Origin: Chloroflexia bacterium
GTDB lineage: Bacteria; Chloroflexota; Chloroflexia; Chloroheliales; Chloroheliaceae
Length of the DNA stretch: 64,000 nt
Direction of reading: 5' to 3'
Assembly (NCBI GenBank): GCA_038206175.1
Contig: JBBRBE010000002.1
Location: 12,966-76,965 of the forward strand
Positions 1 through 64,000 of the stretch are shown here, in pieces. Numbering within the stretch: the first letter of the stretch is position 1; every line of letters begins with the position of its first letter. The position numbers were made by a program, and so were the translations under genes. The notes under the pieces are model-generated. The model saw only the letters and a program-made list of their open reading frames with translations, made no database searches and was not told where the DNA came from.

Positions 1-830
1 TCAGTTTGCAACCGGGGCAGGTGCTTTTTGGCCCGGCGTATTACTTCTTTGGGTCGCATCAGTCGGTCGCGTTCGCCCAGCAAGAGCAAAGTCGGGGCTT
101 GCAAACGTTTGAGTTCGAGGTCTTGAAGGGGCAAAAAAGGCTTGGGCAAATGCAGATTTTTGAGAGCCTGCCCAAGCAGGGCGATGCCATCTTCCATCCG
201 GGCCGGGTCGAGCCTGGTTTTGGGGCCAAGCTGAGCCTGGATGTAGCGGCGTAGATTAGCCGGAGTAGGTTTCGCCACCGCCCGTATCCCGCGCCAGTAA
301 ATCTTCCAGGAAGGAAAAGTTGAGAGCGGTACGAATCCCTGGGGGCTGATCAACACGGCCCGCCCGATTAGTTCCGGCGTAAGAGCCGCCGCTTTGAGAA
401 TAACCCAGGCTCCCGCGCCCGTTCCTACAAAGTTGACTCCTTCGCCCAGACCGAGAGCTTGCACCAGGTCGCCCACCCAGTTAGCGTAGTCAGGAGTATC
501 GGGGTCTAGCCGGGCCGGGACGCTCAGGCCCGGCGCACCCGGTAGGTCGGGGGCGTAAAGCCGGAAGTGTGGGGCTAACGCGCCGAACTGATCGGCCCAT
601 TCAAGGCTGCTTCCCAACCGACTGTGTAGCAGCACTACCGACGGAGCATCGCCCGGCCCGGTCGCCAGCACATGGGTAAAACCAGCCCGCGTCGCGACGG
701 TTATTCGTTCGCAGGGTACGGGTAGCCGGGCCAACCGCGCCTCGTGCCATTCTATAAAAGAAGCGTAACCTTCGGCAGATTTATATACACTGGCATAATC
801 GTAGGTTGGCACGTAGGTAGACCCAGGCAT
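1..830 (-). CDS. alpha/beta-fold hydrolase family protein (3'-truncated by window edge)
   Basis: Translated by hand (missing from the ORF track because it runs off the edge): MPGSTYVPTYDY...THVLATGPGDAPSVVLLHS...FRLYAPDLPG...VNFVGTGAGAW...PTLLLLGERD. ATG at 830, AGGAAGG upstream. Confidence 0.85.
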   Translation of the reverse strand, partial: MPGSTYVPTYDYASVYKSAEGYASFIEWHEARLARLPVPCERITVATRAGFTHVLATGPGDAPSVVLLHSRLGSSLEWADQFGALAPHFRLYAPDLPGAPGLSVPARLDPDTPDYANWVGDLVQALGLGEGVNFVGTGAGAWVILKAAALTPELIGRAVLISPQGFVPLSTFPSWKIYWRGIRAVAKPTPANLRRYIQAQLGPKTRLDPARMEDGIALLGQALKNLHLPKPFLPLQDLELKRLQAPTLLLLGERDRLMRPKEVIRRAKKHLPRLQT

Positions 831-842
831 CGGCAAACCTTC

Positions 843-1226
843 CTAAGTCTGGCTTGCAGTCGGTAGACTGAAATGGGGATTTTTGATAAAGCCCAAGATG
901 TTACCAAAGGGGTCAACCACCGAGCCTAGCCGGATATCGTCCCCGACGTCCTGGACTGCGCTATGTTCCCGCGCTCCTAATTCTAGCAGGTGTCTGGCGG
1001 TCGCGTCGGCATCCTCTACCCCCCAATAAGCCAGATGACCGTCGGCCTTATTCCCGGTGGCTTCGGCTTCTTGCGGTTGTAAGCCCAGTTCATAGCCACC
1101 CACATTATAGCCGACGTAGAAAGGTTGATCGAAATAAGGCTCGATACCTAAAAAGGCACTATACCAGGCTTTGGCTTTCTTAATGTCGCTCACGGTGTAA
1201 ATGACAGTTCTTAAACCCTGAAACAT
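843..1226 (-). CDS. VOC/glyoxalase/bleomycin-resistance family protein
   Basis: 127 aa; VIYTVSDIKKAKAWY, YWGVED and DPFGNILG motifs of the VOC fold. Confidence 0.9.
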   Translation of the reverse strand: MFQGLRTVIYTVSDIKKAKAWYSAFLGIEPYFDQPFYVGYNVGGYELGLQPQEAEATGNKADGHLAYWGVEDADATARHLLELGAREHSAVQDVGDDIRLGSVVDPFGNILGFIKNPHFSLPTASQT

Positions 1227-1375
1227 AACAGGTTCTCCTTTCAGAACTAATTCGCTATTACCACAAGCTCTATTATAGAAAGAAAAGTTGACAGGTTCCG
1301 TCAGGATTTCAGCTCAGAGCCAGAGGCTGGGCCGATCCTTCGTGCAAAGGATATGCCCGGCCTCTGGTTGTAGTT

Positions 1376-3493
1376 TTAGCTCTGGCCGATCTTCTCGCGG
1401 TAGGCGAACACTTTCGGGTCAATCTCCGGGAAAGGATTGTCGAGAGCGTTGATCTGGTGGGCTGCTTCGAGTGTCTCGCTGGAAACGCTGCCGTTGCCGC
1501 TTTCGAGACCGTCCGCCAGGGTGTTAAAGCGTTCGGTGTGCGAGTTAAAGCGTTCGATAGCGTAGTCTTTGGCCTGGCCGGTTGTAATCAGGAAAGGCCA
1601 ATCGCTACTTTCGAGCAAGAGCAGTTCGCGGGCCGCCTGTTGCAGCACGAAATAGCTGTCCGGGTCGCTCGTTTCGCCAAATTTAGCCACCAGACCTTCC
1701 ATTCGCCGTTCGGCGGCGTGGATCGGTTTCCAAATCCACTCGTTTTCGTCGTTAAGCCATACAAAGTGGGTTCCCTGCTGGCCCCAGCTACTTTCGGGAA
1801 TTGCCATTACCGTTTCGGGCGGGTGCTTTTCCAGCCAGTCGCTGGCGGTCGTGATCTCGACATTCTCGCTTGCGGCCAGCTTTTTCAGCACGAGCTTGAG
1901 CCAGTCAACGCCCTCGAACCACCAGTGACCGAAAAGCTCGGTGTCGTAGTTACAGGCAATCAGGCCTGGCTTGCCGTTGGCGTCGGCGTATCCGGCCAAC
2001 TGTTCTTCCACCAGTCCCACAAAATGGTCGGAATGTTCCTGGCTGCGGTAGGGCGTCCATTCGGGGTGATAAAATTCCTTCTGGCCCAGGTCAACCTTCG
2101 GGCCGGTGATGCGCCAGTATTGCAACCCGCTCCCGCTATCCTTGCTATGGAATTCGCGGTAATCCCGGTCGCCCGGATAGCCGTATTCGGACGACCAGAC
2201 CTGCATGCCGGTGCGGTTGTTACGGCCAATTACGGCTACATCGGGCCGGACGACCCAATAAGGTTGGAAAGTAGTGTTGTTGGTCTTGGGCAGTTCTTCC
2301 GCCGAAGGAATGACATATTTGCGGGTGACATAGCTATATGGGCCGATGATCGTATCGCCCGCCGCCTTGCCCACCGGCACACCGCCCTCGATAGTATGGG
2401 TTTCGCTAAAGAAAAGGCTGATACCCTGCTCGGCCAGAAAATCCTCGATGCCCGGCTTGAGGTATTGCTGCCCATTCTCGTCCGTGGCGTAGTAGGCCGG
2501 ACGGTAAGCACATTCGGGCAGCCAGATTGCGCGTGGCTTGCGCCCGTAGTGCTTCTGGTACGAAGCCACCGCCGTGGCAAGTTGCCCGAAAATAGTCGAA
2601 TCGCGTTCGACCAGAGGCAAGTAACCGTGGGTAGCCGCGCAAGTAATAATCTCGATCAAGCTTTCGTCTTGCAGAGCGCGGAAGGCTCCCACGATGTCCC
2701 GCCCGTAAGTTTCCAGGAAGCTGGTTTTGATATTAGTGTACCAGTCGCGGTAGTAAATCGCCAGGTAGTGACGCTGTTCGGCGGGAACGGGCGCGGTATC
2801 TTCCGGCTCACCGCTTTCGATTTCCTGGCTGGCCGCTTCAATCGCATCGGCGGCGGAAGGCACATCAATCGCTTCGATCTGGGTCGAAAGCGGAGCCAGA
2901 TCGCCTCTGAGCGGTTCACCGCGCCGGTTAGCGGCAAGTTCCTGCACGGCGGCTTTTTTCAGGTCGGCGGCGGCATCCAGAGCTTGCTTTCCGCTCAGAT
3001 TCAGGTTGACTGTGCGCCGGGGGGCCGGTTCGGACGAAGTGGCCGTAGTGGTAGCCGGGTCGCTCTCAAGACCAGCGATTTCAGCTTTAGTGGTTTCTTC
3101 GGTCTGGGCTTCGGCTTCGGTCTGGGCGCGGATTTTGGCTTCGGCCTGAGCTTGCCGGGCCAGTCGCCGGGCTTCGTCGCGGGCGCGGGTCATCTCTTCG
3201 GACGAGAAACGGGTAATGTCTTTCTCGGCTGCTGCGATCCGCTCGTCCAGGTACTCGACAAAATTTTCTTTGATCAGCCCGTCGGCCAGTTGCTCGGTCA
3301 AAATCGGGGTGATGCCGATAGTCAGCTTGAATGGCACAGCCTCCGACCGTAGCTCGTAGAGGGCGTTGAGCAGCGGAATATAGGTTTCGGCTGCGGCCTC
3401 GTGTATCCATTCCTCTCCGTGCGGCCACCGCCCGGCCTGGCGGCAATAGGGCAGGTGGCTATGCAGGACAAAGGTAAATCCGCCTTTTTTCAT
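1376..3493 (-). CDS. GH57 1,4-alpha-glucan branching enzyme (DUF1957 type) with large N-terminal-region insertion
   Basis: FVLHSHLPY, ATHGYLP, WLPECAY (nucleophile Glu), YDTELFGHWWFEG (acid/base Asp), RELLLLESSDWPF. Confidence 0.93.
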   Translation of the reverse strand: MKKGGFTFVLHSHLPYCRQAGRWPHGEEWIHEAAAETYIPLLNALYELRSEAVPFKLTIGITPILTEQLADGLIKENFVEYLDERIAAAEKDITRFSSEEMTRARDEARRLARQAQAEAKIRAQTEAEAQTEETTKAEIAGLESDPATTTATSSEPAPRRTVNLNLSGKQALDAAADLKKAAVQELAANRRGEPLRGDLAPLSTQIEAIDVPSAADAIEAASQEIESGEPEDTAPVPAEQRHYLAIYYRDWYTNIKTSFLETYGRDIVGAFRALQDESLIEIITCAATHGYLPLVERDSTIFGQLATAVASYQKHYGRKPRAIWLPECAYRPAYYATDENGQQYLKPGIEDFLAEQGISLFFSETHTIEGGVPVGKAAGDTIIGPYSYVTRKYVIPSAEELPKTNNTTFQPYWVVRPDVAVIGRNNRTGMQVWSSEYGYPGDRDYREFHSKDSGSGLQYWRITGPKVDLGQKEFYHPEWTPYRSQEHSDHFVGLVEEQLAGYADANGKPGLIACNYDTELFGHWWFEGVDWLKLVLKKLAASENVEITTASDWLEKHPPETVMAIPESSWGQQGTHFVWLNDENEWIWKPIHAAERRMEGLVAKFGETSDPDSYFVLQQAARELLLLESSDWPFLITTGQAKDYAIERFNSHTERFNTLADGLESGNGSVSSETLEAAHQINALDNPFPEIDPKVFAYREKIGQS

Positions 3494-3707
3494 TTTCTAA
3501 CCAAAATCTCCTTTTTTGCTTCGTTGCGGGTGAACTGCTTTATTTTACTCTAAAACCGGGCAAAAACAAAGTTGTGGCTGGTCTGCTTTCTGGTTTTGAG
3601 GTAGAATAAAGCTAGTCGAAACATTGCTCCGCTACAGGGTGTCCCACTACTGGTTAAAAAAAAGCTTTCTAGTTTAGGAACACGAAAGACTGAACAGGAG
3701 ATAACCC

Positions 3708-4034
3708 ATGAGTGAAAATATCGCGCCGGAAACAGCCCAAGACGACCGTGCGATAGGGGCGCAAATCGAAAAAGTGAGCGGGCTTTTGCAAGAACTGGAA
3801 AAGATGGTAGACCCAACTCAGCACGCTATCTTAACTGACCTTCTGGCAGAGCGGGCCGTGCTATCGGCGATGCGGGCGCGGGTCGAACTGGAAGAAATGC
3901 AAAAGCGCAAAGCTCCTTCCAGCAGTACCAGTGCCGACCCCGGCCAGGCCCAGAGCCTGACGACCGAAGGAGATGCCGCTAAAGCGACCGAAGCAGCCTG
4001 GAATAGTGCTGATACCACGAAAGGAGCCAACTAA
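3708..4034 (+). CDS. hypothetical helical protein
   Basis: 108 aa; AGGAG RBS before ATG; stop lies 1 nt before the next start. Confidence 0.8.
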   Translation: MSENIAPETAQDDRAIGAQIEKVSGLLQELEKMVDPTQHAILTDLLAERAVLSAMRARVELEEMQKRKAPSSSTSADPGQAQSLTTEGDAAKATEAAWNSADTTKGAN

Positions 4035-4035
4035 A

Positions 4036-4980
4036 ATGCCACAGGCTCGTTTTTACGATGCTAACGGCGTGCCGGTGCAAGAACTGGCTGCCGCCGCCGC
4101 CGATTTTTTCCGCCAGGACAACTTTGATACTACCATTCAGGACCAGAGCGGGCGCACAATCTTGCAGATAAACAAGCAGGGTGGCGTGCGTTATGTGTTT
4201 GGTCTGGCGTACAGCCTGACTGTAGTGCTGACGCCTCAGCCGGACGGTCGGGTGCTGGTCGAACTGGGCGGAGAAACCTGGGGCGATAAGATTGCCAGTG
4301 GCGCGATTGGTTGGGTGCTGTTGCCGCCTCTGGTCTTTACCGCCGCTTATGGAGCCTGGAAGCAAAGCGAACTGGACGACCGTTTCTGGGCTTTTATAAA
4401 TGGTTATATCCAGAACCGCAGCGGGCGTTATGCCACTTCGACGGTGGCAGTGCCTTACTACAACCAGGGCCAGGCTGCGCCGCAGGGCAACTGGTTCAAC
4501 CGACTGGAAAACACTTTTGGAGGCGGCTCCGACAATCCTGTCCCGCCAAACTACCAGGGCTACTACCAGAACAATACTTACCAGTATCATCCGCAGGGCC
4601 AACCGCCTGCCCCCTACGCCGTCCCTGCACCGGGTACGGCGGGATGGTCAACTCCTGCGCCCGGCCCTGCCGCGCCTGGTGGGTCAGCCCCGGCCCGTTC
4701 TAGCTGGTTCGATACGGCCAGGATGCAACCGATTTTCGACCAGCAAGTAGGCCGGATGGCAAGCTGGCAGGCGGTGATGGCCGACGGCGTAATCAACTAC
4801 GAGGAATTGAACCACCAGCAAGAGCGGGTCAGTAAGTTGCAAAAGTCGGCGGAAAACTCGCTCGATACGGACGCCCGCCTCAAACTGGCCGAACTCTTGA
4901 ATGAAATGGGCCGCCTGGAAGGGATGCAGCGCACCGCCCTGACCAGTTCTTACGGGCCGCCCTCCGCTGGAACGAAATAA
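4036..4980 (+). CDS. hypothetical membrane-associated protein: N-terminal globular/TM domain, Q/Y/P-rich linker, C-terminal helical domain
   Basis: ORF track 3973..4980; start moved to ATG 4036 (AAGGAG upstream, removes the overlap). Hydrophobic GAIGWVLLPPLVFTAAYGAW segment. Confidence 0.8.
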   Translation: MPQARFYDANGVPVQELAAAAADFFRQDNFDTTIQDQSGRTILQINKQGGVRYVFGLAYSLTVVLTPQPDGRVLVELGGETWGDKIASGAIGWVLLPPLVFTAAYGAWKQSELDDRFWAFINGYIQNRSGRYATSTVAVPYYNQGQAAPQGNWFNRLENTFGGGSDNPVPPNYQGYYQNNTYQYHPQGQPPAPYAVPAPGTAGWSTPAPGPAAPGGSAPARSSWFDTARMQPIFDQQVGRMASWQAVMADGVINYEELNHQQERVSKLQKSAENSLDTDARLKLAELLNEMGRLEGMQRTALTSSYGPPSAGTK

Positions 4981-5004
4981 AGTAAGCCTTAGTTGACCAG
5001 AACC

Positions 5005-5048
5005 AAAAGGCCGGGTAGCTGGAACGCGTTCCAGCTACCCGGCCTTTT
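5005..5048. terminator. bidirectional intrinsic terminator (perfect 44-bp palindrome)
   Basis: AAAAGGCCGGGTAGCTGGAACG|CGTTCCAGCTACCCGGCCTTTT between convergent genes. Confidence 0.85.
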
Positions 5049-5060
5049 TAGGCTTAAACT

Positions 5061-5360
5061 ATAGGCTACAAGTTAAGGTTGTGGCAACTGGTCAAGGTTA
5101 CTCCGCGTCTGACCGCCCTGGAATGAATTACGGGCTGAGGTAAGAATGTCGGAATGAAAACGACAGTTAAAAAGCAAAATTCGAGTATTTAGCAATCGGT
5201 TTCAACCGATTTTGATATCTCAGCCCGGAATTCATTCCAGGGCGGTCCTGGCCGCACACAGGTTTTGAGCGTCAAGGCCAGGGTCTACAACCCGACATTA
5301 GGCTTAAAATCGCCGTTTTGGTACTTGACCAGCTCATCCAAACCTTAAGTTGTAACCTAT
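5061..5360. repeat. nested inverted-repeat element (REP/MITE-like)
   Basis: Outer imperfect IR 5061-5098 / 5322-5360; inner IR 5111-5139 / 5219-5247 (28/29 match); small central palindrome AATCGGTTtcAACCGATT-like at ~5194-5211. Confidence 0.7.
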
Positions 5361-5364
5361 GGGC

Positions 5365-7032
<1,668 letters not shown>

Positions 7033-7318
7033 CTTTTGCCTTCCTCCTGCTCGGTCTGGGCTGAGCTAACATTCATTTGGCGATCTGGTGATTGCCTGAT
7101 AACCGCCATTATAGCCCGAAGGCAGGAGGGAAGGAAAAGCAATTCGCCACGAAGTCTGGCATAACCTTTGCTATTGTTTGTATTTAATTAATTTAGTTTT
7201 AACCTAATTATATAGGTTAGACTAACTTATGCTCAGGCGGCAGGCCCTGATGACTGCCCTGACTTCGGAGCCAGAGATAATTGATTTAAATTGGGATAGT
7301 GAGGAAAGGTGACAATTA

Positions 7319-8488
7319 ATGCGGACAATCACTGACTGGGGCCAGGCTTTTCTAAGTGCCATTGGCGATGCCCTCAGCAAAATATTCAGCTTCTTGCCCG
7401 ATTTAATCGGTGCTTTGCTGATACTGTGGATCGGCTTTATCATCGCTAAAATTTTGGGACGGATTACCGCCGACCTTTTACGTAAAATTCGCTTTAACCA
7501 GGCTGCCGATAAAGCCGGACTGAGCCGTTTCGTGCAGTCGGCAGGGGTCAAGCAGGATGCCAGTGGCGTAATGGGCGAGATTGTAAAGTGGTTCTTCCGC
7601 ATTATCGCCCTGGTCGCGGCTTTTAGCGTGCTGCAACTGCCCGCTCTGACCGCCGCCCTGACCGGCATTTTGAATTTCATTCCTAACCTGGCGATTGCGC
7701 TCGTAATCGTGCTGATCGGGGGCCTTCTGGCAAATTTTGTAGCCGATTTTATCAAAGGCGCACTCAGCCAGGCTGGTTTGGGCAATGCCGGGCTGTTCGC
7801 TAATATCGCCCGTTCTGCCATTATTTATGTCGCGGCGGTGGCGGCCCTCGGCCAGATCGGGGTAGCCTCGACCGTCATCAATACTTTATGGATCGGCACC
7901 GTGGCTGCGCTGGCCCTGGCTCTCGGTCTGGCGTTTGGCCTGGGTGGGCGCGACACGGCAGCGAAGTTGCTCGATAATGCCTACACCAAAACTCAGCAGA
8001 ATTTGCCCAGAATGTCCGAAGCGGTGAAGCAGAGGGCGCAGCAAAGCAGCCAGCGATTGCCCAGCCCGCAATCGCAACCGACCCAGACCTATAATCCGAA
8101 CCAGACTTATCCGCAGCCTACCCAGAGCTATGCCGCCGGTAGCACCGGTTATACTCAGCCGCAGGGTCAGCCCCAACCGCGTCCGCAAGCGCAGCCCCAA
8201 CCGCAGCAGCGTCCGCAGGGTCAGCCGCAAGTTTATAATACGCCTGACCAGGGCTATTACGCCGGTGGGCAGGGTCAGGGCCAGGGCCAGCAGAGCGGGC
8301 AAGGCGGTTACTACAACCCGCCTCCTCCTCAGCAGCCCGGACAAAGTGGCGACCCACGCGGTTACAATTCACAGGATCGTACTCTTCCCAGCACCGACTA
8401 CCGCACTTACGGTCAGGGTCAGGGCCGAGGGCAAGGGCAGGATCAGGATGACCCGCAGTTCCGCCCCGACTCGAATTATCCGCAGTAG
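7319..8488 (+). CDS. MscS-associated TM-helix (CmpX-like) membrane protein with long Q/G/P/Y-rich C-terminal tail
   Basis: Repeated FLPDLIGALLIL / FIPNLAIALVIV helices; ALALGLAFGLGGRD motif; GAGGAAAGG RBS. Confidence 0.85.
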   Translation: MRTITDWGQAFLSAIGDALSKIFSFLPDLIGALLILWIGFIIAKILGRITADLLRKIRFNQAADKAGLSRFVQSAGVKQDASGVMGEIVKWFFRIIALVAAFSVLQLPALTAALTGILNFIPNLAIALVIVLIGGLLANFVADFIKGALSQAGLGNAGLFANIARSAIIYVAAVAALGQIGVASTVINTLWIGTVAALALALGLAFGLGGRDTAAKLLDNAYTKTQQNLPRMSEAVKQRAQQSSQRLPSPQSQPTQTYNPNQTYPQPTQSYAAGSTGYTQPQGQPQPRPQAQPQPQQRPQGQPQVYNTPDQGYYAGGQGQGQGQQSGQGGYYNPPPPQQPGQSGDPRGYNSQDRTLPSTDYRTYGQGQGRGQGQDQDDPQFRPDSNYPQ

Positions 8489-8507
8489 TAAGGCCGTACA
8501 AACTTAA

Positions 8508-8552
8508 AAAGAAAAAGCGGCTCAGGTTTCGCACCTGGGCCGCTTTTTCTTT
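8508..8552. terminator. bidirectional intrinsic terminator
   Basis: AAAGAAAAAGCGGCTCAGG-loop-CCTGGGCCGCTTTTTCTTT between convergent genes. Confidence 0.85.
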
Positions 8553-8610
8553 TATACGCGAATTTGTAAAGCCAGGCCGGTACCAGGGTAGCAAGCTTAA
8601 AAGCTCAGGT

Positions 8611-9627
8611 TTATTCCGGTAGCTTGAACTGAGCCGCCTGAAACTTATTGTGACCTTCGATCCGCTTGAGGTCAGCCAGCAGGCTTTCGGCTTCTTCCTC
8701 ACTCTCGGCTTCGGCTAACGCAATCAATTTGGCGGAGTTCTGCACGTAGCCTTGCTCTCGCTCGGTGGCCCAGCGGTTGAACTCCTCCGGCCCGGTGGGA
8801 GCCTGACCCAGAAATGGCTCGTCGAAATCTAGCTCCATGTTTGGGTGCGCGTCTTCGTCCAGTTCCGCCACTGCCTCCGAAAGCGTACCCAGGTGGGTCA
8901 TGTGCCAGACTGCCCGGTCGCTGATCAGGTGGTTGCGCTGGTCGAGGTTTTTGCTGACGAAAGCCTGATGCAAGTAGAGCAAAACCGTTTCGTACTCGCT
9001 TTCAATGCGTGAATTGAGCATTTTAACCAGCGGGTGATCGTCGCGGCCCTCCGCTTCGAGGTCGGCAGGAACGGCCTGTCCGCCCGCGTTAAGTTCGAGG
9101 TCTTGCGAGGCCGGGTTAGGGTCCTGGTTCCAGGGGCCGGTATCTTCGGGGGCGACTTTCTTTTCCGGGTTGCCGCCCATTTCGCTGATAAAGCCCTTGA
9201 ACATTCCCTGATGAAACAGTTCGTCCATCAGGATGCGTTCCAGATAGAGTTTGACTTTAGGGTGATCAATCGCCTCGATGTGCGCCCGGTACTGGTCAAT
9301 GGCTCGTTGCTCGGCCTCGACATCCAGCGAGAGCAGGTCGGTCGTCGAGGGGCCGTCCAGAAAAACCGGGTCGCGTTGCATGGTCGGGTCTCCGCCAAAT
9401 TCAACTACCAGTTCGCCCAGCCAGCGAAAATGCCGCATTTCGTCGCGGGCAATCCCTTCGATTTCAGGGCTAACGTCACTTTCGTCACCAATCTTGTAGG
9501 CGTGTTGCAAATACTGGATGATTGCGGCGTGTTCGCCTTTCATATCGTCTATCAAAAGAGCTGCAATTTCTGCGTTAGTAGCGGCTTTTTTGATGGTACC
9601 AGCCTGGTCTTCGCTTGTATAGGCCAT
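8611..9627 (-). CDS. tandem ferritin-like domain protein
   Basis: Domain 1: GEHAAIIQY, DEMRH, EAEQRAIDQY, DELFH (di-iron ligands). Domain 2 is a similar four-helix repeat with altered ligands. Confidence 0.85.
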   Translation of the reverse strand: MAYTSEDQAGTIKKAATNAEIAALLIDDMKGEHAAIIQYLQHAYKIGDESDVSPEIEGIARDEMRHFRWLGELVVEFGGDPTMQRDPVFLDGPSTTDLLSLDVEAEQRAIDQYRAHIEAIDHPKVKLYLERILMDELFHQGMFKGFISEMGGNPEKKVAPEDTGPWNQDPNPASQDLELNAGGQAVPADLEAEGRDDHPLVKMLNSRIESEYETVLLYLHQAFVSKNLDQRNHLISDRAVWHMTHLGTLSEAVAELDEDAHPNMELDFDEPFLGQAPTGPEEFNRWATEREQGYVQNSAKLIALAEAESEEEAESLLADLKRIEGHNKFQAAQFKLPE

Positions 9628-9736
9628 TTACACAACTCCTTCTATCGTTTGTTTTGTTTGCTTTTTGCAAAAGTCACGCTAGTATAACTCAGGCCAGGCC
9701 GAGCGTAAACCCCCAGATGGGGTTCGTAAAAAAGCA

Positions 9737-9773
9737 AAAAGGCGAGACACATTTTACTTGCGTCTCGCCTTTT
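9737..9773 (-). terminator. intrinsic terminator downstream of opgC
   Basis: AAAAGGCGAGAC...GTCTCGCCTTTT. Confidence 0.75.
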
Positions 9774-9830
9774 GTCTTGTTTCAAACCTTCCTAAATCCG
9801 CCGCTACAAGTTTCAAAGCGGCTACAAAGT

Positions 9831-11009
9831 TTAGCGCGGTATGACCTTAAATAAGAAGCGCGATTTGACTAAAGCCCATAGAGCCAGGATTGCCGCAACG
9901 TGGCCCAGGGTATGCACCAGGGGCGAAGCCTCGCCGTAACTTGGGATGTTGAAGAAGAGCGAAACGACAAAGCCGTGCAAAATGTAGACGTACAGCGAGT
10001 TCTGGCCGAGCGGATTAAAGAGCCAGCCCAGCGACCGCCGGATCGGTTCCCAGAAGTAGGTCAGCGCGATGTAAAAGACCTGGAAGAAGATCAAGAAGGT
10101 AAGCACTCGACCGGGCCGCATCGAAAGCTTGTTGAACATTTCGCCCAGGAACCAGGTCAGGTCGCTGTTGTCGGCAAAGCTACCGGCATAAATCCAGGCG
10201 ATACCCAGGCTCATCAGAGCCACAAAACTGGCTACGAGCGGCACATAAAGCGTCCATTTAGGGAATTTAGCAAAGAATTCTTTAATTGCCTCGCGGTGAT
10301 AACCGATGATCAGGCCGTTGATAAAGAGCAACTGCCAGGCAAAGATAGGGAAACTGCCGATTTGCGGGCTGAAATTTTCGGGTGAAAGCTGATAGCCCAA
10401 CCACAAAGCCCAGGACAACCCAACTACCCACCGGGTTTTCTTCTGAGTCAGAAAGTAGAATACAATCGGGGCAACCGCCATCAGAACGGCGTAGGTTGCC
10501 AGCAAATCCGACCAGCCAAAGGGTTGCTTGAGGGTCAGCATCCGAACAATCAGGTCAAGATTAAATTCTGGCGGTGCGCCGACGGCTTCGCGCCGGGTAT
10601 GCAGGGGCGTAAAGTAAGCGATTGCCAGGTAGACCAGGGCTATAATTATATTCCAGAGATAAAGCTGCCAGGCTCGATGTAGAATTTTGCTCGATGCAGC
10701 TTGCAAACCCTCTTTCATTATTCGTGGGCCGTAAACCAGACCCAACACCAGGCCAGAAATAAAAATGAAACCTTCCGCCGCCGAAACCAGGAAGTAGCCT
10801 CCGCCGGTTATAAAGATTGTAAAAGCTGGATAGAAATTAATGTGATCGGCGACTATAATAAAGAGGCACAACCCGCGTAGAAAGTCCAACCGCACGTCCC
10901 GATTGCCTTCGGTTTGGTATTTCCAATTACTCGGCCAGGCCAGCGACCAGCCGCCTTTGATTTGTACAGCGGTTCGCGTTTGCTGAACCGGGAGAATTGC
11001 CCTAGCCAT
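9831..11009 (-). CDS. opgC: OpgC-family membrane acyl(succinyl)transferase
   Basis: RDVRLDFLRG, SAAEGFIFISG, FAWQLLF, MRPGRVL and LGQNSLYVY motifs; about 10 TM segments. Confidence 0.85.
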   Translation of the reverse strand: MARAILPVQQTRTAVQIKGGWSLAWPSNWKYQTEGNRDVRLDFLRGLCLFIIVADHINFYPAFTIFITGGGYFLVSAAEGFIFISGLVLGLVYGPRIMKEGLQAASSKILHRAWQLYLWNIIIALVYLAIAYFTPLHTRREAVGAPPEFNLDLIVRMLTLKQPFGWSDLLATYAVLMAVAPIVFYFLTQKKTRWVVGLSWALWLGYQLSPENFSPQIGSFPIFAWQLLFINGLIIGYHREAIKEFFAKFPKWTLYVPLVASFVALMSLGIAWIYAGSFADNSDLTWFLGEMFNKLSMRPGRVLTFLIFFQVFYIALTYFWEPIRRSLGWLFNPLGQNSLYVYILHGFVVSLFFNIPSYGEASPLVHTLGHVAAILALWALVKSRFLFKVIPR

Positions 11010-11425
11010 ACTCGAATGTTCCTCCTGTCACCTGGCCCTAACTGCACTGCATCGCCGTTGATTGCAAGTATTCAGGTCTAGTTTTGTTACTAAATTTATT
11101 TATTCTTCTCCCGAACGGGTCATTAGCACTGCTTTTCCCGTCGAGTAAATTGTGATTTCCTATACATATGTTATACAATTTTCTTGCCACGAGAAACTGA
11201 AAAGTCTAAAGTTTTGTAAAATGTAGGTAAAATAGTTGATAATATATCTTTATGACGCTTCTAAATGGTTTTGTGATAGTATTATTGAAAATAAGGCCAG
11301 AGTGTTTCCGCTTATCCAGCTTCGTCACCCCACGCACACTTGCGGTGCAGACCAAACTTAAAACGTGGCTTGAAAATGGCTTGAAAAACTGTGCAAAGCT
11401 TTGACACAATCGGGTAAAGAAAATT

Positions 11426-13606
11426 ATGAGCCTCAGACCGGAAGAACCTTACCAGACCTCAAATGTAATTCAGCCTGCCACCGGGCCGTCGTCCACTCAA
11501 CTGGCCTTGCAAAAAGCGGTGCGGCACTTCCAAATTCTAGTCGAGAATATGACCGACCTGGTTTGTTTGTACGATGCCAGTGGAACCCTGGCCTATGCCA
11601 GTCCTTCGCTTAAGCGGGTGCTAGGCTACGACGCGGCCAGGGTTGCCGGGGTAAATAGTTATGCCGTGATCCACCCCGAAGACCTGGCCCGCACCGAAGC
11701 TCAGTTCGAGAAATTTGTAGCTCAGCCGGGAGCCTCGGCTCTCTTCGAGCATCGGGTACGCCACGCAGACGGTTCGTGGCGGTGGGTCGAGAGTAGCGTG
11801 ACAAACCTGCTGCACGACCCGGAGGTAGGGCTATTGGTCGCCAACATTCGGGACGTCACCGAACGTAAACGGGCCGAAGAGCAGCAGCAATTTCTGCTGG
11901 ATTTTGGCGAAATAATCCGGCCTCTTGGTCAGGTCGAAGAAGTGTTAGGGACGGTTGCTCGCCTGGTAGGTCAGTATATGGGAGTAGAACGTTGTTATTT
12001 TTCGGAGATTGATGGCGAGACCGAACAGATGCTTATTTATCCCAACTACACTTTAAATGTCGCCAGCCTGGAAGGAGCTTACGCTTTAGACGATGCTACC
12101 ACCGAGTTACTTTCCCAGTTAAAACGGGGCCAGACCGTCGCCATTTCAGACCTGCAAACTCATTCGGAAACCCAGGCTGTTTTTGAGCAAAGGTTTGCTC
12201 CGCTTCAGATGCGCTCGTGGCTGGCGATTCCTCTGCGGCGCGATGGCGAAATTGGTCTGCTGCTGACTTTGCATACCTGGAGCGCACCGCGGGTCTGGTG
12301 CGAAGACGAAATTGCCTTCTTGAAACTAATTCTCGAACGCACCTACCTTTCCACTCAAAATGCCCGCCTCTTCGAGCAAGCCCAGCGCGTAGCGGTAATC
12401 GAGGAGCGTACCCGTATGGCCCGTGACCTGCACGACTCGCTGGTGCAAGAGCTTTACGGCATCCAGCTTGGCGTCAACACGGCTCTGGTCGTACTGAACC
12501 AGGGGCAACCGGTTTCGCAAGTAGCCGCCCACCTGCGCGAAGTGCTGTTGCAGGCTGAAGGAGCTATGAACGAGTTGCGTTCGCTCATTTTCGACCTGCG
12601 GCCCGAATCGCTTCAACGCAACGGCCTGGTTTCGGGCCTGACCAATTTTGTGGCTACCCTGCGTACTCGTCACCGGCTGGAAGTAGATAGCCAGCTTGGA
12701 GCCGAGCCGAAAGTGCCGCTACGGATTAAAGAGGCCCTGTACTGGATTGCCCGGCAAGCCCTTGAGAACACGGTCAAGCACGCTCAGGCCAGTCGGGTCA
12801 CGTTGCGCCTTTACCAGAAAAACGGCGGAGTATGCCTGGAAGTGGGAGATGACGGGCGAGGCTTCGAGGTGGCCGGGTCTTATCCGGGTCACTGGGGGTT
12901 GCGCTTCATGCGAAGCCGGGCCGTCGAGCTTGGAGGTGAGTTTACGCTGGAAAGTAAGCCTGGTGCGGGTAGCCAACTGCAGGTATGTTTGCCCGTTAGT
13001 AGTGTCAAAGTCTTGCCGTCCCGTTTTAGCCTGACCAAAGAAGGCTTTGCAAGCAAGTTAGCCCAGGTCAGCTACCGCGTTAGTGGTCTTCAAGAAAAGG
13101 CTGGGCTAGGGGTAGACCATCCGAGTGAACTTCTCGCCCAGGCTTTCGAGGAACTTCACACGGCTCTGGAAGAATTACAAACTACCGAAGAGGAGCTAAA
13201 CCAGCGCAACACCGCACTCGAAGATATGCAGCATGCGCTGGCAACAGAGCGGGACCGTTACCACAGTCTTTTCGAGGAGGCTCCTTACCCTTACCTCGTC
13301 ACGGACGCTGCCGGGGTAATCCAGGAAGCCAATCGGCTGGCCTGTGAAACGTTTGGCTTAAACAAACCTTTGATTATAGGTAAGCCGTTGCGCCTGTTCC
13401 TGGTAAATTCCGAGCGACGCACCTTTATAAACCAGCTTAGCCGCCTCAAAAGCGAACTGAACCAGGCCGAGTGGCCGGTGCAACTGCTCTCCCGCAAAGG
13501 TACTCGTTCCGTCGCCACTCTTAAAGTAACCGCAGTCCGAAATCATAAAAAAACCCTGCTTTCTTTACGCTGGTTGCTTTGTGATCTTGCTCGGACGACA
13601 GACTAG
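11426..13606 (+). CDS. cytoplasmic PAS-GAF-HisKA_3-HATPase sensor kinase with extra C-terminal coiled coil + PAS
   Basis: PAS (IHPED, DGSWRWVE, DVTERK), GAF, ERTRMARDLHDS, ALENTVKHA, DDGRGF, GHWGLRFM, then EELQTTEEEL and a second PAS. Confidence 0.9.
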   Translation: MSLRPEEPYQTSNVIQPATGPSSTQLALQKAVRHFQILVENMTDLVCLYDASGTLAYASPSLKRVLGYDAARVAGVNSYAVIHPEDLARTEAQFEKFVAQPGASALFEHRVRHADGSWRWVESSVTNLLHDPEVGLLVANIRDVTERKRAEEQQQFLLDFGEIIRPLGQVEEVLGTVARLVGQYMGVERCYFSEIDGETEQMLIYPNYTLNVASLEGAYALDDATTELLSQLKRGQTVAISDLQTHSETQAVFEQRFAPLQMRSWLAIPLRRDGEIGLLLTLHTWSAPRVWCEDEIAFLKLILERTYLSTQNARLFEQAQRVAVIEERTRMARDLHDSLVQELYGIQLGVNTALVVLNQGQPVSQVAAHLREVLLQAEGAMNELRSLIFDLRPESLQRNGLVSGLTNFVATLRTRHRLEVDSQLGAEPKVPLRIKEALYWIARQALENTVKHAQASRVTLRLYQKNGGVCLEVGDDGRGFEVAGSYPGHWGLRFMRSRAVELGGEFTLESKPGAGSQLQVCLPVSSVKVLPSRFSLTKEGFASKLAQVSYRVSGLQEKAGLGVDHPSELLAQAFEELHTALEELQTTEEELNQRNTALEDMQHALATERDRYHSLFEEAPYPYLVTDAAGVIQEANRLACETFGLNKPLIIGKPLRLFLVNSERRTFINQLSRLKSELNQAEWPVQLLSRKGTRSVATLKVTAVRNHKKTLLSLRWLLCDLARTTD

Positions 13607-13809
13607 GCTATAATATTTAGCCATACGTTATAAGCAAGGTTTCTAAAAATGAGTTATGCTGGTTCTAATAATAACTGGTTCTAATGATAAAATGATAAAT
13701 TGTGGGTGGGTGTAGAAATGTTGTCTACTTACTGAATAATAACCGCTTACCAGTGTTGTCGGCAGCATCGTTATAACTGCCCTCCACCTAGAAAAATAAA
13801 TATCAGCAG

Positions 13810-14382
13810 ATGAAAACCTCACTCATCAAACCGGCCCAGGACCTCCGGCAAGTACGGGGAAGTGCCGTATTGCTTCTGTTTGGCGGTTTGGGCCTCAAGG
13901 GGCGTCCCGACCTTCAGCACGTTTTACAAACGCGCTTCGCTTACAACGCGAACAATCCGCCCGTCAGCTATCCTTACGAGCGCTACCTGGAAATTGCCGA
14001 ATACCTACGCCAGACTTTCTACGGGTCCAAAACGCCGGAGGAAGGCTACGAGGAGTTGGGCTACCGGCTTACCCAATCTTATTTCCAGGGCGTGAGCGGG
14101 CAAGTTCTGCGGGTGTTAGCCCGTGTGCTGGGACCGGAACGCGGAGCGCGGCAGTTTTTGCATATGATGAGCAACAATCTGCCCTGGGGTCGCCACGAGT
14201 TGCAAGAAGTGAGTTCTAATTCCGCCCGGTACTGCAAGTCTGGCGTCGGCGGGCCACCGGCCCTGATGCTGGGTATTTTGCGGGCCAGCCTGGAAGCCAG
14301 TGGTGCTACTCTGGTACGGGCAACCTACAGTGTTATATCCGAGAGCGACGATGAAGTAGTGTACGCGGTCGAATGGCTGTAA
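13810..14382 (+). CDS. DUF2378 / TIGR02265-like protein
   Basis: SYPYERY, EEGYEELG, GQVLRVLARVLGPER and ILRASLEASGA resemble the myxobacterial DUF2378 pattern (from recall, not searched). Confidence 0.65.
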   Translation: MKTSLIKPAQDLRQVRGSAVLLLFGGLGLKGRPDLQHVLQTRFAYNANNPPVSYPYERYLEIAEYLRQTFYGSKTPEEGYEELGYRLTQSYFQGVSGQVLRVLARVLGPERGARQFLHMMSNNLPWGRHELQEVSSNSARYCKSGVGGPPALMLGILRASLEASGATLVRATYSVISESDDEVVYAVEWL

Positions 14383-14571
14383 GGGGCCTAAGCGTTATAC
14401 TTTAGATATAGCTAAAAGGTTTGGACAGATAGGAGTAGCGTAGCAATAAATTTTGGATTACACTAAATACTGTAAGACGGACTTGTAACTTCTAAACGAA
14501 GTGATGACGCTCTGGCTGTGATAATACCCCCGGAGCAACTTGAAATAATACTTCTACCTCAAAACACTCCA

Positions 14572-14606
14572 AAAAGTTGTGGAATTCGCTCTCCACAGCT
14601 TTTTTT
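14572..14606 (+). terminator. intrinsic terminator
   Basis: AAAAGTTGTGGA-loop-TCCACAGCTTTT followed by a T tract. Confidence 0.65.
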
Positions 14607-14720
14607 ATTATTTGAATATTTTTGCCATGAGATGGCAAAAGCATATTAAGGCAAGATATGTTAAAATAACTGAGAATATAGCCCGGTTAAGCATTGTAGA
14701 TTTTAGGTAGATTAAATCTT

Positions 14721-15437
14721 ATGATTAAAGTTCTAATTGCCGACGACCATAGTGTAGTACGTCAGGGCTTGCAAACCTTTCTAGCCCTCGACCCGGAAAT
14801 AGAGGTCGTGGGCGCGGCCCGCAATGGCCTGGAAGCCGTGGAAATGGCCGGGCGGCTACATCCGCAGGTGATACTGCTCGATCTGATGATGCCTCAGATG
14901 GATGGCTTCGAGGCAATCCCTCTTTTGCGTAAAGAAGTACCCCAGGCTCATATTCTGGTGCTGACCAGCGTGCTAGACGAAAGCACCGTCGCACGGGCTG
15001 TCCTGGCCGGGGCTAACGGCTACTTGCTCAAAAACATGGAAGCCGCCGAGCTATGCCAGACTATTAAAGCCACCAGTAGCGGCCACGTGATGATTTCGCC
15101 GGAAGCGGCCCTCCTTTTAGCTGGTGGGGTCGTTAATGGGTTGGCCTCGACTAACCCACTGCCCCCGCATTCTCGTTCAAGCGAAAGATCGATTTCTGCC
15201 GCAGCCAGCCTGGAAATGCTTACCGAGCGCGAAATAGAGGTTTTACGCCTGGTAGCGGAAGGCCGGGCTAACAAAGAAATTGCTCGTAGCCTGGGCCTGA
15301 GCGAGGGAACTATCAAAACCCATGTCAGTATTATTCTGGCAAAGCTAGGGTTGCAAAGCCGCACCCAGGCGGCTATTTACGCCTCTAACGCCGGGTTACT
15401 TTTGTTCTCGCCCGACGAAACAACTCCGCCAGACTAA
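14721..15437 (+). CDS. NarL/FixJ (LuxR-type) response regulator
   Basis: IADDH, LLDLMMP, LT, GYLLK receiver; LTEREIEVL...NKEIA...TIKTHV HTH. Confidence 0.95.
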   Translation: MIKVLIADDHSVVRQGLQTFLALDPEIEVVGAARNGLEAVEMAGRLHPQVILLDLMMPQMDGFEAIPLLRKEVPQAHILVLTSVLDESTVARAVLAGANGYLLKNMEAAELCQTIKATSSGHVMISPEAALLLAGGVVNGLASTNPLPPHSRSSERSISAAASLEMLTEREIEVLRLVAEGRANKEIARSLGLSEGTIKTHVSIILAKLGLQSRTQAAIYASNAGLLLFSPDETTPPD

Positions 15438-15491
15438 CCTCAAACTCCCGTTAACCTGAGCATAACGACCTTGAAGCGACAGGCGACCTGT

Positions 15492-16157
15492 TTAGCTGCG
15501 TCGCCCGACCAGAGCTAGAATGCCGCCCGCCAGGATCAGCAGGCCGCCGAAAAATCCTAGCCAGAGGCCGAACCCGACGCTCACGCCGCTCACGTTACCC
15601 AGTTTGCGGCTTATATCGCTCAACTCGAAGAGCATCAGCCCGCTACCCAGCAGACCGAGGACGACCAGGCCGATGGCATACCCGCGCCGCCCGCTAAACC
15701 CGCCCAGTCCGGCCAGCACCATCGCCACGATTCCTATTCCCAGAGCGATAAAACCATCGCGGAGATTCGCCCCGGAAGTGCCGACGCCCGAATTGCTGCT
15801 GACTGCCCCCAATCCGTTGACCGAAATTTCGATGTTTGCCAGCCTGACAGTAGCCCAGGCCAGAAAGGTACTTACCGCCAGCAAGAAGCCGCCCAGTCCG
15901 GCCACGGCGTAAAGCGGGTTAGTTTTTGCCCGTGTCGGGAAGGGTGCGGGTGGGTAACTGTAGGTGATAGGCTGGGAATAAGTGGGCGGGAGCGGTTGCG
16001 GGTAGACTGCTGGCTGGCCGTAGGGTTGGGCCGGGAGGTTGTACTGCCCGTAAGGTTGCGCGGTGTAGGCGGGGGGCTGATTGCCCGGCCCACTCTGGCT
16101 GTAGGGTTGGCCCGGTGGCCCTGAATTGGGAGGTTGAGGCTGATAACTCATCGGCAC
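15492..16157 (-). CDS. hypothetical membrane protein with P/Q/Y-rich N-terminus
   Basis: About 80 aa low-complexity N-terminus followed by four hydrophobic segments. Confidence 0.8.
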   Translation of the reverse strand: MPMSYQPQPPNSGPPGQPYSQSGPGNQPPAYTAQPYGQYNLPAQPYGQPAVYPQPLPPTYSQPITYSYPPAPFPTRAKTNPLYAVAGLGGFLLAVSTFLAWATVRLANIEISVNGLGAVSSNSGVGTSGANLRDGFIALGIGIVAMVLAGLGGFSGRRGYAIGLVVLGLLGSGLMLFELSDISRKLGNVSGVSVGFGLWLGFFGGLLILAGGILALVGRRS

Positions 16158-16169
16158 ACTCTTTCTATC

Positions 16170-16209
16170 TCAGGCTTGAAGTTTCAGGCTTGAAGTTTCA
16201 GGCTTGAAG
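16170..16209. repeat. 14-bp tandem repeat x3 (TCAGGCTTGAAGTT)
   Basis: Copies start at 16170, 16184 and 16198 (last one partial), just upstream of the 16157 start. Confidence 0.9.
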
Positions 16210-16350
16210 GTGGACTGGTTCGATTATACAAGACCGGCCTGTTCCTCACAACTTTTGCGACGCATGGTTTTGGGTATTTAAGGACTCTCTTTTTACAAAA
16301 GTATGCTATAATCAGCCCACAGGTCACGCCGGGGCCGTGAGAGGACGGTT

Positions 16351-16431
16351 GTGACGGACAACGAAGTTCTAGCCAGGCAGTTGAGCGTGCAATATCGAGA
16401 GAAGATGCTGGCTCTAAGAGCAATTGAGTAG
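16351..16431 (+). CDS. candidate 26-aa small protein / leader peptide upstream of accD
   Basis: GAGAGGA-5nt-GTG; MTDNEVLARQLSVQYREKMLALRAIE*; stop just before the accD RBS. Confidence 0.45.
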   Translation: MTDNEVLARQLSVQYREKMLALRAIE

Positions 16432-17563
16432 TGCGAGGATAGTAAAATTGGATAAATTTTTTAAGCGAGTTCCCAAAGGAAATGCCGCCGAGGGGAATAC
16501 TGAGCGAACCAGGCCCCAACCTTCCCAGACCACCCCACCAGACTCTACCGACCCAAATCTGAATTCTGCCGACCTTTCGGACGGGGCCGAACCGTCTGCG
16601 GCCCGGCCTTCGGAAGGCCCGGCCCCTAAATTCGCCTGGAGCATCAAACCGCAAGGCGAGGCCAAAAACGGCAAAACCCTGGCCCACCCGGTGAAAGACA
16701 TCCCGGATGGTTTGTGGATCAAGTGTACGCACTGCAAAGAACTGCTCTACACCAAAGAATTCGAGAATAACAAGAAAGTTTGCCATAAATGCGGCCATCA
16801 CTTCCGGCTAGGAGCCTGGGAACGGATCAATAGCCTGGTTGATGAAGCCAGCTTTGCGGAGATTGACTCCCGGTTGGTGACGACTGATCCGCTCGCGTTT
16901 ACGAGTCTGGCCGAACCGCCTTACGCCCAGAAATCGCTCGAATCGCGGCGCAAAACCGGCCTGAACGAAGCCCTCATAACCGGCTTTGCCCGCCTGGAAG
17001 AGCAACCCCTGGGCCTGGCTGTGTGCGATTTCAACTATCAGGGCGGTTCGATGGGCAGTGTTTTTGGTGAAAAGCTGGTGCGACTGATCGAGGAATGTAT
17101 GGCCCGCCGGTTGCCCCTTTTGACTATCAATGCCAGTGGCGGAGCCAGAATGCACGAAGGTATGTTCTCGCTGATGCAGATGGCCAAGACTACGGGTGCG
17201 CTGGCCCGCCTGGGTGAGGCCGGGTTGCCCCATATTTCGGTGCTGACCGACCCTTGCACCGGCGGCGTGATTGCCAGCTATGCTTCGGTCGCCGATGTGC
17301 TGTTGGCCGAACCAGGAGCCTTGATCGGCTTTGCCGGGCCGCGGGTAATCGAACAAATTACCAAGCAAAAGCTGCCGCCAGGCTTTCAGACCGCCGAGTT
17401 TCTGCTCGAACACGGCATGATTGACCGGGTGGTGGAGCGTAAAGAGTTGCGGGCGACCCTGGTAACTCTCTTGCGTTTCTACGCTCAGGCCGCGCAGCAA
17501 GCCGCCCAGAGCCAGGCTCGCGAAGTACGTTTGCTTCAGCGCGAGGTAAGCTATGCCGGATAG
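16424..17563 (+). CDS. accD: acetyl-CoA carboxylase carboxyltransferase beta subunit (N-terminally extended)
   Basis: LWIKCTHC...CHKC zinc finger, GGSMGSVFGEK, SGGARMHEG, GFAGPRVIEQ. TTG at 16448 (GAGG upstream) is a likely alternative start. Confidence 0.95.
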   Translation: MSSARIVKLDKFFKRVPKGNAAEGNTERTRPQPSQTTPPDSTDPNLNSADLSDGAEPSAARPSEGPAPKFAWSIKPQGEAKNGKTLAHPVKDIPDGLWIKCTHCKELLYTKEFENNKKVCHKCGHHFRLGAWERINSLVDEASFAEIDSRLVTTDPLAFTSLAEPPYAQKSLESRRKTGLNEALITGFARLEEQPLGLAVCDFNYQGGSMGSVFGEKLVRLIEECMARRLPLLTINASGGARMHEGMFSLMQMAKTTGALARLGEAGLPHISVLTDPCTGGVIASYASVADVLLAEPGALIGFAGPRVIEQITKQKLPPGFQTAEFLLEHGMIDRVVERKELRATLVTLLRFYAQAAQQAAQSQAREVRLLQREVSYAG

Positions 17564-18488
17564 AGAGCGAGAGCGCAAAAGCGAAGTTCCAAAAGCCCCT
17601 CGCCTGAAAGACCGCGACCGCGACAAAGAGACGCCTCATTCTCCGGCCTGGGAGCGCGTATTGCTGGCCCGGCACGTAGCCCGGCCCCATACGCTCGATT
17701 TTATTGCGGCCCTCACGACGGATTTTGTCGAATTGCACGGCGACCGGCATTATGGCGACGATGCGGCCCTGGTCGGCGGTCTGGCTCAGTTCGCGGGCCG
17801 GGCCGTGCTGGTGATGGGCCAGCAAAAAGGCCGGGATACTAAAGAAAATATCTTCCGCAACTTCGGGATGCCACGGGCCGAGGGCTATCGCAAAGCTCTG
17901 CGCTTGATGCAGCACGCCGCCAAGTTTGCTTTGCCGGTGCTGACTTTTATTGATGTGCAGGGAGCTTTCCCTGGCAAAGAAAGCGAAGAGCGTGGTATTT
18001 CGCTGGCAATCGCCGAGAACTTGATGCTGATGAGCCGTCTGCCGGTGCCGATTATCGCCCTGGTGACAGGCGAAGGGGGTAGCGGGGGGGCTTTAGCGAT
18101 TAGCGTGGCCGACCGCTTGCTGATGCTGGAAAACGCCGTGTATAGCGTCGCCAGTCCCGAAGCCAGTGCCGCTATTCTGTGGCGCGACGCTTCCCAGGCT
18201 CCGGCGGCGGCCCAGGCGATGAAGATTACCGCCGCAGACCTGCTCGAATTTGATATCGCCGACGAAATCATCCCCGAACCGCCCGGCGGCGCACATACCG
18301 CTCCGGCCCTCTTGATGGAAACCCTCAAGGTGACGCTGGCCCGCCATCTGGACGAGTTAGAAGAACACTACACCCGCCGGGGGGCGGCAGGGATCGAAGC
18401 GATGCTCGAAACCCGTTACGCCAAGTATCGCCGGATCGGGCGGTGGACTGAACTGGCCGAAGAAAATCTCAGCCTCGATCATGTCTAG
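17553..18488 (+). CDS. accA: acetyl-CoA carboxylase carboxyltransferase alpha subunit
   Basis: LHGDR, EGYRKALRLM, GEGGSGGALA, SPEASAAILW; overlaps the accD stop. Confidence 0.96.
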   Translation: MPDRERERKSEVPKAPRLKDRDRDKETPHSPAWERVLLARHVARPHTLDFIAALTTDFVELHGDRHYGDDAALVGGLAQFAGRAVLVMGQQKGRDTKENIFRNFGMPRAEGYRKALRLMQHAAKFALPVLTFIDVQGAFPGKESEERGISLAIAENLMLMSRLPVPIIALVTGEGGSGGALAISVADRLLMLENAVYSVASPEASAAILWRDASQAPAAAQAMKITAADLLEFDIADEIIPEPPGGAHTAPALLMETLKVTLARHLDELEEHYTRRGAAGIEAMLETRYAKYRRIGRWTELAEENLSLDHV

Positions 18489-18582
18489 GTTCGCCTTAGC
18501 CAGACTTGCCGGGGAGACTGTAGAACCAGGCATTTACCGCTAAAGAAAAGCCTTAGAAAAGATTAGACCAGCGTAAAATATT

Positions 18583-18629
18583 GACCGCCCAGGAAGGGAG
18601 TTTGTAGCCCCTCTGGGCGGTCTTGTTTT
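18583..18629 (+). terminator. intrinsic terminator after accA
   Basis: GACCGCCCAG...CTGGGCGGTC followed by TTGTTTT. Confidence 0.65.
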
Positions 18630-18769
18630 AACCCTACTCTTACGCCGATCTGGGTTTAAGTTGGCAATCTATACAAGGCTATTGGCACTTTTCTTGTCAA
18701 GCAGGCTTGCCAGAGCGTATAATTTGGCTGATTGGCTTTTTGACCTGAAAAGGAGGCGGCCCGAAACCC

Positions 18770-20146
18770 ATGATCGAAACTGACCAAAGCCGCAGCACCC
18801 GTGGCGAGTTAATTTTAGAGCTGAGCGGCCAGGCCGAAAGCAATTTGCGCGATGCCGTCTGGGGCGATATTGGCCTTAGCCGTCCGGTTATGGCTCTGCT
18901 GGATAGCCGTCCTTTTCAGCGATTGCGCCGGGTGCAGCAACTCGGCTTTACCAGTTGGACCTGGCCGGGCGCACATCATAGCCGCTTCGAGCATAGCATC
19001 GGGGTTTACCACCTGACCAAACAAGTCGTGCTGCATCTTCTGCGGCGGGGCCAGCCTGATTTCACCCGTGACGAGGTTTATACGACTCTGGCGGCGGCTC
19101 TCCTGCACGACATCGGCCACTATCCTTACAGTCACGCCGTCGAAGAACTGGATTTGGAGGTGGTACGAAGCCACGAAACGATAGGCCGCGAAATTATTAC
19201 CGGGCCGGAAGTTGGCCCGATTCTGCGGGAAGCCTGGGGGTTAGACCCGCTTCGCGTCGCTGCTTTCGTGGTAAAAGACCCTGGTGTGCCGCTCAACCGG
19301 CGCGAATTGGCTTTGCGCCAGATCGTTAGTGGTGCGCTTGATACCGACAAGCTGGATTATCTCAGCCGAGATTCGCGCTATTGCAATGTGCCTTACGGCC
19401 TGGTAGATGTGCAACGGCTGATTGACTCGTTGCGGGTCTGGCCGGAAGTGGAACCTGCCGACCCGCAGGCTGCGCTGCAACTAACGATTGACGAAAAGGG
19501 CGTGGGAGCTTTGCAATCGCTCATTTTCGCCCGTTATCTGATGTTTTACAACGTCTACTGGCATCACACCAACCGCATTGCGACTGTCATGTTTTTGCGT
19601 TCGCTTCAGGAAGCCCTCGGACAGGCCGCTTTCGGCCCGGCGGAACTCGAACGCAGCGACGATGCTTCGATTATTGCCCTGGTTCAAAATACCACTCCGC
19701 CCGACTCGCTGGCCCACGAATTGATCACCGATCTCCATGAGAGGCGATTTTATAAAAGGGCACTTTCGCTGGCCGAAGATGCTAGCATGTTTATTCGCCT
19801 GAGCGTTCTAAAGTACAATCCGGCCCGGCGTAAACGGTTAGAAGAATTGTGGTGTCGGTTGGTGTCGGGGTGGGCGGGCCGGGAGTTGCGCGGCCACGAA
19901 ATTTTGCTGGACATCCCGGAGCCGAAAGGGTTCGAGATCGTGCTAAACGTGGTTTGCGAAGAGCCGCCTCACGGGTGGCCGAACCCGGTACCCTGGGGCG
20001 AGGTGAGCGGCCTGAACAACGACGATATGCGCAAGTTTCACCGCCACGTCCGCCGGATGTATATTGTGACCAAAGATAGCGAACTAGCCGCCCTGGTACG
20101 GGCGCGGTCGGAAGAACTACTGGAGGCTTACCGCCAGGTCGAGTAA
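18770..20146 (+). CDS. HD-domain phosphohydrolase (YwfO/SAMHD1-like dNTPase family)
   Basis: FQRLRRVQQLG, HSRFEHSIG, LLHDIGHYPYSH, DTDKLDYL. Confidence 0.9.
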   Translation: MIETDQSRSTRGELILELSGQAESNLRDAVWGDIGLSRPVMALLDSRPFQRLRRVQQLGFTSWTWPGAHHSRFEHSIGVYHLTKQVVLHLLRRGQPDFTRDEVYTTLAAALLHDIGHYPYSHAVEELDLEVVRSHETIGREIITGPEVGPILREAWGLDPLRVAAFVVKDPGVPLNRRELALRQIVSGALDTDKLDYLSRDSRYCNVPYGLVDVQRLIDSLRVWPEVEPADPQAALQLTIDEKGVGALQSLIFARYLMFYNVYWHHTNRIATVMFLRSLQEALGQAAFGPAELERSDDASIIALVQNTTPPDSLAHELITDLHERRFYKRALSLAEDASMFIRLSVLKYNPARRKRLEELWCRLVSGWAGRELRGHEILLDIPEPKGFEIVLNVVCEEPPHGWPNPVPWGEVSGLNNDDMRKFHRHVRRMYIVTKDSELAALVRARSEELLEAYRQVE

Positions 20147-20237
20147 GTCGGAGGAATCAGTACCGGGGAAAATGGGGAGATTTGGTAATTTTAAGGGCTT
20201 TTTTGCCCGGCAAAGAGGCGGGGTTGAGTAGATTACA

Positions 20238-20774
20238 GTGACACAGGAACAAGAAGATAAGATATTAAATGGCTGGGACGTGGCCCTCACCCCGCAGGAT
20301 CGCTCGGCGGGCGGGGTGGTTTTTCGGCCTTACGTGCGGACGCGGGACAACAAGGCAGGCTATCTGGTTTGCCTGATCGAGCGGAGTCAGAGCGGTTGGT
20401 GGGATTTACCCAAAGGCCATCTGGAAGCCGGGGAAACCGAGGAGCAAGCCGCTCTGCGCGAAGTCGAAGAAGAGGCCGGGTTGCGCGGCGAGATCGTGGC
20501 GGGCCTGGGTGCTGCCCGTTATATCGCTGATACCCGCAAAGGCAGCTTGCGAAAGCAGGTGCGCTGGTATTTGATGCGCGATACTAATCCTAAACTGGAA
20601 AAGCCGCGCCCTCAGCCCGGCGAAACCCACGACGCTATCTGGTGCGATATTGACGACGCGATTGCACTGGTATATTTCGAGAACGCCCGCGTCATTCTCA
20701 AACGCGCCCGCCGGGTTCTTGCCAAAGGTAACTTTCAAGGTACCGAAACTGGCGGTTGGGGCGTTGGCATTTGA
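20238..20774 (+). CDS. NUDIX hydrolase (Ap4A-hydrolase-like)
   Basis: SAGGVV, WDLPKGHLEAGETEEQAALREVEEEAG Nudix box. Confidence 0.92.
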   Translation: MTQEQEDKILNGWDVALTPQDRSAGGVVFRPYVRTRDNKAGYLVCLIERSQSGWWDLPKGHLEAGETEEQAALREVEEEAGLRGEIVAGLGAARYIADTRKGSLRKQVRWYLMRDTNPKLEKPRPQPGETHDAIWCDIDDAIALVYFENARVILKRARRVLAKGNFQGTETGGWGVGI

Positions 20775-20794
20775 GGTGAAGTTTGATGCGGTTC

Positions 20795-20837
20795 ATCGGC
20801 CTGACCGAAAGCGAAAAAGCCTTTCGGTCAGGCCGAT
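20795..20837 (+). terminator. stem-loop after the HD-NUDIX pair
   Basis: ATCGGCCTGACCGAAAG-loop-CTTTCGGTCAGGCCGAT, 17-bp stem. Confidence 0.7.
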
Positions 20838-21021
20838 TTAGTTGTAGACTTCGGTATTTGGGCTTAAATCTGGGGTTTAGAACGACGGGAATAAAAATTG
20901 CTACGGGTTTCACAAGATAGGCTACCCTTTATCTTTATGTTTTCTATAGTGTTAGGTCGGCCTGAGCGGTTTATAATAAGGCTGATTTAGGAAACGATTG
21001 TGATAGAGAGGAAGTTACCTG

Positions 21022-21849
21022 GTGTACTCAAACCTGTTCAAGCGACTCTTTTTGTTCCTGTTCTTTGGGGTTTACTGTTTCATTTATCCCTCCTCCCTTT
21101 TCTTGCTGGCCACCAACTCTGTGCCGGTCGGTACCGAATGGATGGCGACTTTGATGCTGGCTCTGGTTGGGTTGGCTGCGACTGCCTGGATGGTGCTAAA
21201 TTATGGGTTGGGCCGAGGTCTGGCGGCAGGGGCGGCAATGCTGGTCGGTGGCTTCGCGGTCGAAACCGTCGGAGTTAGCACCGGCTTTCCTTTTGGCGCA
21301 TACACCTACACCGAGGCTCTCGCTCCCAAACTGCTGGTCGTCCCAATTGGTATTACCTCGGCCTGGATGATGATCGTGCTTTCTTCTTTCTTTATGTCGC
21401 GCTTTGTAGTCGCCCGGTTGTGGCCGCACCGTGGTCTGGCAAGCGTGGTTTGCCTGAGTGCGGCCCTGACGGTGCTGAGCGATCTGGTGATGGAACCGGT
21501 GGCAGTGCATATTCAGGGCTACTGGTTGTGGCGGGATGGCGGAGCTTACTACGGTGTGCCGACCTCTAATTTTGTGGCCTGGACGGTCGTAAGTTTGCTT
21601 TTGGTGCTGTTGCTGGCCTTGATCGTGGGAGAGCGACGGCTGGATGCTCTCAAAGCCAGATCGGTCGAGTATCAATACCGCTTTGTGCCGATTGCCCTTT
21701 ATCTGATGAATCTGGCGATGTTTACTATTGTTAATCTAACCCACCTGAACTATCTGGCCGGGTGTATCGGGCTGGGAGTCGGCCTGGTCTGTGGCTTGCT
21801 TTTGGCCCGCGCCAGTGGCTTGATGCAACGGCGGCCTTTGTTTGCCTGA
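21022..21849 (+). CDS. cruF: carotenoid biosynthesis membrane protein (CruF-like 1',2'-hydratase family)
   Basis: ETVGVSTGFPFGAYTY, VPIGITSAW, DLVMEPVA, YYGVPTSNFVAW. Confidence 0.82.
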   Translation: MYSNLFKRLFLFLFFGVYCFIYPSSLFLLATNSVPVGTEWMATLMLALVGLAATAWMVLNYGLGRGLAAGAAMLVGGFAVETVGVSTGFPFGAYTYTEALAPKLLVVPIGITSAWMMIVLSSFFMSRFVVARLWPHRGLASVVCLSAALTVLSDLVMEPVAVHIQGYWLWRDGGAYYGVPTSNFVAWTVVSLLLVLLLALIVGERRLDALKARSVEYQYRFVPIALYLMNLAMFTIVNLTHLNYLAGCIGLGVGLVCGLLLARASGLMQRRPLFA

Positions 21850-21875
21850 TCCTGGTTGTCCTGGATCTCTAAGTG

Positions 21876-21922
21876 AAAAAAGAGCCATTCCAGAATTCAT
21901 TAGACGGAATGGCTCTTTTTTT
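21876..21922 (+). terminator. intrinsic terminator
   Basis: AAAAAAGAGCCATTCC...GGAATGGCTCTTTTTTT. Confidence 0.85.
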
Positions 21923-22046
21923 GTTTGCTGCGCGCCGCTCGAAGCCGAAGGAGGCTAAAAAGCAACTTTCCAGAGGAGCCTTTATGGAGTATAATAAGGT
22001 TAAGAAAAAGTAACCGTTACCAGCCGACAAGCAACGGGGAATAAAA

Positions 22047-23918
22047 ATGACGATTGAAAATGACCACGACAGCCTGCGGGCCGGGCTATCTATGCCTGCC
22101 GAGCCTCGCCAAGATTTAGCCGCCAACGGCCTTAATCGCTCCCAAACCCTCTACCGTAAATGGCGTTCCCAGACTTTTGACCAACTGGTGGGCCAGGATG
22201 CCATTACGCGCACCCTGAAAAACGCGATAGCCAGTGGCCGGGTGGCGCACGCTTACCTTTTTTGCGGGCCGCGTGGTACCGGCAAGACTTCGACCGGGCG
22301 GTTGCTGGCAAAAGCAGTCAACTGCCTCGACCCCGACCCCCAGGTCCGGCCCTGCGACCGTTGCGAAGCCTGCCGTTCGATTGCCGAGGGTCGCGCCCTG
22401 GACTTGATCGAAATTGACGCCGCCAGTAATCGCGGTATTGATGAAGTGCGCGACCTGCGCGATAAGATTAATTTCCAGCCGTCTTTCCTCAAAAAGAAGG
22501 TTTACATCATTGACGAAGTGCATATGATGACCGAGGCGGCTTTTAACGCACTGCTCAAAACTCTGGAAGAGCCGCCCGCCCACGCTCTTTTCATACTCGC
22601 AACGACCGACCCGCAAGACATCCCGGCTACGGTACTTTCTCGCTGCCAGCGGTTCGATTTTCAGCGGATCGGCCTGGAAACTATCGCGGCACGGCTGGCC
22701 TACGTCTGCGAACAGGAAGGCGTGCCTTTCGAGCCGAGCGCACTTGATATGGTGGCTCGGCAGGCGACCGGCGCGATGCGCGACGCGCTTTCGCTGCTGG
22801 ATCAATTGATCGTTTTTAGCGGTGGGCGAATTACCCTGGAAGCCGTGCGGCTGATGCTGGGCGTGATGAATAGCGAAGCGGTGGCCGATTTTGTAGAGAA
22901 GTTGGCGACGAGCGATCTGTCCGGCGGTCTGGAAGGGATCAACCGCCTGGTGCAATCCGGCACGGACCTCAAGCGGTTCAATCGTGAACTGGTCGAGCAT
23001 TTGCGAAACTTGATGCTGCTCAAGGTCAACCCGCAGGGCCGCGAACTGACCGATCTGACCGCCGAGGCTCTGGCCCGGTTGCAAGACCAGGCTGCCCGAA
23101 TGGAAGGCGGAGCAATTCTAGGCTTTCTCAAAACCTTTAGCGCGGTAGATTACAACTTGAAAGTTTCGCCCTACGGCCAGTTACCGCTCGAAATCGCCCT
23201 GATGGAGAGCCTGTTACAACCGGCCCCTGCCCTAGCCAGCCCGCGCCCGGTTGCCGAGGTTACTCCGTCCCGCCCGGTGGCGGCTTCGGTTTCGGCGGCA
23301 ACCCGACCGTCTGCATACAATGGCTTACCTGCCTCTAAACCTGCGCCCGCCCCGGCCTGGTCTGCCGAGCCAGAGCAGGTTCCTCCGGTTGCGCCAGCCA
23401 TCGTCAGCCCGCCTGTTTCGGCTTCGGCTTCAATAGAAGTAACCGATACGACGCCTGCGCCCGAAGCTGTTTCGGTCGGCGAGGTTGTGCGCCTGGAACT
23501 AACTAGCGTTACGGGCCTGTGGTCGAAAGCGATGGATAGCATCAAGGCTCAGAATAAACTAACTGCGGCAATGCTGATCGCAGCCCGGCCCGTGGCGGTC
23601 AAGGGCAATCGCGTTTCGCTGGCTTTCGCTTATCCTTTCCACCGCAACAAGATCAACCAGGATGTCACCCGCCGCAACGTGGAGGATCATCTTTCTGCGG
23701 TTGTCGGGCAGCGCGTGGTAATCGAGTGTGTAGACGAAAGCGGAGACAGCGCGGTGCTTGAAGACAGCCCGGCCCGAAGTGAGGCTCCTTCCAACTCCAA
23801 CGAGCCGATCCCTTTTCGCCCTTCCTTCGAGGTTCCGGCTTCCACTACGGCTAAACCGCCCTCAAACGGACGCACCAAAGCCGCCCTGGACATTTTCAAC
23901 GCCCGCCTGATAGATTAG
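22047..23918 (+). CDS. dnaX: DNA polymerase III subunit gamma/tau
   Basis: LYRKWRSQTF, GPRGTGKT, CDRCEAC, EIDAASNRG, DEVHM, SRCQ; P/A/S-rich linker and C-terminal domain. Confidence 0.97.
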   Translation: MTIENDHDSLRAGLSMPAEPRQDLAANGLNRSQTLYRKWRSQTFDQLVGQDAITRTLKNAIASGRVAHAYLFCGPRGTGKTSTGRLLAKAVNCLDPDPQVRPCDRCEACRSIAEGRALDLIEIDAASNRGIDEVRDLRDKINFQPSFLKKKVYIIDEVHMMTEAAFNALLKTLEEPPAHALFILATTDPQDIPATVLSRCQRFDFQRIGLETIAARLAYVCEQEGVPFEPSALDMVARQATGAMRDALSLLDQLIVFSGGRITLEAVRLMLGVMNSEAVADFVEKLATSDLSGGLEGINRLVQSGTDLKRFNRELVEHLRNLMLLKVNPQGRELTDLTAEALARLQDQAARMEGGAILGFLKTFSAVDYNLKVSPYGQLPLEIALMESLLQPAPALASPRPVAEVTPSRPVAASVSAATRPSAYNGLPASKPAPAPAWSAEPEQVPPVAPAIVSPPVSASASIEVTDTTPAPEAVSVGEVVRLELTSVTGLWSKAMDSIKAQNKLTAAMLIAARPVAVKGNRVSLAFAYPFHRNKINQDVTRRNVEDHLSAVVGQRVVIECVDESGDSAVLEDSPARSEAPSNSNEPIPFRPSFEVPASTTAKPPSNGRTKAALDIFNARLID

Positions 23919-23979
23919 ATGTTCTTCGCATAAAAATAATAAAAAGGCAGAACTGTTGTCTTCAACTTGAGGAAAGATG

Positions 23980-25038
23980 CTAAGTGACTACATTCAAGAA
24001 GTCGAAAAGCTGGTCTATAAACCGTAAATATGCATTTGACTCTTCCACTAATAATTCGGTTAGATTATAGTAGGAAGTAATCAGCGGGTCTTATTTGATG
24101 CGATGATGAACTTCCGGCGTAATGCAACTTGCTAATAAAAGAGTAGCCACGCCGGGAGCAGTGCGTCGGACTTCCTCAAAAGATTTCTTTGCCTCACCGT
24201 ACCGCTCTAATGCCCCTGCCGGGTCTGCTCCGCCTTTAACTTCCAGTGCACACACGGTTGCGCCGTTCTGATCTAATAGTGATATATCCGGGTCGCTCGA
24301 AAACAAAATGGATGTACGATTGGTCAGCAAAACTCCCCGGTAACGTTCTATCTGCCCTAATTGTTCCTGTATTCTGATTGGGTCGTAAAGCTCTATCGCC
24401 TGTCCTTTTTGGGGGATAAGGGCTGCAAGTAAATTACGCTCTTTCACTTCCTTAACTAAAAGCCGTTGTACTACCTTCTCCGCTTCTTCCCCAATGGCAT
24501 TACGCCATGAGCCATCTATTTGTGCACCGGTGGAAGCAAGCAAAATACCATATAACTCTTCTTTGGTAATGCTCTGAATAGAAGAATCTACTATCAGCGT
24601 TATATGCTCGTTAAACAGGCGCACAAGCGTCAACGCTTGTGCCTCACTGAGTGAAAGGCGGTTTTGCGTATCGGTTTCTATTTTCTTTACATCTACCCCG
24701 GCTTTAGCAAGATAGCCCACTGATTTTTGCGAGAGTGCGGCAATATTCCGGTAGTAAGCTAATAACCGGGGATACTCCCGTATTAGCTTGGGATGGCAAA
24801 ACACCTGAAACAGGTGAAAATCAGAGTTCCCAGTAATGTATGTATAGGCATCCTCACCTATATTCCATTCACTACGTTCTTCCCATGCATAAAGGTGTTC
24901 AACTGAAAACAGTTCTGCAACCATGCCAGGAAAAGCAAGGGTGTTGTACTCTTTGAGCTTACGATAGAAAAAAGTAGAGCGTAGGCGGTAGTTGATACGG
25001 TTAGCTTCGGCTAGTAGTGCGGCTTCATCTGCTGCCAT
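23980..25038 (-). pseudogene. XcyI-family type II restriction endonuclease interrupted by an in-frame TAA at 24091-24093
   Basis: ATG at 25038 lies 2 nt after the MTase stop. GSWRNAIG, FSSDPDI, ALEVKGGADPAG (PD-D/ExK core). The frame continues 36 codons past the TAA (DPLITSYYNLTELL...NVVT) to TAG at 23980. Confidence 0.7.
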
Positions 25039-25040
25039 AG

Positions 25041-26510
25041 TCACCTTTTTTCCCACACATAAACACATTTGCGTAGCTCTGAACGGCCATGATTTCCCAT
25101 TTGCTGGCTGCTGTTACCTTTACCCCGTCCTAGTGTCCAGATTATTCGCGTGGTTAGTCCAAAAGTTTCCGCTATCTCCGATAAAATCAGGTCAACCGGG
25201 ACTTCTTCGCCTGCATACCGCACGTTGTCATTTACCATTGCTACAATACCCCCAGGTCGGATGAGGCGGGCGAGTTCAAAAATTACAAAGCACATTTCGT
25301 AAAAATAGTTCCTTACCAGGCGGGCTATATGTTCATTGTTAAGTTTCCCTGCGTCCCGGTATTGGTCGAGAATACCTAATACTTCGTGTAATGCCTGCTG
25401 CTGTTCAAACGTGCGGTCAACCAATATAAAGTCAGCGTTCCGACCTATGCTGGTGTAAAACTGCTGTAACTGCCCGCGCTTGTTTTTGTTCTCGACAGTG
25501 CAAGAAAGCATCTTTTGCCTCAACCGCTTTACGTCCTCGTGATTGTGTCCTAAAAAAACCAATTCAAGGGCGTAAGTTCGGGTGTAATCGTAGCGATTTG
25601 CATAAGGGGGCGAAGTCAGCACGAAATCAATACTACTTGATGCCATCATGGGTAATCTCTCAAGGCAGGAATCTTCTAACCGCTCAGGTTCAGGACCGGG
25701 CTGGATTGTTTCGTTAGCTTCTTCAAATAGTTGAGACTGAATCATGCCGCCTTTTAGCTCGGTAAGCATTTGTGATAGCTTTTCCTCAATGGCCTGACGA
25801 AATGGCCGAATAACGCCTTTATTAAAAGGTTTTTGGCCCTGTGAGCGGCCCGACCGAAAATCCCAGCGTAAATATTGACCATCTTTCCGTGTATAACTGA
25901 TGTCCTCCAGAATGCAGAATGCGGCAAATAGTAGTAGGGTCTGTATATCCACATCTTTTACCTGCTGGCGACAATAAGCAATATAACCTATTAGCTGGCG
26001 TTCTTCCTCCTCTGGAAATGCCCCTTTTGTAATGGCAATATGGTCTAGGACGTGCTTCTCATCGTAGTATTTCTGAAAATCCAATGAGGCTAAACGGCTG
26101 ATGGCTAGATCAAAGCTGGTAATATCAATACGGGCTGCAACCAGACGAGCCTGCATCGCATAGATGCCAACTGGCAAAACCTCGATGCCCTTCGTCTGCC
26201 AACCTTGCTCCCTCGCCGCAAACAGGGCCGCTCCAGCTCCGGCAAACGGGTCTAGCAAAATTCCAGTGGATTGCGGCCAAAGTTGTTCCAGAAGGTAAGT
26301 TACTAAGCGTTGTGAAAACCCTTCCTTGTATTTGAACCAGGAATAAAAAGGGGTACGTTTATTAGCTTGAAAACTAACAAGCGTTCTGTCTAAAGCTGGA
26401 TTTTGAACAATGCATTTCTGATATTTTTGATAGAGAATGTCTCGGGCCTGGGTAGGAGTAGGGTCGCTACTCAGGTCCTCCTTGAACGTTTCAGCTAATG
26501 TAGTAAGCAT
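25041..26510 (-). CDS. amino-DNA methyltransferase, probably m4C, alpha-type motif order
   Basis: WFKYKEGFS, LDPFAGAG (SAM binding) precedes VLTSPPY (catalytic motif IV); coupled to the REase; AT-rich relative to flanks. Confidence 0.9.
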   Translation of the reverse strand: MLTTLAETFKEDLSSDPTPTQARDILYQKYQKCIVQNPALDRTLVSFQANKRTPFYSWFKYKEGFSQRLVTYLLEQLWPQSTGILLDPFAGAGAALFAAREQGWQTKGIEVLPVGIYAMQARLVAARIDITSFDLAISRLASLDFQKYYDEKHVLDHIAITKGAFPEEEERQLIGYIAYCRQQVKDVDIQTLLLFAAFCILEDISYTRKDGQYLRWDFRSGRSQGQKPFNKGVIRPFRQAIEEKLSQMLTELKGGMIQSQLFEEANETIQPGPEPERLEDSCLERLPMMASSSIDFVLTSPPYANRYDYTRTYALELVFLGHNHEDVKRLRQKMLSCTVENKNKRGQLQQFYTSIGRNADFILVDRTFEQQQALHEVLGILDQYRDAGKLNNEHIARLVRNYFYEMCFVIFELARLIRPGGIVAMVNDNVRYAGEEVPVDLILSEIAETFGLTTRIIWTLGRGKGNSSQQMGNHGRSELRKCVYVWEKR

Positions 26511-26643
26511 TAAAAATCCCTGTCTTTGTTACACGGCTGCGCGTCATAATTAGCAAAAAGAATACGACAATTCTAACACAAGAGTATTGCAATAAAAAAC
26601 ACCCCTGCCATAGGTGTTTCTTTCACTACTAGCACTTGCCAGC

Positions 26644-28137
26644 CTAGATTTTGACAAGGGCGGTGCGGTCTTCGGCGTTGGAGTCTCCTTGAGGGGCCGG
26701 GGTTAGGCTGGAAAGCTCGGTTCCATAGAGGCGCGGCAGATACAGGTGGAAGGTCGTACCCTTCTTCTCGTGGCTTTCGACTGTAACCCGCCCGTGGTGC
26801 CGCTCGACGATAGACTTGACGATGTAGAGGCCCAGGCCGTGTCCTCCGACTTGCTTGCCTTCGGCGGTCTGTTTGCCCGGCTTGAAAATCTCGGCGCGGT
26901 CTTCGGCGTTAATCAGTGCGCCATCGTTCCAGACCCATACTTCTAACTCCTCGGTATCCACCGTGCCGGGCTTGCGAATAGTGCGAAGCCCCACCCCGAT
27001 ACCCTGTAAGCTGAACTTGCGGGCATTGCTCAAGAGGTTCAAAAGGGCGTGTTCCATCAGGCTAGGATCAATTGTCCACTCTCTGGCTTCGATATTGCGT
27101 TGCACGCTATAACCCCGCAAGTCCACCAGTTGCAATACTTTATCTACCATTCCGCTCAGGTTTACCGGCTTAAGCTCTAGCTGTTGTTCGCGGCGGGCCA
27201 GCACCTCGCTGATCGTCGCTACGCTCAAGTCAGCCATTTCGATCACTTTGTCAAGGTTCTCGTAGACATCCTCTGGTAGGTCGGGGTGGAGAATCGTCGA
27301 AAGTTCGGCTAGCCCCTTGATGCTGCTCAGGGGCGATTTCAGGTCGTGGCGCACCGTCGTTAGCATGTCCCGGTTGATGTTTACCTCGGCTTGCAACACA
27401 TTTAACTGGTCGGTCAGATGCCCGGTTTGCTTCCACAATAGCTGGGTCAAGTTATCGTTGAGGCGACGGAGCGGCCCAATTACCGAAGACATTACAAAAG
27501 CTACCACCAACCCGCCGATGAGTCCCACCACCAGGGCCAGCCAGAGGGTCGCCTGGGCTGCCTCGGTTTGAACCGTATCGGAGCGAGTAGCCGCACTCAT
27601 GGCCTGGCTGTTAGCCAGGTTCAGGCGAGTATCAAGCAACCCCAGCAATTTTTGAATTTCGGCTTCGGCTTCTTCCCAGAGGGCGCGAGCTTCGGCGGTA
27701 CGTCCCGCTTCGTTGGTGCTTATAATCCGGGTGTAAAATTCTTTTAGATAATCGTGGACAACAATGAGCGGATAAACTAACTCGTTTCGGGTTACAAGTA
27801 TATTGATTTCTTGCTGAAAATCATCTTCGTGCTGGCTCAGCCTGGGGTCGGACTGGCCGGTGTAGAGCGTGTTTAACAGGCTTACTCGTTCGTTAACGAG
27901 AGCTTCCCGCAGGCGTTGAAGCTGATTGGCGGTGGTTTGCTGGTCCAGAGCCTGATGGCTGCTATCTTTGCCCTGGTTAATATTGTAGAGCGATACAATA
28001 GTTAGAATGACCAGTACCGCCAGCATCAGTACGAAAGCAGCGATCACTTTTAGCACCAGAGGCTCGGTAAACCGGCTGGTGCTGGTGCCAATATTGTCGC
28101 GTGTAAGGGGCGGCGGCGAAAGTTTGCTCGAACTCAT
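26644..28137 (-). CDS. membrane sensor histidine kinase (helical extracellular domain, HisKA, HATPase)
   Basis: Two TM segments; RHDLKSPL, NLLSNARKF, GHGLGL, GTTF. Confidence 0.92.
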   Translation of the reverse strand: MSSSKLSPPPLTRDNIGTSTSRFTEPLVLKVIAAFVLMLAVLVILTIVSLYNINQGKDSSHQALDQQTTANQLQRLREALVNERVSLLNTLYTGQSDPRLSQHEDDFQQEINILVTRNELVYPLIVVHDYLKEFYTRIISTNEAGRTAEARALWEEAEAEIQKLLGLLDTRLNLANSQAMSAATRSDTVQTEAAQATLWLALVVGLIGGLVVAFVMSSVIGPLRRLNDNLTQLLWKQTGHLTDQLNVLQAEVNINRDMLTTVRHDLKSPLSSIKGLAELSTILHPDLPEDVYENLDKVIEMADLSVATISEVLARREQQLELKPVNLSGMVDKVLQLVDLRGYSVQRNIEAREWTIDPSLMEHALLNLLSNARKFSLQGIGVGLRTIRKPGTVDTEELEVWVWNDGALINAEDRAEIFKPGKQTAEGKQVGGHGLGLYIVKSIVERHHGRVTVESHEKKGTTFHLYLPRLYGTELSSLTPAPQGDSNAEDRTALVKI

Positions 28138-28206
28138 AAAATGTCCTATGTCGTCCTCGACCTGTTTTTTAGCTTCCCGGCTTGTAATCTCGTGTAAAAA
28201 ATTCGT

Positions 28207-28629
28207 TCAAGATTGGCTATCTTCGATGGCCCGTAGCAAGGCGTTAAGCCCACCTCCTGTGCCGGTTTTGGCAACGGCGGCCCAAAACCCCCACTCTTTT
28301 GCTTCCCGCGCCTGGCTTAGCAGGTGATCATCGCTGGAATAAAGCACAAAACGAGTACCTTCCGGCAGTCCGCTACCCAGGAACCAGCCCCGCAGCATAG
28401 TCGGTTGCACATCTACAATAGGTTGTCCTTCGAGGTCTTTGGCGATGTTATGGCCGTCCAGGATCACTAGCTGAGGTACCGGACCATGTTCCAGCACCTG
28501 CCGAAATTGGCCTAGCATCTGGGCCGGTTGGCTGCTATTGAGGGTTGTAACCTGGTGGCCGCGAGCCTGGAGAGCGCGTAGCACAATTTCCAGGCTTAAC
28601 TGATCGTCATCGGCATAAACAATATTCAT
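28207..28629 (-). CDS. stand-alone atypical receiver-domain protein (paralog 2)
   Basis: IVYADDD, VILDGHN, LYSSDD, AVAK. ATG at 28629 preferred; the track starts at 28656. Confidence 0.8.
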   Translation of the reverse strand: MNIVYADDDQLSLEIVLRALQARGHQVTTLNSSQPAQMLGQFRQVLEHGPVPQLVILDGHNIAKDLEGQPIVDVQPTMLRGWFLGSGLPEGTRFVLYSSDDHLLSQAREAKEWGFWAAVAKTGTGGGLNALLRAIEDSQS

Positions 28630-28667
28630 AGGGGCGGCAAACTCCTGTTGGGTCAAAAAAGGGGTGA

Positions 28668-29096
28668 TCAGGCCGCTTGAATAGCTTGCTCAACCGCCTG
28701 GAGCAGAGCGGTCAAGCCTCCTCCCGCGCCGCCCTTTGATACGGCGGCGAAGAAATGCAAAGCCCGGTTGGTGCGGGCTTGCTCGACCAGTTTGTCATCA
28801 TTCGAGTACAAAATAAACTTGCATTCTTCGGGCAGGCCGCTTTGCCGCAGCCAGCTAACCAGACCAAGCGGGGTCATATCGTAAAGTTGCCGCCCCTCTT
28901 TATCCAGTAACACATTATGGCCGTCCAGAATAAATATAGCTGGTGAACCGAATTTCTGACGCAAGCCTTGCAAACGGCTCGTCATTTCTTCAGCCCGGCT
29001 GGTATCGAGCGTGTAGACGGTATAGCCCCGTGCCGTCAGAGCCTTATGAACCAGTTCGCGGGCCAGTTCTTCATCGTCTCCGAATAGAATGTACAT
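28668..29096 (-). CDS. stand-alone atypical receiver-domain protein (paralog 1)
   Basis: ILFGDDE, FILDGHN, LYSNDD, AVSK. Confidence 0.8.
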   Translation of the reverse strand: MYILFGDDEELARELVHKALTARGYTVYTLDTSRAEEMTSRLQGLRQKFGSPAIFILDGHNVLLDKEGRQLYDMTPLGLVSWLRQSGLPEECKFILYSNDDKLVEQARTNRALHFFAAVSKGGAGGGLTALLQAVEQAIQAA

Positions 29097-29389
29097 CTTA
29101 AATAAAGTCCTAGTCTAAAGTTCCTTACTGATTATACTGCGTATAAAAATGATCGCCCGTTCTTCTTAGCTACCACACTATCAATTCGCGTGACGATTTT
29201 AATCGTTTCCAAACCTGACGACTAAAATTGCACTGCAATACTTGGTTGGGCTGGAAGCGAGAGGCACCGCTTCCGGTATATTTGTTAACAAATATAGCTC
29301 AGGGCTACAAGGGTGACTAACACTTACCCAAATTAGTACAACCAGATATAATAGATTTATTATAGCATTTTTTATCTCAAAAACCAGTC

Positions 29390-30598
29390 TCAACCATTAA
29401 GATAGGTTAAAACTGTTTTGAGGTAAACCTGCGCCACCGGCAGCAGGCTGTCAACTTCGATATATTCGTTCGAGGCGTGGATACCACCGGCGGCGGCTCC
29501 GAAACCGTTGACCGTATCTATACCCCGGTTGCCCACCACATTACCAATATTGCTCGGCCCACTGGCAACTAAGCCGACCTTGCGGCCTAGAATTTCCTCG
29601 GCCTGGGCCTGCAAAATCTGCACAATCGGGCTATCGCCAGGGCTGGCGTAAGCCGGTTCGTACTGGTATGGCTGTATTTCGATGTTTGAGGCCAGCGTTT
29701 CGGCTCCCAGCCCCTTTTCCAGAGCCGTCCGAATTTCGGCGAGCACCCCTTCCTGGGTCTGGCCCGGCACTAGCCGAATGTCTACCGCGCTTTCGCATTG
29801 CTCCGGCACCACGTTAATCGCGGCACCGCCACTAATTTGAGCTACCGTCAGGCGCGGGCCAAACCAGAAAAGGTCGGAAGGGCTATAGCTCATCTGCAAT
29901 TCTTCCAGAGCTACAACTGCTCGTGCCATCAGGCTGATTGCGTTGGCGTATTGCTCTTTCGTCCGCTTTCCGGTATGCGCACTCTGCCCGGTCGTGCGCA
30001 GGCGTAAGCGCAAGAAACCACGTGCCGCGATAGCAATTTCGGTATTGCCAGGATAGCCAATAATACAGGCGTCTACTGACCCGACCTTTTCCAGCAAAGT
30101 TTTGATGCCGGTAAAAGCTCCGCCCTGTTCATCGGCGTCAAAGCCCAGCACGAGGTTGCCGTCGAGAGTAGCCCCGGTTTGACGCAGAGCCGCGGCCAGG
30201 AAAACAAACACGGCAATCGCCGCTTTGCAGTCGGCCACCCCTCGCCCGTACATGCGGCCTTCCTCGACCACGGCTCCGAAAGGATCGTGCCGCCAGTTGG
30301 CCCGGTCGCCAGCCACGACCGTATCGAGGGGTGCTTCCAGCCAGAGGGTGGGCCGCCCGAACTGGCGCGGAGCAAACTGGCATAGCACCGAGGGCCGGGC
30401 TGGATCGCCCACAAGCTGCGGCCCGAACCCAAATTCGATCAGCTTCTGACTGATTAAACGAGCCAGGGCTTCTTCGGTATCAACCCCGTTCTGGCTGGGC
30501 ATTGCAACCAGTTGGCTCAGGAAAGCTTGCATGTGGTCGGCCTGGGCCGTTAGCCAGGCCAGACCTGCTTTATATTGCTCTTGAGAATTGTTTAACAT
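29390..30598 (-). CDS. M20/ArgE/DapE-family metallohydrolase homolog with degenerate metal ligands
   Basis: GRMYGRGVADCK, GQSAHTG, GGAAINVVPE, IHASNEY. Probable start ATG 30598 (track 30676). Confidence 0.85.
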   Translation of the reverse strand: MLNNSQEQYKAGLAWLTAQADHMQAFLSQLVAMPSQNGVDTEEALARLISQKLIEFGFGPQLVGDPARPSVLCQFAPRQFGRPTLWLEAPLDTVVAGDRANWRHDPFGAVVEEGRMYGRGVADCKAAIAVFVFLAAALRQTGATLDGNLVLGFDADEQGGAFTGIKTLLEKVGSVDACIIGYPGNTEIAIAARGFLRLRLRTTGQSAHTGKRTKEQYANAISLMARAVVALEELQMSYSPSDLFWFGPRLTVAQISGGAAINVVPEQCESAVDIRLVPGQTQEGVLAEIRTALEKGLGAETLASNIEIQPYQYEPAYASPGDSPIVQILQAQAEEILGRKVGLVASGPSNIGNVVGNRGIDTVNGFGAAAGGIHASNEYIEVDSLLPVAQVYLKTVLTYLNG

Positions 30599-31025
30599 TT
30601 TTCCACTCACCCAAACTAACCAGGAAACCCAATAAATATTGTACTTAATATAGCATACTGGCGACTTGATTTCCATAAAAATATGCTATTATAGGGCTGA
30701 ACAGTTTTTTAATTTTAATAGTGCTTCATTTTAACTTGCTGGTGGAATTGAATCTAAAAAACTGTAATCTGGTGATGTCTTGATTTGAAAGGTTAGGCCG
30801 GTTTGGGTAGCGGAACAATCGGTTTGTCCCGGCTAATGATTAAGATTTGTCCGGCGGTCTTAAATAAATTCAATCTGGCAAAGTATCTGTTTCTTGCAAC
30901 GTTCTGCTCTGCTTCCTGGCAACTCTCCCCTCTAGCCTGCTACTGAATTTAGAGGTAACAGCCTTTCGTGCAATTCAGGGTTGGTGCGGCTGCTCTACTT
31001 AAACCGATAGAGCCAATAATAACTT

Positions 31026-32246
31026 ATGAACACTTGTGTTCGTTCAATTGAATTAAGCGACGACCTGACCGACCTGACCGACCTGAGCGGTTACGCCGAA
31101 GTATTGGTGCTGGTGAAACAGCAGGGCTACCCGGTTGGATGCGTGCGGTTAGACTGTGCCGAAGGTTGGGTGCCACTGTCCCGGCTCAAGGAGACTATCG
31201 GCAGCGACCCGGTTATCGGGTCGAACCTGGCCCAAAGGGGATTGCGGCGGTGGTTCGAGCTGCCCGAAGAAGTCGGTAGCGAACCCCTACCGAGTTGGAG
31301 TGTGATCGTTTGCACCCGCAACCGCCCCGAACACCTGAGCCGGTGCCTGGCTTCAATCGTGCGCCTGGCCGCTTCGGACGGGGAGATTATCGTGGTGGAA
31401 AACGCCCCGACCGTCGATTGCACTGCCCGCGTGGTCGCTCAGTTCCCCCAGGTGCGCTACCTGGTTGAACCAATCCCAGGGGTAAACTGGGCGCGTAAAT
31501 GCGGCGCGGAAGGAGCCAGGGGCGAGGTGCTGCTCTACACCGATGACGACGTAGAGGTGGATCAGGGCTGGATTGACGGATTACGCCGCCCTTTTCGGGA
31601 TCGGCGGGTGGCGATTGTCACCGGGCTGGTGATGCCTGCCGTGTTGGACACCCCTTCCCAGGAGATTTTCGAGCGGTACTACTCTTTCAGCCGGGGCTTT
31701 ACCCGCCGGGAGTTTAGCCTGGCAAACCTGATGCCGGTAGATACTCATCCGCTTGGAGTAGGCGCGAATATGGCTCTGCGCCGTGAGCCGGTAGTGCGGT
31801 TGGGCCTGTTTGGGCCGGAGTTAGGGCCGGGGACGCCTGCGGGCGCGGGCGAAGAAAGTTACGCCTTCTACCGTCTGCTGTGTCTGGGCTACCGGGCCGT
31901 TTACACTCCCGAAGCTCTGGCCTGGCATCATCATCGGCCTGGCTCTGCTGACCTGACCAGAACTTTACACAGCTACAACACCGGGTTTTTGTCCATGCTG
32001 TTGCGTTGCATCTTCAAGGATGGCGATGGACAGGCTTTGACCATGCTTGGCTGGATGTTGCGGCACCGCCTGTGGCACAGTCTCAAACCGTTTGGCTCCC
32101 GGCCCTCCCACGCTCCACCCCTCGGTCTGGCCCTGGTCGAGGCCCGCGGAACGCTGGCGGCTCCCTGGGCTTACTGGCGTAGCCGCCGACGCGAACGGCG
32201 ATTGGCCGCCACTTCTAGCGCAATCAAACCTTCGGAGGGAGCTTGA
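31026..32246 (+). CDS. GT2 glycosyltransferase
   Basis: SVIVCTRNR, VVENAP, YTDDD, GANMALRR, AWHHH. Confidence 0.92.
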   Translation: MNTCVRSIELSDDLTDLTDLSGYAEVLVLVKQQGYPVGCVRLDCAEGWVPLSRLKETIGSDPVIGSNLAQRGLRRWFELPEEVGSEPLPSWSVIVCTRNRPEHLSRCLASIVRLAASDGEIIVVENAPTVDCTARVVAQFPQVRYLVEPIPGVNWARKCGAEGARGEVLLYTDDDVEVDQGWIDGLRRPFRDRRVAIVTGLVMPAVLDTPSQEIFERYYSFSRGFTRREFSLANLMPVDTHPLGVGANMALRREPVVRLGLFGPELGPGTPAGAGEESYAFYRLLCLGYRAVYTPEALAWHHHRPGSADLTRTLHSYNTGFLSMLLRCIFKDGDGQALTMLGWMLRHRLWHSLKPFGSRPSHAPPLGLALVEARGTLAAPWAYWRSRRRERRLAATSSAIKPSEGA

Positions 32247-34807
32247 TGTCCACTCAGATCAGCCTTATTGTGAGGACTGGCGGGTTGCAGGCGTCTTTAA
32301 TAGGGTTGCTGGATGGTCTGGCCCGCCAGAGCCTGGCCCCGACCAGTTACGAGTTGTTGCTGGTGGCAGAGGAGCAGGTTTCTAACTTGAAGTCCTGGCT
32401 CCAGGGTCTGGCCTTGCCTTACTCCTGGCGCGTGGTCGAAGAGGCTGCGAAAGGCCCGGTAGCAGCCCTAAACGCGGCTGCCGAGGCCGCGCTCTACCCG
32501 ACCCTGTTATTCCTGGACGAGCGACTAGAGCCAGGCTCCCGCTTGGTCGAAGCTCATTTGAAAGCTCAGGCCGAAGCCGGGCCGGGTGAAAGCGTGGTGC
32601 TGGGCTATTTCTCGCCCTCACCTGCCGGTAATACGACCGACTCGCTCGCTTTGCTGGACGATCTGAGCCAGACCGACCGACTGCTGGCTCTGGCACGTCC
32701 GGCCCACCGCCTGACCTTCCAGGATTTAGCTTCGCCAGATTTTTCGTTGCCTGTGAGTTTGTTCAAGCGCATCGGCGGTTTCGATCCTCGTTTTGCCGGG
32801 CCGCGTGGCCCTGAAATCGAGTTAGGGGTACGCTTGCTTGAAGCCGGAACTCTCTTTCGAGCCGTGCCGGTCGAGGCTAACTGGCAACCGGCCCGACCGA
32901 CCCTGGCTCGGCGGCTACAACTGCATCGGGCGACCGGACGAGATGAGATGATGCTTTGCCACAAGCACCCCCAATTGCTAGGCTGCTTTAAACTGAGTCA
33001 GGCTCCGCAGGGCGGTTGGTGGGGCCGGTTGTGGAACTGGCTGTGGCGTCGTCCCTGGCTGGCGGTTCTGGTGAGCGGTTTGCTTTTGCGGCTCTTGCAC
33101 TTTATCCGACCCTCTAAACTCCGCCGCACGATAGGTCGTCTCAACGCAGTTCTGGCCGACTATCACTACTGGTTGGGGGTACGCGATGTCGTGGGGACTT
33201 ATCCCAAATGGAAGGCTACTATTGAGAGTCTATCCAACCAGCAAAAAGCTTACAATACTCTGACGCTCGAACTTTCCACCGAACTTCCCCACCTCCAAGC
33301 CTGGTTGCAACCTGCGCCACCCGACGCGCTCGAAATGCTTTACCGGGGTCAGCCGCTCGTGCGGCTCGAAGTCCAGCCCGGAGCCGAACCGCTTCGTCCA
33401 ATCCATGTGCGCGAGTTTTTGGCGCAGCACCTGAGCCTGGAAATGGTCGCCTGCCTGGTTGAGGATTATCCTGAACTAAACGGTTTTCTCCCTCTGCCAC
33501 TGAGAATAGAGCCAATTTCCCCGGTCGTAGAGCCGCCCTCTTCCCCGGAGGGGCCGGTTTTCCATAGCTTGCCCTCCCTGGAAGAGGTCGCTTTTAAAGT
33601 TTACGTCACCGAATATCGGCTGGGACAGCCTTTTGCAGTGGTAGAAGGTCTGGAAGGTTATGAGCAAGCCTGGGTTCTGGTGCGGCAGGGTCGTCAACCG
33701 CTGGGAGTGGTGCCGGTAGATTTGGCGAGAGTAAGGCCCAGGCTGACCGGAGCAGCTATCGAAAGAGCGATCAAGCTTCACTCGGCCCGGCTTGTGTCTC
33801 CTGCCCCGCCCGCCTCGGTAAGCCCGCCGCCACCGATAAGCGTAATTGTATGCACCCGCGACCGCCCGGTTTCCCTCGCTCTGTGCCTGGCTTCGCTTGC
33901 CCGCCTCAATTACCCTCAATTCGAGGTAGTAGTGGTTGACAACGCCCCAGGCGACGAGGCTTCCCGCCAGGTGGTAGAGGCGACGACTTTTCGCTATGTG
34001 CGGGAAGACCGGCCTGGCATTGGACGGGCGCGAAACCGGGGCGTAGCCGAAGCTTGCCACGATTTGCTGGCCTTCGTAGATGATGACGTGCAGGTAGACC
34101 CGGACTGGTTGCAGGGGTTTGCTCAGGCTTTCGCCAGGCCAGGCGTCGCTGCTGTCACCGGCCTGATTATGCCTCTGGAACTGGAAACTCCGGCGCAGCA
34201 TTGGTTCGAGCAGTACGGCGGAATGAGCCGGGGAATGACGACCCGCTACTATAATCGCCGCAAAATGACCGGTCTGGATTTGATTGCTACCTATAACCTC
34301 GGTACGAGCGCGAACCTGGCGGTGCGGCGCGAGGTTTATAGAGCCGTGGGTGGTTTCGATTTGTCTTTTGTTACGGCGGAAGACCTCGATTTGTTCCATC
34401 GCTTGCTGGCCGCAGGCTATACCATGTGCTACGAACCGTCTGCCCTGGTCTGGCACCGACACCGGCGCGACTTCAAAGCACTGCAACGTCAGTTATACTT
34501 TTACGGGCGGGGTTTTGGAGTTTACCTTTTGACGCTCTGGCGCAATTATCCCGACGAGCGGGCCAGCGTCTTGCGCTACGGACTGGAACACTGGATTCTC
34601 TATAGTCTTTTCCGGCGGCTAAAGAAAAGCCTGACTCGTTCTTCGCGCTATCCGCTTCGGTTGGCCTGGGCCGAATTTCGAGGTGCGCTGGCCGCACCCC
34701 TGGCCTACCGGCAAGCTCGCCTTCAAGCCCGAACCGACCCTTCCCTTTCCACTTCAACCCCGGCCCAGCCCGCCCGCCCGGAGCAAGCGGCAACCCTGAA
34801 AGTTTGA
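32243..34807 (+). CDS. two-domain GT2 glycosyltransferase
   Basis: Divergent N-terminal GT2 plus C-terminal GT2 (SVIVCTRDR, VVDNAP, FVDDD, AEDLDL, VWHRHR); overlaps the upstream stop (TGATG). Confidence 0.9.
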   Translation: MMSTQISLIVRTGGLQASLIGLLDGLARQSLAPTSYELLLVAEEQVSNLKSWLQGLALPYSWRVVEEAAKGPVAALNAAAEAALYPTLLFLDERLEPGSRLVEAHLKAQAEAGPGESVVLGYFSPSPAGNTTDSLALLDDLSQTDRLLALARPAHRLTFQDLASPDFSLPVSLFKRIGGFDPRFAGPRGPEIELGVRLLEAGTLFRAVPVEANWQPARPTLARRLQLHRATGRDEMMLCHKHPQLLGCFKLSQAPQGGWWGRLWNWLWRRPWLAVLVSGLLLRLLHFIRPSKLRRTIGRLNAVLADYHYWLGVRDVVGTYPKWKATIESLSNQQKAYNTLTLELSTELPHLQAWLQPAPPDALEMLYRGQPLVRLEVQPGAEPLRPIHVREFLAQHLSLEMVACLVEDYPELNGFLPLPLRIEPISPVVEPPSSPEGPVFHSLPSLEEVAFKVYVTEYRLGQPFAVVEGLEGYEQAWVLVRQGRQPLGVVPVDLARVRPRLTGAAIERAIKLHSARLVSPAPPASVSPPPPISVIVCTRDRPVSLALCLASLARLNYPQFEVVVVDNAPGDEASRQVVEATTFRYVREDRPGIGRARNRGVAEACHDLLAFVDDDVQVDPDWLQGFAQAFARPGVAAVTGLIMPLELETPAQHWFEQYGGMSRGMTTRYYNRRKMTGLDLIATYNLGTSANLAVRREVYRAVGGFDLSFVTAEDLDLFHRLLAAGYTMCYEPSALVWHRHRRDFKALQRQLYFYGRGFGVYLLTLWRNYPDERASVLRYGLEHWILYSLFRRLKKSLTRSSRYPLRLAWAEFRGALAAPLAYRQARLQARTDPSLSTSTPAQPARPEQAATLKV

Positions 34808-34840
34808 AATTTAGCCCAGGTACTACTTAGCTTCAAAAAC

Positions 34841-34872
34841 AAAAAGAGCCGGGCGATTGCCCGGTTCTTTTT
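34841..34872. terminator. bidirectional intrinsic terminator
   Basis: AAAAAGAGCCGGGC-gatt-GCCCGGTTCTTTTT between convergent genes. Confidence 0.85.
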
Positions 34873-34895
34873 AGGTTATCAGGCTCTTTTAGCCG

Positions 34896-36233
34896 CTAGT
34901 TAAACTTGACCTGTAAGCTTTTAACGATAGTCTGGAAATCGGCATCGTACTTGTCGAGCAAGTCCTGGATGGTGGAAGCTTTGGGGCTGAGGCTGAGAAC
35001 CGAGACGATTGCGTGTGGCCCGCTACGGCTGAACAGCACGATCCCGCGAGATTGCACCTGTCCGGCGAAGTCGCGGGCGGTGAAAGGGGCGCGGTAGAGT
35101 TGGTTGGTGAGAACTACGTCCCCTAGCGTGACGGTGGCTCCGTAAGCTTTGAGTGGCCCATCGAGCAAGGCTGCCGAAATCGGCTCATAGAAACGCCGCC
35201 ATTCTTCCACCGATGGCCCGGCGGCGGGCAAGGTGTCCCGGTAGACCAGGAATTGCATTAGGGCCTGGCGGGTGGTGCGGTCTACTTCGGGCGACTCAAG
35301 ATAAAGAGCCGGGGCCGCCGGAGCGGGCAGATTTGCGTTAGCCTTAGTCGGGGTTGCAAGGGGCGTCGTACCGGGTAGGGGTGTGGTCGGAACTGTTATG
35401 GCCGGAACCAGGAAGGGGCGCAACCGCCAGGTGTAATCGTAGGGGAAAGTGCCGGTGACGACGGGCTGTTTAGCCGACGCACTCAAAGGCGGGCTTTGCC
35501 ACTCGACCAGTCGCAACTGGCGGCCTTTGATCTCGCGGGCGTTGGCCGGGCGAATAATTCCACCTGCGTTGGCTGCCAGCACGGTCGGGTCTGCCAGACC
35601 CGACTCGCCGCTAACCTGGGGTACCTCGGTGGCGGTCGAGCTAAAGTTTTTGAAGCAGTAATTGAAAATTGCCTGGAAAGTTGCGTTATCTTTGGCTGGA
35701 GTTGCCGCGTAAATTACGTAAGCTCGTTCGGCCCTGACATTGTTGGCTTGCAAAATGTACTGAAGTTCTTCTACTCCTTCGGCGTTGGTATAGCTGAGGC
35801 GGTCAATGCTGATGGTTGTATCTACCAGGGTAACGGTGCCGCCGCCGCCTTTGTCTACTTTGAGGGCAGGGTATTTCTTCTTCTCGCCGTCCACTCGCTC
35901 TTCCAGCACCCGTTGCGAATCGGGGGTAAGTTTGCCCACCCGCCGCGAGATAAAGCCGATGCGGAGTACCTCGCTGCCGTTTTGTTTGTACTGCACGTGG
36001 GTAGCCGGTTCGACCACTGCTCTTTGCCAGTTGCTGGGTACGCTGGCGGTAAAGAAAAGCTCTGGTTCGGTGACAAGTTGATAATCCGGGGCCGGGGTCG
36101 CGGTGGGTAGTACCGGGGTTGGGCTATCGCCACAGGCCGCCAGCAATAGAAGGGTCGCCAGCAGGCTAACCAGCCAGGCGGCAGCGAAGCTATTCCGAGG
36201 ATGCAAAAACTTATTTTTAGCCGAGAATAACAT
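34896..36233 (-). CDS. putative lipoprotein, unknown function
   Basis: Signal peptide ending LLLAACG (lipobox), P/T-rich linkers, two globular halves. Confidence 0.8.
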   Translation of the reverse strand: MLFSAKNKFLHPRNSFAAAWLVSLLATLLLLAACGDSPTPVLPTATPAPDYQLVTEPELFFTASVPSNWQRAVVEPATHVQYKQNGSEVLRIGFISRRVGKLTPDSQRVLEERVDGEKKKYPALKVDKGGGGTVTLVDTTISIDRLSYTNAEGVEELQYILQANNVRAERAYVIYAATPAKDNATFQAIFNYCFKNFSSTATEVPQVSGESGLADPTVLAANAGGIIRPANAREIKGRQLRLVEWQSPPLSASAKQPVVTGTFPYDYTWRLRPFLVPAITVPTTPLPGTTPLATPTKANANLPAPAAPALYLESPEVDRTTRQALMQFLVYRDTLPAAGPSVEEWRRFYEPISAALLDGPLKAYGATVTLGDVVLTNQLYRAPFTARDFAGQVQSRGIVLFSRSGPHAIVSVLSLSPKASTIQDLLDKYDADFQTIVKSLQVKFN

Positions 36234-36384
36234 GAACGGAGTTCCTCCTCGATGGCCGTCCGGTGGAGCGGGCGCGGCCTGGTATCCCGAAAGGTAAATT
36301 AAAGACTAAGTAAGATTATGTTAATGATAGCTCAACTTTCCATAATAGGCAATAGTCAAAAAGGCCCGGCTCCTCAAAAAATCC

Positions 36385-36491
36385 TTGAGCGGCTAATCCG
36401 CAGGGTTAGAGATATTTTATCAAGCAAAGGCCGGGCGGTCGAGCGGCCAATCAGGTCTTTATCTTTGTGAAATTTTTAGGCAATTGTTAAG
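36385..36491. repeat. dispersed ~105-bp intergenic repeat, copy 1
   Basis: Core 36427-36459 matches 56545-56577 at 31/33; flanks TTGAGCGGC and GCAATTGTTAAG are also shared. Confidence 0.8.
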
Positions 36492-36535
36492 TTAGTAGGT
36501 TTTTTTTGAAAGCTGGCCGACCTAATACTTCAAAC

Positions 36536-37012
36536 CTAAAACTTCAATCCTAAAATTTCTTTGATGACACTCACCACCAGGCGATGATCTTCTTCCTGGG
36601 GCAGGCCGGAGACGGTAATTGTACCGACTACCCCGACGTTTTTGATAATGACCGGGAAGGCTCCGCCGTGAGCGGCATATTCGAGCGGACTGAGGTTGGT
36701 CTTTTCCTCGAAAAGAGTGTTGCGGCTTTTGTAGTAGATACCCATGTAGAAAGAGCTATGGTTGAAGCGATTGACTACCCGGTTTTTACGCTTGATCCAA
36801 TCGTCGTTGTCGGGGGCGGTGCCGGGCAGGGCGCAGTGAAAAAGCTGCTGCCCGTTGCGGCAAATATCAACCGTGATGGATTGGCCCTGTTCGCGGGCCA
36901 GTTCGACCAGTCGGGTACCTACCTTATAAGCTGTGTCGTTGTCGAACTGGCTAAATTGCAAAACCTCTTCTTCTTTTTGGAGGCTTCCGAGCAATTCCTT
37001 GTAATCTTCCAT
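36536..37012 (-). CDS. UPF0303 / HbpS-GlcG-like heme-degrading domain protein
   Basis: QFSQFDNDTAY, NDDWIKRK, YAAHGGAFP, TVSGLPQEEDH. Confidence 0.9.
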   Translation of the reverse strand: MEDYKELLGSLQKEEEVLQFSQFDNDTAYKVGTRLVELAREQGQSITVDICRNGQQLFHCALPGTAPDNDDWIKRKNRVVNRFNHSSFYMGIYYKSRNTLFEEKTNLSPLEYAAHGGAFPVIIKNVGVVGTITVSGLPQEEDHRLVVSVIKEILGLKF

Positions 37013-37052
37013 GTTGGCTGGGTTCCCCTCTTCTCGTTTTGTTCTTATCCTT

Positions 37053-38271
<1,219 letters not shown>

Positions 38272-38448
38272 AATAAAAGCTGTCTTAATTTGCCTTATTG
38301 TACTATTGTAGCAGTTTGGCTGATGTGCGTCCACGCGGCCCATTCTAGGCCGGGGCCGGGGAAATGCCTTTACCGCCACTGTCTGGCCTGTGCTATACTG
38401 ACCCCGGCGAGTAAACTCTAGCTTTTAGTAAGGAGAAAATCAGCTTCT

Positions 38449-40830
38449 ATGACGGTGGAGAGCAGGGTATTAGGGCAGTTGGAAAGGGTGGATCGCAACG
38501 GGCAACAGGTGATTTTCGAGTTCGGCCCGTCCCGATTGGCCGTAGCGATACTGAGCGATCAATTGTTGCGGGTGCGCTATGCTTTCGATGGACAGTTCAA
38601 ACCGCGCCGCTCCTGGGCTGTCACCCAGGATGATAGCGACTACCCGGCGGTTCATTTCGAGGTGGTCGAGGATAACCCGGTGTTCGTAGAAATCCGCACG
38701 GCCCGGCTAAAACTCCGGGTGCGCCGGGACAAGGGCGGTCTTGAACTGCTGGACGCTGCCGATGATCGGCTTATTATGCAAGACTTGCCCGCTTACAGCC
38801 CGGAGAGGCGGCCTGACGGTTCGCTTCAGAGCCTGAAGGTTATGCCCGACGACGAGTTTTATTACGGATTTGGCGAACGCACCAGCCTGCTCGAAAAGCG
38901 CGGACGGCGTTACACCTGCTGGACGACCGACCCGGTGGATACCGACCTCGACCACGGCCCTGGCACCGACATGATGTACCAGGCTATTCCTTTTTATATG
39001 GCGTTGCGGCCCCGCCTGGGCGGTTACGGCCTGTTCTTCAACAATACTTACAAGACTGTCTTCGATGTTGGTTACAAGCAACCCGGCCTGCTCGAAATGG
39101 AGGCGGCGAGCGGAGAGTTGGACTACTACTTGATTTATGGCCCCGACCCTGCTGCTATCGTCCGCCGCTACACCGCTCTGACCGGGCGCACCCCTTTGCC
39201 GCCTCGCTGGGCGTTGGGCTATCATCAAAGCCGCTGGAGTTATTTTCCCGAAGGCCGCATACGCGAGCTTGCCGAGAGCTTTCGCGCCCGCCGCCTACCC
39301 GCCGAAGTGATCCACCTGGACATTGATTATATGCAGGGCTACCGGGTTTTTACCTGGGATGCCGAACGCTTTCCCGACCCGGCCCGCCTGTGCGCTGACC
39401 TGGCCGCGCAGGGTTTTAAGGTCGTGACGATCATTGATCCAGGCGTCAAGTACGACCCGCACAATAATTACCGCGTTTTCGACGAGGGAGAGAAAAATGA
39501 TTATTTCGTCCGTAAAGCCGATGGCGAACTTTTTCATGGTTATGTCTGGCCGGATGATAGCGTTTTCCCTGATTTCGTCCGGTCAGATGTGCGGGAGTGG
39601 TGGGGCGACCTGCATCGCGGACTGCTAGAGGCGGGCGTGCGCGGCATCTGGAACGATATGAACGAACCGGCTATTGCCAGCACGCCGTTCGGGGAATGGG
39701 GTCTGCACATTCAAATTCCCGACGACGCTCCACAGGGCGACGAGGCCGAACGCGCTACCCATGCCGAAACGCATAATTTGTACGGCTACCTGGAAGACCG
39801 GGCTACTTACGAAGGTTTGCGCCGTTTGCAGCCTGACACCCGCCCTTTTCTTTTGACGCGGGCCGGGTATGCCGGGATTCAACGCTATAGCGCGGTTTGG
39901 ACGGGCGATAACTCGGCTCTGTGGGAACATCTGGAAATGGCAATGCCGCAACTGGCGAATCTGGGACTTTCCGGGGTTAGCTTTGCCGGAACCGACATTG
40001 GGGGCTTCTGGGGCGCGGGCGGCGCAGAACTGTGGGCGCGCTGGATCGAGTTCGGCGCGTTTTCAGCTTTTTCACGGGGCCATTCGGCTCTGGATACTCC
40101 GCCTAAAGAGCCGTGGGCCTGGGGTGAAACGGTCGAGCGAATCGCCCGCAAGTATCTTGAGTTGCGCTACCGCTTCTTACCTTTCCTCTACACCCTCTTT
40201 GAAGAAAACTCCCGCACCGGCGCACCGCTCTTGCGCCCGATGCTTTACCAGTTCTGGCACGACCCGGCTACGATGTTGCTGCACGACCAGGTGATGCTGG
40301 GTCAGGCTCTCTTGCTGGCTCCGGTCTACCGGCCCGGTGCCGAACGACGCTATGTTTACCTGCCTCAAGGGGCGGGCGGCTGGTACGATTTCTGGTCGGG
40401 TGAACCGATTGAAGAAACGCACCTGCTGGCCCATGCTCCGTTCGATCACCTGCCGCTCTATGTGCGGGGTGGTTCGATTCTAACTCTCGGCCCGGTGATG
40501 CAGTACAGCGACGAACGCCCGCTCGATCTTCTAAGTCTGGAAATTTATCTGGACGAGCGCGGCCAGGCCGAGGGTGAACTTTACGAGGACGACGGCACGA
40601 GCCAGGCTTACCAGCGCGGCGAAAGTTGCCGCACGACCTACACCGTTACGACCGAGCCAGACGGGATGATCCGCCTGACCGCCCGCCGCGCCGGAGTTTT
40701 TCAGCCCGCACCGCGTGGTGTTGAAATTCGGTTTCACCCGCCCCGGCCCCGTTCTGGCCCCCTGCTTCACAGGCTGGAAGATGACGCCGGCAACTGGCAA
40801 ATCACACTTGACTCGGCCACGCCCCTGTAA
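38449..40830 (+). CDS. GH31 alpha-glucosidase
   Basis: WALGYHQSRWSY, HLDIDYM, GIWNDMNEP (nucleophile), WTGDN (acid/base), GTDIGGF. Confidence 0.94.
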   Translation: MTVESRVLGQLERVDRNGQQVIFEFGPSRLAVAILSDQLLRVRYAFDGQFKPRRSWAVTQDDSDYPAVHFEVVEDNPVFVEIRTARLKLRVRRDKGGLELLDAADDRLIMQDLPAYSPERRPDGSLQSLKVMPDDEFYYGFGERTSLLEKRGRRYTCWTTDPVDTDLDHGPGTDMMYQAIPFYMALRPRLGGYGLFFNNTYKTVFDVGYKQPGLLEMEAASGELDYYLIYGPDPAAIVRRYTALTGRTPLPPRWALGYHQSRWSYFPEGRIRELAESFRARRLPAEVIHLDIDYMQGYRVFTWDAERFPDPARLCADLAAQGFKVVTIIDPGVKYDPHNNYRVFDEGEKNDYFVRKADGELFHGYVWPDDSVFPDFVRSDVREWWGDLHRGLLEAGVRGIWNDMNEPAIASTPFGEWGLHIQIPDDAPQGDEAERATHAETHNLYGYLEDRATYEGLRRLQPDTRPFLLTRAGYAGIQRYSAVWTGDNSALWEHLEMAMPQLANLGLSGVSFAGTDIGGFWGAGGAELWARWIEFGAFSAFSRGHSALDTPPKEPWAWGETVERIARKYLELRYRFLPFLYTLFEENSRTGAPLLRPMLYQFWHDPATMLLHDQVMLGQALLLAPVYRPGAERRYVYLPQGAGGWYDFWSGEPIEETHLLAHAPFDHLPLYVRGGSILTLGPVMQYSDERPLDLLSLEIYLDERGQAEGELYEDDGTSQAYQRGESCRTTYTVTTEPDGMIRLTARRAGVFQPAPRGVEIRFHPPRPRSGPLLHRLEDDAGNWQITLDSATPL

Positions 40831-40948
40831 TGGCAGCTAGAGGTAAAGTAAGGCAACCTGGGAGTAGTGGCAGGTTTAAGCAGTTCTAAACTCTTATTCA
40901 AACTCGATCCACACTGTGCAGACCTGGAACTAGAGGAGAAATCAAGCG

Positions 40949-41638
40949 GTGACATCTACCGAACAAAACAGCGCACTTGGACGCGGTCGCACTAAGCCAC
41001 TTATGCGGGGTTGGCTGCACGCTCTGGCAGCGTTGGCCGCTCCGCCGGTCACTTTTGCGTTGTGCTGGAGCAGTCGCGACGATCCCGAACGGCTGCGTTC
41101 GATGCTAATTTACGGTCTAAGCCTGAGCTTGCTTTACACGGTTAGCGCGGTTTATCACATCTTGCCCTGGCGAGGCAAGTGGCAGGTTTTCCTGCGCACG
41201 CTCGATCACGCCAACATTTTTCTTTTGATCGCCGGAACCTATACCCCGATTTGCTATAACGTGCTGCGCGGCTGGCAACGAGATGTGCTGCTGGACACAA
41301 TCTGGCTGTTGTGTGGTCTGGGTATTTTCCTGACGGTTTTTCTGCCTCGTCGCCTGCCCCGCCCGGCCAAAACCGCCTTATACGTATTGTTAGGCTGGGT
41401 TGGTTTGCTGGCTTTGCCTGCCGCGCTGGAAAACTTGCCTTTCCCTGGCGTTCTCCTGATGATCCTGGGCGGTATCCTCTATACCGTCGGGGCAATCGTC
41501 TACGGCTTGCGCTGGCCCGACCCGTTTCCCCGTTACTTTGGCTTCCACGAGATTTTCCATGTTTTCGTGGTGGTGGCCGGTGCGCTCTATACAATTGCTA
41601 TCTGGGTCTGGATTATCCCTTTTCCACGCCCGGTCTGA
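40949..41638 (+). CDS. hemolysin III / PAQR family membrane protein
   Basis: KPLMRGWLH, SAVYH, LDHANIFLLIAGTYTP, GFHEIFHVFV. Confidence 0.92.
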   Translation: MTSTEQNSALGRGRTKPLMRGWLHALAALAAPPVTFALCWSSRDDPERLRSMLIYGLSLSLLYTVSAVYHILPWRGKWQVFLRTLDHANIFLLIAGTYTPICYNVLRGWQRDVLLDTIWLLCGLGIFLTVFLPRRLPRPAKTALYVLLGWVGLLALPAALENLPFPGVLLMILGGILYTVGAIVYGLRWPDPFPRYFGFHEIFHVFVVVAGALYTIAIWVWIIPFPRPV

Positions 41639-41660
41639 AAAGCCAGGATAACCTGGTGGC

Positions 41661-41699
41661 AAAAAAAGGCTGTTACGAGATTGCAATCTCGTAACAGCC
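41661..41699 (-). terminator. intrinsic terminator of the cop operon (perfect 32-bp palindrome + U tract)
   Basis: GGCTGTTACGAGATTG|CAATCTCGTAACAGCC, preceded by A7 on the + strand. Confidence 0.85.
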
Positions 41700-41710
41700 G
41701 ATTAGTTGAT

Positions 41711-41980
41711 TTAGAGTGACTTGAGGTTGAGGGTCTTTTTGCCGGAAGCTGCCGAAAGAGCGTTTCCTTCGACCTGACCGGCTACATCATAGCCTTCTTC
41801 CTCAATTGCCTCTTTCACCGCTCCTTCGCTGACGGTGGCCGGGTTAAAAGCTACGTAGACTCGCTTGCTTGCCAGGTCTACCTGCACGTTTTCCACGCCC
41901 AGGTTCTTAGTAGCTTTCGTTATGGAGTTGATACAGTGGTCGCAGCTAACGCCCGGCACCTCATAAGTTATTTCTTGCAT
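41711..41980 (-). CDS. copZ: copper chaperone (HMA domain)
   Basis: VPGVSCDHC, AIEEEGYDV; start ATG 41980 with AGGAAA RBS. Confidence 0.92.
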   Translation of the reverse strand: MQEITYEVPGVSCDHCINSITKATKNLGVENVQVDLASKRVYVAFNPATVSEGAVKEAIEEEGYDVAGQVEGNALSAASGKKTLNLKSL

Positions 41981-42111
41981 GTCTTTTTCCTTTCTATCTA
42001 ATTTCATCTGACCTAATCTAAAAACGAGTTTCCTTCCTGGCCGTTGTTACGCAGTCGGGTACTCGGTTCGATTAGAAAATGCTAACTCAAACCGGCTGAT
42101 CGGGCTAGTTG

Positions 42112-45100
42112 TTAAACGACGTTCAGCACGTAACTAAAGACAATCACCCGACCTTCGGACTGGAACTCGGCCCAGATTTTGTAGCGGCCCGCCTTCTCGA
42201 ATTTCAGGTCGTAAGCTACTTCCGGCCCGTACCGCACATTTGCGGCGGGTAGATTATGCTGAGCCTGGTCTTGACTACCGCTCGTAGCGGGCATCGGGGT
42301 GTTGCTGTTTGTAACCCCACTCATCGCCATTGGAGTCGCGCCGGGTACGTGGCCGTGCAGGTGACGGAACGAGTTACTATCCTCGGCAATCAAGATCAGA
42401 TGGCCCGGTTCGCCCAGGTACGGTTCAAGCCCACTGAAAGGCTGGCCGTTCTGCTCGAACCTGAACTTAAATTCACTGGCCTGGCCGACCCGCAGTTGGT
42501 CGGGAGTTTCGAGCGTCGCTTTCAGGTTGCCCAACTCCTGTACCTTTTGTCCGCCGGGAGCCAGGTTTGCGGGCGGGGTCGCTTGCTCGTTTCCGCCGCC
42601 GATAGTCAGGTCGTGGCGGTAAAGAATTTCCGCCCCATTCGCCAGGTCAAACTCGTTGTAGAGCCGATACTGGCCCGCCGACGGGAAGGTCACGGTAAAG
42701 GTGTATAGCCCCTGACTGGCTCCTTCCGGGTGGAGGTGGCGGTAAAAACTGTAGTCGTTACTTACCAGCACCAGATGCATCAAGCGGGTGTGCTTGAGTT
42801 TAAGACCTTCCGGCCCGATAGGTTGGCCGGTGCGCCCATCGGTCAGGCGGAAGATCACCAGGGTCGGTTGCCCGGCCTGTGGCTGCGTCGGGAAGGTATT
42901 AAGCTCGATCCGAGCGTCTCCAATGGTGTAAGGAGAGGGCAATGCTACGATATTGGCCGCCGGAATAACATCTGGCTCATCCGCCCCTGCCTGAACAGCG
43001 TCGGAACCTGTCCGCATGGCTGTGGCGTTATGGCTGTCCGGGCGGCGCGTGAAAGAGTCGTAGGCTTGCCAGCCGATTAGCCCTACGAGTCCTAGAAGGG
43101 CCAGCACCAGACCGACTTGCCAGAGCGTGGCTTTACGTCTGGCTCCTTTTTCGGCCTGGGTAAGTGGCCCGGCGTGTTTGCCCCGGAAACGGTTGAGAAG
43201 CAGCGAGTTCGACACTACCGATACGCTACTGATTGCCATCGCTCCTGCCGCCAGAACCGGATTGATAATGCCCGCGATTGCCAGTGGCACCAGCAAGACA
43301 TTATAGAAGAAAGCCCAGAACAGGTTTTGCTTGATCTTGCGCATTGTCGCCTTTGAAAGCGCAATGGCCGTCGCTACCGCCTGCACATCGCCCCGCATCA
43401 GGGTAATATCGGCGGCTTCTATGGCAATATCCGTCCCGGTGCCAATTGCCATCCCAACATCAGCCTGGGCTAAGGCCGGTGCATCGTTGATACCGTCGCC
43501 TACCATTGCCACCACTTTGCCTTCGGCCTGTAGCTCTTTGACCAGCGCGGCTTTATCTTCGGGGCGTACTTCCGCCAGCACTCGCTCGATCCCGGCCTGA
43601 AGTGCGATTGCCTCGGCAGTGCGGCGATTGTCGCCGGTCATCATTACTGGCTCGATTCCCAACCGCTTTAGTTCGGCAATCCCTTCGGCACTGCTCTCTC
43701 GGATCGTATCGGCCACGGCTACCAGTCCGGCCACGGTTCCATCTACCGCTACCAGCATGACCGTTTTACCCTGTCCTTCCAGGCGACTCATGCTTTCCTC
43801 GCTGGCCGGGGCGAGGGTCAAGCCCTGCTCCCTGACGAGCTTGCGCGTGCCGACCAGCACCCGACGTCCGTTTGTGTCACCGACTACTCCGGCCCCGGTA
43901 AAGCTCTGGAAGTTGGTAAGTTGTTCTTGCGGCTGGTCAATTGCCAGACCTCTAAGCCTGGCTCCGTTTACAATAGCCTCGCCTAGAGGATGTTCGCTGC
44001 CTTTTTCAACCAGTGCAGCCAGCTTGAGAATAAAGCTTTCGTCCAGGCCGTTCAAGCTGACCAGATCGGTCACTTCCGGCTTACCGCGTGTCAGGGTGCC
44101 GGTTTTGTCCAGAACGACAATCTGGATTTGCCGGGCGCGTTCGAGGCTTTCGCCACCTTTGATCAAAATGCCCTGTTCGGCTCCCACCCCCGTGCCGACC
44201 ATTATGGCGGTAGGCGTTGCCAGACCCAGCGCACAGGGGCAAGCCACTACCAGCACCGCTACGGCGGGTAAAAGAGCCGCCTGAAACGAGTTGCCGGTAA
44301 GTAGCCAGCCGACAAAACTCAAAAGGGCAATCCCGATTACTACCGGCACGAAGATGCCGCTAATCGTATCGGCCAGGCGTTGCACCGGGGCTTTCGACCC
44401 CTGAGCTTGCTCGACTAGCCGGACAATCTGAGCCAGCACCGTGTCGCGCCCGACCCGGTTCGCCCGCACTCGCAACAAACCTGTCCCGTTGACGGTCGCG
44501 CCAACTACTCCGTCGCCCGGTTCTTTCTCGACGGGCAGGCTTTCCCCGGTCAACATACTTTCGTCTACGCTGCTCCGACCGGCTTCAACTGTGCCGTCGG
44601 TTGGAACTCTCTCGCCCGGTCGCACCACTATCAGGTCGCCTATCACTAGCTCGCTCAGGGCTATTTCTTGCTCCTGACCGTTGCGTATTACCCGTGCGGT
44701 TTTGGCTTGCAAACCGAGCAGCTTTTTGATTGCCTCTCCCGTGCGACCTTTAGCGACCACTTCCAAAAATTTTCCCAGATAGATCAGGGTGATGATCAGG
44801 GCGGTAGTCTCGAAATAGGTAATCGCTTCACCACCGTTCGGCCCCCGGCCCATCGTTCCGGCGGCGGGAGTGTAGCTGTTACCCAGCAGAAGTAGCCACA
44901 CACTGAACAGGTACGCTGCGGTCGAACCCATCGAAATGAGAGTGTCCATATTGGCCGAAAGATGGCGGGCATTTTTGAGCGCACCCCGGTGAAACTCCCA
45001 GCCCACAATGGCCCACACTGGCGTGGTGAGGGCAAACAAGAGCCAGTCGCGGGGTTGGGCCGGTAGCCAGTTCATCCCAAACATATTGACCACAAAGACC

Positions 45101-45723
45101 GGCACGGTCAGCACAGCCCCTAAAATCAAGAGGCGACGACGGCGTTCGATCTCACGGCGGCGGCGCAAGCTATTGCGGTCCTCCGGCTCGGTTACGGCTA
45201 TTTCAAGCCTGGCGGTGGTTTTCTCTTTTGAGTCTGCTCTCTCCACTACCGGGGCAGGCCGGGATATTACCTGGGTCAGCCTTTCGCTATTACCCGCGTC
45301 GGCTCCATCGGCGGCGGCAGGCGTATATTTGAGGCCGGAGGGCTGAACCGTGTCAGCCTTAGCCTCAGTCCGATTAGCCTGCGCTAACGCTCTGGGCGCA
45401 CTCACGATTTCGCCGTAAGGCTGTGCTTTGTAACCTGCCGCCTCGACTGCCCCGATAATTTTAGGCAGGTCTACCCGCGCCGGGTCGAACGTAACTGTGC
45501 CGCGTTCGGTCGCCAGGTTAACACTGACTTCTTCAACCCCTTCGACCTTTTTGACTTTGCGCTCGATCCGATTGACGCAACTGGCACAGGTCATTCCTTC
45601 CAATTCCAGCGTGACGGTAGCGGCTTCGCTACCGGACTGGTTCGGTGGCGCGGTTTTAAGATCGGAATTATTGTTATTTATGTTCAGGAGTGGAGAATTT
45701 TGCTGATTATTAGTCTCAGTCAT
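42112..45723 (-). CDS. copA: P1B-1 Cu(I)-exporting ATPase with ~300-aa C-terminal fusion
   Basis: [39 protein letters not shown] and MAISS; then an extra TM helix and a His-rich domain. Confidence 0.95.
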
Positions 45724-45777
45724 TGCTCTCTTCGCTTTCTTATTTTTCTCAGGTTGCTAACTGCGGTTAGAAGTAAA

Positions 45778-46050
45778 TTATTTGGTGTAGCGTTTCAAGA
45801 CGGCCATAATTTCATCAATCTTTTCATCGCCGTTGCCCGCCTGGACTGCTTCGACTACACAGTGGCGCATATGATCCTCGGTCAAAAGGAGCGAAACCCC
45901 TTCCAGGGCCGCCTGGACGCTGTTAATCTGGGTAAGTATATCTATGCAGTATTTATCATCATCTACCATACGCTGTAAGCCGCGTACCTGTCCTTCGATC
46001 CTTTTGAGTCTGTTCTGAATGTTTTCTTTACTTGTTATATAGCCTGCCAT
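45778..46050 (-). CDS. csoR: CsoR/RcnR-family copper-sensing repressor
   Basis: RLKRIEGQVRGLQRM, YCIDILTQ, HMRHC (C-H-C Cu site); start ATG 46050 with AGGAAAGG RBS. Confidence 0.93.
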   Translation of the reverse strand: MAGYITSKENIQNRLKRIEGQVRGLQRMVDDDKYCIDILTQINSVQAALEGVSLLLTEDHMRHCVVEAVQAGNGDEKIDEIMAVLKRYTK

Positions 46051-46093
46051 CTGGCCTTTCCTTTCCTGCATGTGGGAGTAAACGCTTCGACCG

Positions 46094-46148
46094 ATACCCA
46101 CCAGGGGTATACTACTATGATTATAATACCCCCTATGGGTATTGTCAA
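46094..46148 (-). promoter_or_regulatory. sigma70 promoter with two CsoR-type operators
   Basis: Minus strand TTGACA(46148-43)-17 nt-TATAAT(46125-20). The spacer is ATACCCCCTATGGGTAT (46126-42, + strand); a second ATACCCACCAGGGGTAT lies at 46094-110. Confidence 0.9.
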
Positions 46149-46407
46149 GTGGCTGTACGTAGATTTTTAGAAGTCGAGAGGTTAAACGTAGATTTTTAGG
46201 AAGGGTTAAGAATTATTTGGAGGGGGTGAAGAAGGCGCGATTATTCTAAAGAAATTCCCTGGCAAAGGGCGATTGTGTTCAGCCGTGCTAAATTGTGGTA
46301 AGCTAACTTCCTGAGCTTTGGTATTCCGAACCAGGGAAAAGCAAGCGTGATAACGAATTCTTTGCCGTGGTTAACTTGTGGTTTGGCATAATCTGGAAAG
46401 AAGAGCT

Positions 46408-46824
46408 ATGAAAATGTCCCAGGTGTTCAAGACCGTTGCCCGTTCCTTCGCTGGGCTGGCCTTTTTAGGCTCAGGAGTGTTGCACTTCCTCAGCCCGGAG
46501 CCTTTTATGCGGATCGTGCCGTCTGCTTTACCTTCGCCCCAGGCTTTAGTTTACATAAGTGGTTTGTTTGAAATTCTAGGCGGGTCAGGATTGCTGCTGC
46601 CCCAACCGCGCCTTCGACAGGCTGCCGGGCGAGGTCTGGCCTTGCTTTTAGTAGCAGTTTTCCCGGCAAACGTGTATCACGCCCTGGCCGGAGTAAAGCT
46701 TGGCGACAACGCTTTTCTTAACAGCCCGGTTTACCATATCATCCGTTTGCCCATGCAAGCAGTTTTGATCTGGTTGGTGCTGTGGAGTAGCCGCCCGGCA
46801 GCCCAGAGTAAGAAACCAGGTTAA
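46408..46824 (+). CDS. DoxX/MauE-like small membrane protein
   Basis: GVLHF, VYISGLFEILGG, LLVAVFPANVY, RLPMQ. Track start 46378; ATG 46408 preferred. Confidence 0.85.
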   Translation: MKMSQVFKTVARSFAGLAFLGSGVLHFLSPEPFMRIVPSALPSPQALVYISGLFEILGGSGLLLPQPRLRQAAGRGLALLLVAVFPANVYHALAGVKLGDNAFLNSPVYHIIRLPMQAVLIWLVLWSSRPAAQSKKPG

Positions 46825-46892
46825 GAGTAAAAGCTAGACGCACTGAAAAAGGATAAAGTTGATTAGACTAACTGACCACGAGGTTTAGATAT

Positions 46893-48143
46893 TTAAGCCG
46901 GAGCCAAATAGCGGACTGCTTCGCTACGGTAAGCGACCAGAGCGGGTAACACCCCGGCTAATAGGCCGACCAGGAGGACTGCACCGAATATCCAGGGTTC
47001 CTGGGCTGAAAAGCGTAAAATTACCTGGATCGAGTTAGCGTCTCGGATGGCATTAGCGATCAGCCAGGCCGTGAGGTGGCCTAAGCCTGCCCCTACTATT
47101 ATCCCCAACCCGGCCACCAGACCGCTTTCGAGCAGGACGAGGCGAAAGACTGTGCCGCGCCCCGCTCCCATCGCCCGCAACACGGCCAGATCGCGCCGCC
47201 GCTCTACAATCGAGCCATAGAGCGATAGGAAGACGGTTGCTCCGGCCATTCCAATTGCTAAATACGCTACAAAACTGAGAATTTGCTGTCCCTGTCCGAC
47301 CTGAGTGTTAAGTTTTGCCAGTTCGTTGTAAGGAATAACCGCCTGGGCATCCGCGGCTAACCGCCCGGAGTTGATGCCCTGCTGGAGGCGGTAAACGTCG
47401 TTGGGGAAGGTGCGCGGCTTGACCAGGATCGCCGTGACCGCTTTGGGTTGATAGGTCTGGTCGTTGGCTGGGGCCGGGCTGCCGGGATGCTCGTGGATTT
47501 GCCAGTAACTTTCGATGTCAACGTAAATGCCCATATCCGCCGGGCTATCGGTCTGTTTAAGAATTCCTACGACCGTATAAGGATGGGCGGCGTGTTCGTC
47601 CGGGCCTTCTTCTTCGCCGGGTAGGGCCGCTTCATCGCCGTGTTCGGCCTGGAAAGGCTGACCCGGTTTGAGACCTAGCTTGCGGGCGGCTTCGGAACCC
47701 AGCACAGCCTCGAAAGCTTGCTGGAAGACCCGGCCACCCTCGATTTGAAAATAAGCCGGGTCGTTCGGACGATTGCGGAACTCGAAGAAAGGGCTTTTAG
47801 TGCCGATAATCTTGTGGCCCCGGTAGTTGTCGCCATAGGCCAGTGGGACGACCGCGCTCACACCAGGGTCTTTCTGGAGTTTTTCGTATAGTTCTAGCGG
47901 CACGTTTTGCAAGGGCTGGCCCTGCAATAGCACGGTGTTAAGGACAAGTTGCTGGGCGTTGCCTTTGCTGCCGATGATCAGGTCGTAGGGTTCTGCCGCC
48001 CGGTTGATCCCGTTTTGCACTCCTTCCGAAAGCAGCACCACCGACAGGGCCAGGGCCAGGGCCACGCCTACCACCACGACTGTCATTAAACTTTGCACCC
48101 GGCGGTTCCGCAGATTTCGCCAGGCCATCGCCATTAAACCCAT
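46893..48143 (-). CDS. FtsX/MacB-type ABC transporter permease
   Basis: WRNL...LALAL, extracellular domain with His/Glu patch (EHGDE...DEHAAH), ERRRDLAVLRAMGA, four TM segments. Confidence 0.9.
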   Translation of the reverse strand: MGLMAMAWRNLRNRRVQSLMTVVVVGVALALALSVVLLSEGVQNGINRAAEPYDLIIGSKGNAQQLVLNTVLLQGQPLQNVPLELYEKLQKDPGVSAVVPLAYGDNYRGHKIIGTKSPFFEFRNRPNDPAYFQIEGGRVFQQAFEAVLGSEAARKLGLKPGQPFQAEHGDEAALPGEEEGPDEHAAHPYTVVGILKQTDSPADMGIYVDIESYWQIHEHPGSPAPANDQTYQPKAVTAILVKPRTFPNDVYRLQQGINSGRLAADAQAVIPYNELAKLNTQVGQGQQILSFVAYLAIGMAGATVFLSLYGSIVERRRDLAVLRAMGAGRGTVFRLVLLESGLVAGLGIIVGAGLGHLTAWLIANAIRDANSIQVILRFSAQEPWIFGAVLLVGLLAGVLPALVAYRSEAVRYLAPA

Positions 48144-48149
48144 ATTATT

Positions 48150-48830
48150 CTAAGAGCCTTTGAAAACTTCTACCGAATCGGCCCGCAAGCGCAACAGGCT
48201 GAAGAAGCCCGTCTGCGGGTCAACCGCTTCACCGATTTCAAGCTTACCCACGACCGTAATTGGTTCTTCGACCAGTTGAATCTCTTTGCCGGGGGGCATC
48301 GTCACCAGCACAATATCTTCCGGCCAATCGGCGGCAGTCGAGCAGAAAGGACAGGTTGCCAGCTTGATCCGGGTCAGCACGAAGAAATCCAGGGCTGGTT
48401 TGAGAGGCGGAGCCATATAACCACTGATCTTGATCTGCCGGTTGTTGGCTCCTTTAAGCTTATCGCTTAAAATCAGGTCAATCGAGGACGAATTAGGGGC
48501 GTAGAATTCGTTGAAGCGGATCATGGTCGGCCCGCCGTTAGCCGGGTTTCCACCCGGTGCGAGGGTCGGTGCAACGGCCCCTACCGTACCGGGTTTGGCT
48601 CCGGCGATGGTCGTCCCGGCGACTTTGGTCGTCCCGGCGTTCAGGGTACTTGCGCTGGTCGTTGCTGCGTCTACTTTTGCGGCTGTAGTGGCGGCGGTCG
48701 TTTGGACGGCGGCACTGGCCGGGGCCGCTTTAGGCTCTGCCGCTCCCGAAGGTGTCTCACCACAGGCTCCCAGGCTCAACCCTAGCAGCGCACACAGCGT
48801 CAACAACACGAGCAATTTTTTCTTTGCCAT
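48150..48830 (-). CDS. lipoprotein with CPFC motif (DUF3299-like OB-fold partner of the permease)
   Basis: LSLGACG lipobox, T/A/G-rich linker, ISGYMAPP, LATCPFC...DWPEDIV, GKLEIG; 6 nt from the permease start. Confidence 0.8.
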   Translation of the reverse strand: MAKKKLLVLLTLCALLGLSLGACGETPSGAAEPKAAPASAAVQTTAATTAAKVDAATTSASTLNAGTTKVAGTTIAGAKPGTVGAVAPTLAPGGNPANGGPTMIRFNEFYAPNSSSIDLILSDKLKGANNRQIKISGYMAPPLKPALDFFVLTRIKLATCPFCSTAADWPEDIVLVTMPPGKEIQLVEEPITVVGKLEIGEAVDPQTGFFSLLRLRADSVEVFKGS

Positions 48831-49104
48831 TTTGATGTTAATTCCTTGTTCGTTTCGAGTTACTTTTGCCAGGTCTAAACACTTTTTTTAGACAGTTAAA
48901 ATTAGCTTACCGGGTAGCCTAATCCTCTACGTTTCACCCTCTTGTCTGATAATACCGCCTGGAAGCTGAGTTGGCAACCTGGGCGATTTCAAAAAAATAA
49001 ACATCAGAACTTTCGCTTTAAGCTCCAAAGATATTGTCCAGAGAAAGGGAAGAAAACACTCGTCGGAGCGTTTTCTTCTCTTTTTTAACTCTCTTAAACC
49101 TTGC

Positions 49105-51270
49105 TTACTTGCGGTTCAAGCGTGGAGCGATCAGGATGCCGCCGCCAAAGGCCGCGATGACGGCTGCGACGGCCAGCAGCACCCAGATAATCACCGGGAA
49201 TTCACTAGTGGCCGGAGCGTTGCCGCCAACGCCACTGGCCGGTGCGCCTGCCGGAGCATTGCTCGTGCCGGTGCCTGTTCCAGTGCCACCTGCGCCAGTG
49301 CCGGTTGCACCAGTGCCACCTGCGCCGGTGCCAGTGCCGGTGCTGGCACTTGTTCCGCCGCCTTGCCGCACGAGCGGGTTGGTCGGGTCGCCGAAAGTGC
49401 CGCCCTGTACTGCCGTGCCAGTGGCCTTGCCGTTTGCGGCGGTCGGGTCGAGGCCCAGCGCACCTGCCATTACAAAGAACAGGTCGGTGTTATCCAGCAA
49501 GCCGTTGACCATCTGTGCGCCAGGGCCGCTTGCCATGATCGGCACATCGTCGGCACTGTGTACCTCGACGCTTTCATCGGGCGGCAAGTTGCTGGGCATT
49601 TTGATGCCCGTTTCGCCGCGCTTGGGGTTGGCGATGTACTTGCCTTTGTTGTTAGGGTCTTCGATAGCAGGGGCAATCGGTGTTTTGTAAAAGCCGGTAA
49701 AGGCTTCGTAATATTCGGGGTGACTGCCGAAGCCGATTGCCAGGGTGCGGCTTGGATTCGGGTCGTCCGGGAAGCCGTCGCCATCCTTATCTACAAAAGT
49801 AGGAAATTTCGAGTTCTGGTAAACGCCGACCGCTTCCAGACCCTTTTTGCCGTCTTCTTCGCCGTAAGTGCCGTAAATACTGAGCGAGTGGGAATGGTCG
49901 GCTACCACTACGATCAGCGTATCGGGATTTTGCTCCTGAAATTTCTTGGCAACCGCCAGCGACTTGTCCATTTCGATAGCGTCGTAAACTGCCCGCTCCC
50001 AATCCATCGGGTGCAACTGCTTGTCTACCGAAGCCCCTTCGACCATCAGGAAGAAGCCGTTAGGGTTGGGGCTAAGAGCCTTGATGGCCTGATCGGTCAT
50101 ATCAATCAAGGTGGGCTGATCCTTAAAGGTTCCCAGGGTGTTGGCATCCTTGATCACCTCGCGGTCGAGGTAGACGTTCATCGTGCCGGTGTGGTAGAGG
50201 CCCAGCAATTTCTGACTGCCAGCAGGAGTAGCTTTGAGTTCGGTTTTGCTGGTCGAAATAGCGTAACCCTGGCTCTTGAAAGTTTCTACCAGGTCTTTAT
50301 CGTCCTGGCTGGCTCCTTGCTTGGTTTTGGGCAAGAACCATTTCGAGCCACCGCCCATAATCACGTCAGGCTGGTGGATTGGATCGAGATAGGTGTTAGC
50401 GATGAAAGCCGCCTCGCTGCGGCGGCGGGTGTGGGCCGCGAAAGCCGCCGGGGTTGCGTCGGTAATATCGGCGGTTGTCACCAGGCCGGTCGCCATCTTA
50501 CGGCTTCGCTTCGCCAGTTCGATCATGTTTTCCACTTTAGGGTCATCGAAGACGTCTTTGGTATTGTCTTCGTAGACGCCCATCGCGTTTACCACCGACT
50601 TATTGCCGGTAGCGTAGGCCGAGGCACTGTTAGCCGAGTCGGTCACGAGGGCGTCGTAGCCACTGGTCGTCAGTGCGCCGCGATATTGCATGCGATCCAT
50701 TTCGAGGAAGCTGTTGTACTTACCTTCGGTCAGCCCCCGCGAGACAATCCGGGTGGCGGTGATAGTTGGAAAGCTCAGGCCGTCCCCGATGAAAAGGATC
50801 ACGTTCTTGGCTCCGCCCTGGCCCAGCTTGAGAATATTGTAGGTTACTTTCTTGGAAATATCTTGCCCACTGACTTTAGCTTTCACCTCGATTGTCACCG
50901 GGCCGGGGGTGTTAAAGGACACCTGCCGGTAGGTTACTTCGCCGCTTTTATCGGGTGTAGCGTTCGTGCGCTCTTCCTTGACGCCTTGAAAGACCTGGGC
51001 TGCCGGTTGGCCGTTGATCGTCACGTCCAGCGAGTCAGGCTTGCCGCCGTTGACTTCCACCCGGAAGTCGAAGCGCGACCCGGCCAGCAGGCGGGCCTTG
51101 TCAATCGGCAGGATTGATATTTTAGCCGCGCTCTGGGTCTGGTTGGTGGTTTCGGCCAGGGCCGGGCTAAAGGTCGCCAGCACCAGCAACGTGATTGTCA
51201 GGAGCGAGAAAACACGTGCAAGAGATTGAGACCGGGGCAGCCTCAAGCCGGAGAGTAATCTACTCTTCAC
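49105..51270 (-). CDS. phoA: secreted alkaline phosphatase with C-terminal membrane anchor
   Basis: Signal peptide; FIGDG, VTDSANSAS (catalytic Ser), VEGASVDK..H, ADHSH, HSADDV; G/T-rich stalk, TM helix, RLNRK. Confidence 0.92.
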   Translation of the reverse strand: MKSRLLSGLRLPRSQSLARVFSLLTITLLVLATFSPALAETTNQTQSAAKISILPIDKARLLAGSRFDFRVEVNGGKPDSLDVTINGQPAAQVFQGVKEERTNATPDKSGEVTYRQVSFNTPGPVTIEVKAKVSGQDISKKVTYNILKLGQGGAKNVILFIGDGLSFPTITATRIVSRGLTEGKYNSFLEMDRMQYRGALTTSGYDALVTDSANSASAYATGNKSVVNAMGVYEDNTKDVFDDPKVENMIELAKRSRKMATGLVTTADITDATPAAFAAHTRRRSEAAFIANTYLDPIHQPDVIMGGGSKWFLPKTKQGASQDDKDLVETFKSQGYAISTSKTELKATPAGSQKLLGLYHTGTMNVYLDREVIKDANTLGTFKDQPTLIDMTDQAIKALSPNPNGFFLMVEGASVDKQLHPMDWERAVYDAIEMDKSLAVAKKFQEQNPDTLIVVVADHSHSLSIYGTYGEEDGKKGLEAVGVYQNSKFPTFVDKDGDGFPDDPNPSRTLAIGFGSHPEYYEAFTGFYKTPIAPAIEDPNNKGKYIANPKRGETGIKMPSNLPPDESVEVHSADDVPIMASGPGAQMVNGLLDNTDLFFVMAGALGLDPTAANGKATGTAVQGGTFGDPTNPLVRQGGGTSASTGTGTGAGGTGATGTGAGGTGTGTGTSNAPAGAPASGVGGNAPATSEFPVIIWVLLAVAAVIAAFGGGILIAPRLNRK

Positions 51271-51464
51271 TTCTTAATTCTCCTCTAGCTGTTCACAAAC
51301 TACTTTTAATCGAAGCACATTGCACACGGCTTCAATCGTACAGCCGTGCTTGCCAGGCCAACTTAATCTATTTGGCTAAAATCTAAACAAATAGTTCAAA
51401 GCAGGCAAAGTGATTTTGCATCACCCTTTCCTCTATTCTAGCTCTTACTCATTAATGGGAGTTT

Positions 51465-51575
51465 TTTAACACTCTGTTAAGTTGTTAAGATTTGGTTAAC
51501 AAGTAACATTGACACCTGCTTGTCAGAGTGCCATAATTTTAACAAGTCGCAAACAATCTGTTAAAGGGCTATTAA
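51465..51575. promoter_or_regulatory. cluster of TTAACA-like half-sites (Pho-box-like) in the divergent phoA / nucleotidase promoter
   Basis: Several TTAACA/TGTTAA hexamers; some pairs are 11 bp apart (51483/51494; 51539/51550). Confidence 0.45.
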
Positions 51576-51734
51576 CTAGCCTCCCGCATAATAGTGCTAG
51601 GGCGAGGTTGTATGCGCCGCCATGTGCTTTTGCTTGGCAACAACGAATTTAAGGAAACCCGAACTGAACAACCGAATAGGGTCGGCTTTTTTAACTCTGG
51701 GCTGGCCTTTGGAAACGAGGAGGTACTCTTGAGA

Positions 51735-54107
51735 ATGCGGACGAGTTGGCGACTATGGTATGCGCTCCTGGCCGCCGTGTTAATCTTGCCCCTGGTAGTA
51801 TTTGGCACGGGAGCCACTACCACGCGGGCCGAAGATGCTCCGGCTAATGCGGCTTTTAAGGCGATTGTCGAGCGCACCGACCTACCGGTAGCGTTGGGAT
51901 CGGCCAAGCGTTCCTGGCTGTGGGGGCCGGGTGGCTTTAAGACTGACCAGGGCGAACCCTACGCCGATTCCCCCGGCGGCAAGCGTCTGGTGCAATATTA
52001 CGATAAAGCTCGGCTTGAGATTAACAACCCGACTTCCGGCGGCGTCACCAGCGGCCTCCTGGCGAAAGAACTGATGACCGGCCAACTTCAGCAGGGCGAT
52101 ACCAAATTTGAGACCCGTGGCCCTAGCTCGATCAGCGTAGCCGGTGACATTGACGATGTGCTGTCACCTAGCTATGCCGACCTGGGCCTCCTGTTCGACC
52201 GACCGGCCTTTACCGTCAGCACGGTCATTACTACTTTCATCCGGCCCGACGGAACCCAGGCCGGTCTTTCCTCGCTTTCGCAATACAACGTGACCGCCGT
52301 GGAGTATGCGGCTGGCTCGAAGCATACGATTGCCAATGTTTTCAAGGATTTTCTCAATTCGAGCGGGCCGGTGTTCGTCAACAACGCCACCACCCAGGCT
52401 AAAATCTTCGACTCGTCGCTCTTCACCACCGGCCTACCCCTGACCGAGCCATACTGGACAAGAGCCAAAATTGGCGGCAAGGTGCAGGATGTGCTGGTGC
52501 AAGGTTTCGAGCGGCGGGTAATGACCTATACGCCCGGCAACCCGGAAGGTTTTAAGGTCGAGACCGGCAACGTCGGTCGGCACTACGTCGAGTGGCGTTT
52601 CAATACCCAGGAATTCCAACTGCTCGGTATTAACGATTTCCATGGACGGCTTCTGCCGGAAGTCTCCGGTGGAGTAGCTCGCGGCGGGGCCGCTTACATT
52701 GCGCCGGTAATCAACAAACTGCGCGATTCTAACCCTAACACGCTTTTGATCGGGGCGGGCGATGGCGTGGGCGCAACTCAGCTTCAATCGGCTCTGTTGC
52801 AAGACGAACCTTCCATCACGGTCTTTAACAAACTCAAGTTCGACGTCAGCTCGGTGGGCAATCACGAGTTCGACAAGGGTTTGACCGAAGCCTACCGCAT
52901 CACTCGCGGCGGTAAAAACCCGGTGCGCGGCAACGACTGGGCTGGAGCGAACTATCCTTACGTTGTGGCTAACCTGGAAGATAAGCAAACCGGCAAGCCA
53001 CCCTTCGATCCTTACGTTATCCTGAACCGGGGTGGCGTGAAAGTAGCCGTAATCGGGGCTGTCACTAAAGACTTGCCGACTCTCGTTTCACCGACCGGGA
53101 TCGCTTCCCTGAACGTGCTGGACGAAGCAACGGCAGTCAACAAGTACATCCCGGAAGTCAAGCAAAAAGGGGCGCAGATCATCGTTGTGGCGATCCACGA
53201 AGGCGGTACGCCGACCCTGGCCGACGGTCAGGAGAAGGTTACGGGCCGGATCGTAGATATTGCGGCGGCTCTCGACCCGGCAGTGGACGTAGTGATTAGC
53301 GGCCATACTCACCAGGAGTACGTCGCTTACATGTCCGGCAAACTGGTTACGCAGTCGGGTTTCTACACCCGCAACGTGACGAGTTTGCGCTTGCGCCTCG
53401 ACCCAACGACCAAGAAGATTGTCTCGAAGCGGGCGGTGAATGTGCCGGTGATTAACTCGTTGATCAAGCCCGACCCGGAAATTGACGCGGTAGTGCAGCA
53501 AGCAGTCAAGGATGTCGCCCCGGTTGCCAACCAGAAGATTTCTACGACCGCGACCGAGATTACCCGCGACATAACGCCGGGCGGCGAAACTCCGATGGGC
53601 AATCTGATTGCGGACGCTCAACGCGACGCTCTCAAGACCGACTTCTCGTTCATGAACCCTGGCGGCGTGCGGGCGAACCAACCGGCGGGCGATATTACTT
53701 ACGGCTCCCTCTTCACGATCCAGCCGTTTGGCAATATCCTGGTCAAGATTGATATGACCGGCGACCAGATTTACCGCTTGCTCGAACAGCAGTGGAAAGA
53801 CCCGAACCGTATTCGTATCCTGCACATTTCAGGTCTATCCTACACCTGGGATAACGCCAAGCCCTTCAACAGCAAGATCGTGGAAGTACGCGGCGGCGAC
53901 GGTAAGCCTTTGGACAAGAACAAGATTTACTCTGCTGTCACTAATAACTTCTTGCAAGCCGGTGGCGATGGTTTTACGGTCTTTACCGAGATCAAAACCG
54001 TCATCGGTGGCCCGATTGATATAGATGCTTTTATTGACTATATCAAGAAGCAGCCTCAACCCCTGGTGGTCAAGGCTCCGGGCGACCGTATCACTCGCTT
54101 GAACTAG
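51735..54107 (+). CDS. secreted 5'-nucleotidase (metallophosphoesterase + 5'-NT C-terminal domain) with extra N-terminal module
   Basis: GINDFHG, AGD, GNHEFD, SGHTH, GNLIADA, NPGGVR, QPFGN. GAGGAGG RBS favours a start at 51729/51735 rather than 51594. Confidence 0.92.
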   Translation: MRTSWRLWYALLAAVLILPLVVFGTGATTTRAEDAPANAAFKAIVERTDLPVALGSAKRSWLWGPGGFKTDQGEPYADSPGGKRLVQYYDKARLEINNPTSGGVTSGLLAKELMTGQLQQGDTKFETRGPSSISVAGDIDDVLSPSYADLGLLFDRPAFTVSTVITTFIRPDGTQAGLSSLSQYNVTAVEYAAGSKHTIANVFKDFLNSSGPVFVNNATTQAKIFDSSLFTTGLPLTEPYWTRAKIGGKVQDVLVQGFERRVMTYTPGNPEGFKVETGNVGRHYVEWRFNTQEFQLLGINDFHGRLLPEVSGGVARGGAAYIAPVINKLRDSNPNTLLIGAGDGVGATQLQSALLQDEPSITVFNKLKFDVSSVGNHEFDKGLTEAYRITRGGKNPVRGNDWAGANYPYVVANLEDKQTGKPPFDPYVILNRGGVKVAVIGAVTKDLPTLVSPTGIASLNVLDEATAVNKYIPEVKQKGAQIIVVAIHEGGTPTLADGQEKVTGRIVDIAAALDPAVDVVISGHTHQEYVAYMSGKLVTQSGFYTRNVTSLRLRLDPTTKKIVSKRAVNVPVINSLIKPDPEIDAVVQQAVKDVAPVANQKISTTATEITRDITPGGETPMGNLIADAQRDALKTDFSFMNPGGVRANQPAGDITYGSLFTIQPFGNILVKIDMTGDQIYRLLEQQWKDPNRIRILHISGLSYTWDNAKPFNSKIVEVRGGDGKPLDKNKIYSAVTNNFLQAGGDGFTVFTEIKTVIGGPIDIDAFIDYIKKQPQPLVVKAPGDRITRLN

Positions 54108-54117
54108 GCTTTAGAAT

Positions 54118-54155
54118 AAAAAGAAGGTCTGCTCAACCGGGCAGACCTTCTTTTT
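54118..54155. terminator. bidirectional intrinsic terminator
   Basis: AAGAAGGTCTGC-loop-GCAGACCTTCTT with A/T tails. Confidence 0.85.
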
Positions 54156-54337
54156 ATTTTAGTCGTTTTGTTTTCTTGACCGTCGCTGCATTAAAAGCAA
54201 CTTTACTAGAAGCAATTTTAGTATCCTCTCAATAAGTCGGGGAAAATGGTAAAAATAAGGCTGTTCTGAGTTCAAAGAAACAGCAATTACCCCGAATTTT
54301 TGAAAGGGTACCAATTTTATTAGAAGCAATTCCAGCT

Positions 54338-54802
54338 TTAATTTTGGGCAGGAGCATCGGCATTATTGTAAACCCCGGTGTCGGGAGTAATGCCGCGAGC
54401 AACCAGGGCTTCGTTCAAGGCCGAAGCGATCTCTTGCAACTTTTTCTGGTTGCTGTGTTCAAGGGCAGTCACATTACCGGAATTGCTAACCATTACTAGC
54501 CGGTAGTTGCGCCGTCCACCGCTTCCGCCCGCAGAATTGCTGTCACTATCCCAGGACACCAGGAAGGCGAAAATGAGAATAAAGAACAGGGCAATACAAC
54601 CCAGAATCTTTTTTAGCGTTGTCCAGGGCGTAGAGGGTGGAGGCGGAGCCTTTGGCGGGGGCGCAACTTCGGGCATCACCTCGACAAACGCGCCTCGCGT
54701 GCTGTCCAGCGGGTAGTATTTTTCCTGGACGATAAGGGCATCAGCACTCAACAAAACTTTTGGCGAACCCCATAGCTTGCGGGGTTTGGGCTGATTCGAC
54801 AT
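54338..54802 (-). CDS. hypothetical single-TM protein (DUF6232-like)
   Basis: 154 aa; central TM helix; C-terminal YRLVMVSNSG...IASALNEAL pattern (family from recall). Confidence 0.7.
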   Translation of the reverse strand: MSNQPKPRKLWGSPKVLLSADALIVQEKYYPLDSTRGAFVEVMPEVAPPPKAPPPPSTPWTTLKKILGCIALFFILIFAFLVSWDSDSNSAGGSGGRRNYRLVMVSNSGNVTALEHSNQKKLQEIASALNEALVARGITPDTGVYNNADAPAQN

Positions 54803-55093
54803 ATTTTCTCCTGTTGAGACTATTTTCGACCTGTAAGTTCTTACCTTATAACCGTAACGCTAAATATAACGGTAGAACCTGCCAGTGTTTGTGAGAAGTT
54901 GTAAATCTAAACGTGATTATAACATACTGTTTTGCTCAAACCTGTTTTTGCAGCCCAAAAAGATATTGTGTGGGTGAGTTTCAGAAGGTTGACAAAACGG
55001 AGAGTTTAAGGTAATCTGAGCAAGTAGATAAAGATTCTTTACTATTTGTCTTTCCTCCACAAAAGCTAAATAAGAGTGTAAAGGAGAAGCTAA

Positions 55094-56380
<1,287 letters not shown>

Positions 56381-56426
56381 ATTCGTAAGTAAGCAAACCG
56401 CACCAAAGACGATACCTTACCCCTGT

Positions 56427-56456
56427 GAGAGCGAACGGCGTTGTTCGCTCTCTTTT
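56427..56456 (+). terminator. intrinsic terminator after metY
   Basis: GAGAGCGAAC-loop-GTTCGCTCTC-TTTT. Confidence 0.8.
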
Positions 56457-56501
56457 AATTCAAGAATTGCCTGAATAAATTCACAAACTATAGAGAGTTA
56501 A

Positions 56502-56609
56502 TTGAGCGGCCAAATCCACCTGGAAAGAGATACTTTGTTTAGCGAAGGCCGGGCGGTCGAACGGTCAATCAGGTCTTCCTGTTTGTAAATTATTTATGCA
56601 ATTGTTAAG
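56502..56609. repeat. dispersed ~105-bp intergenic repeat, copy 2
   Basis: Homologous to 36385-36491, same orientation. Confidence 0.8.
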
Positions 56610-56612
56610 AAT

Positions 56613-56882
56613 TTATTTAGGAAAGCGCAGGGCCGAGCGTGCCTGGGCTTTGATGGCCTCTTCGGTGCGGTTCCTGGTGGGTGCGTTCGTCTCTAACGAA
56701 TTGAGAAGCTGGCGGGAGATTGCTGCTATTTCGTCTACGGCAGATTGGAAGGCTGCTTCGTTGGTTTTGGAGGGCTGATTGAAGCCGCTTACCTTTCGCA
56801 CAAATTGTAAGGAGGCCGCCCGAATCTCTTCCTCGCTTACGGGTGGTTCAAAGTTATAGAGCGTCTTGATATTTCTACACAT
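56613..56882 (-). CDS. DUF2277 family protein
   Basis: MCRNIKTL.NFEPP, AASLQFVRKVSG, NEAAF. Confidence 0.9.
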   Translation of the reverse strand: MCRNIKTLYNFEPPVSEEEIRAASLQFVRKVSGFNQPSKTNEAAFQSAVDEIAAISRQLLNSLETNAPTRNRTEEAIKAQARSALRFPK

Positions 56883-56940
56883 GCGCTTTAACCCAATCCT
56901 TCTAAATTGCTAATGGCCTGCCAGTATATCCAGCCAAATC

Positions 56941-56980
56941 CAAAGAGGAGCCAGGTTTATAAAAACCTGGCTCCTCTTTG
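56941..56980 (-). terminator. intrinsic terminator
   Basis: CAAAGAGGAGCCAGGTTT-ataa-AAACCTGGCTCCTCTTTG. Confidence 0.85.
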
Positions 56981-56994
56981 TGTTTTCCAACCCT

Positions 56995-58959
56995 TTAGCG
57001 CGTTGGCGAAGGCGTGGCGGCGGCAGTGGCAGTCGTATCTACTGCACTTGTCGTCGCGGCGGCGGTCGTTGTGGTAGTAGTTGCCGACGTGGTGGCGGGG
57101 GCGGTTGTGCTTGCTACCGACGTGGTGGCGGGGGCGGTCGTTCCGGCGGCGGCAGTCGTCGCGCCGGGCGTACCGGGCGTGCCAGTGACTACTGGCGAAG
57201 TTGGTACAGGCGTCTGAGTCGGTAGCGGGGTTTGGGTCGGCGGAATGACCGGCGTGAAAGCTGGAACCGGCAATAGAGTCGAAGTCGGGGCCGGGGTCGC
57301 TGGCGTGTTGTATTTAGGTTGGGCGGCTTTCACTTTCTCCTTGAGCCAATCGCTGTAATACTTGGGCTGGCCGGTTTCATCCGTCCCTTCAAAACCCTTG
57401 ATCGTCAGCGCATCGAGCGGACGTTTCGGGTCTTTGTCGGTAGCGTAGATGATGTGATAGCCAAACTGGGTCTTGACCGGCTCGGTAAACTGGCCCTTTT
57501 CCAGCTTGAGCGCGGCATCCAGGAAAGTTTTGTCGGACTGAGTTTTATCAGTCGTCCAACCCAGGTCGCCGTTCTGAGAAGCCGCCGCCGTATCGGTACT
57601 CTTCTCGCGGGCCAACTGGATAAAAGTGCTTTCCAGCTTGTCCGCCGGGGTTGCCTTTAGCTGGTCGTAAATCTTGCGGGCGTCGGCTTCGTCCTTGATC
57701 AAGATATGACTTAGCTTGATCGCCGGGTAAGGATCGCCCACTTTAGGCTGAGTAGCCACCAGCTTTTCCAGCACTTTGGTGCGAAGTAACGTCGGGCGCA
57801 CTTCGTATTTACGGTAGTCGTCATCGGACAGGCCGGTAATCTGACGGAACGATTTCAAGAAATCATTCTGACTGGCACTGGCGGTGCCTTCGACCAGGTT
57901 GCCCGCGATAGCGGTCTGGGTCGGGGAAGGCGTGGGCGAAATCGTCGGCGTGGTAGTGGCCGAAATCGTGGTGGTGGCCGAGATTGTAGTACCCGCCGCC
58001 GGAGTACCCGAAGAAGCCGTACCGCTTGCCGCCGGAGTACCCGAAGAGGCCGTGCCGGTCGCTGCCGGAGTCAGGCCGGGCGTAATGGCCGCACTTGCGG
58101 TGCCGCTTCCGGGCGTAGCCGCGCCCGCAGTTCCGGCAACCGTTGCGCCGGGTGTACCGGGCGTACCAGCAACCGTAGTAGCGGAAATAGTAGTGGTCGC
58201 CGTCATGGTCGGGCTGGGCAGCGGCGTAATCGCTCCGGCAGTAGCCGTGGCAAAGTTCGCGCCCTGCGTCGCCACAATTCCGGCAGTGGCGGTCTGGATA
58301 CCCTGCGACGGGTTGGGAGTAGGCGTGTAGACGACACCCTTGAACTCGTCGGTCAGGTATTTGTTTACATCATCATCGCTTACCGAGATATTAAACTGGT
58401 CTTTAGCGGCCTTCTCCAGAACCATTACGCCGACCAGGTTTTCCAGGCTAGCCTGGTTGACCGGGCGCGTGGCGGCGTTGGTCAGTTCGCTCTCTAAAAA
58501 GGCCAGTTGCTGCTGATATTGCTGTTGCTGGTCGCCCTGAGCGAATTGAGCTTGCTGGCGAATCTGGCCTTCCTGCCGGAAGAGTTCGAGTTTGCGGAAT
58601 TTATTGTAGTCGTTTCGGCTGACGCTCTGGCCGTTAACCTGGGCGAGGGTTTCAAAGTTAGGGGCCAGGGTCGTCGTCCAGATGCCGACAGCCAGTACCA
58701 GAATGATAAAAACGATCACCCCGATAGTGGCAAAGACTAGCTGACGCTGGCGTTTCTGGTCTTTTTCGTAACGGCTGAGGGCGCGGGCACTCATCTGGGT
58801 TTGCGGGCGCGGCGTGGTGCCGGGTTTGGCCGGAGTAATCAGGCCGGTCTTGCTTTCGCTGAGCGGACGGTTGGCCGACGGCACCGAAGGAGGAGCCTTC
58901 TTAGGGTCGGGCTTCGGCCCCGGTCGCGTAGGCTTTTTATTGCTGTTATTATCGGTCAT
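56995..58959 (-). CDS. membrane-anchored PpiC/parvulin-type peptidyl-prolyl isomerase (PrsA/SurA-like) with long T/A/P/G linkers
   Basis: One N-proximal TM helix; SHILIK, LAREKSTD, GDLGW, PVKTQFGYHII. Confidence 0.9.
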   Translation of the reverse strand: MTDNNSNKKPTRPGPKPDPKKAPPSVPSANRPLSESKTGLITPAKPGTTPRPQTQMSARALSRYEKDQKRQRQLVFATIGVIVFIILVLAVGIWTTTLAPNFETLAQVNGQSVSRNDYNKFRKLELFRQEGQIRQQAQFAQGDQQQQYQQQLAFLESELTNAATRPVNQASLENLVGVMVLEKAAKDQFNISVSDDDVNKYLTDEFKGVVYTPTPNPSQGIQTATAGIVATQGANFATATAGAITPLPSPTMTATTTISATTVAGTPGTPGATVAGTAGAATPGSGTASAAITPGLTPAATGTASSGTPAASGTASSGTPAAGTTISATTTISATTTPTISPTPSPTQTAIAGNLVEGTASASQNDFLKSFRQITGLSDDDYRKYEVRPTLLRTKVLEKLVATQPKVGDPYPAIKLSHILIKDEADARKIYDQLKATPADKLESTFIQLAREKSTDTAAASQNGDLGWTTDKTQSDKTFLDAALKLEKGQFTEPVKTQFGYHIIYATDKDPKRPLDALTIKGFEGTDETGQPKYYSDWLKEKVKAAQPKYNTPATPAPTSTLLPVPAFTPVIPPTQTPLPTQTPVPTSPVVTGTPGTPGATTAAAGTTAPATTSVASTTAPATTSATTTTTTAAATTSAVDTTATAAATPSPTR

Positions 58960-59156
58960 TGGATTAGTAATCTCTCCTGCTAGCTCTTGCTGAGCTAGGA
59001 AGTCGCATTGGCAAATTATGCTTAAAATAGACCTGAAAAGAGCGTAGGAAGCCTCGGTAGAAGGCCCGTCCTACGCCCTGAATTTAACGATACAAAAGCT
59101 GGTCTGGCAAAGCCTGGTTTCGTCCGGCCAGCCATAGCTCACCGCCGACCCTGATT

Positions 59157-59630
59157 TTAGCGGGCCTGATTCGCAACATAGGGCAGGAGGGCCATATAAC
59201 GCGCTCGCTTGATCGCGGTGGTCAGCGAACGCTGATGATAGGCACTCAGGCCGGTTTTACGGCGCGGTTCGATTTTGCCCCGGTCAGACAGGTAGCGGCG
59301 CAGGCGTTGGAAGTCCTTGTAGTCAATCTCGCGGATGCCGTCAACGCCAAACTGATCTACCCGGCGGCGCGGCGCAAAGCGGTCTTTGCCTCCCGGTCGG
59401 CGGGGACGGCGGGGCGGGCCACCAAACTGGCGCGGGCCTCCTGCTCCACCTTCCTGGGACTGGGACGAACCGCCTTCGCCGCCTTCTTCGCCTTCACGCG
59501 GCGGGCGCGGCCCGGCAGGACGGAAACCGCCCGGTCGTGGCCCTCGGTCTCCCATCGGACGAGGCGCGGCGGCCCCACCGTCACCTGCGGGAGCAGGAGT
59601 CGGGTTTGTATCTTGATTTTCAGTAGTCAC
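59157..59630 (-). CDS. rpsR: 30S ribosomal protein S18, Cys-less form with long N-terminal extension
   Basis: [35 protein letters not shown]; start GTG 59630 with AAGGAG RBS. Confidence 0.95.
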
Positions 59631-59836
59631 TGATAAGTCTCCTTCGGCTTTTAACAATCATACAGCAGATTGTAGGGAAGTACCGAGGGCCGTTTGAAAC
59701 AGCCACTCGTCTCGCTCTAAAAACTTCCCTCTGGCCCAAGCCAGTGTGGAGAACCTCTGCAAAATTGGTTTTCTCCATTCAAAAAGGCCGTTCCCGGCTT
59801 TAACCACTCGGAGCGGCCTTACTTAGCGCGGCCAAC

Positions 59837-59865
59837 ATCTTATAACGATTGGCCTCAAAAGTCAA
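59837..59865 (-). promoter_or_regulatory. sigma70-like promoter for rpsR
   Basis: Minus strand TTGACT-17 nt-TAAGAT; implies a ~200-nt leader. Confidence 0.65.
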
Positions 59866-59905
59866 GATTCGGGCCAGGGCCAACCAGGGCCAACCCTGAG
59901 CCGCT

Positions 59906-61798
59906 TTAAGTGGCTAACCGATTACAGGGCAAAGTAAAATGAAAGCTCGCTCCCTGCCCTTCCTGCGTATCTACCCACAACTTTCCGGCGTGTAAAGTGA
60001 TAATTTCACGGCAAATATAAAGGCCTAAACCAGACCCGCTAGACAGCAAAGCACCCTGTCCCCGATAAAACCGCTCGAAGATATGAGACTGGTCGAGAGC
60101 AGAAACACCCGCTCCCTCGTCTGCAACACTTACCATCACGCTTTGCAATGGTTCAGCTACGGGTGTATCTGGCAACCCTGTTTTTTGCTCAGGCTCAGGA
60201 GGAGCCGAAATTGTTACTCGGATCGTAGTATCAGCGGGCGAATACCGCACAGCATTTACCAGGAGATTATTGATTACCTGGGCCAGGCGGTTTTTATCCG
60301 CGATAAGTTCTATTTCAGTGAAGGAAGTTTCAAATTCAAAATTATGAGTGGTGGTTATTTCCTCAATGGCTTCTATTTCTTCCTGTACCAAAGACACTAA
60401 ATCAACCGCTGCAACCAAAAGCCGGAAACTGCCCCTCTCAAGCTGGTTTATTTCTACCATTTCCTCGACCAGGCGGATAGCCTGATCAGCTTTGGAAGTA
60501 ATAATTTGCATGGCTTTTTCGCTAAAGGCAGTATCTCCGCGCTTGAAGCGTCGGATGCTTAGCTGGCTATTCCCTTTAATAGCGGCAAGAGTATTTTTCA
60601 GGTCATGCGCCACAGTGTTGATCTGGTTTTCCTGCTCATCAAGCTTAATTCTTGATTTTTCGGCCAGGGCTAGTTCCTCACTTAACTCTTTTTGGTGTAG
60701 GGAGTAGCCCAGCCTGATGCTGATGAAGGAAACAAAGTTGAGATCGTCCTCGTTAAAAGCGTCAACTTTTGTACTAGCCAGAATTAAAAAGCCTAACCGC
60801 TCCTGTTCCACCTCCAGAGGCATCACCAGCACCGATTGAATCCCGGTCTTTTCTAAAAAAGGTAGCTCATCCCCTTTTGGTAAGCGGCCCGCCAGAAAAG
60901 GCTCGCCTTTCTGATAAATACTCAGCAGGAGGCCACTCGTTGCAAGGGGAATGTGATCCAGGCCTAATTGTTGATCTAAGAGACTAAGCGGGGTACTACT
61001 TTTACCGAGGACTACAAATTCATCCGTTTCCTTACTGTGCAGCATAACCTGGCAATTTTCTGCTTTCGTGGCTTCACAGATTAAACCACAAACTGTCTGA
61101 GCCAGTTCTTCTACCGAATTATCATCCAGATTTCTAGAAATGATTCTGATGAGTTCTATTAATTGGGTTCGCCGCTGTTGCACTTTGAGGAGTTGATTGT
61201 TTTCAAGAGCCAGCGATACGAGGTCGGCCAGAACTGCCAGAAAAGGAACGAGTTCTCGCAGTTCCCCCGGCGATGAAATACCTCTGGCTACCACCTGTTC
61301 AGCCGCAGGTTGGGGTTTATCAATAATCGAGAAAACTCCGACAATCTGTAAGCCAACTCTGATGGGGGCAGCCACAATTCCTACGGGGTTACTATCCTCC
61401 TCTTGATCATTACTGGCACTGGCTTTTCCATAAAAGTCTAAATCCTTGTACCGGCTATTAGATTGGGGGTCAAATACAGCAATGATCCGACCGTGCTTGA
61501 TTACCCAACTTTCGATTGTCTGGTGAGTTGGAAGAATAACCCTTTCCTGGGGAAGGCCATCACTGGCAGCTTTGAGTTCTAAATCTGCGCCTTCTCTTAG
61601 AAAAATAAAAGCGTTTGAGACTAATAACAACTCTCTGGCCCGCTGAACAATTAAATCTAATACTTTTTCCAGCTTTTTACCGCTGTTAATGGCTTCACTA
61701 AAGCTTTCAAAGACGTCACCTTGCAGGCCGCTATCGGTTAGCTGGTAATCAGGTTTATCCAAATTCTCCTCCAACGAGTTTATAGGGAGCGACTGCAC
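59906..61798 (-). CDS. cytoplasmic GAF-GAF histidine kinase
   Basis: Two GAF-like domains; AHDLKNTL, NLLVNAVRYS, DEGAG, GSGLGL; no adjacent regulator. Confidence 0.9.
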   Translation of the reverse strand: MQSLPINSLEENLDKPDYQLTDSGLQGDVFESFSEAINSGKKLEKVLDLIVQRARELLLVSNAFIFLREGADLELKAASDGLPQERVILPTHQTIESWVIKHGRIIAVFDPQSNSRYKDLDFYGKASASNDQEEDSNPVGIVAAPIRVGLQIVGVFSIIDKPQPAAEQVVARGISSPGELRELVPFLAVLADLVSLALENNQLLKVQQRRTQLIELIRIISRNLDDNSVEELAQTVCGLICEATKAENCQVMLHSKETDEFVVLGKSSTPLSLLDQQLGLDHIPLATSGLLLSIYQKGEPFLAGRLPKGDELPFLEKTGIQSVLVMPLEVEQERLGFLILASTKVDAFNEDDLNFVSFISIRLGYSLHQKELSEELALAEKSRIKLDEQENQINTVAHDLKNTLAAIKGNSQLSIRRFKRGDTAFSEKAMQIITSKADQAIRLVEEMVEINQLERGSFRLLVAAVDLVSLVQEEIEAIEEITTTHNFEFETSFTEIELIADKNRLAQVINNLLVNAVRYSPADTTIRVTISAPPEPEQKTGLPDTPVAEPLQSVMVSVADEGAGVSALDQSHIFERFYRGQGALLSSGSGLGLYICREIITLHAGKLWVDTQEGQGASFHFTLPCNRLAT

Positions 61799-61900
61799 AA
61801 GTATAGCCTGTACAGACCTGATCTACAAGCTGAATGTTTTTGACTGTAAATGTTTAAGTTGGTCAGAGTTGACATAATAAAGTTATACTGGCTAAACGGG

Positions 61901-62674
61901 TTAAGTCAGAACATCAAAGGCCACAACCTTTACAATGGTGTTTTCCATTATAAAACTCGAATTCAGGTTATCAGGGAAACGGTAACGAGCATTAAAGGTA
62001 ATATTTACAGGTCCCTGGATTTCTTTTCGCCAATCTTCAGCTTCTGCTTTTTCTGACAGCTGTTTCTTTGCTCTGGAAAAGATATATTCTACTGGCAGGC
62101 CATAGTTCGTAACTGCTAATTTAGCCACTGTGCAAGACTCACCCAGGCATTCTTTGTATACAATCTGGTTGGCTTCCACCCTAAAGGTCAGGGTGTTAAT
62201 GGTGCGAGAGTACTCTCTGGAATCTTCTTTAATCGTAATTCGATAGTTTGTGATATTTAAGCTTTTCCAGGCTTGTGCGGCCTTTTCTATTTCAGCTAAG
62301 CTCACGTCGTCTATTTTTTCTTTCTTTAATTCAAGCCCTGATGGTATCTTAAGTGGTAGGCCGCGGTATCCTTGAGATCGCGGTGCTAATGGTGGTGAAG
62401 ATGTAGGCCTCGCAAGGAGGGTACAAAAGGAACAAAATATCAGGGCAAGGAGCAGCGAAAGCTTATGAGCTTTTATCCAGTGCAGTAAACTTAAACCCCA
62501 GAACCGTTTATGATCTACGAGGCTGGCAAAGTAATCCTGCCAACTCTCTTCGATCTGCTCCGGCTCGAAGCCCTCTCCCAGCAAGTGCCGGTCAATGTCG
62601 TAGCGACTGGTGTGCCGGGCATTGGTAGCGATATACTGTTGAGTTATATATGATTGTCCAATGGGATAGAGCAT
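61901..62674 (-). CDS. hypothetical single-TM protein (C-terminal part DUF6174-like)
   Basis: 257 aa, AT-rich; TM helix near residue 75; AWKSLNITNYRITI segment. Family call tentative. Confidence 0.65.
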   Translation of the reverse strand: MLYPIGQSYITQQYIATNARHTSRYDIDRHLLGEGFEPEQIEESWQDYFASLVDHKRFWGLSLLHWIKAHKLSLLLALIFCSFCTLLARPTSSPPLAPRSQGYRGLPLKIPSGLELKKEKIDDVSLAEIEKAAQAWKSLNITNYRITIKEDSREYSRTINTLTFRVEANQIVYKECLGESCTVAKLAVTNYGLPVEYIFSRAKKQLSEKAEAEDWRKEIQGPVNITFNARYRFPDNLNSSFIMENTIVKVVAFDVLT

Positions 62675-62773
62675 TGCAGGCTAACCTCACAGTTTGGGTG
62701 ACTACGGTATTTCTATTATACCGCCTGAACTGCATTCGTAAAGGCTTTTTTGGATTGCTAGATCTCCCAAAAC

Positions 62774-62803
62774 TTGACAAGCGGGCCATGAAGTGCATAT
62801 AAT
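62774..62803 (+). promoter_or_regulatory. sigma70 promoter of the ileS T-box leader
   Basis: TTGACA(62774-79)-18 nt-TATAAT(62798-803). Confidence 0.8.
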
Positions 62804-62826
62804 ACACGCAAGTGAATAAGCGAAAG

Positions 62827-63141
62827 AAAGGCTATGACGGAAAGAGTAAACCGATCCCTGGCGCGATAGCGAGTCCGAAGTGGTGAAAGCGGATGCACTG
62901 GCCCGGTTGAAAATCATTCCTGAGCCGCCACCTGAAAAGATGCCCACGCGCCGCGAAAGTGCGCCTGAGTAGCCGAGTAAGCCTGGCCGGGTTCGCCTCC
63001 CGTTAACCGGGGCGGAGGTGTGAACACGCACCTCAGCGAGTGGTTCGCGTCTGGCTAGACCGGCGCGGGCAAGCAGGGTGGTAACGCGGGCAATTTGTCT
63101 CGTCCCTATTAACCAGGATAGGCGACGGGATTTTTGTTTTT
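62827..63141 (+). ncRNA. T-box riboswitch (Ile specifier)
   Basis: Stem I with GAGTA, GGTGAAA and GAAA-ATC-A specifier (ATC = Ile, 62913-15); T-box AGCAGGGTGGTAACGCG (~63072-88); terminator hairpin + T tract at 63101-141. Confidence 0.93.
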
Positions 63142-63221
63142 ATAGGAATTTTGCCTTTTGTAATGAACGAAATAAAACGGTAGGACAGGTTCAGAGCCAG
63201 TTGCTCGAAAAGGATAAGCCG

Positions 63222-64000
63222 ATGGCAAGCACAAAATTTAAGGATGTAGATACCAAAGTTAGCTTTCCGCAGCTTGAAGAAGGCGTGCTGGAATTTTGGA
63301 AAACCGAGAAAATCTTTGAAAAAAGCCTCGAAGGGCGCAAAGGTGGCCCACGCTTTGTTTTTTACGAAGGCCCGCCCACCGCGAACGGTCGGCCCGGCAT
63401 CCACCATGTGCTGGCCCGCGTTTTCAAAGACCTTTTCCCGCGCTACAAGACTATGCGCGGCTATTATGTGCCACGCAAAGCCGGATGGGATACCCACGGT
63501 CTGCCGGTCGAAGTCGAGGTTGAAAAGAAACTTGGCTTCAAGGGTAAAGATGACATCGAAAAATTTGGCATCGCCGAATTTAACCGGCTTTGCCGCCAAT
63601 CGGTCTGGGAGTACGTGCAGGAATGGGAGCGCATGACCGAGCGGATCGGCTACTGGGCCGACCTTAAAAACGCCTACATCACTTACGACAATAAGTATAT
63701 CGAAACCTGCTGGTACTTGCTCAAAACACTGTGGGATCAAAAGCTGTTGTTCCAGGATTACAAGGTGACGATGCATTGCCCGCGCTGCAACACCAGTCTG
63801 GCCGATGCCGAGGTCGCGCAGGGTTACGAAGATAACGTGGACGATCCTTCGGTGTATATCCGCTTGCGGCTGTTACCGGGCGAGGCCGCCCGGCTTCCCT
63901 TCGGGCCGGAGGCGGCGGGAGGGTTGCCCGTGTCGGTGATGATCTGGACGACTACGCCCTGGACGCTTCCCGCCAATACTGCCGCCGCGCTCAAGGCGGA
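63222..64000 (+). CDS. ileS: isoleucine--tRNA ligase, type 2 (3'-truncated by window edge)
   Basis: Translated by hand: [10 protein letters not shown]...[16 protein letters not shown]...[10 protein letters not shown]...[11 protein letters not shown]. Confidence 0.96.

What the first reader, a model, noticed from the sequence alone, without database searches (positions are those of the whole stretch)
23980..26510. Restriction enzyme disarmed by a single in-frame stop beside an intact methyltransferase
The REase reads ...EVHHRIK-TAA-DPLITSYYNLTELLVEESNAYLRFIDQLFDFLNVVT-TAG. The 36 codons after the TAA are stop-free and protein-like, consistent with a CAA>TAA or similar change removing the C-terminal helices. 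The MTase is intact. The pair is AT-rich and inserted directly after dnaX, where ybaB-recR often follow. This suggests R-M decay to an orphan MTase, or a reversible off state.
Basis: partly seen in the sequence, partly recalled or inferred. Interest (0 to 1): 0.65.

Follow-up and report, generated by a model that had tools for sequence, protein, structure and literature searches.

The report
Restriction enzyme gene killed by one stop
A horizontally acquired restriction-modification gene pair in an uncultured Chloroflexota bacterium has lost its DNA-cutting enzyme to a single CAA-to-TAA nonsense mutation while keeping its methylase, which is a real but ordinary example of how such defence systems decay.

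Summary
On the minus strand, a 315-codon XcyI/BsoBI-like Type II restriction endonuclease gene (25038..24091) ends at TAA. The next 36 stop-free codons (24090..23983) are the family's conserved C-terminus.

- 115 of 117 non-identical homologs run about 35-40 residues past this point.
- The tail alone matches the C-termini of 107 of 117 homologs (best E 1e-16).
- The homologous codon is CAA in a 74%-identical relative.
- The TAA is present in contigs from three other metagenome runs of one study, in the same dnaX-flanked locus (flanks seen in two of them).
- The tail is modelled with confidence as a β-strand plus two helices of a BsoBI-like fold, so the truncated product is most likely inactive.
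- Two sub-lineages have each since gained a missense change at an otherwise invariant REase residue (R18C, A282E), which fits relaxed selection.
- The 489-aa methyltransferase immediately upstream is full length and keeps 158 of 159 invariant columns.

There is no repeat tract or polymorphism that would support a switchable "off" state. The verdict is recent pseudogenisation of the REase, leaving an orphan methyltransferase in the making. This is a known phenomenon in an uncharacterised clade of a known family. The most unusual thing seen was incidental: extreme avoidance of 6-bp palindromes across the whole window.

The parts
24091..25038 (-). Truncated REase ORF (315 codons plus TAA), XcyI/BsoBI-like Type II restriction endonuclease. 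Catalytic PD...E-V-K motif at D251, E266 and K268. Window-specific A282E at 24194.
24091..24093 (-). Premature TAA stop at codon 316. Homologs have Q, R, N, H or D here; the codon is CAA in L005.
23980..24090 (-). Stranded C-terminal coding remnant: 36 codons plus the original TAG stop. It corresponds to the conserved strand plus two helices of the family.
25041..26510 (-). Intact 489-aa DNA methyltransferase. Motif I (DPFAGAGA) is N-terminal and SPPY lies about 210 residues later, the alpha-class order. Its stop lies 2 nt before the REase ATG.
23919..26643 (.). Low-G+C island (about 45% against about 53-63% in the flanks) holding the M-R cassette, between dnaX (stop 23918, + strand) and a histidine kinase gene (stop 26644, - strand). 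No flanking repeats found.

Best explanation
A two-gene Type II restriction-modification cassette was acquired horizontally by an uncultured Chloroflexota bacterium and sits between dnaX and a histidine kinase gene. It has a methyltransferase first and a BsoBI/XcyI-like PD-(D/E)XK endonuclease second.

A single C>T transition later changed Gln codon 316 (CAA) of the endonuclease to TAA. That removes the last 36 residues. These form a conserved β-strand and two helices that I infer to belong to the catalytic α/β domain, so the product is most probably misfolded or inactive (inferred). The allele is fixed in the sampled populations, and the dead gene has begun to collect further damaging substitutions.

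The methyltransferase remains intact and presumably goes on methylating its target (inferred). The locus is therefore an R-M system caught early in decay towards a solitary methyltransferase. The recognition sequence is unknown. A C^NNNNG-type site such as CCCGGG or CYCGRG is only a guess from the family.
For: - The stop and the tail are as described.
- Family: Pfam RE_XcyI 9e-23 with a weak BsoBI hit. BsoBI 1dc1 is the only significant fold match (E 1.3e-7, prob 1.0). The catalytic segment EVKGGADPAGALERYGAAKK aligns with BsoBI ELKGGIDPAGADEHWKTA.
- Only the three near-identical sequences among the top 120 homologs end at residue 315; 115 end at query positions 340-365.
- The tail is conserved (D317, I320, Y323, N325, L326, T327, L330, F340, F345 at >=90%). 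It matches homolog C-termini at E down to 1e-16.
- The AF2 model has mean pLDDT 84.7. Its tail is strand 322-325 plus helices 326-330 and 335-350, with pLDDT 84-88 up to residue 350.
- CAA stands at the homologous codon in L005.
- The same TAA occurs in the same dnaX-R-M-HisK context in Logan contigs of two other runs, 99.95-99.98% identical over 5-13 kb. It is also in a third run.
- Of the 4 substitutions among the three strains in 12.9 kb, 2 lie in the 948-nt REase. Both are non-synonymous, derived, and at positions invariant in all other homologs: R18C in L001 and A282E in the window. P(>=2 of 4 in the REase) = 0.029.
- MTase: 489 aa against 483-500 in homologs at 100% coverage. It keeps 158 of 159 invariant columns and matches PADLOC MTase_II PDLC03224 end to end at 1e-131.
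- The cassette is mobile: M lies immediately upstream of R in about 75 of 80 GTDB loci, and the flanking genes differ in every locus examined. Its G+C is about 45% against about 53-63%.
- TAA is the commonest genuine stop in the window, 16 of 30 long ORFs.
- REase disruption recurs in this family: about 10 of 80 loci carry stops or frameshifts.
Against: - No biochemical evidence shows that the 315-aa product is inactive. The catalytic PD...EVK residues are all upstream of the stop.
- Only assembled contigs could be examined, not raw reads, so a minority CAA allele cannot be excluded.
- The three supporting runs are different samples of one study, so geographical independence is limited.
- The relaxed-selection signal rests on two substitutions (P about 0.03).
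- MTase activity is assumed. It carries one deviation, G280D, at a column invariant in 24 homologs.
- No intact allele closer than 83% identity and no empty site were found, so neither the insertion nor the timing is directly documented.
Confidence: 0.82

Rival explanations
1. The truncated 315-aa endonuclease is still active or partly active, so the R-M system is attenuated but functional rather than dead.
For: All catalytic-motif residues (D251, E266, K268) and 89% of the protein precede the stop. The allele persists in several samples.
Against: The tail is retained by 115 of 117 homologs and holds nine >=90%-conserved residues. It is predicted as a β-strand plus two helices at pLDDT 84-88, not a disordered appendix. 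Two sub-lineages have non-conservative changes at invariant residues, the opposite of purifying selection.
Confidence: 0.08
2. The stop is a reversible 'off' state: a population-level switch in which TAA<->CAA reversion turns restriction back on.
For: One transition would restore the ORF. The tail is still free of stops and frameshifts and keeps all conserved residues.
Against: There is no homopolymer or short-repeat tract at or near the site. No alternative base at 24091-24093 appears in any contig of runs X1-X3. No intact allele above 83% identity exists among 5.8 billion proteins. Second-site missense changes at invariant residues in two sub-lineages would not be undone by reversion. The intact tail is explained just as well by a recent mutation.
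Confidence: 0.04
3. Full-length enzyme is still made at a low level by translational read-through of the TAA or another recoding event.
For: The downstream frame is intact for exactly the family's normal length, 352 aa, as in P0018.
Against: TAA is the most used genuine stop codon in this window, 16 of 30 long ORFs. No structure or repeat suggestive of recoding lies near the stop. From general knowledge, UAA is the least leaky stop in bacteria. The missense hits argue against selection on the product.
Confidence: 0.03
4. The stop is a sequencing or assembly error and the gene is intact.
For: None found.
Against: The same TAA is present in the window and in independently assembled contigs of three other runs, at word depths of about 7, 26 and 2.5. 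These contigs differ from the window elsewhere, so they are not copies of it.
Confidence: 0.02

Closest known systems
BsoBI / AvaI (C^YCGRG) Type IIP restriction endonucleases (Pfam PF09194; PDB 1dc1)
   Same: BsoBI is the only significant fold match for the full-length family model (E 1.3e-7, TM about 0.5, aligned over the whole length). The catalytic segment E-x-K-G-G-x-D-P-A-G-A is shared. As I recall from Ruan et al. 1996, the AvaI system also has M before R and an N4-cytosine MTase with SPPY-type motifs; this was not checked here.
   Different: Sequence similarity is marginal (Pfam E 0.0027, PDB HMM E 0.11). R279 aligns with BsoBI's proposed catalytic His253 by my count from the alignment; the His253 role is from memory. 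The specificity of the window's family is unknown.
XcyI / Cfr9I / XmaI (C^CCGGG) restriction endonucleases (Pfam PF09571)
   Same: This is the best-scoring curated family (9.2e-23, above the gathering score). NCBI names homologs 'XcyI family restriction endonuclease'.
   Different: The best-scoring matched stretch covers only profile positions 54-171 of 305, so this is a distant clade. The partner MTase here is a 489-aa alpha-order enzyme. As I recall, M.XcyI is about 300 aa with the beta order; this was not tested.
Orphan (solitary) DNA methyltransferases arising from decayed R-M systems
   Same: An intact MTase sits beside a REase disabled by a point mutation. The same pattern appears in about 10 of 80 related loci. 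The general phenomenon is documented, e.g. Seshasayee et al. 2012 and Oliveira et al. 2014 (from memory).
   Different: Here the decay is very recent. The REase remnant is complete apart from one codon, and the MTase has not been shown to have any host function.

Membership tests
XcyI-family restriction endonuclease (Pfam PF09571) | Sequence match to the family HMM above the curated gathering score | tested here: met
   81.4 bits against a cut-off of 25, E 9.2e-23. The best-scoring of the two matched stretches covers profile positions 54-171 of 305.
XcyI-family restriction endonuclease (Pfam PF09571) | Recognition and cleavage of C^CCGGG | not testable with these tools
   CCCGGG occurs 0 times in the window against 27-47 expected. 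Eleven other palindromic hexamers are also absent, so this is not diagnostic.
PD-(D/E)XK Type IIP REase with BsoBI-like fold | PD...(D/E)xK catalytic motif on a central β-sheet | tested here: met
   D251, E266 and K268 are invariant in 38 sequences. They lie at or on predicted strands 252-255 and 261-268 and align with the BsoBI E-L-K segment.
PD-(D/E)XK Type IIP REase with BsoBI-like fold | Overall fold similarity to a solved member | tested here: met
   Foldseek 1dc1_A E 1.3e-7, prob 1.00, TM 0.49/0.54. The next hit has E 0.014. The model is of the full-length homolog P0018, not of the window protein.
Functional Type II R-M system | Full-length REase ORF | tested here: not met
   A TAA at codon 316 removes 36 conserved residues.
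Functional Type II R-M system | Adjacent cognate MTase, full length with catalytic motifs | tested here: met
   489 aa with 100% coverage against homologs. Motif I DPFAGAGA and motif IV SPPY are invariant. PADLOC MTase_II 1e-131. M lies immediately upstream of R in about 75 of 80 related loci.
Orphan methyltransferase derived from an R-M system | MTase is enzymatically active in the absence of an active cognate REase | not testable with these tools
   Needs a methylome (SMRT or Nanopore) or an in-vitro assay.
Phase-variable R-M system | Simple-sequence repeat or invertible element at the switching site, with both states seen in populations | tested here: not met
   No repeat at or near 24091-24093. 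Only TAA is seen in contigs of 3 runs, though contigs hide rare variants.

The most novel reading that the evidence does not exclude
In this Chloroflexota lineage nearly all G+C-rich 6-bp palindromes have been purged from the chromosome (observed/expected 0.04-0.10). A Type II R-M cassette would then have almost no self-targets and lose its 'addictive' hold on the host. R and M genes could decay in either order. The shared, population-wide truncated REase might even be kept as a non-cleaving, sequence-specific DNA-binding or dominant-negative subunit rather than being mere debris.
Probability: 0.05. Interest if true: 0.5.

Novelty: new member of a known kind. Interest (0 to 1): 0.2.

Why it matters
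The locus is a clean, very young example of how Type II R-M systems die. One transition kills the nuclease, the methylase survives, and further damaging substitutions follow within an otherwise 99.95%-identical population. That is useful as an annotation correction (pseudogene, not a 315-aa REase) and as a data point on orphan-MTase origins. It does not change any concept. The cassette belongs to a large, uncharacterised BsoBI/XcyI-like clade common in Chloroflexota and Cyanobacteria. Repairing codon 316 would give a testable enzyme of unknown specificity.

Tried and rejected
- **Empty-site comparison.** I looked for a related genome with dnaX next to the histidine kinase and no cassette. The metagenome scan with DnaX gave relatives of 60% identity or less, with no synteny beyond dnaX. 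Two Chloroflexota relatives (62-66% DnaX identity) have unrelated downstream genes. The insertion therefore remains inferred from G+C content and the cassette's varied contexts.
- **An intact close allele.** None exists above 83% identity among 5.8 billion proteins.
- **Raw-read check for a minority CAA allele.** All holding runs are kept only as contigs. X4 and X5 do not cover the stop.
- **Specificity from site avoidance.** CCCGGG and CTCGAG are absent and CYCGRG occurs once. About 30 of 64 palindromic hexamers are equally depleted, so nothing can be assigned.
- **Flanking repeats, promoters and terminators.** Nothing beyond chance.
- **NCBIfam.** No informative hit for the REase.
- **Stop-codon reassignment.** Rejected, because TAA is the commonest stop in the window.
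- **Residue contacts of the tail.** I could not obtain model coordinates. Its structural role is inferred from secondary structure, confidence and conservation only.

Full report
**1. The observation**

On the minus strand an ORF runs from 25068, or more likely from ATG 25038, to a TAA at 24093..24091 and ends ...ITPEVHHRIK. In the same frame 36 sense codons follow (DPLITSYYNLTELLVEESNAYLRFIDQLFDFLNVVT), and then TAG at 23982..23980. Immediately upstream is a 489-codon ORF (26510..25041) with no interruption. Its TGA lies 2 nt before the REase ATG. dnaX (22047..23918, + strand) converges on the pair. A histidine kinase gene (stop at 26644, minus strand) lies on the other side. G+C is 43-48% across 23.8-26.6 kb and about 53-63% in the adjacent windows.

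**2. Is the tail more than chance?**

Thirty-six stop-free codons in AT-rich DNA are not remarkable on their own; my estimate from composition is about 0.1. Homology settles the question.
- A search with the read-through product returned 484 relatives. Those listed are typically 347-360 aa and cover 98-100% of the 352-aa query.
- In the alignment, homologs continue past the stop with (Q/R/N)DPLISSYYNLTE.L.E.S..Y..F...VF..L, which matches the window's tail.
- Among the top 120 hits, only the window protein and two near-identical sequences end at residue 315. Another 115 end at query positions 340-365. Two (P0114, P0051) diverge just after DPL and look like independent disruptions.
- The 36-aa tail alone hits the extreme C-terminus of 107 of 117 homologs at E<1e-3, best 1e-16. 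Twenty shuffled tails reached 0.002 at best.
- The nine tail positions conserved at >=90% (D317, I320, Y323, N325, L326, T327, L330, F340, F345) are all still present in the window's remnant, by my comparison with the translation.
- The column of the stop is mostly Q. In L005 (P0018, 74% identical, also exactly 352 aa) the codon is CAA, so a single C>T transition accounts for the TAA.

**3. Is the stop real?**

Two Logan contigs from other runs (SRR24807096, 26 kb; SRR19962015, 5 kb) carry the same HisK-M-R-dnaX arrangement and the same TAA. They are 99.95% and 99.98% identical to the window over 12.9 and 5.0 kb, yet differ from it at a few sites, so they are separate assemblies of closely related populations. 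Laying contigs of runs X1-X3 on the region shows no other base at 24091-24093. A third run contributes a 295-nt contig across the stop with no differences. These are contigs, not reads, so rare variants would be invisible. The three runs are different samples of one study. TAA is the commonest terminator of long ORFs in the window (16 of 30), so there is no hint of codon reassignment.

**4. What the genes are**

*The REase.* It matches Pfam RE_XcyI (9.2e-23) and has a weak hit to the BsoBI family over the catalytic segment. An AlphaFold2 model of the full-length homolog P0018, built with 38 sequences, has mean pLDDT 84.7. Its only significant PDB match is BsoBI, 1dc1 (E 1.3e-7, probability 1.0, aligned over the whole length). 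A profile search of PDB sequences aligns EVKGGADPAGALERYGAAKK with BsoBI ELKGGIDPAGADEHWKTA. The invariant D251, E266 and K268 form the PD...ExK motif.

*The MTase.* It has motif I (DPFAGAGA) near the N-terminus and SPPY about 210 residues later, which is the alpha order; SPPY is commonest in N4-cytosine enzymes (general knowledge). It gives weak N6_N4_Mtase hits and hits to solved N4-cytosine MTases over motif I. It matches a PADLOC Type II MTase model end to end at 1e-131.

*The cassette.* In about 75 of 80 GTDB loci that encode a REase relative, an MTase homolog lies immediately upstream. This is a conserved M-R cassette, widespread in Chloroflexota (Ktedonobacteria, Chloroflexia) and Cyanobacteria, with scattered archaeal and other hosts. 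The surrounding genes differ in every locus examined, as expected of a mobile unit. The host of the window is an uncultured Chloroflexota: the best DnaX relatives are 63-66% identical and are named 'Chloroflexia bacterium'.

**5. Consequence of the truncation**

Shown:
- In the model the stop falls at the end of helix 308-316.
- The lost part is strand 322-325, helix 326-330 and helix 335-350, with block pLDDT of 84-88 up to residue 350.
- These residues are conserved and retained by nearly all homologs.

Inferred:
- Losing what I take to be an edge strand of the catalytic α/β domain plus the terminal helix will abolish folding, dimerisation or DNA enclosure. As I recall, the BsoBI structure paper describes the monomer as a helical domain inserted into an EcoRI-type catalytic domain, which would place the C-terminus in the catalytic domain.
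- I could not inspect coordinates, so this step remains inference.

**6. Signs of decay after the stop**

Across the 12.9 kb shared by the three assemblies there are only four substitutions and two 1-nt indels. Two of the four substitutions lie in the 948-nt REase gene.
- A282E is specific to the window (24194).
- R18C is specific to L001 (24987).

Both are derived, non-conservative, and at columns otherwise invariant in the aligned homologs. The chance of two or more of four substitutions falling in the REase is 0.029. The other two are P59L in a neighbouring small gene of unknown family and a change at 20666 that I read by hand as synonymous (GCA>GCG) in the NUDIX gene, using the frame printed and the gene position. 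This is a small sample, but it points to relaxed selection, not to maintenance of a shortened enzyme. By contrast the MTase has no differences among the three assemblies. It deviates from 24 homologs at only one of 159 invariant columns (G280D), which is within the 0-4 deviations seen in the intact REase homologs used as controls.

**7. Alternatives**

- *Switchable 'off' state.* There is no homopolymer or short repeat at the site, no alternative allele in contigs, and no intact allele above 83% identity in the protein collection. The second-site hits would also survive a reversion.
- *Read-through.* This is unlikely, because TAA is the normal stop here and nothing resembling a recoding signal was found.
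- *Assembly error.* This is excluded for practical purposes.
- *Residual activity.* This cannot be excluded without an assay. The catalytic residues are all present.

**8. The 'inserted after dnaX' remark**

Low G+C and the cassette's varied contexts support horizontal acquisition. I found no empty site, because relatives share no synteny downstream of dnaX. In the two Chloroflexota relatives examined, dnaX is followed by an M28 peptidase or by tsaD, not by ybaB-recR. One of them (MAG GCA_038322625.1) carries its copy of the cassette next to rpoC. The idea that the cassette displaced ybaB-recR is not supported for this clade.

**9. Comparison with what is known, and verdict**

REase genes inactivated beside intact MTases are a well-known route to solitary methyltransferases (general knowledge). 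Within this very family about 10 of 80 genomes show REase stops or frameshifts. The window's case is a clear, very recent instance in an uncharacterised clade of a known superfamily. Interest is low.

The more unusual thing seen was incidental. The whole window, and relatives of this lineage, almost lack G+C-rich 6-bp palindromes.

Noticed in passing
window 1-64000 (also L166, L086, L005, L167): 6-bp palindromes are avoided to an extreme degree. Twelve of the 64 palindromic hexamers occur 0 times (CCCGGG, CGCGCG, GGCGCC, GGGCCC, CCTAGG, CGATCG, CGTACG, CTCGAG, GAGCTC, GGATCC, TCCGGA, TTCGAA; 12-27 expected each from base composition) and about 30 occur twice or less. Only 14 of 4032 non-palindromic hexamers occur once or less. 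For G+C-rich palindromes observed/expected is 0.10 in the window, 0.04 in the nearest DnaX relative's contig, and about 1.0 in an unrelated MAG. Four-base palindromes are not comparably depleted.
   Followed up: partly
P0161, P0193, P0200, P0238; L044: In some metagenome and Ktedonobacteraceae sequences the MTase and REase are called as one 843-852-aa protein carrying both Pfam domains. These are either natural M-R fusions (the genes are only 2 nt apart here) or frameshift or assembly artefacts.
   Followed up: no
L020 (Nostoc MAG), L030 (Richelia MAG), L055: These loci have a frameshifted or stop-containing MTase homolog beside an apparently intact REase. That is the 'forbidden' order of loss unless the genome lacks target sites or another MTase protects it. 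They could also be MAG assembly errors.
   Followed up: no
L027, L031, L042, L049, L050, L052, L056, L062, L075, L079: Independent REase disruptions (in-frame stops, frameshifts, truncations) occur in about 10 of 80 genomes carrying this cassette. Two of them (P0114 = L031, and P0051) are again near the C-terminus, just after the DPL motif.
   Followed up: partly
window 25672 (MTase codon 280): The MTase has Asp where all 24 aligned homologs have Gly (G280D, in ...EPERLEDSCLERLP...). The change is shared by all three assemblies. Its effect on activity is unknown.
   Followed up: no
L003 / L006 (contig_27258, 107951 bp): The closest genome-borne intact REase (79% identity) lies in a MAG labelled Acidobacteriota. 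Its neighbouring MTase is only 44% identical to the window's and its contig shows no palindrome avoidance. This suggests cassette shuffling or recent transfer.
   Followed up: no
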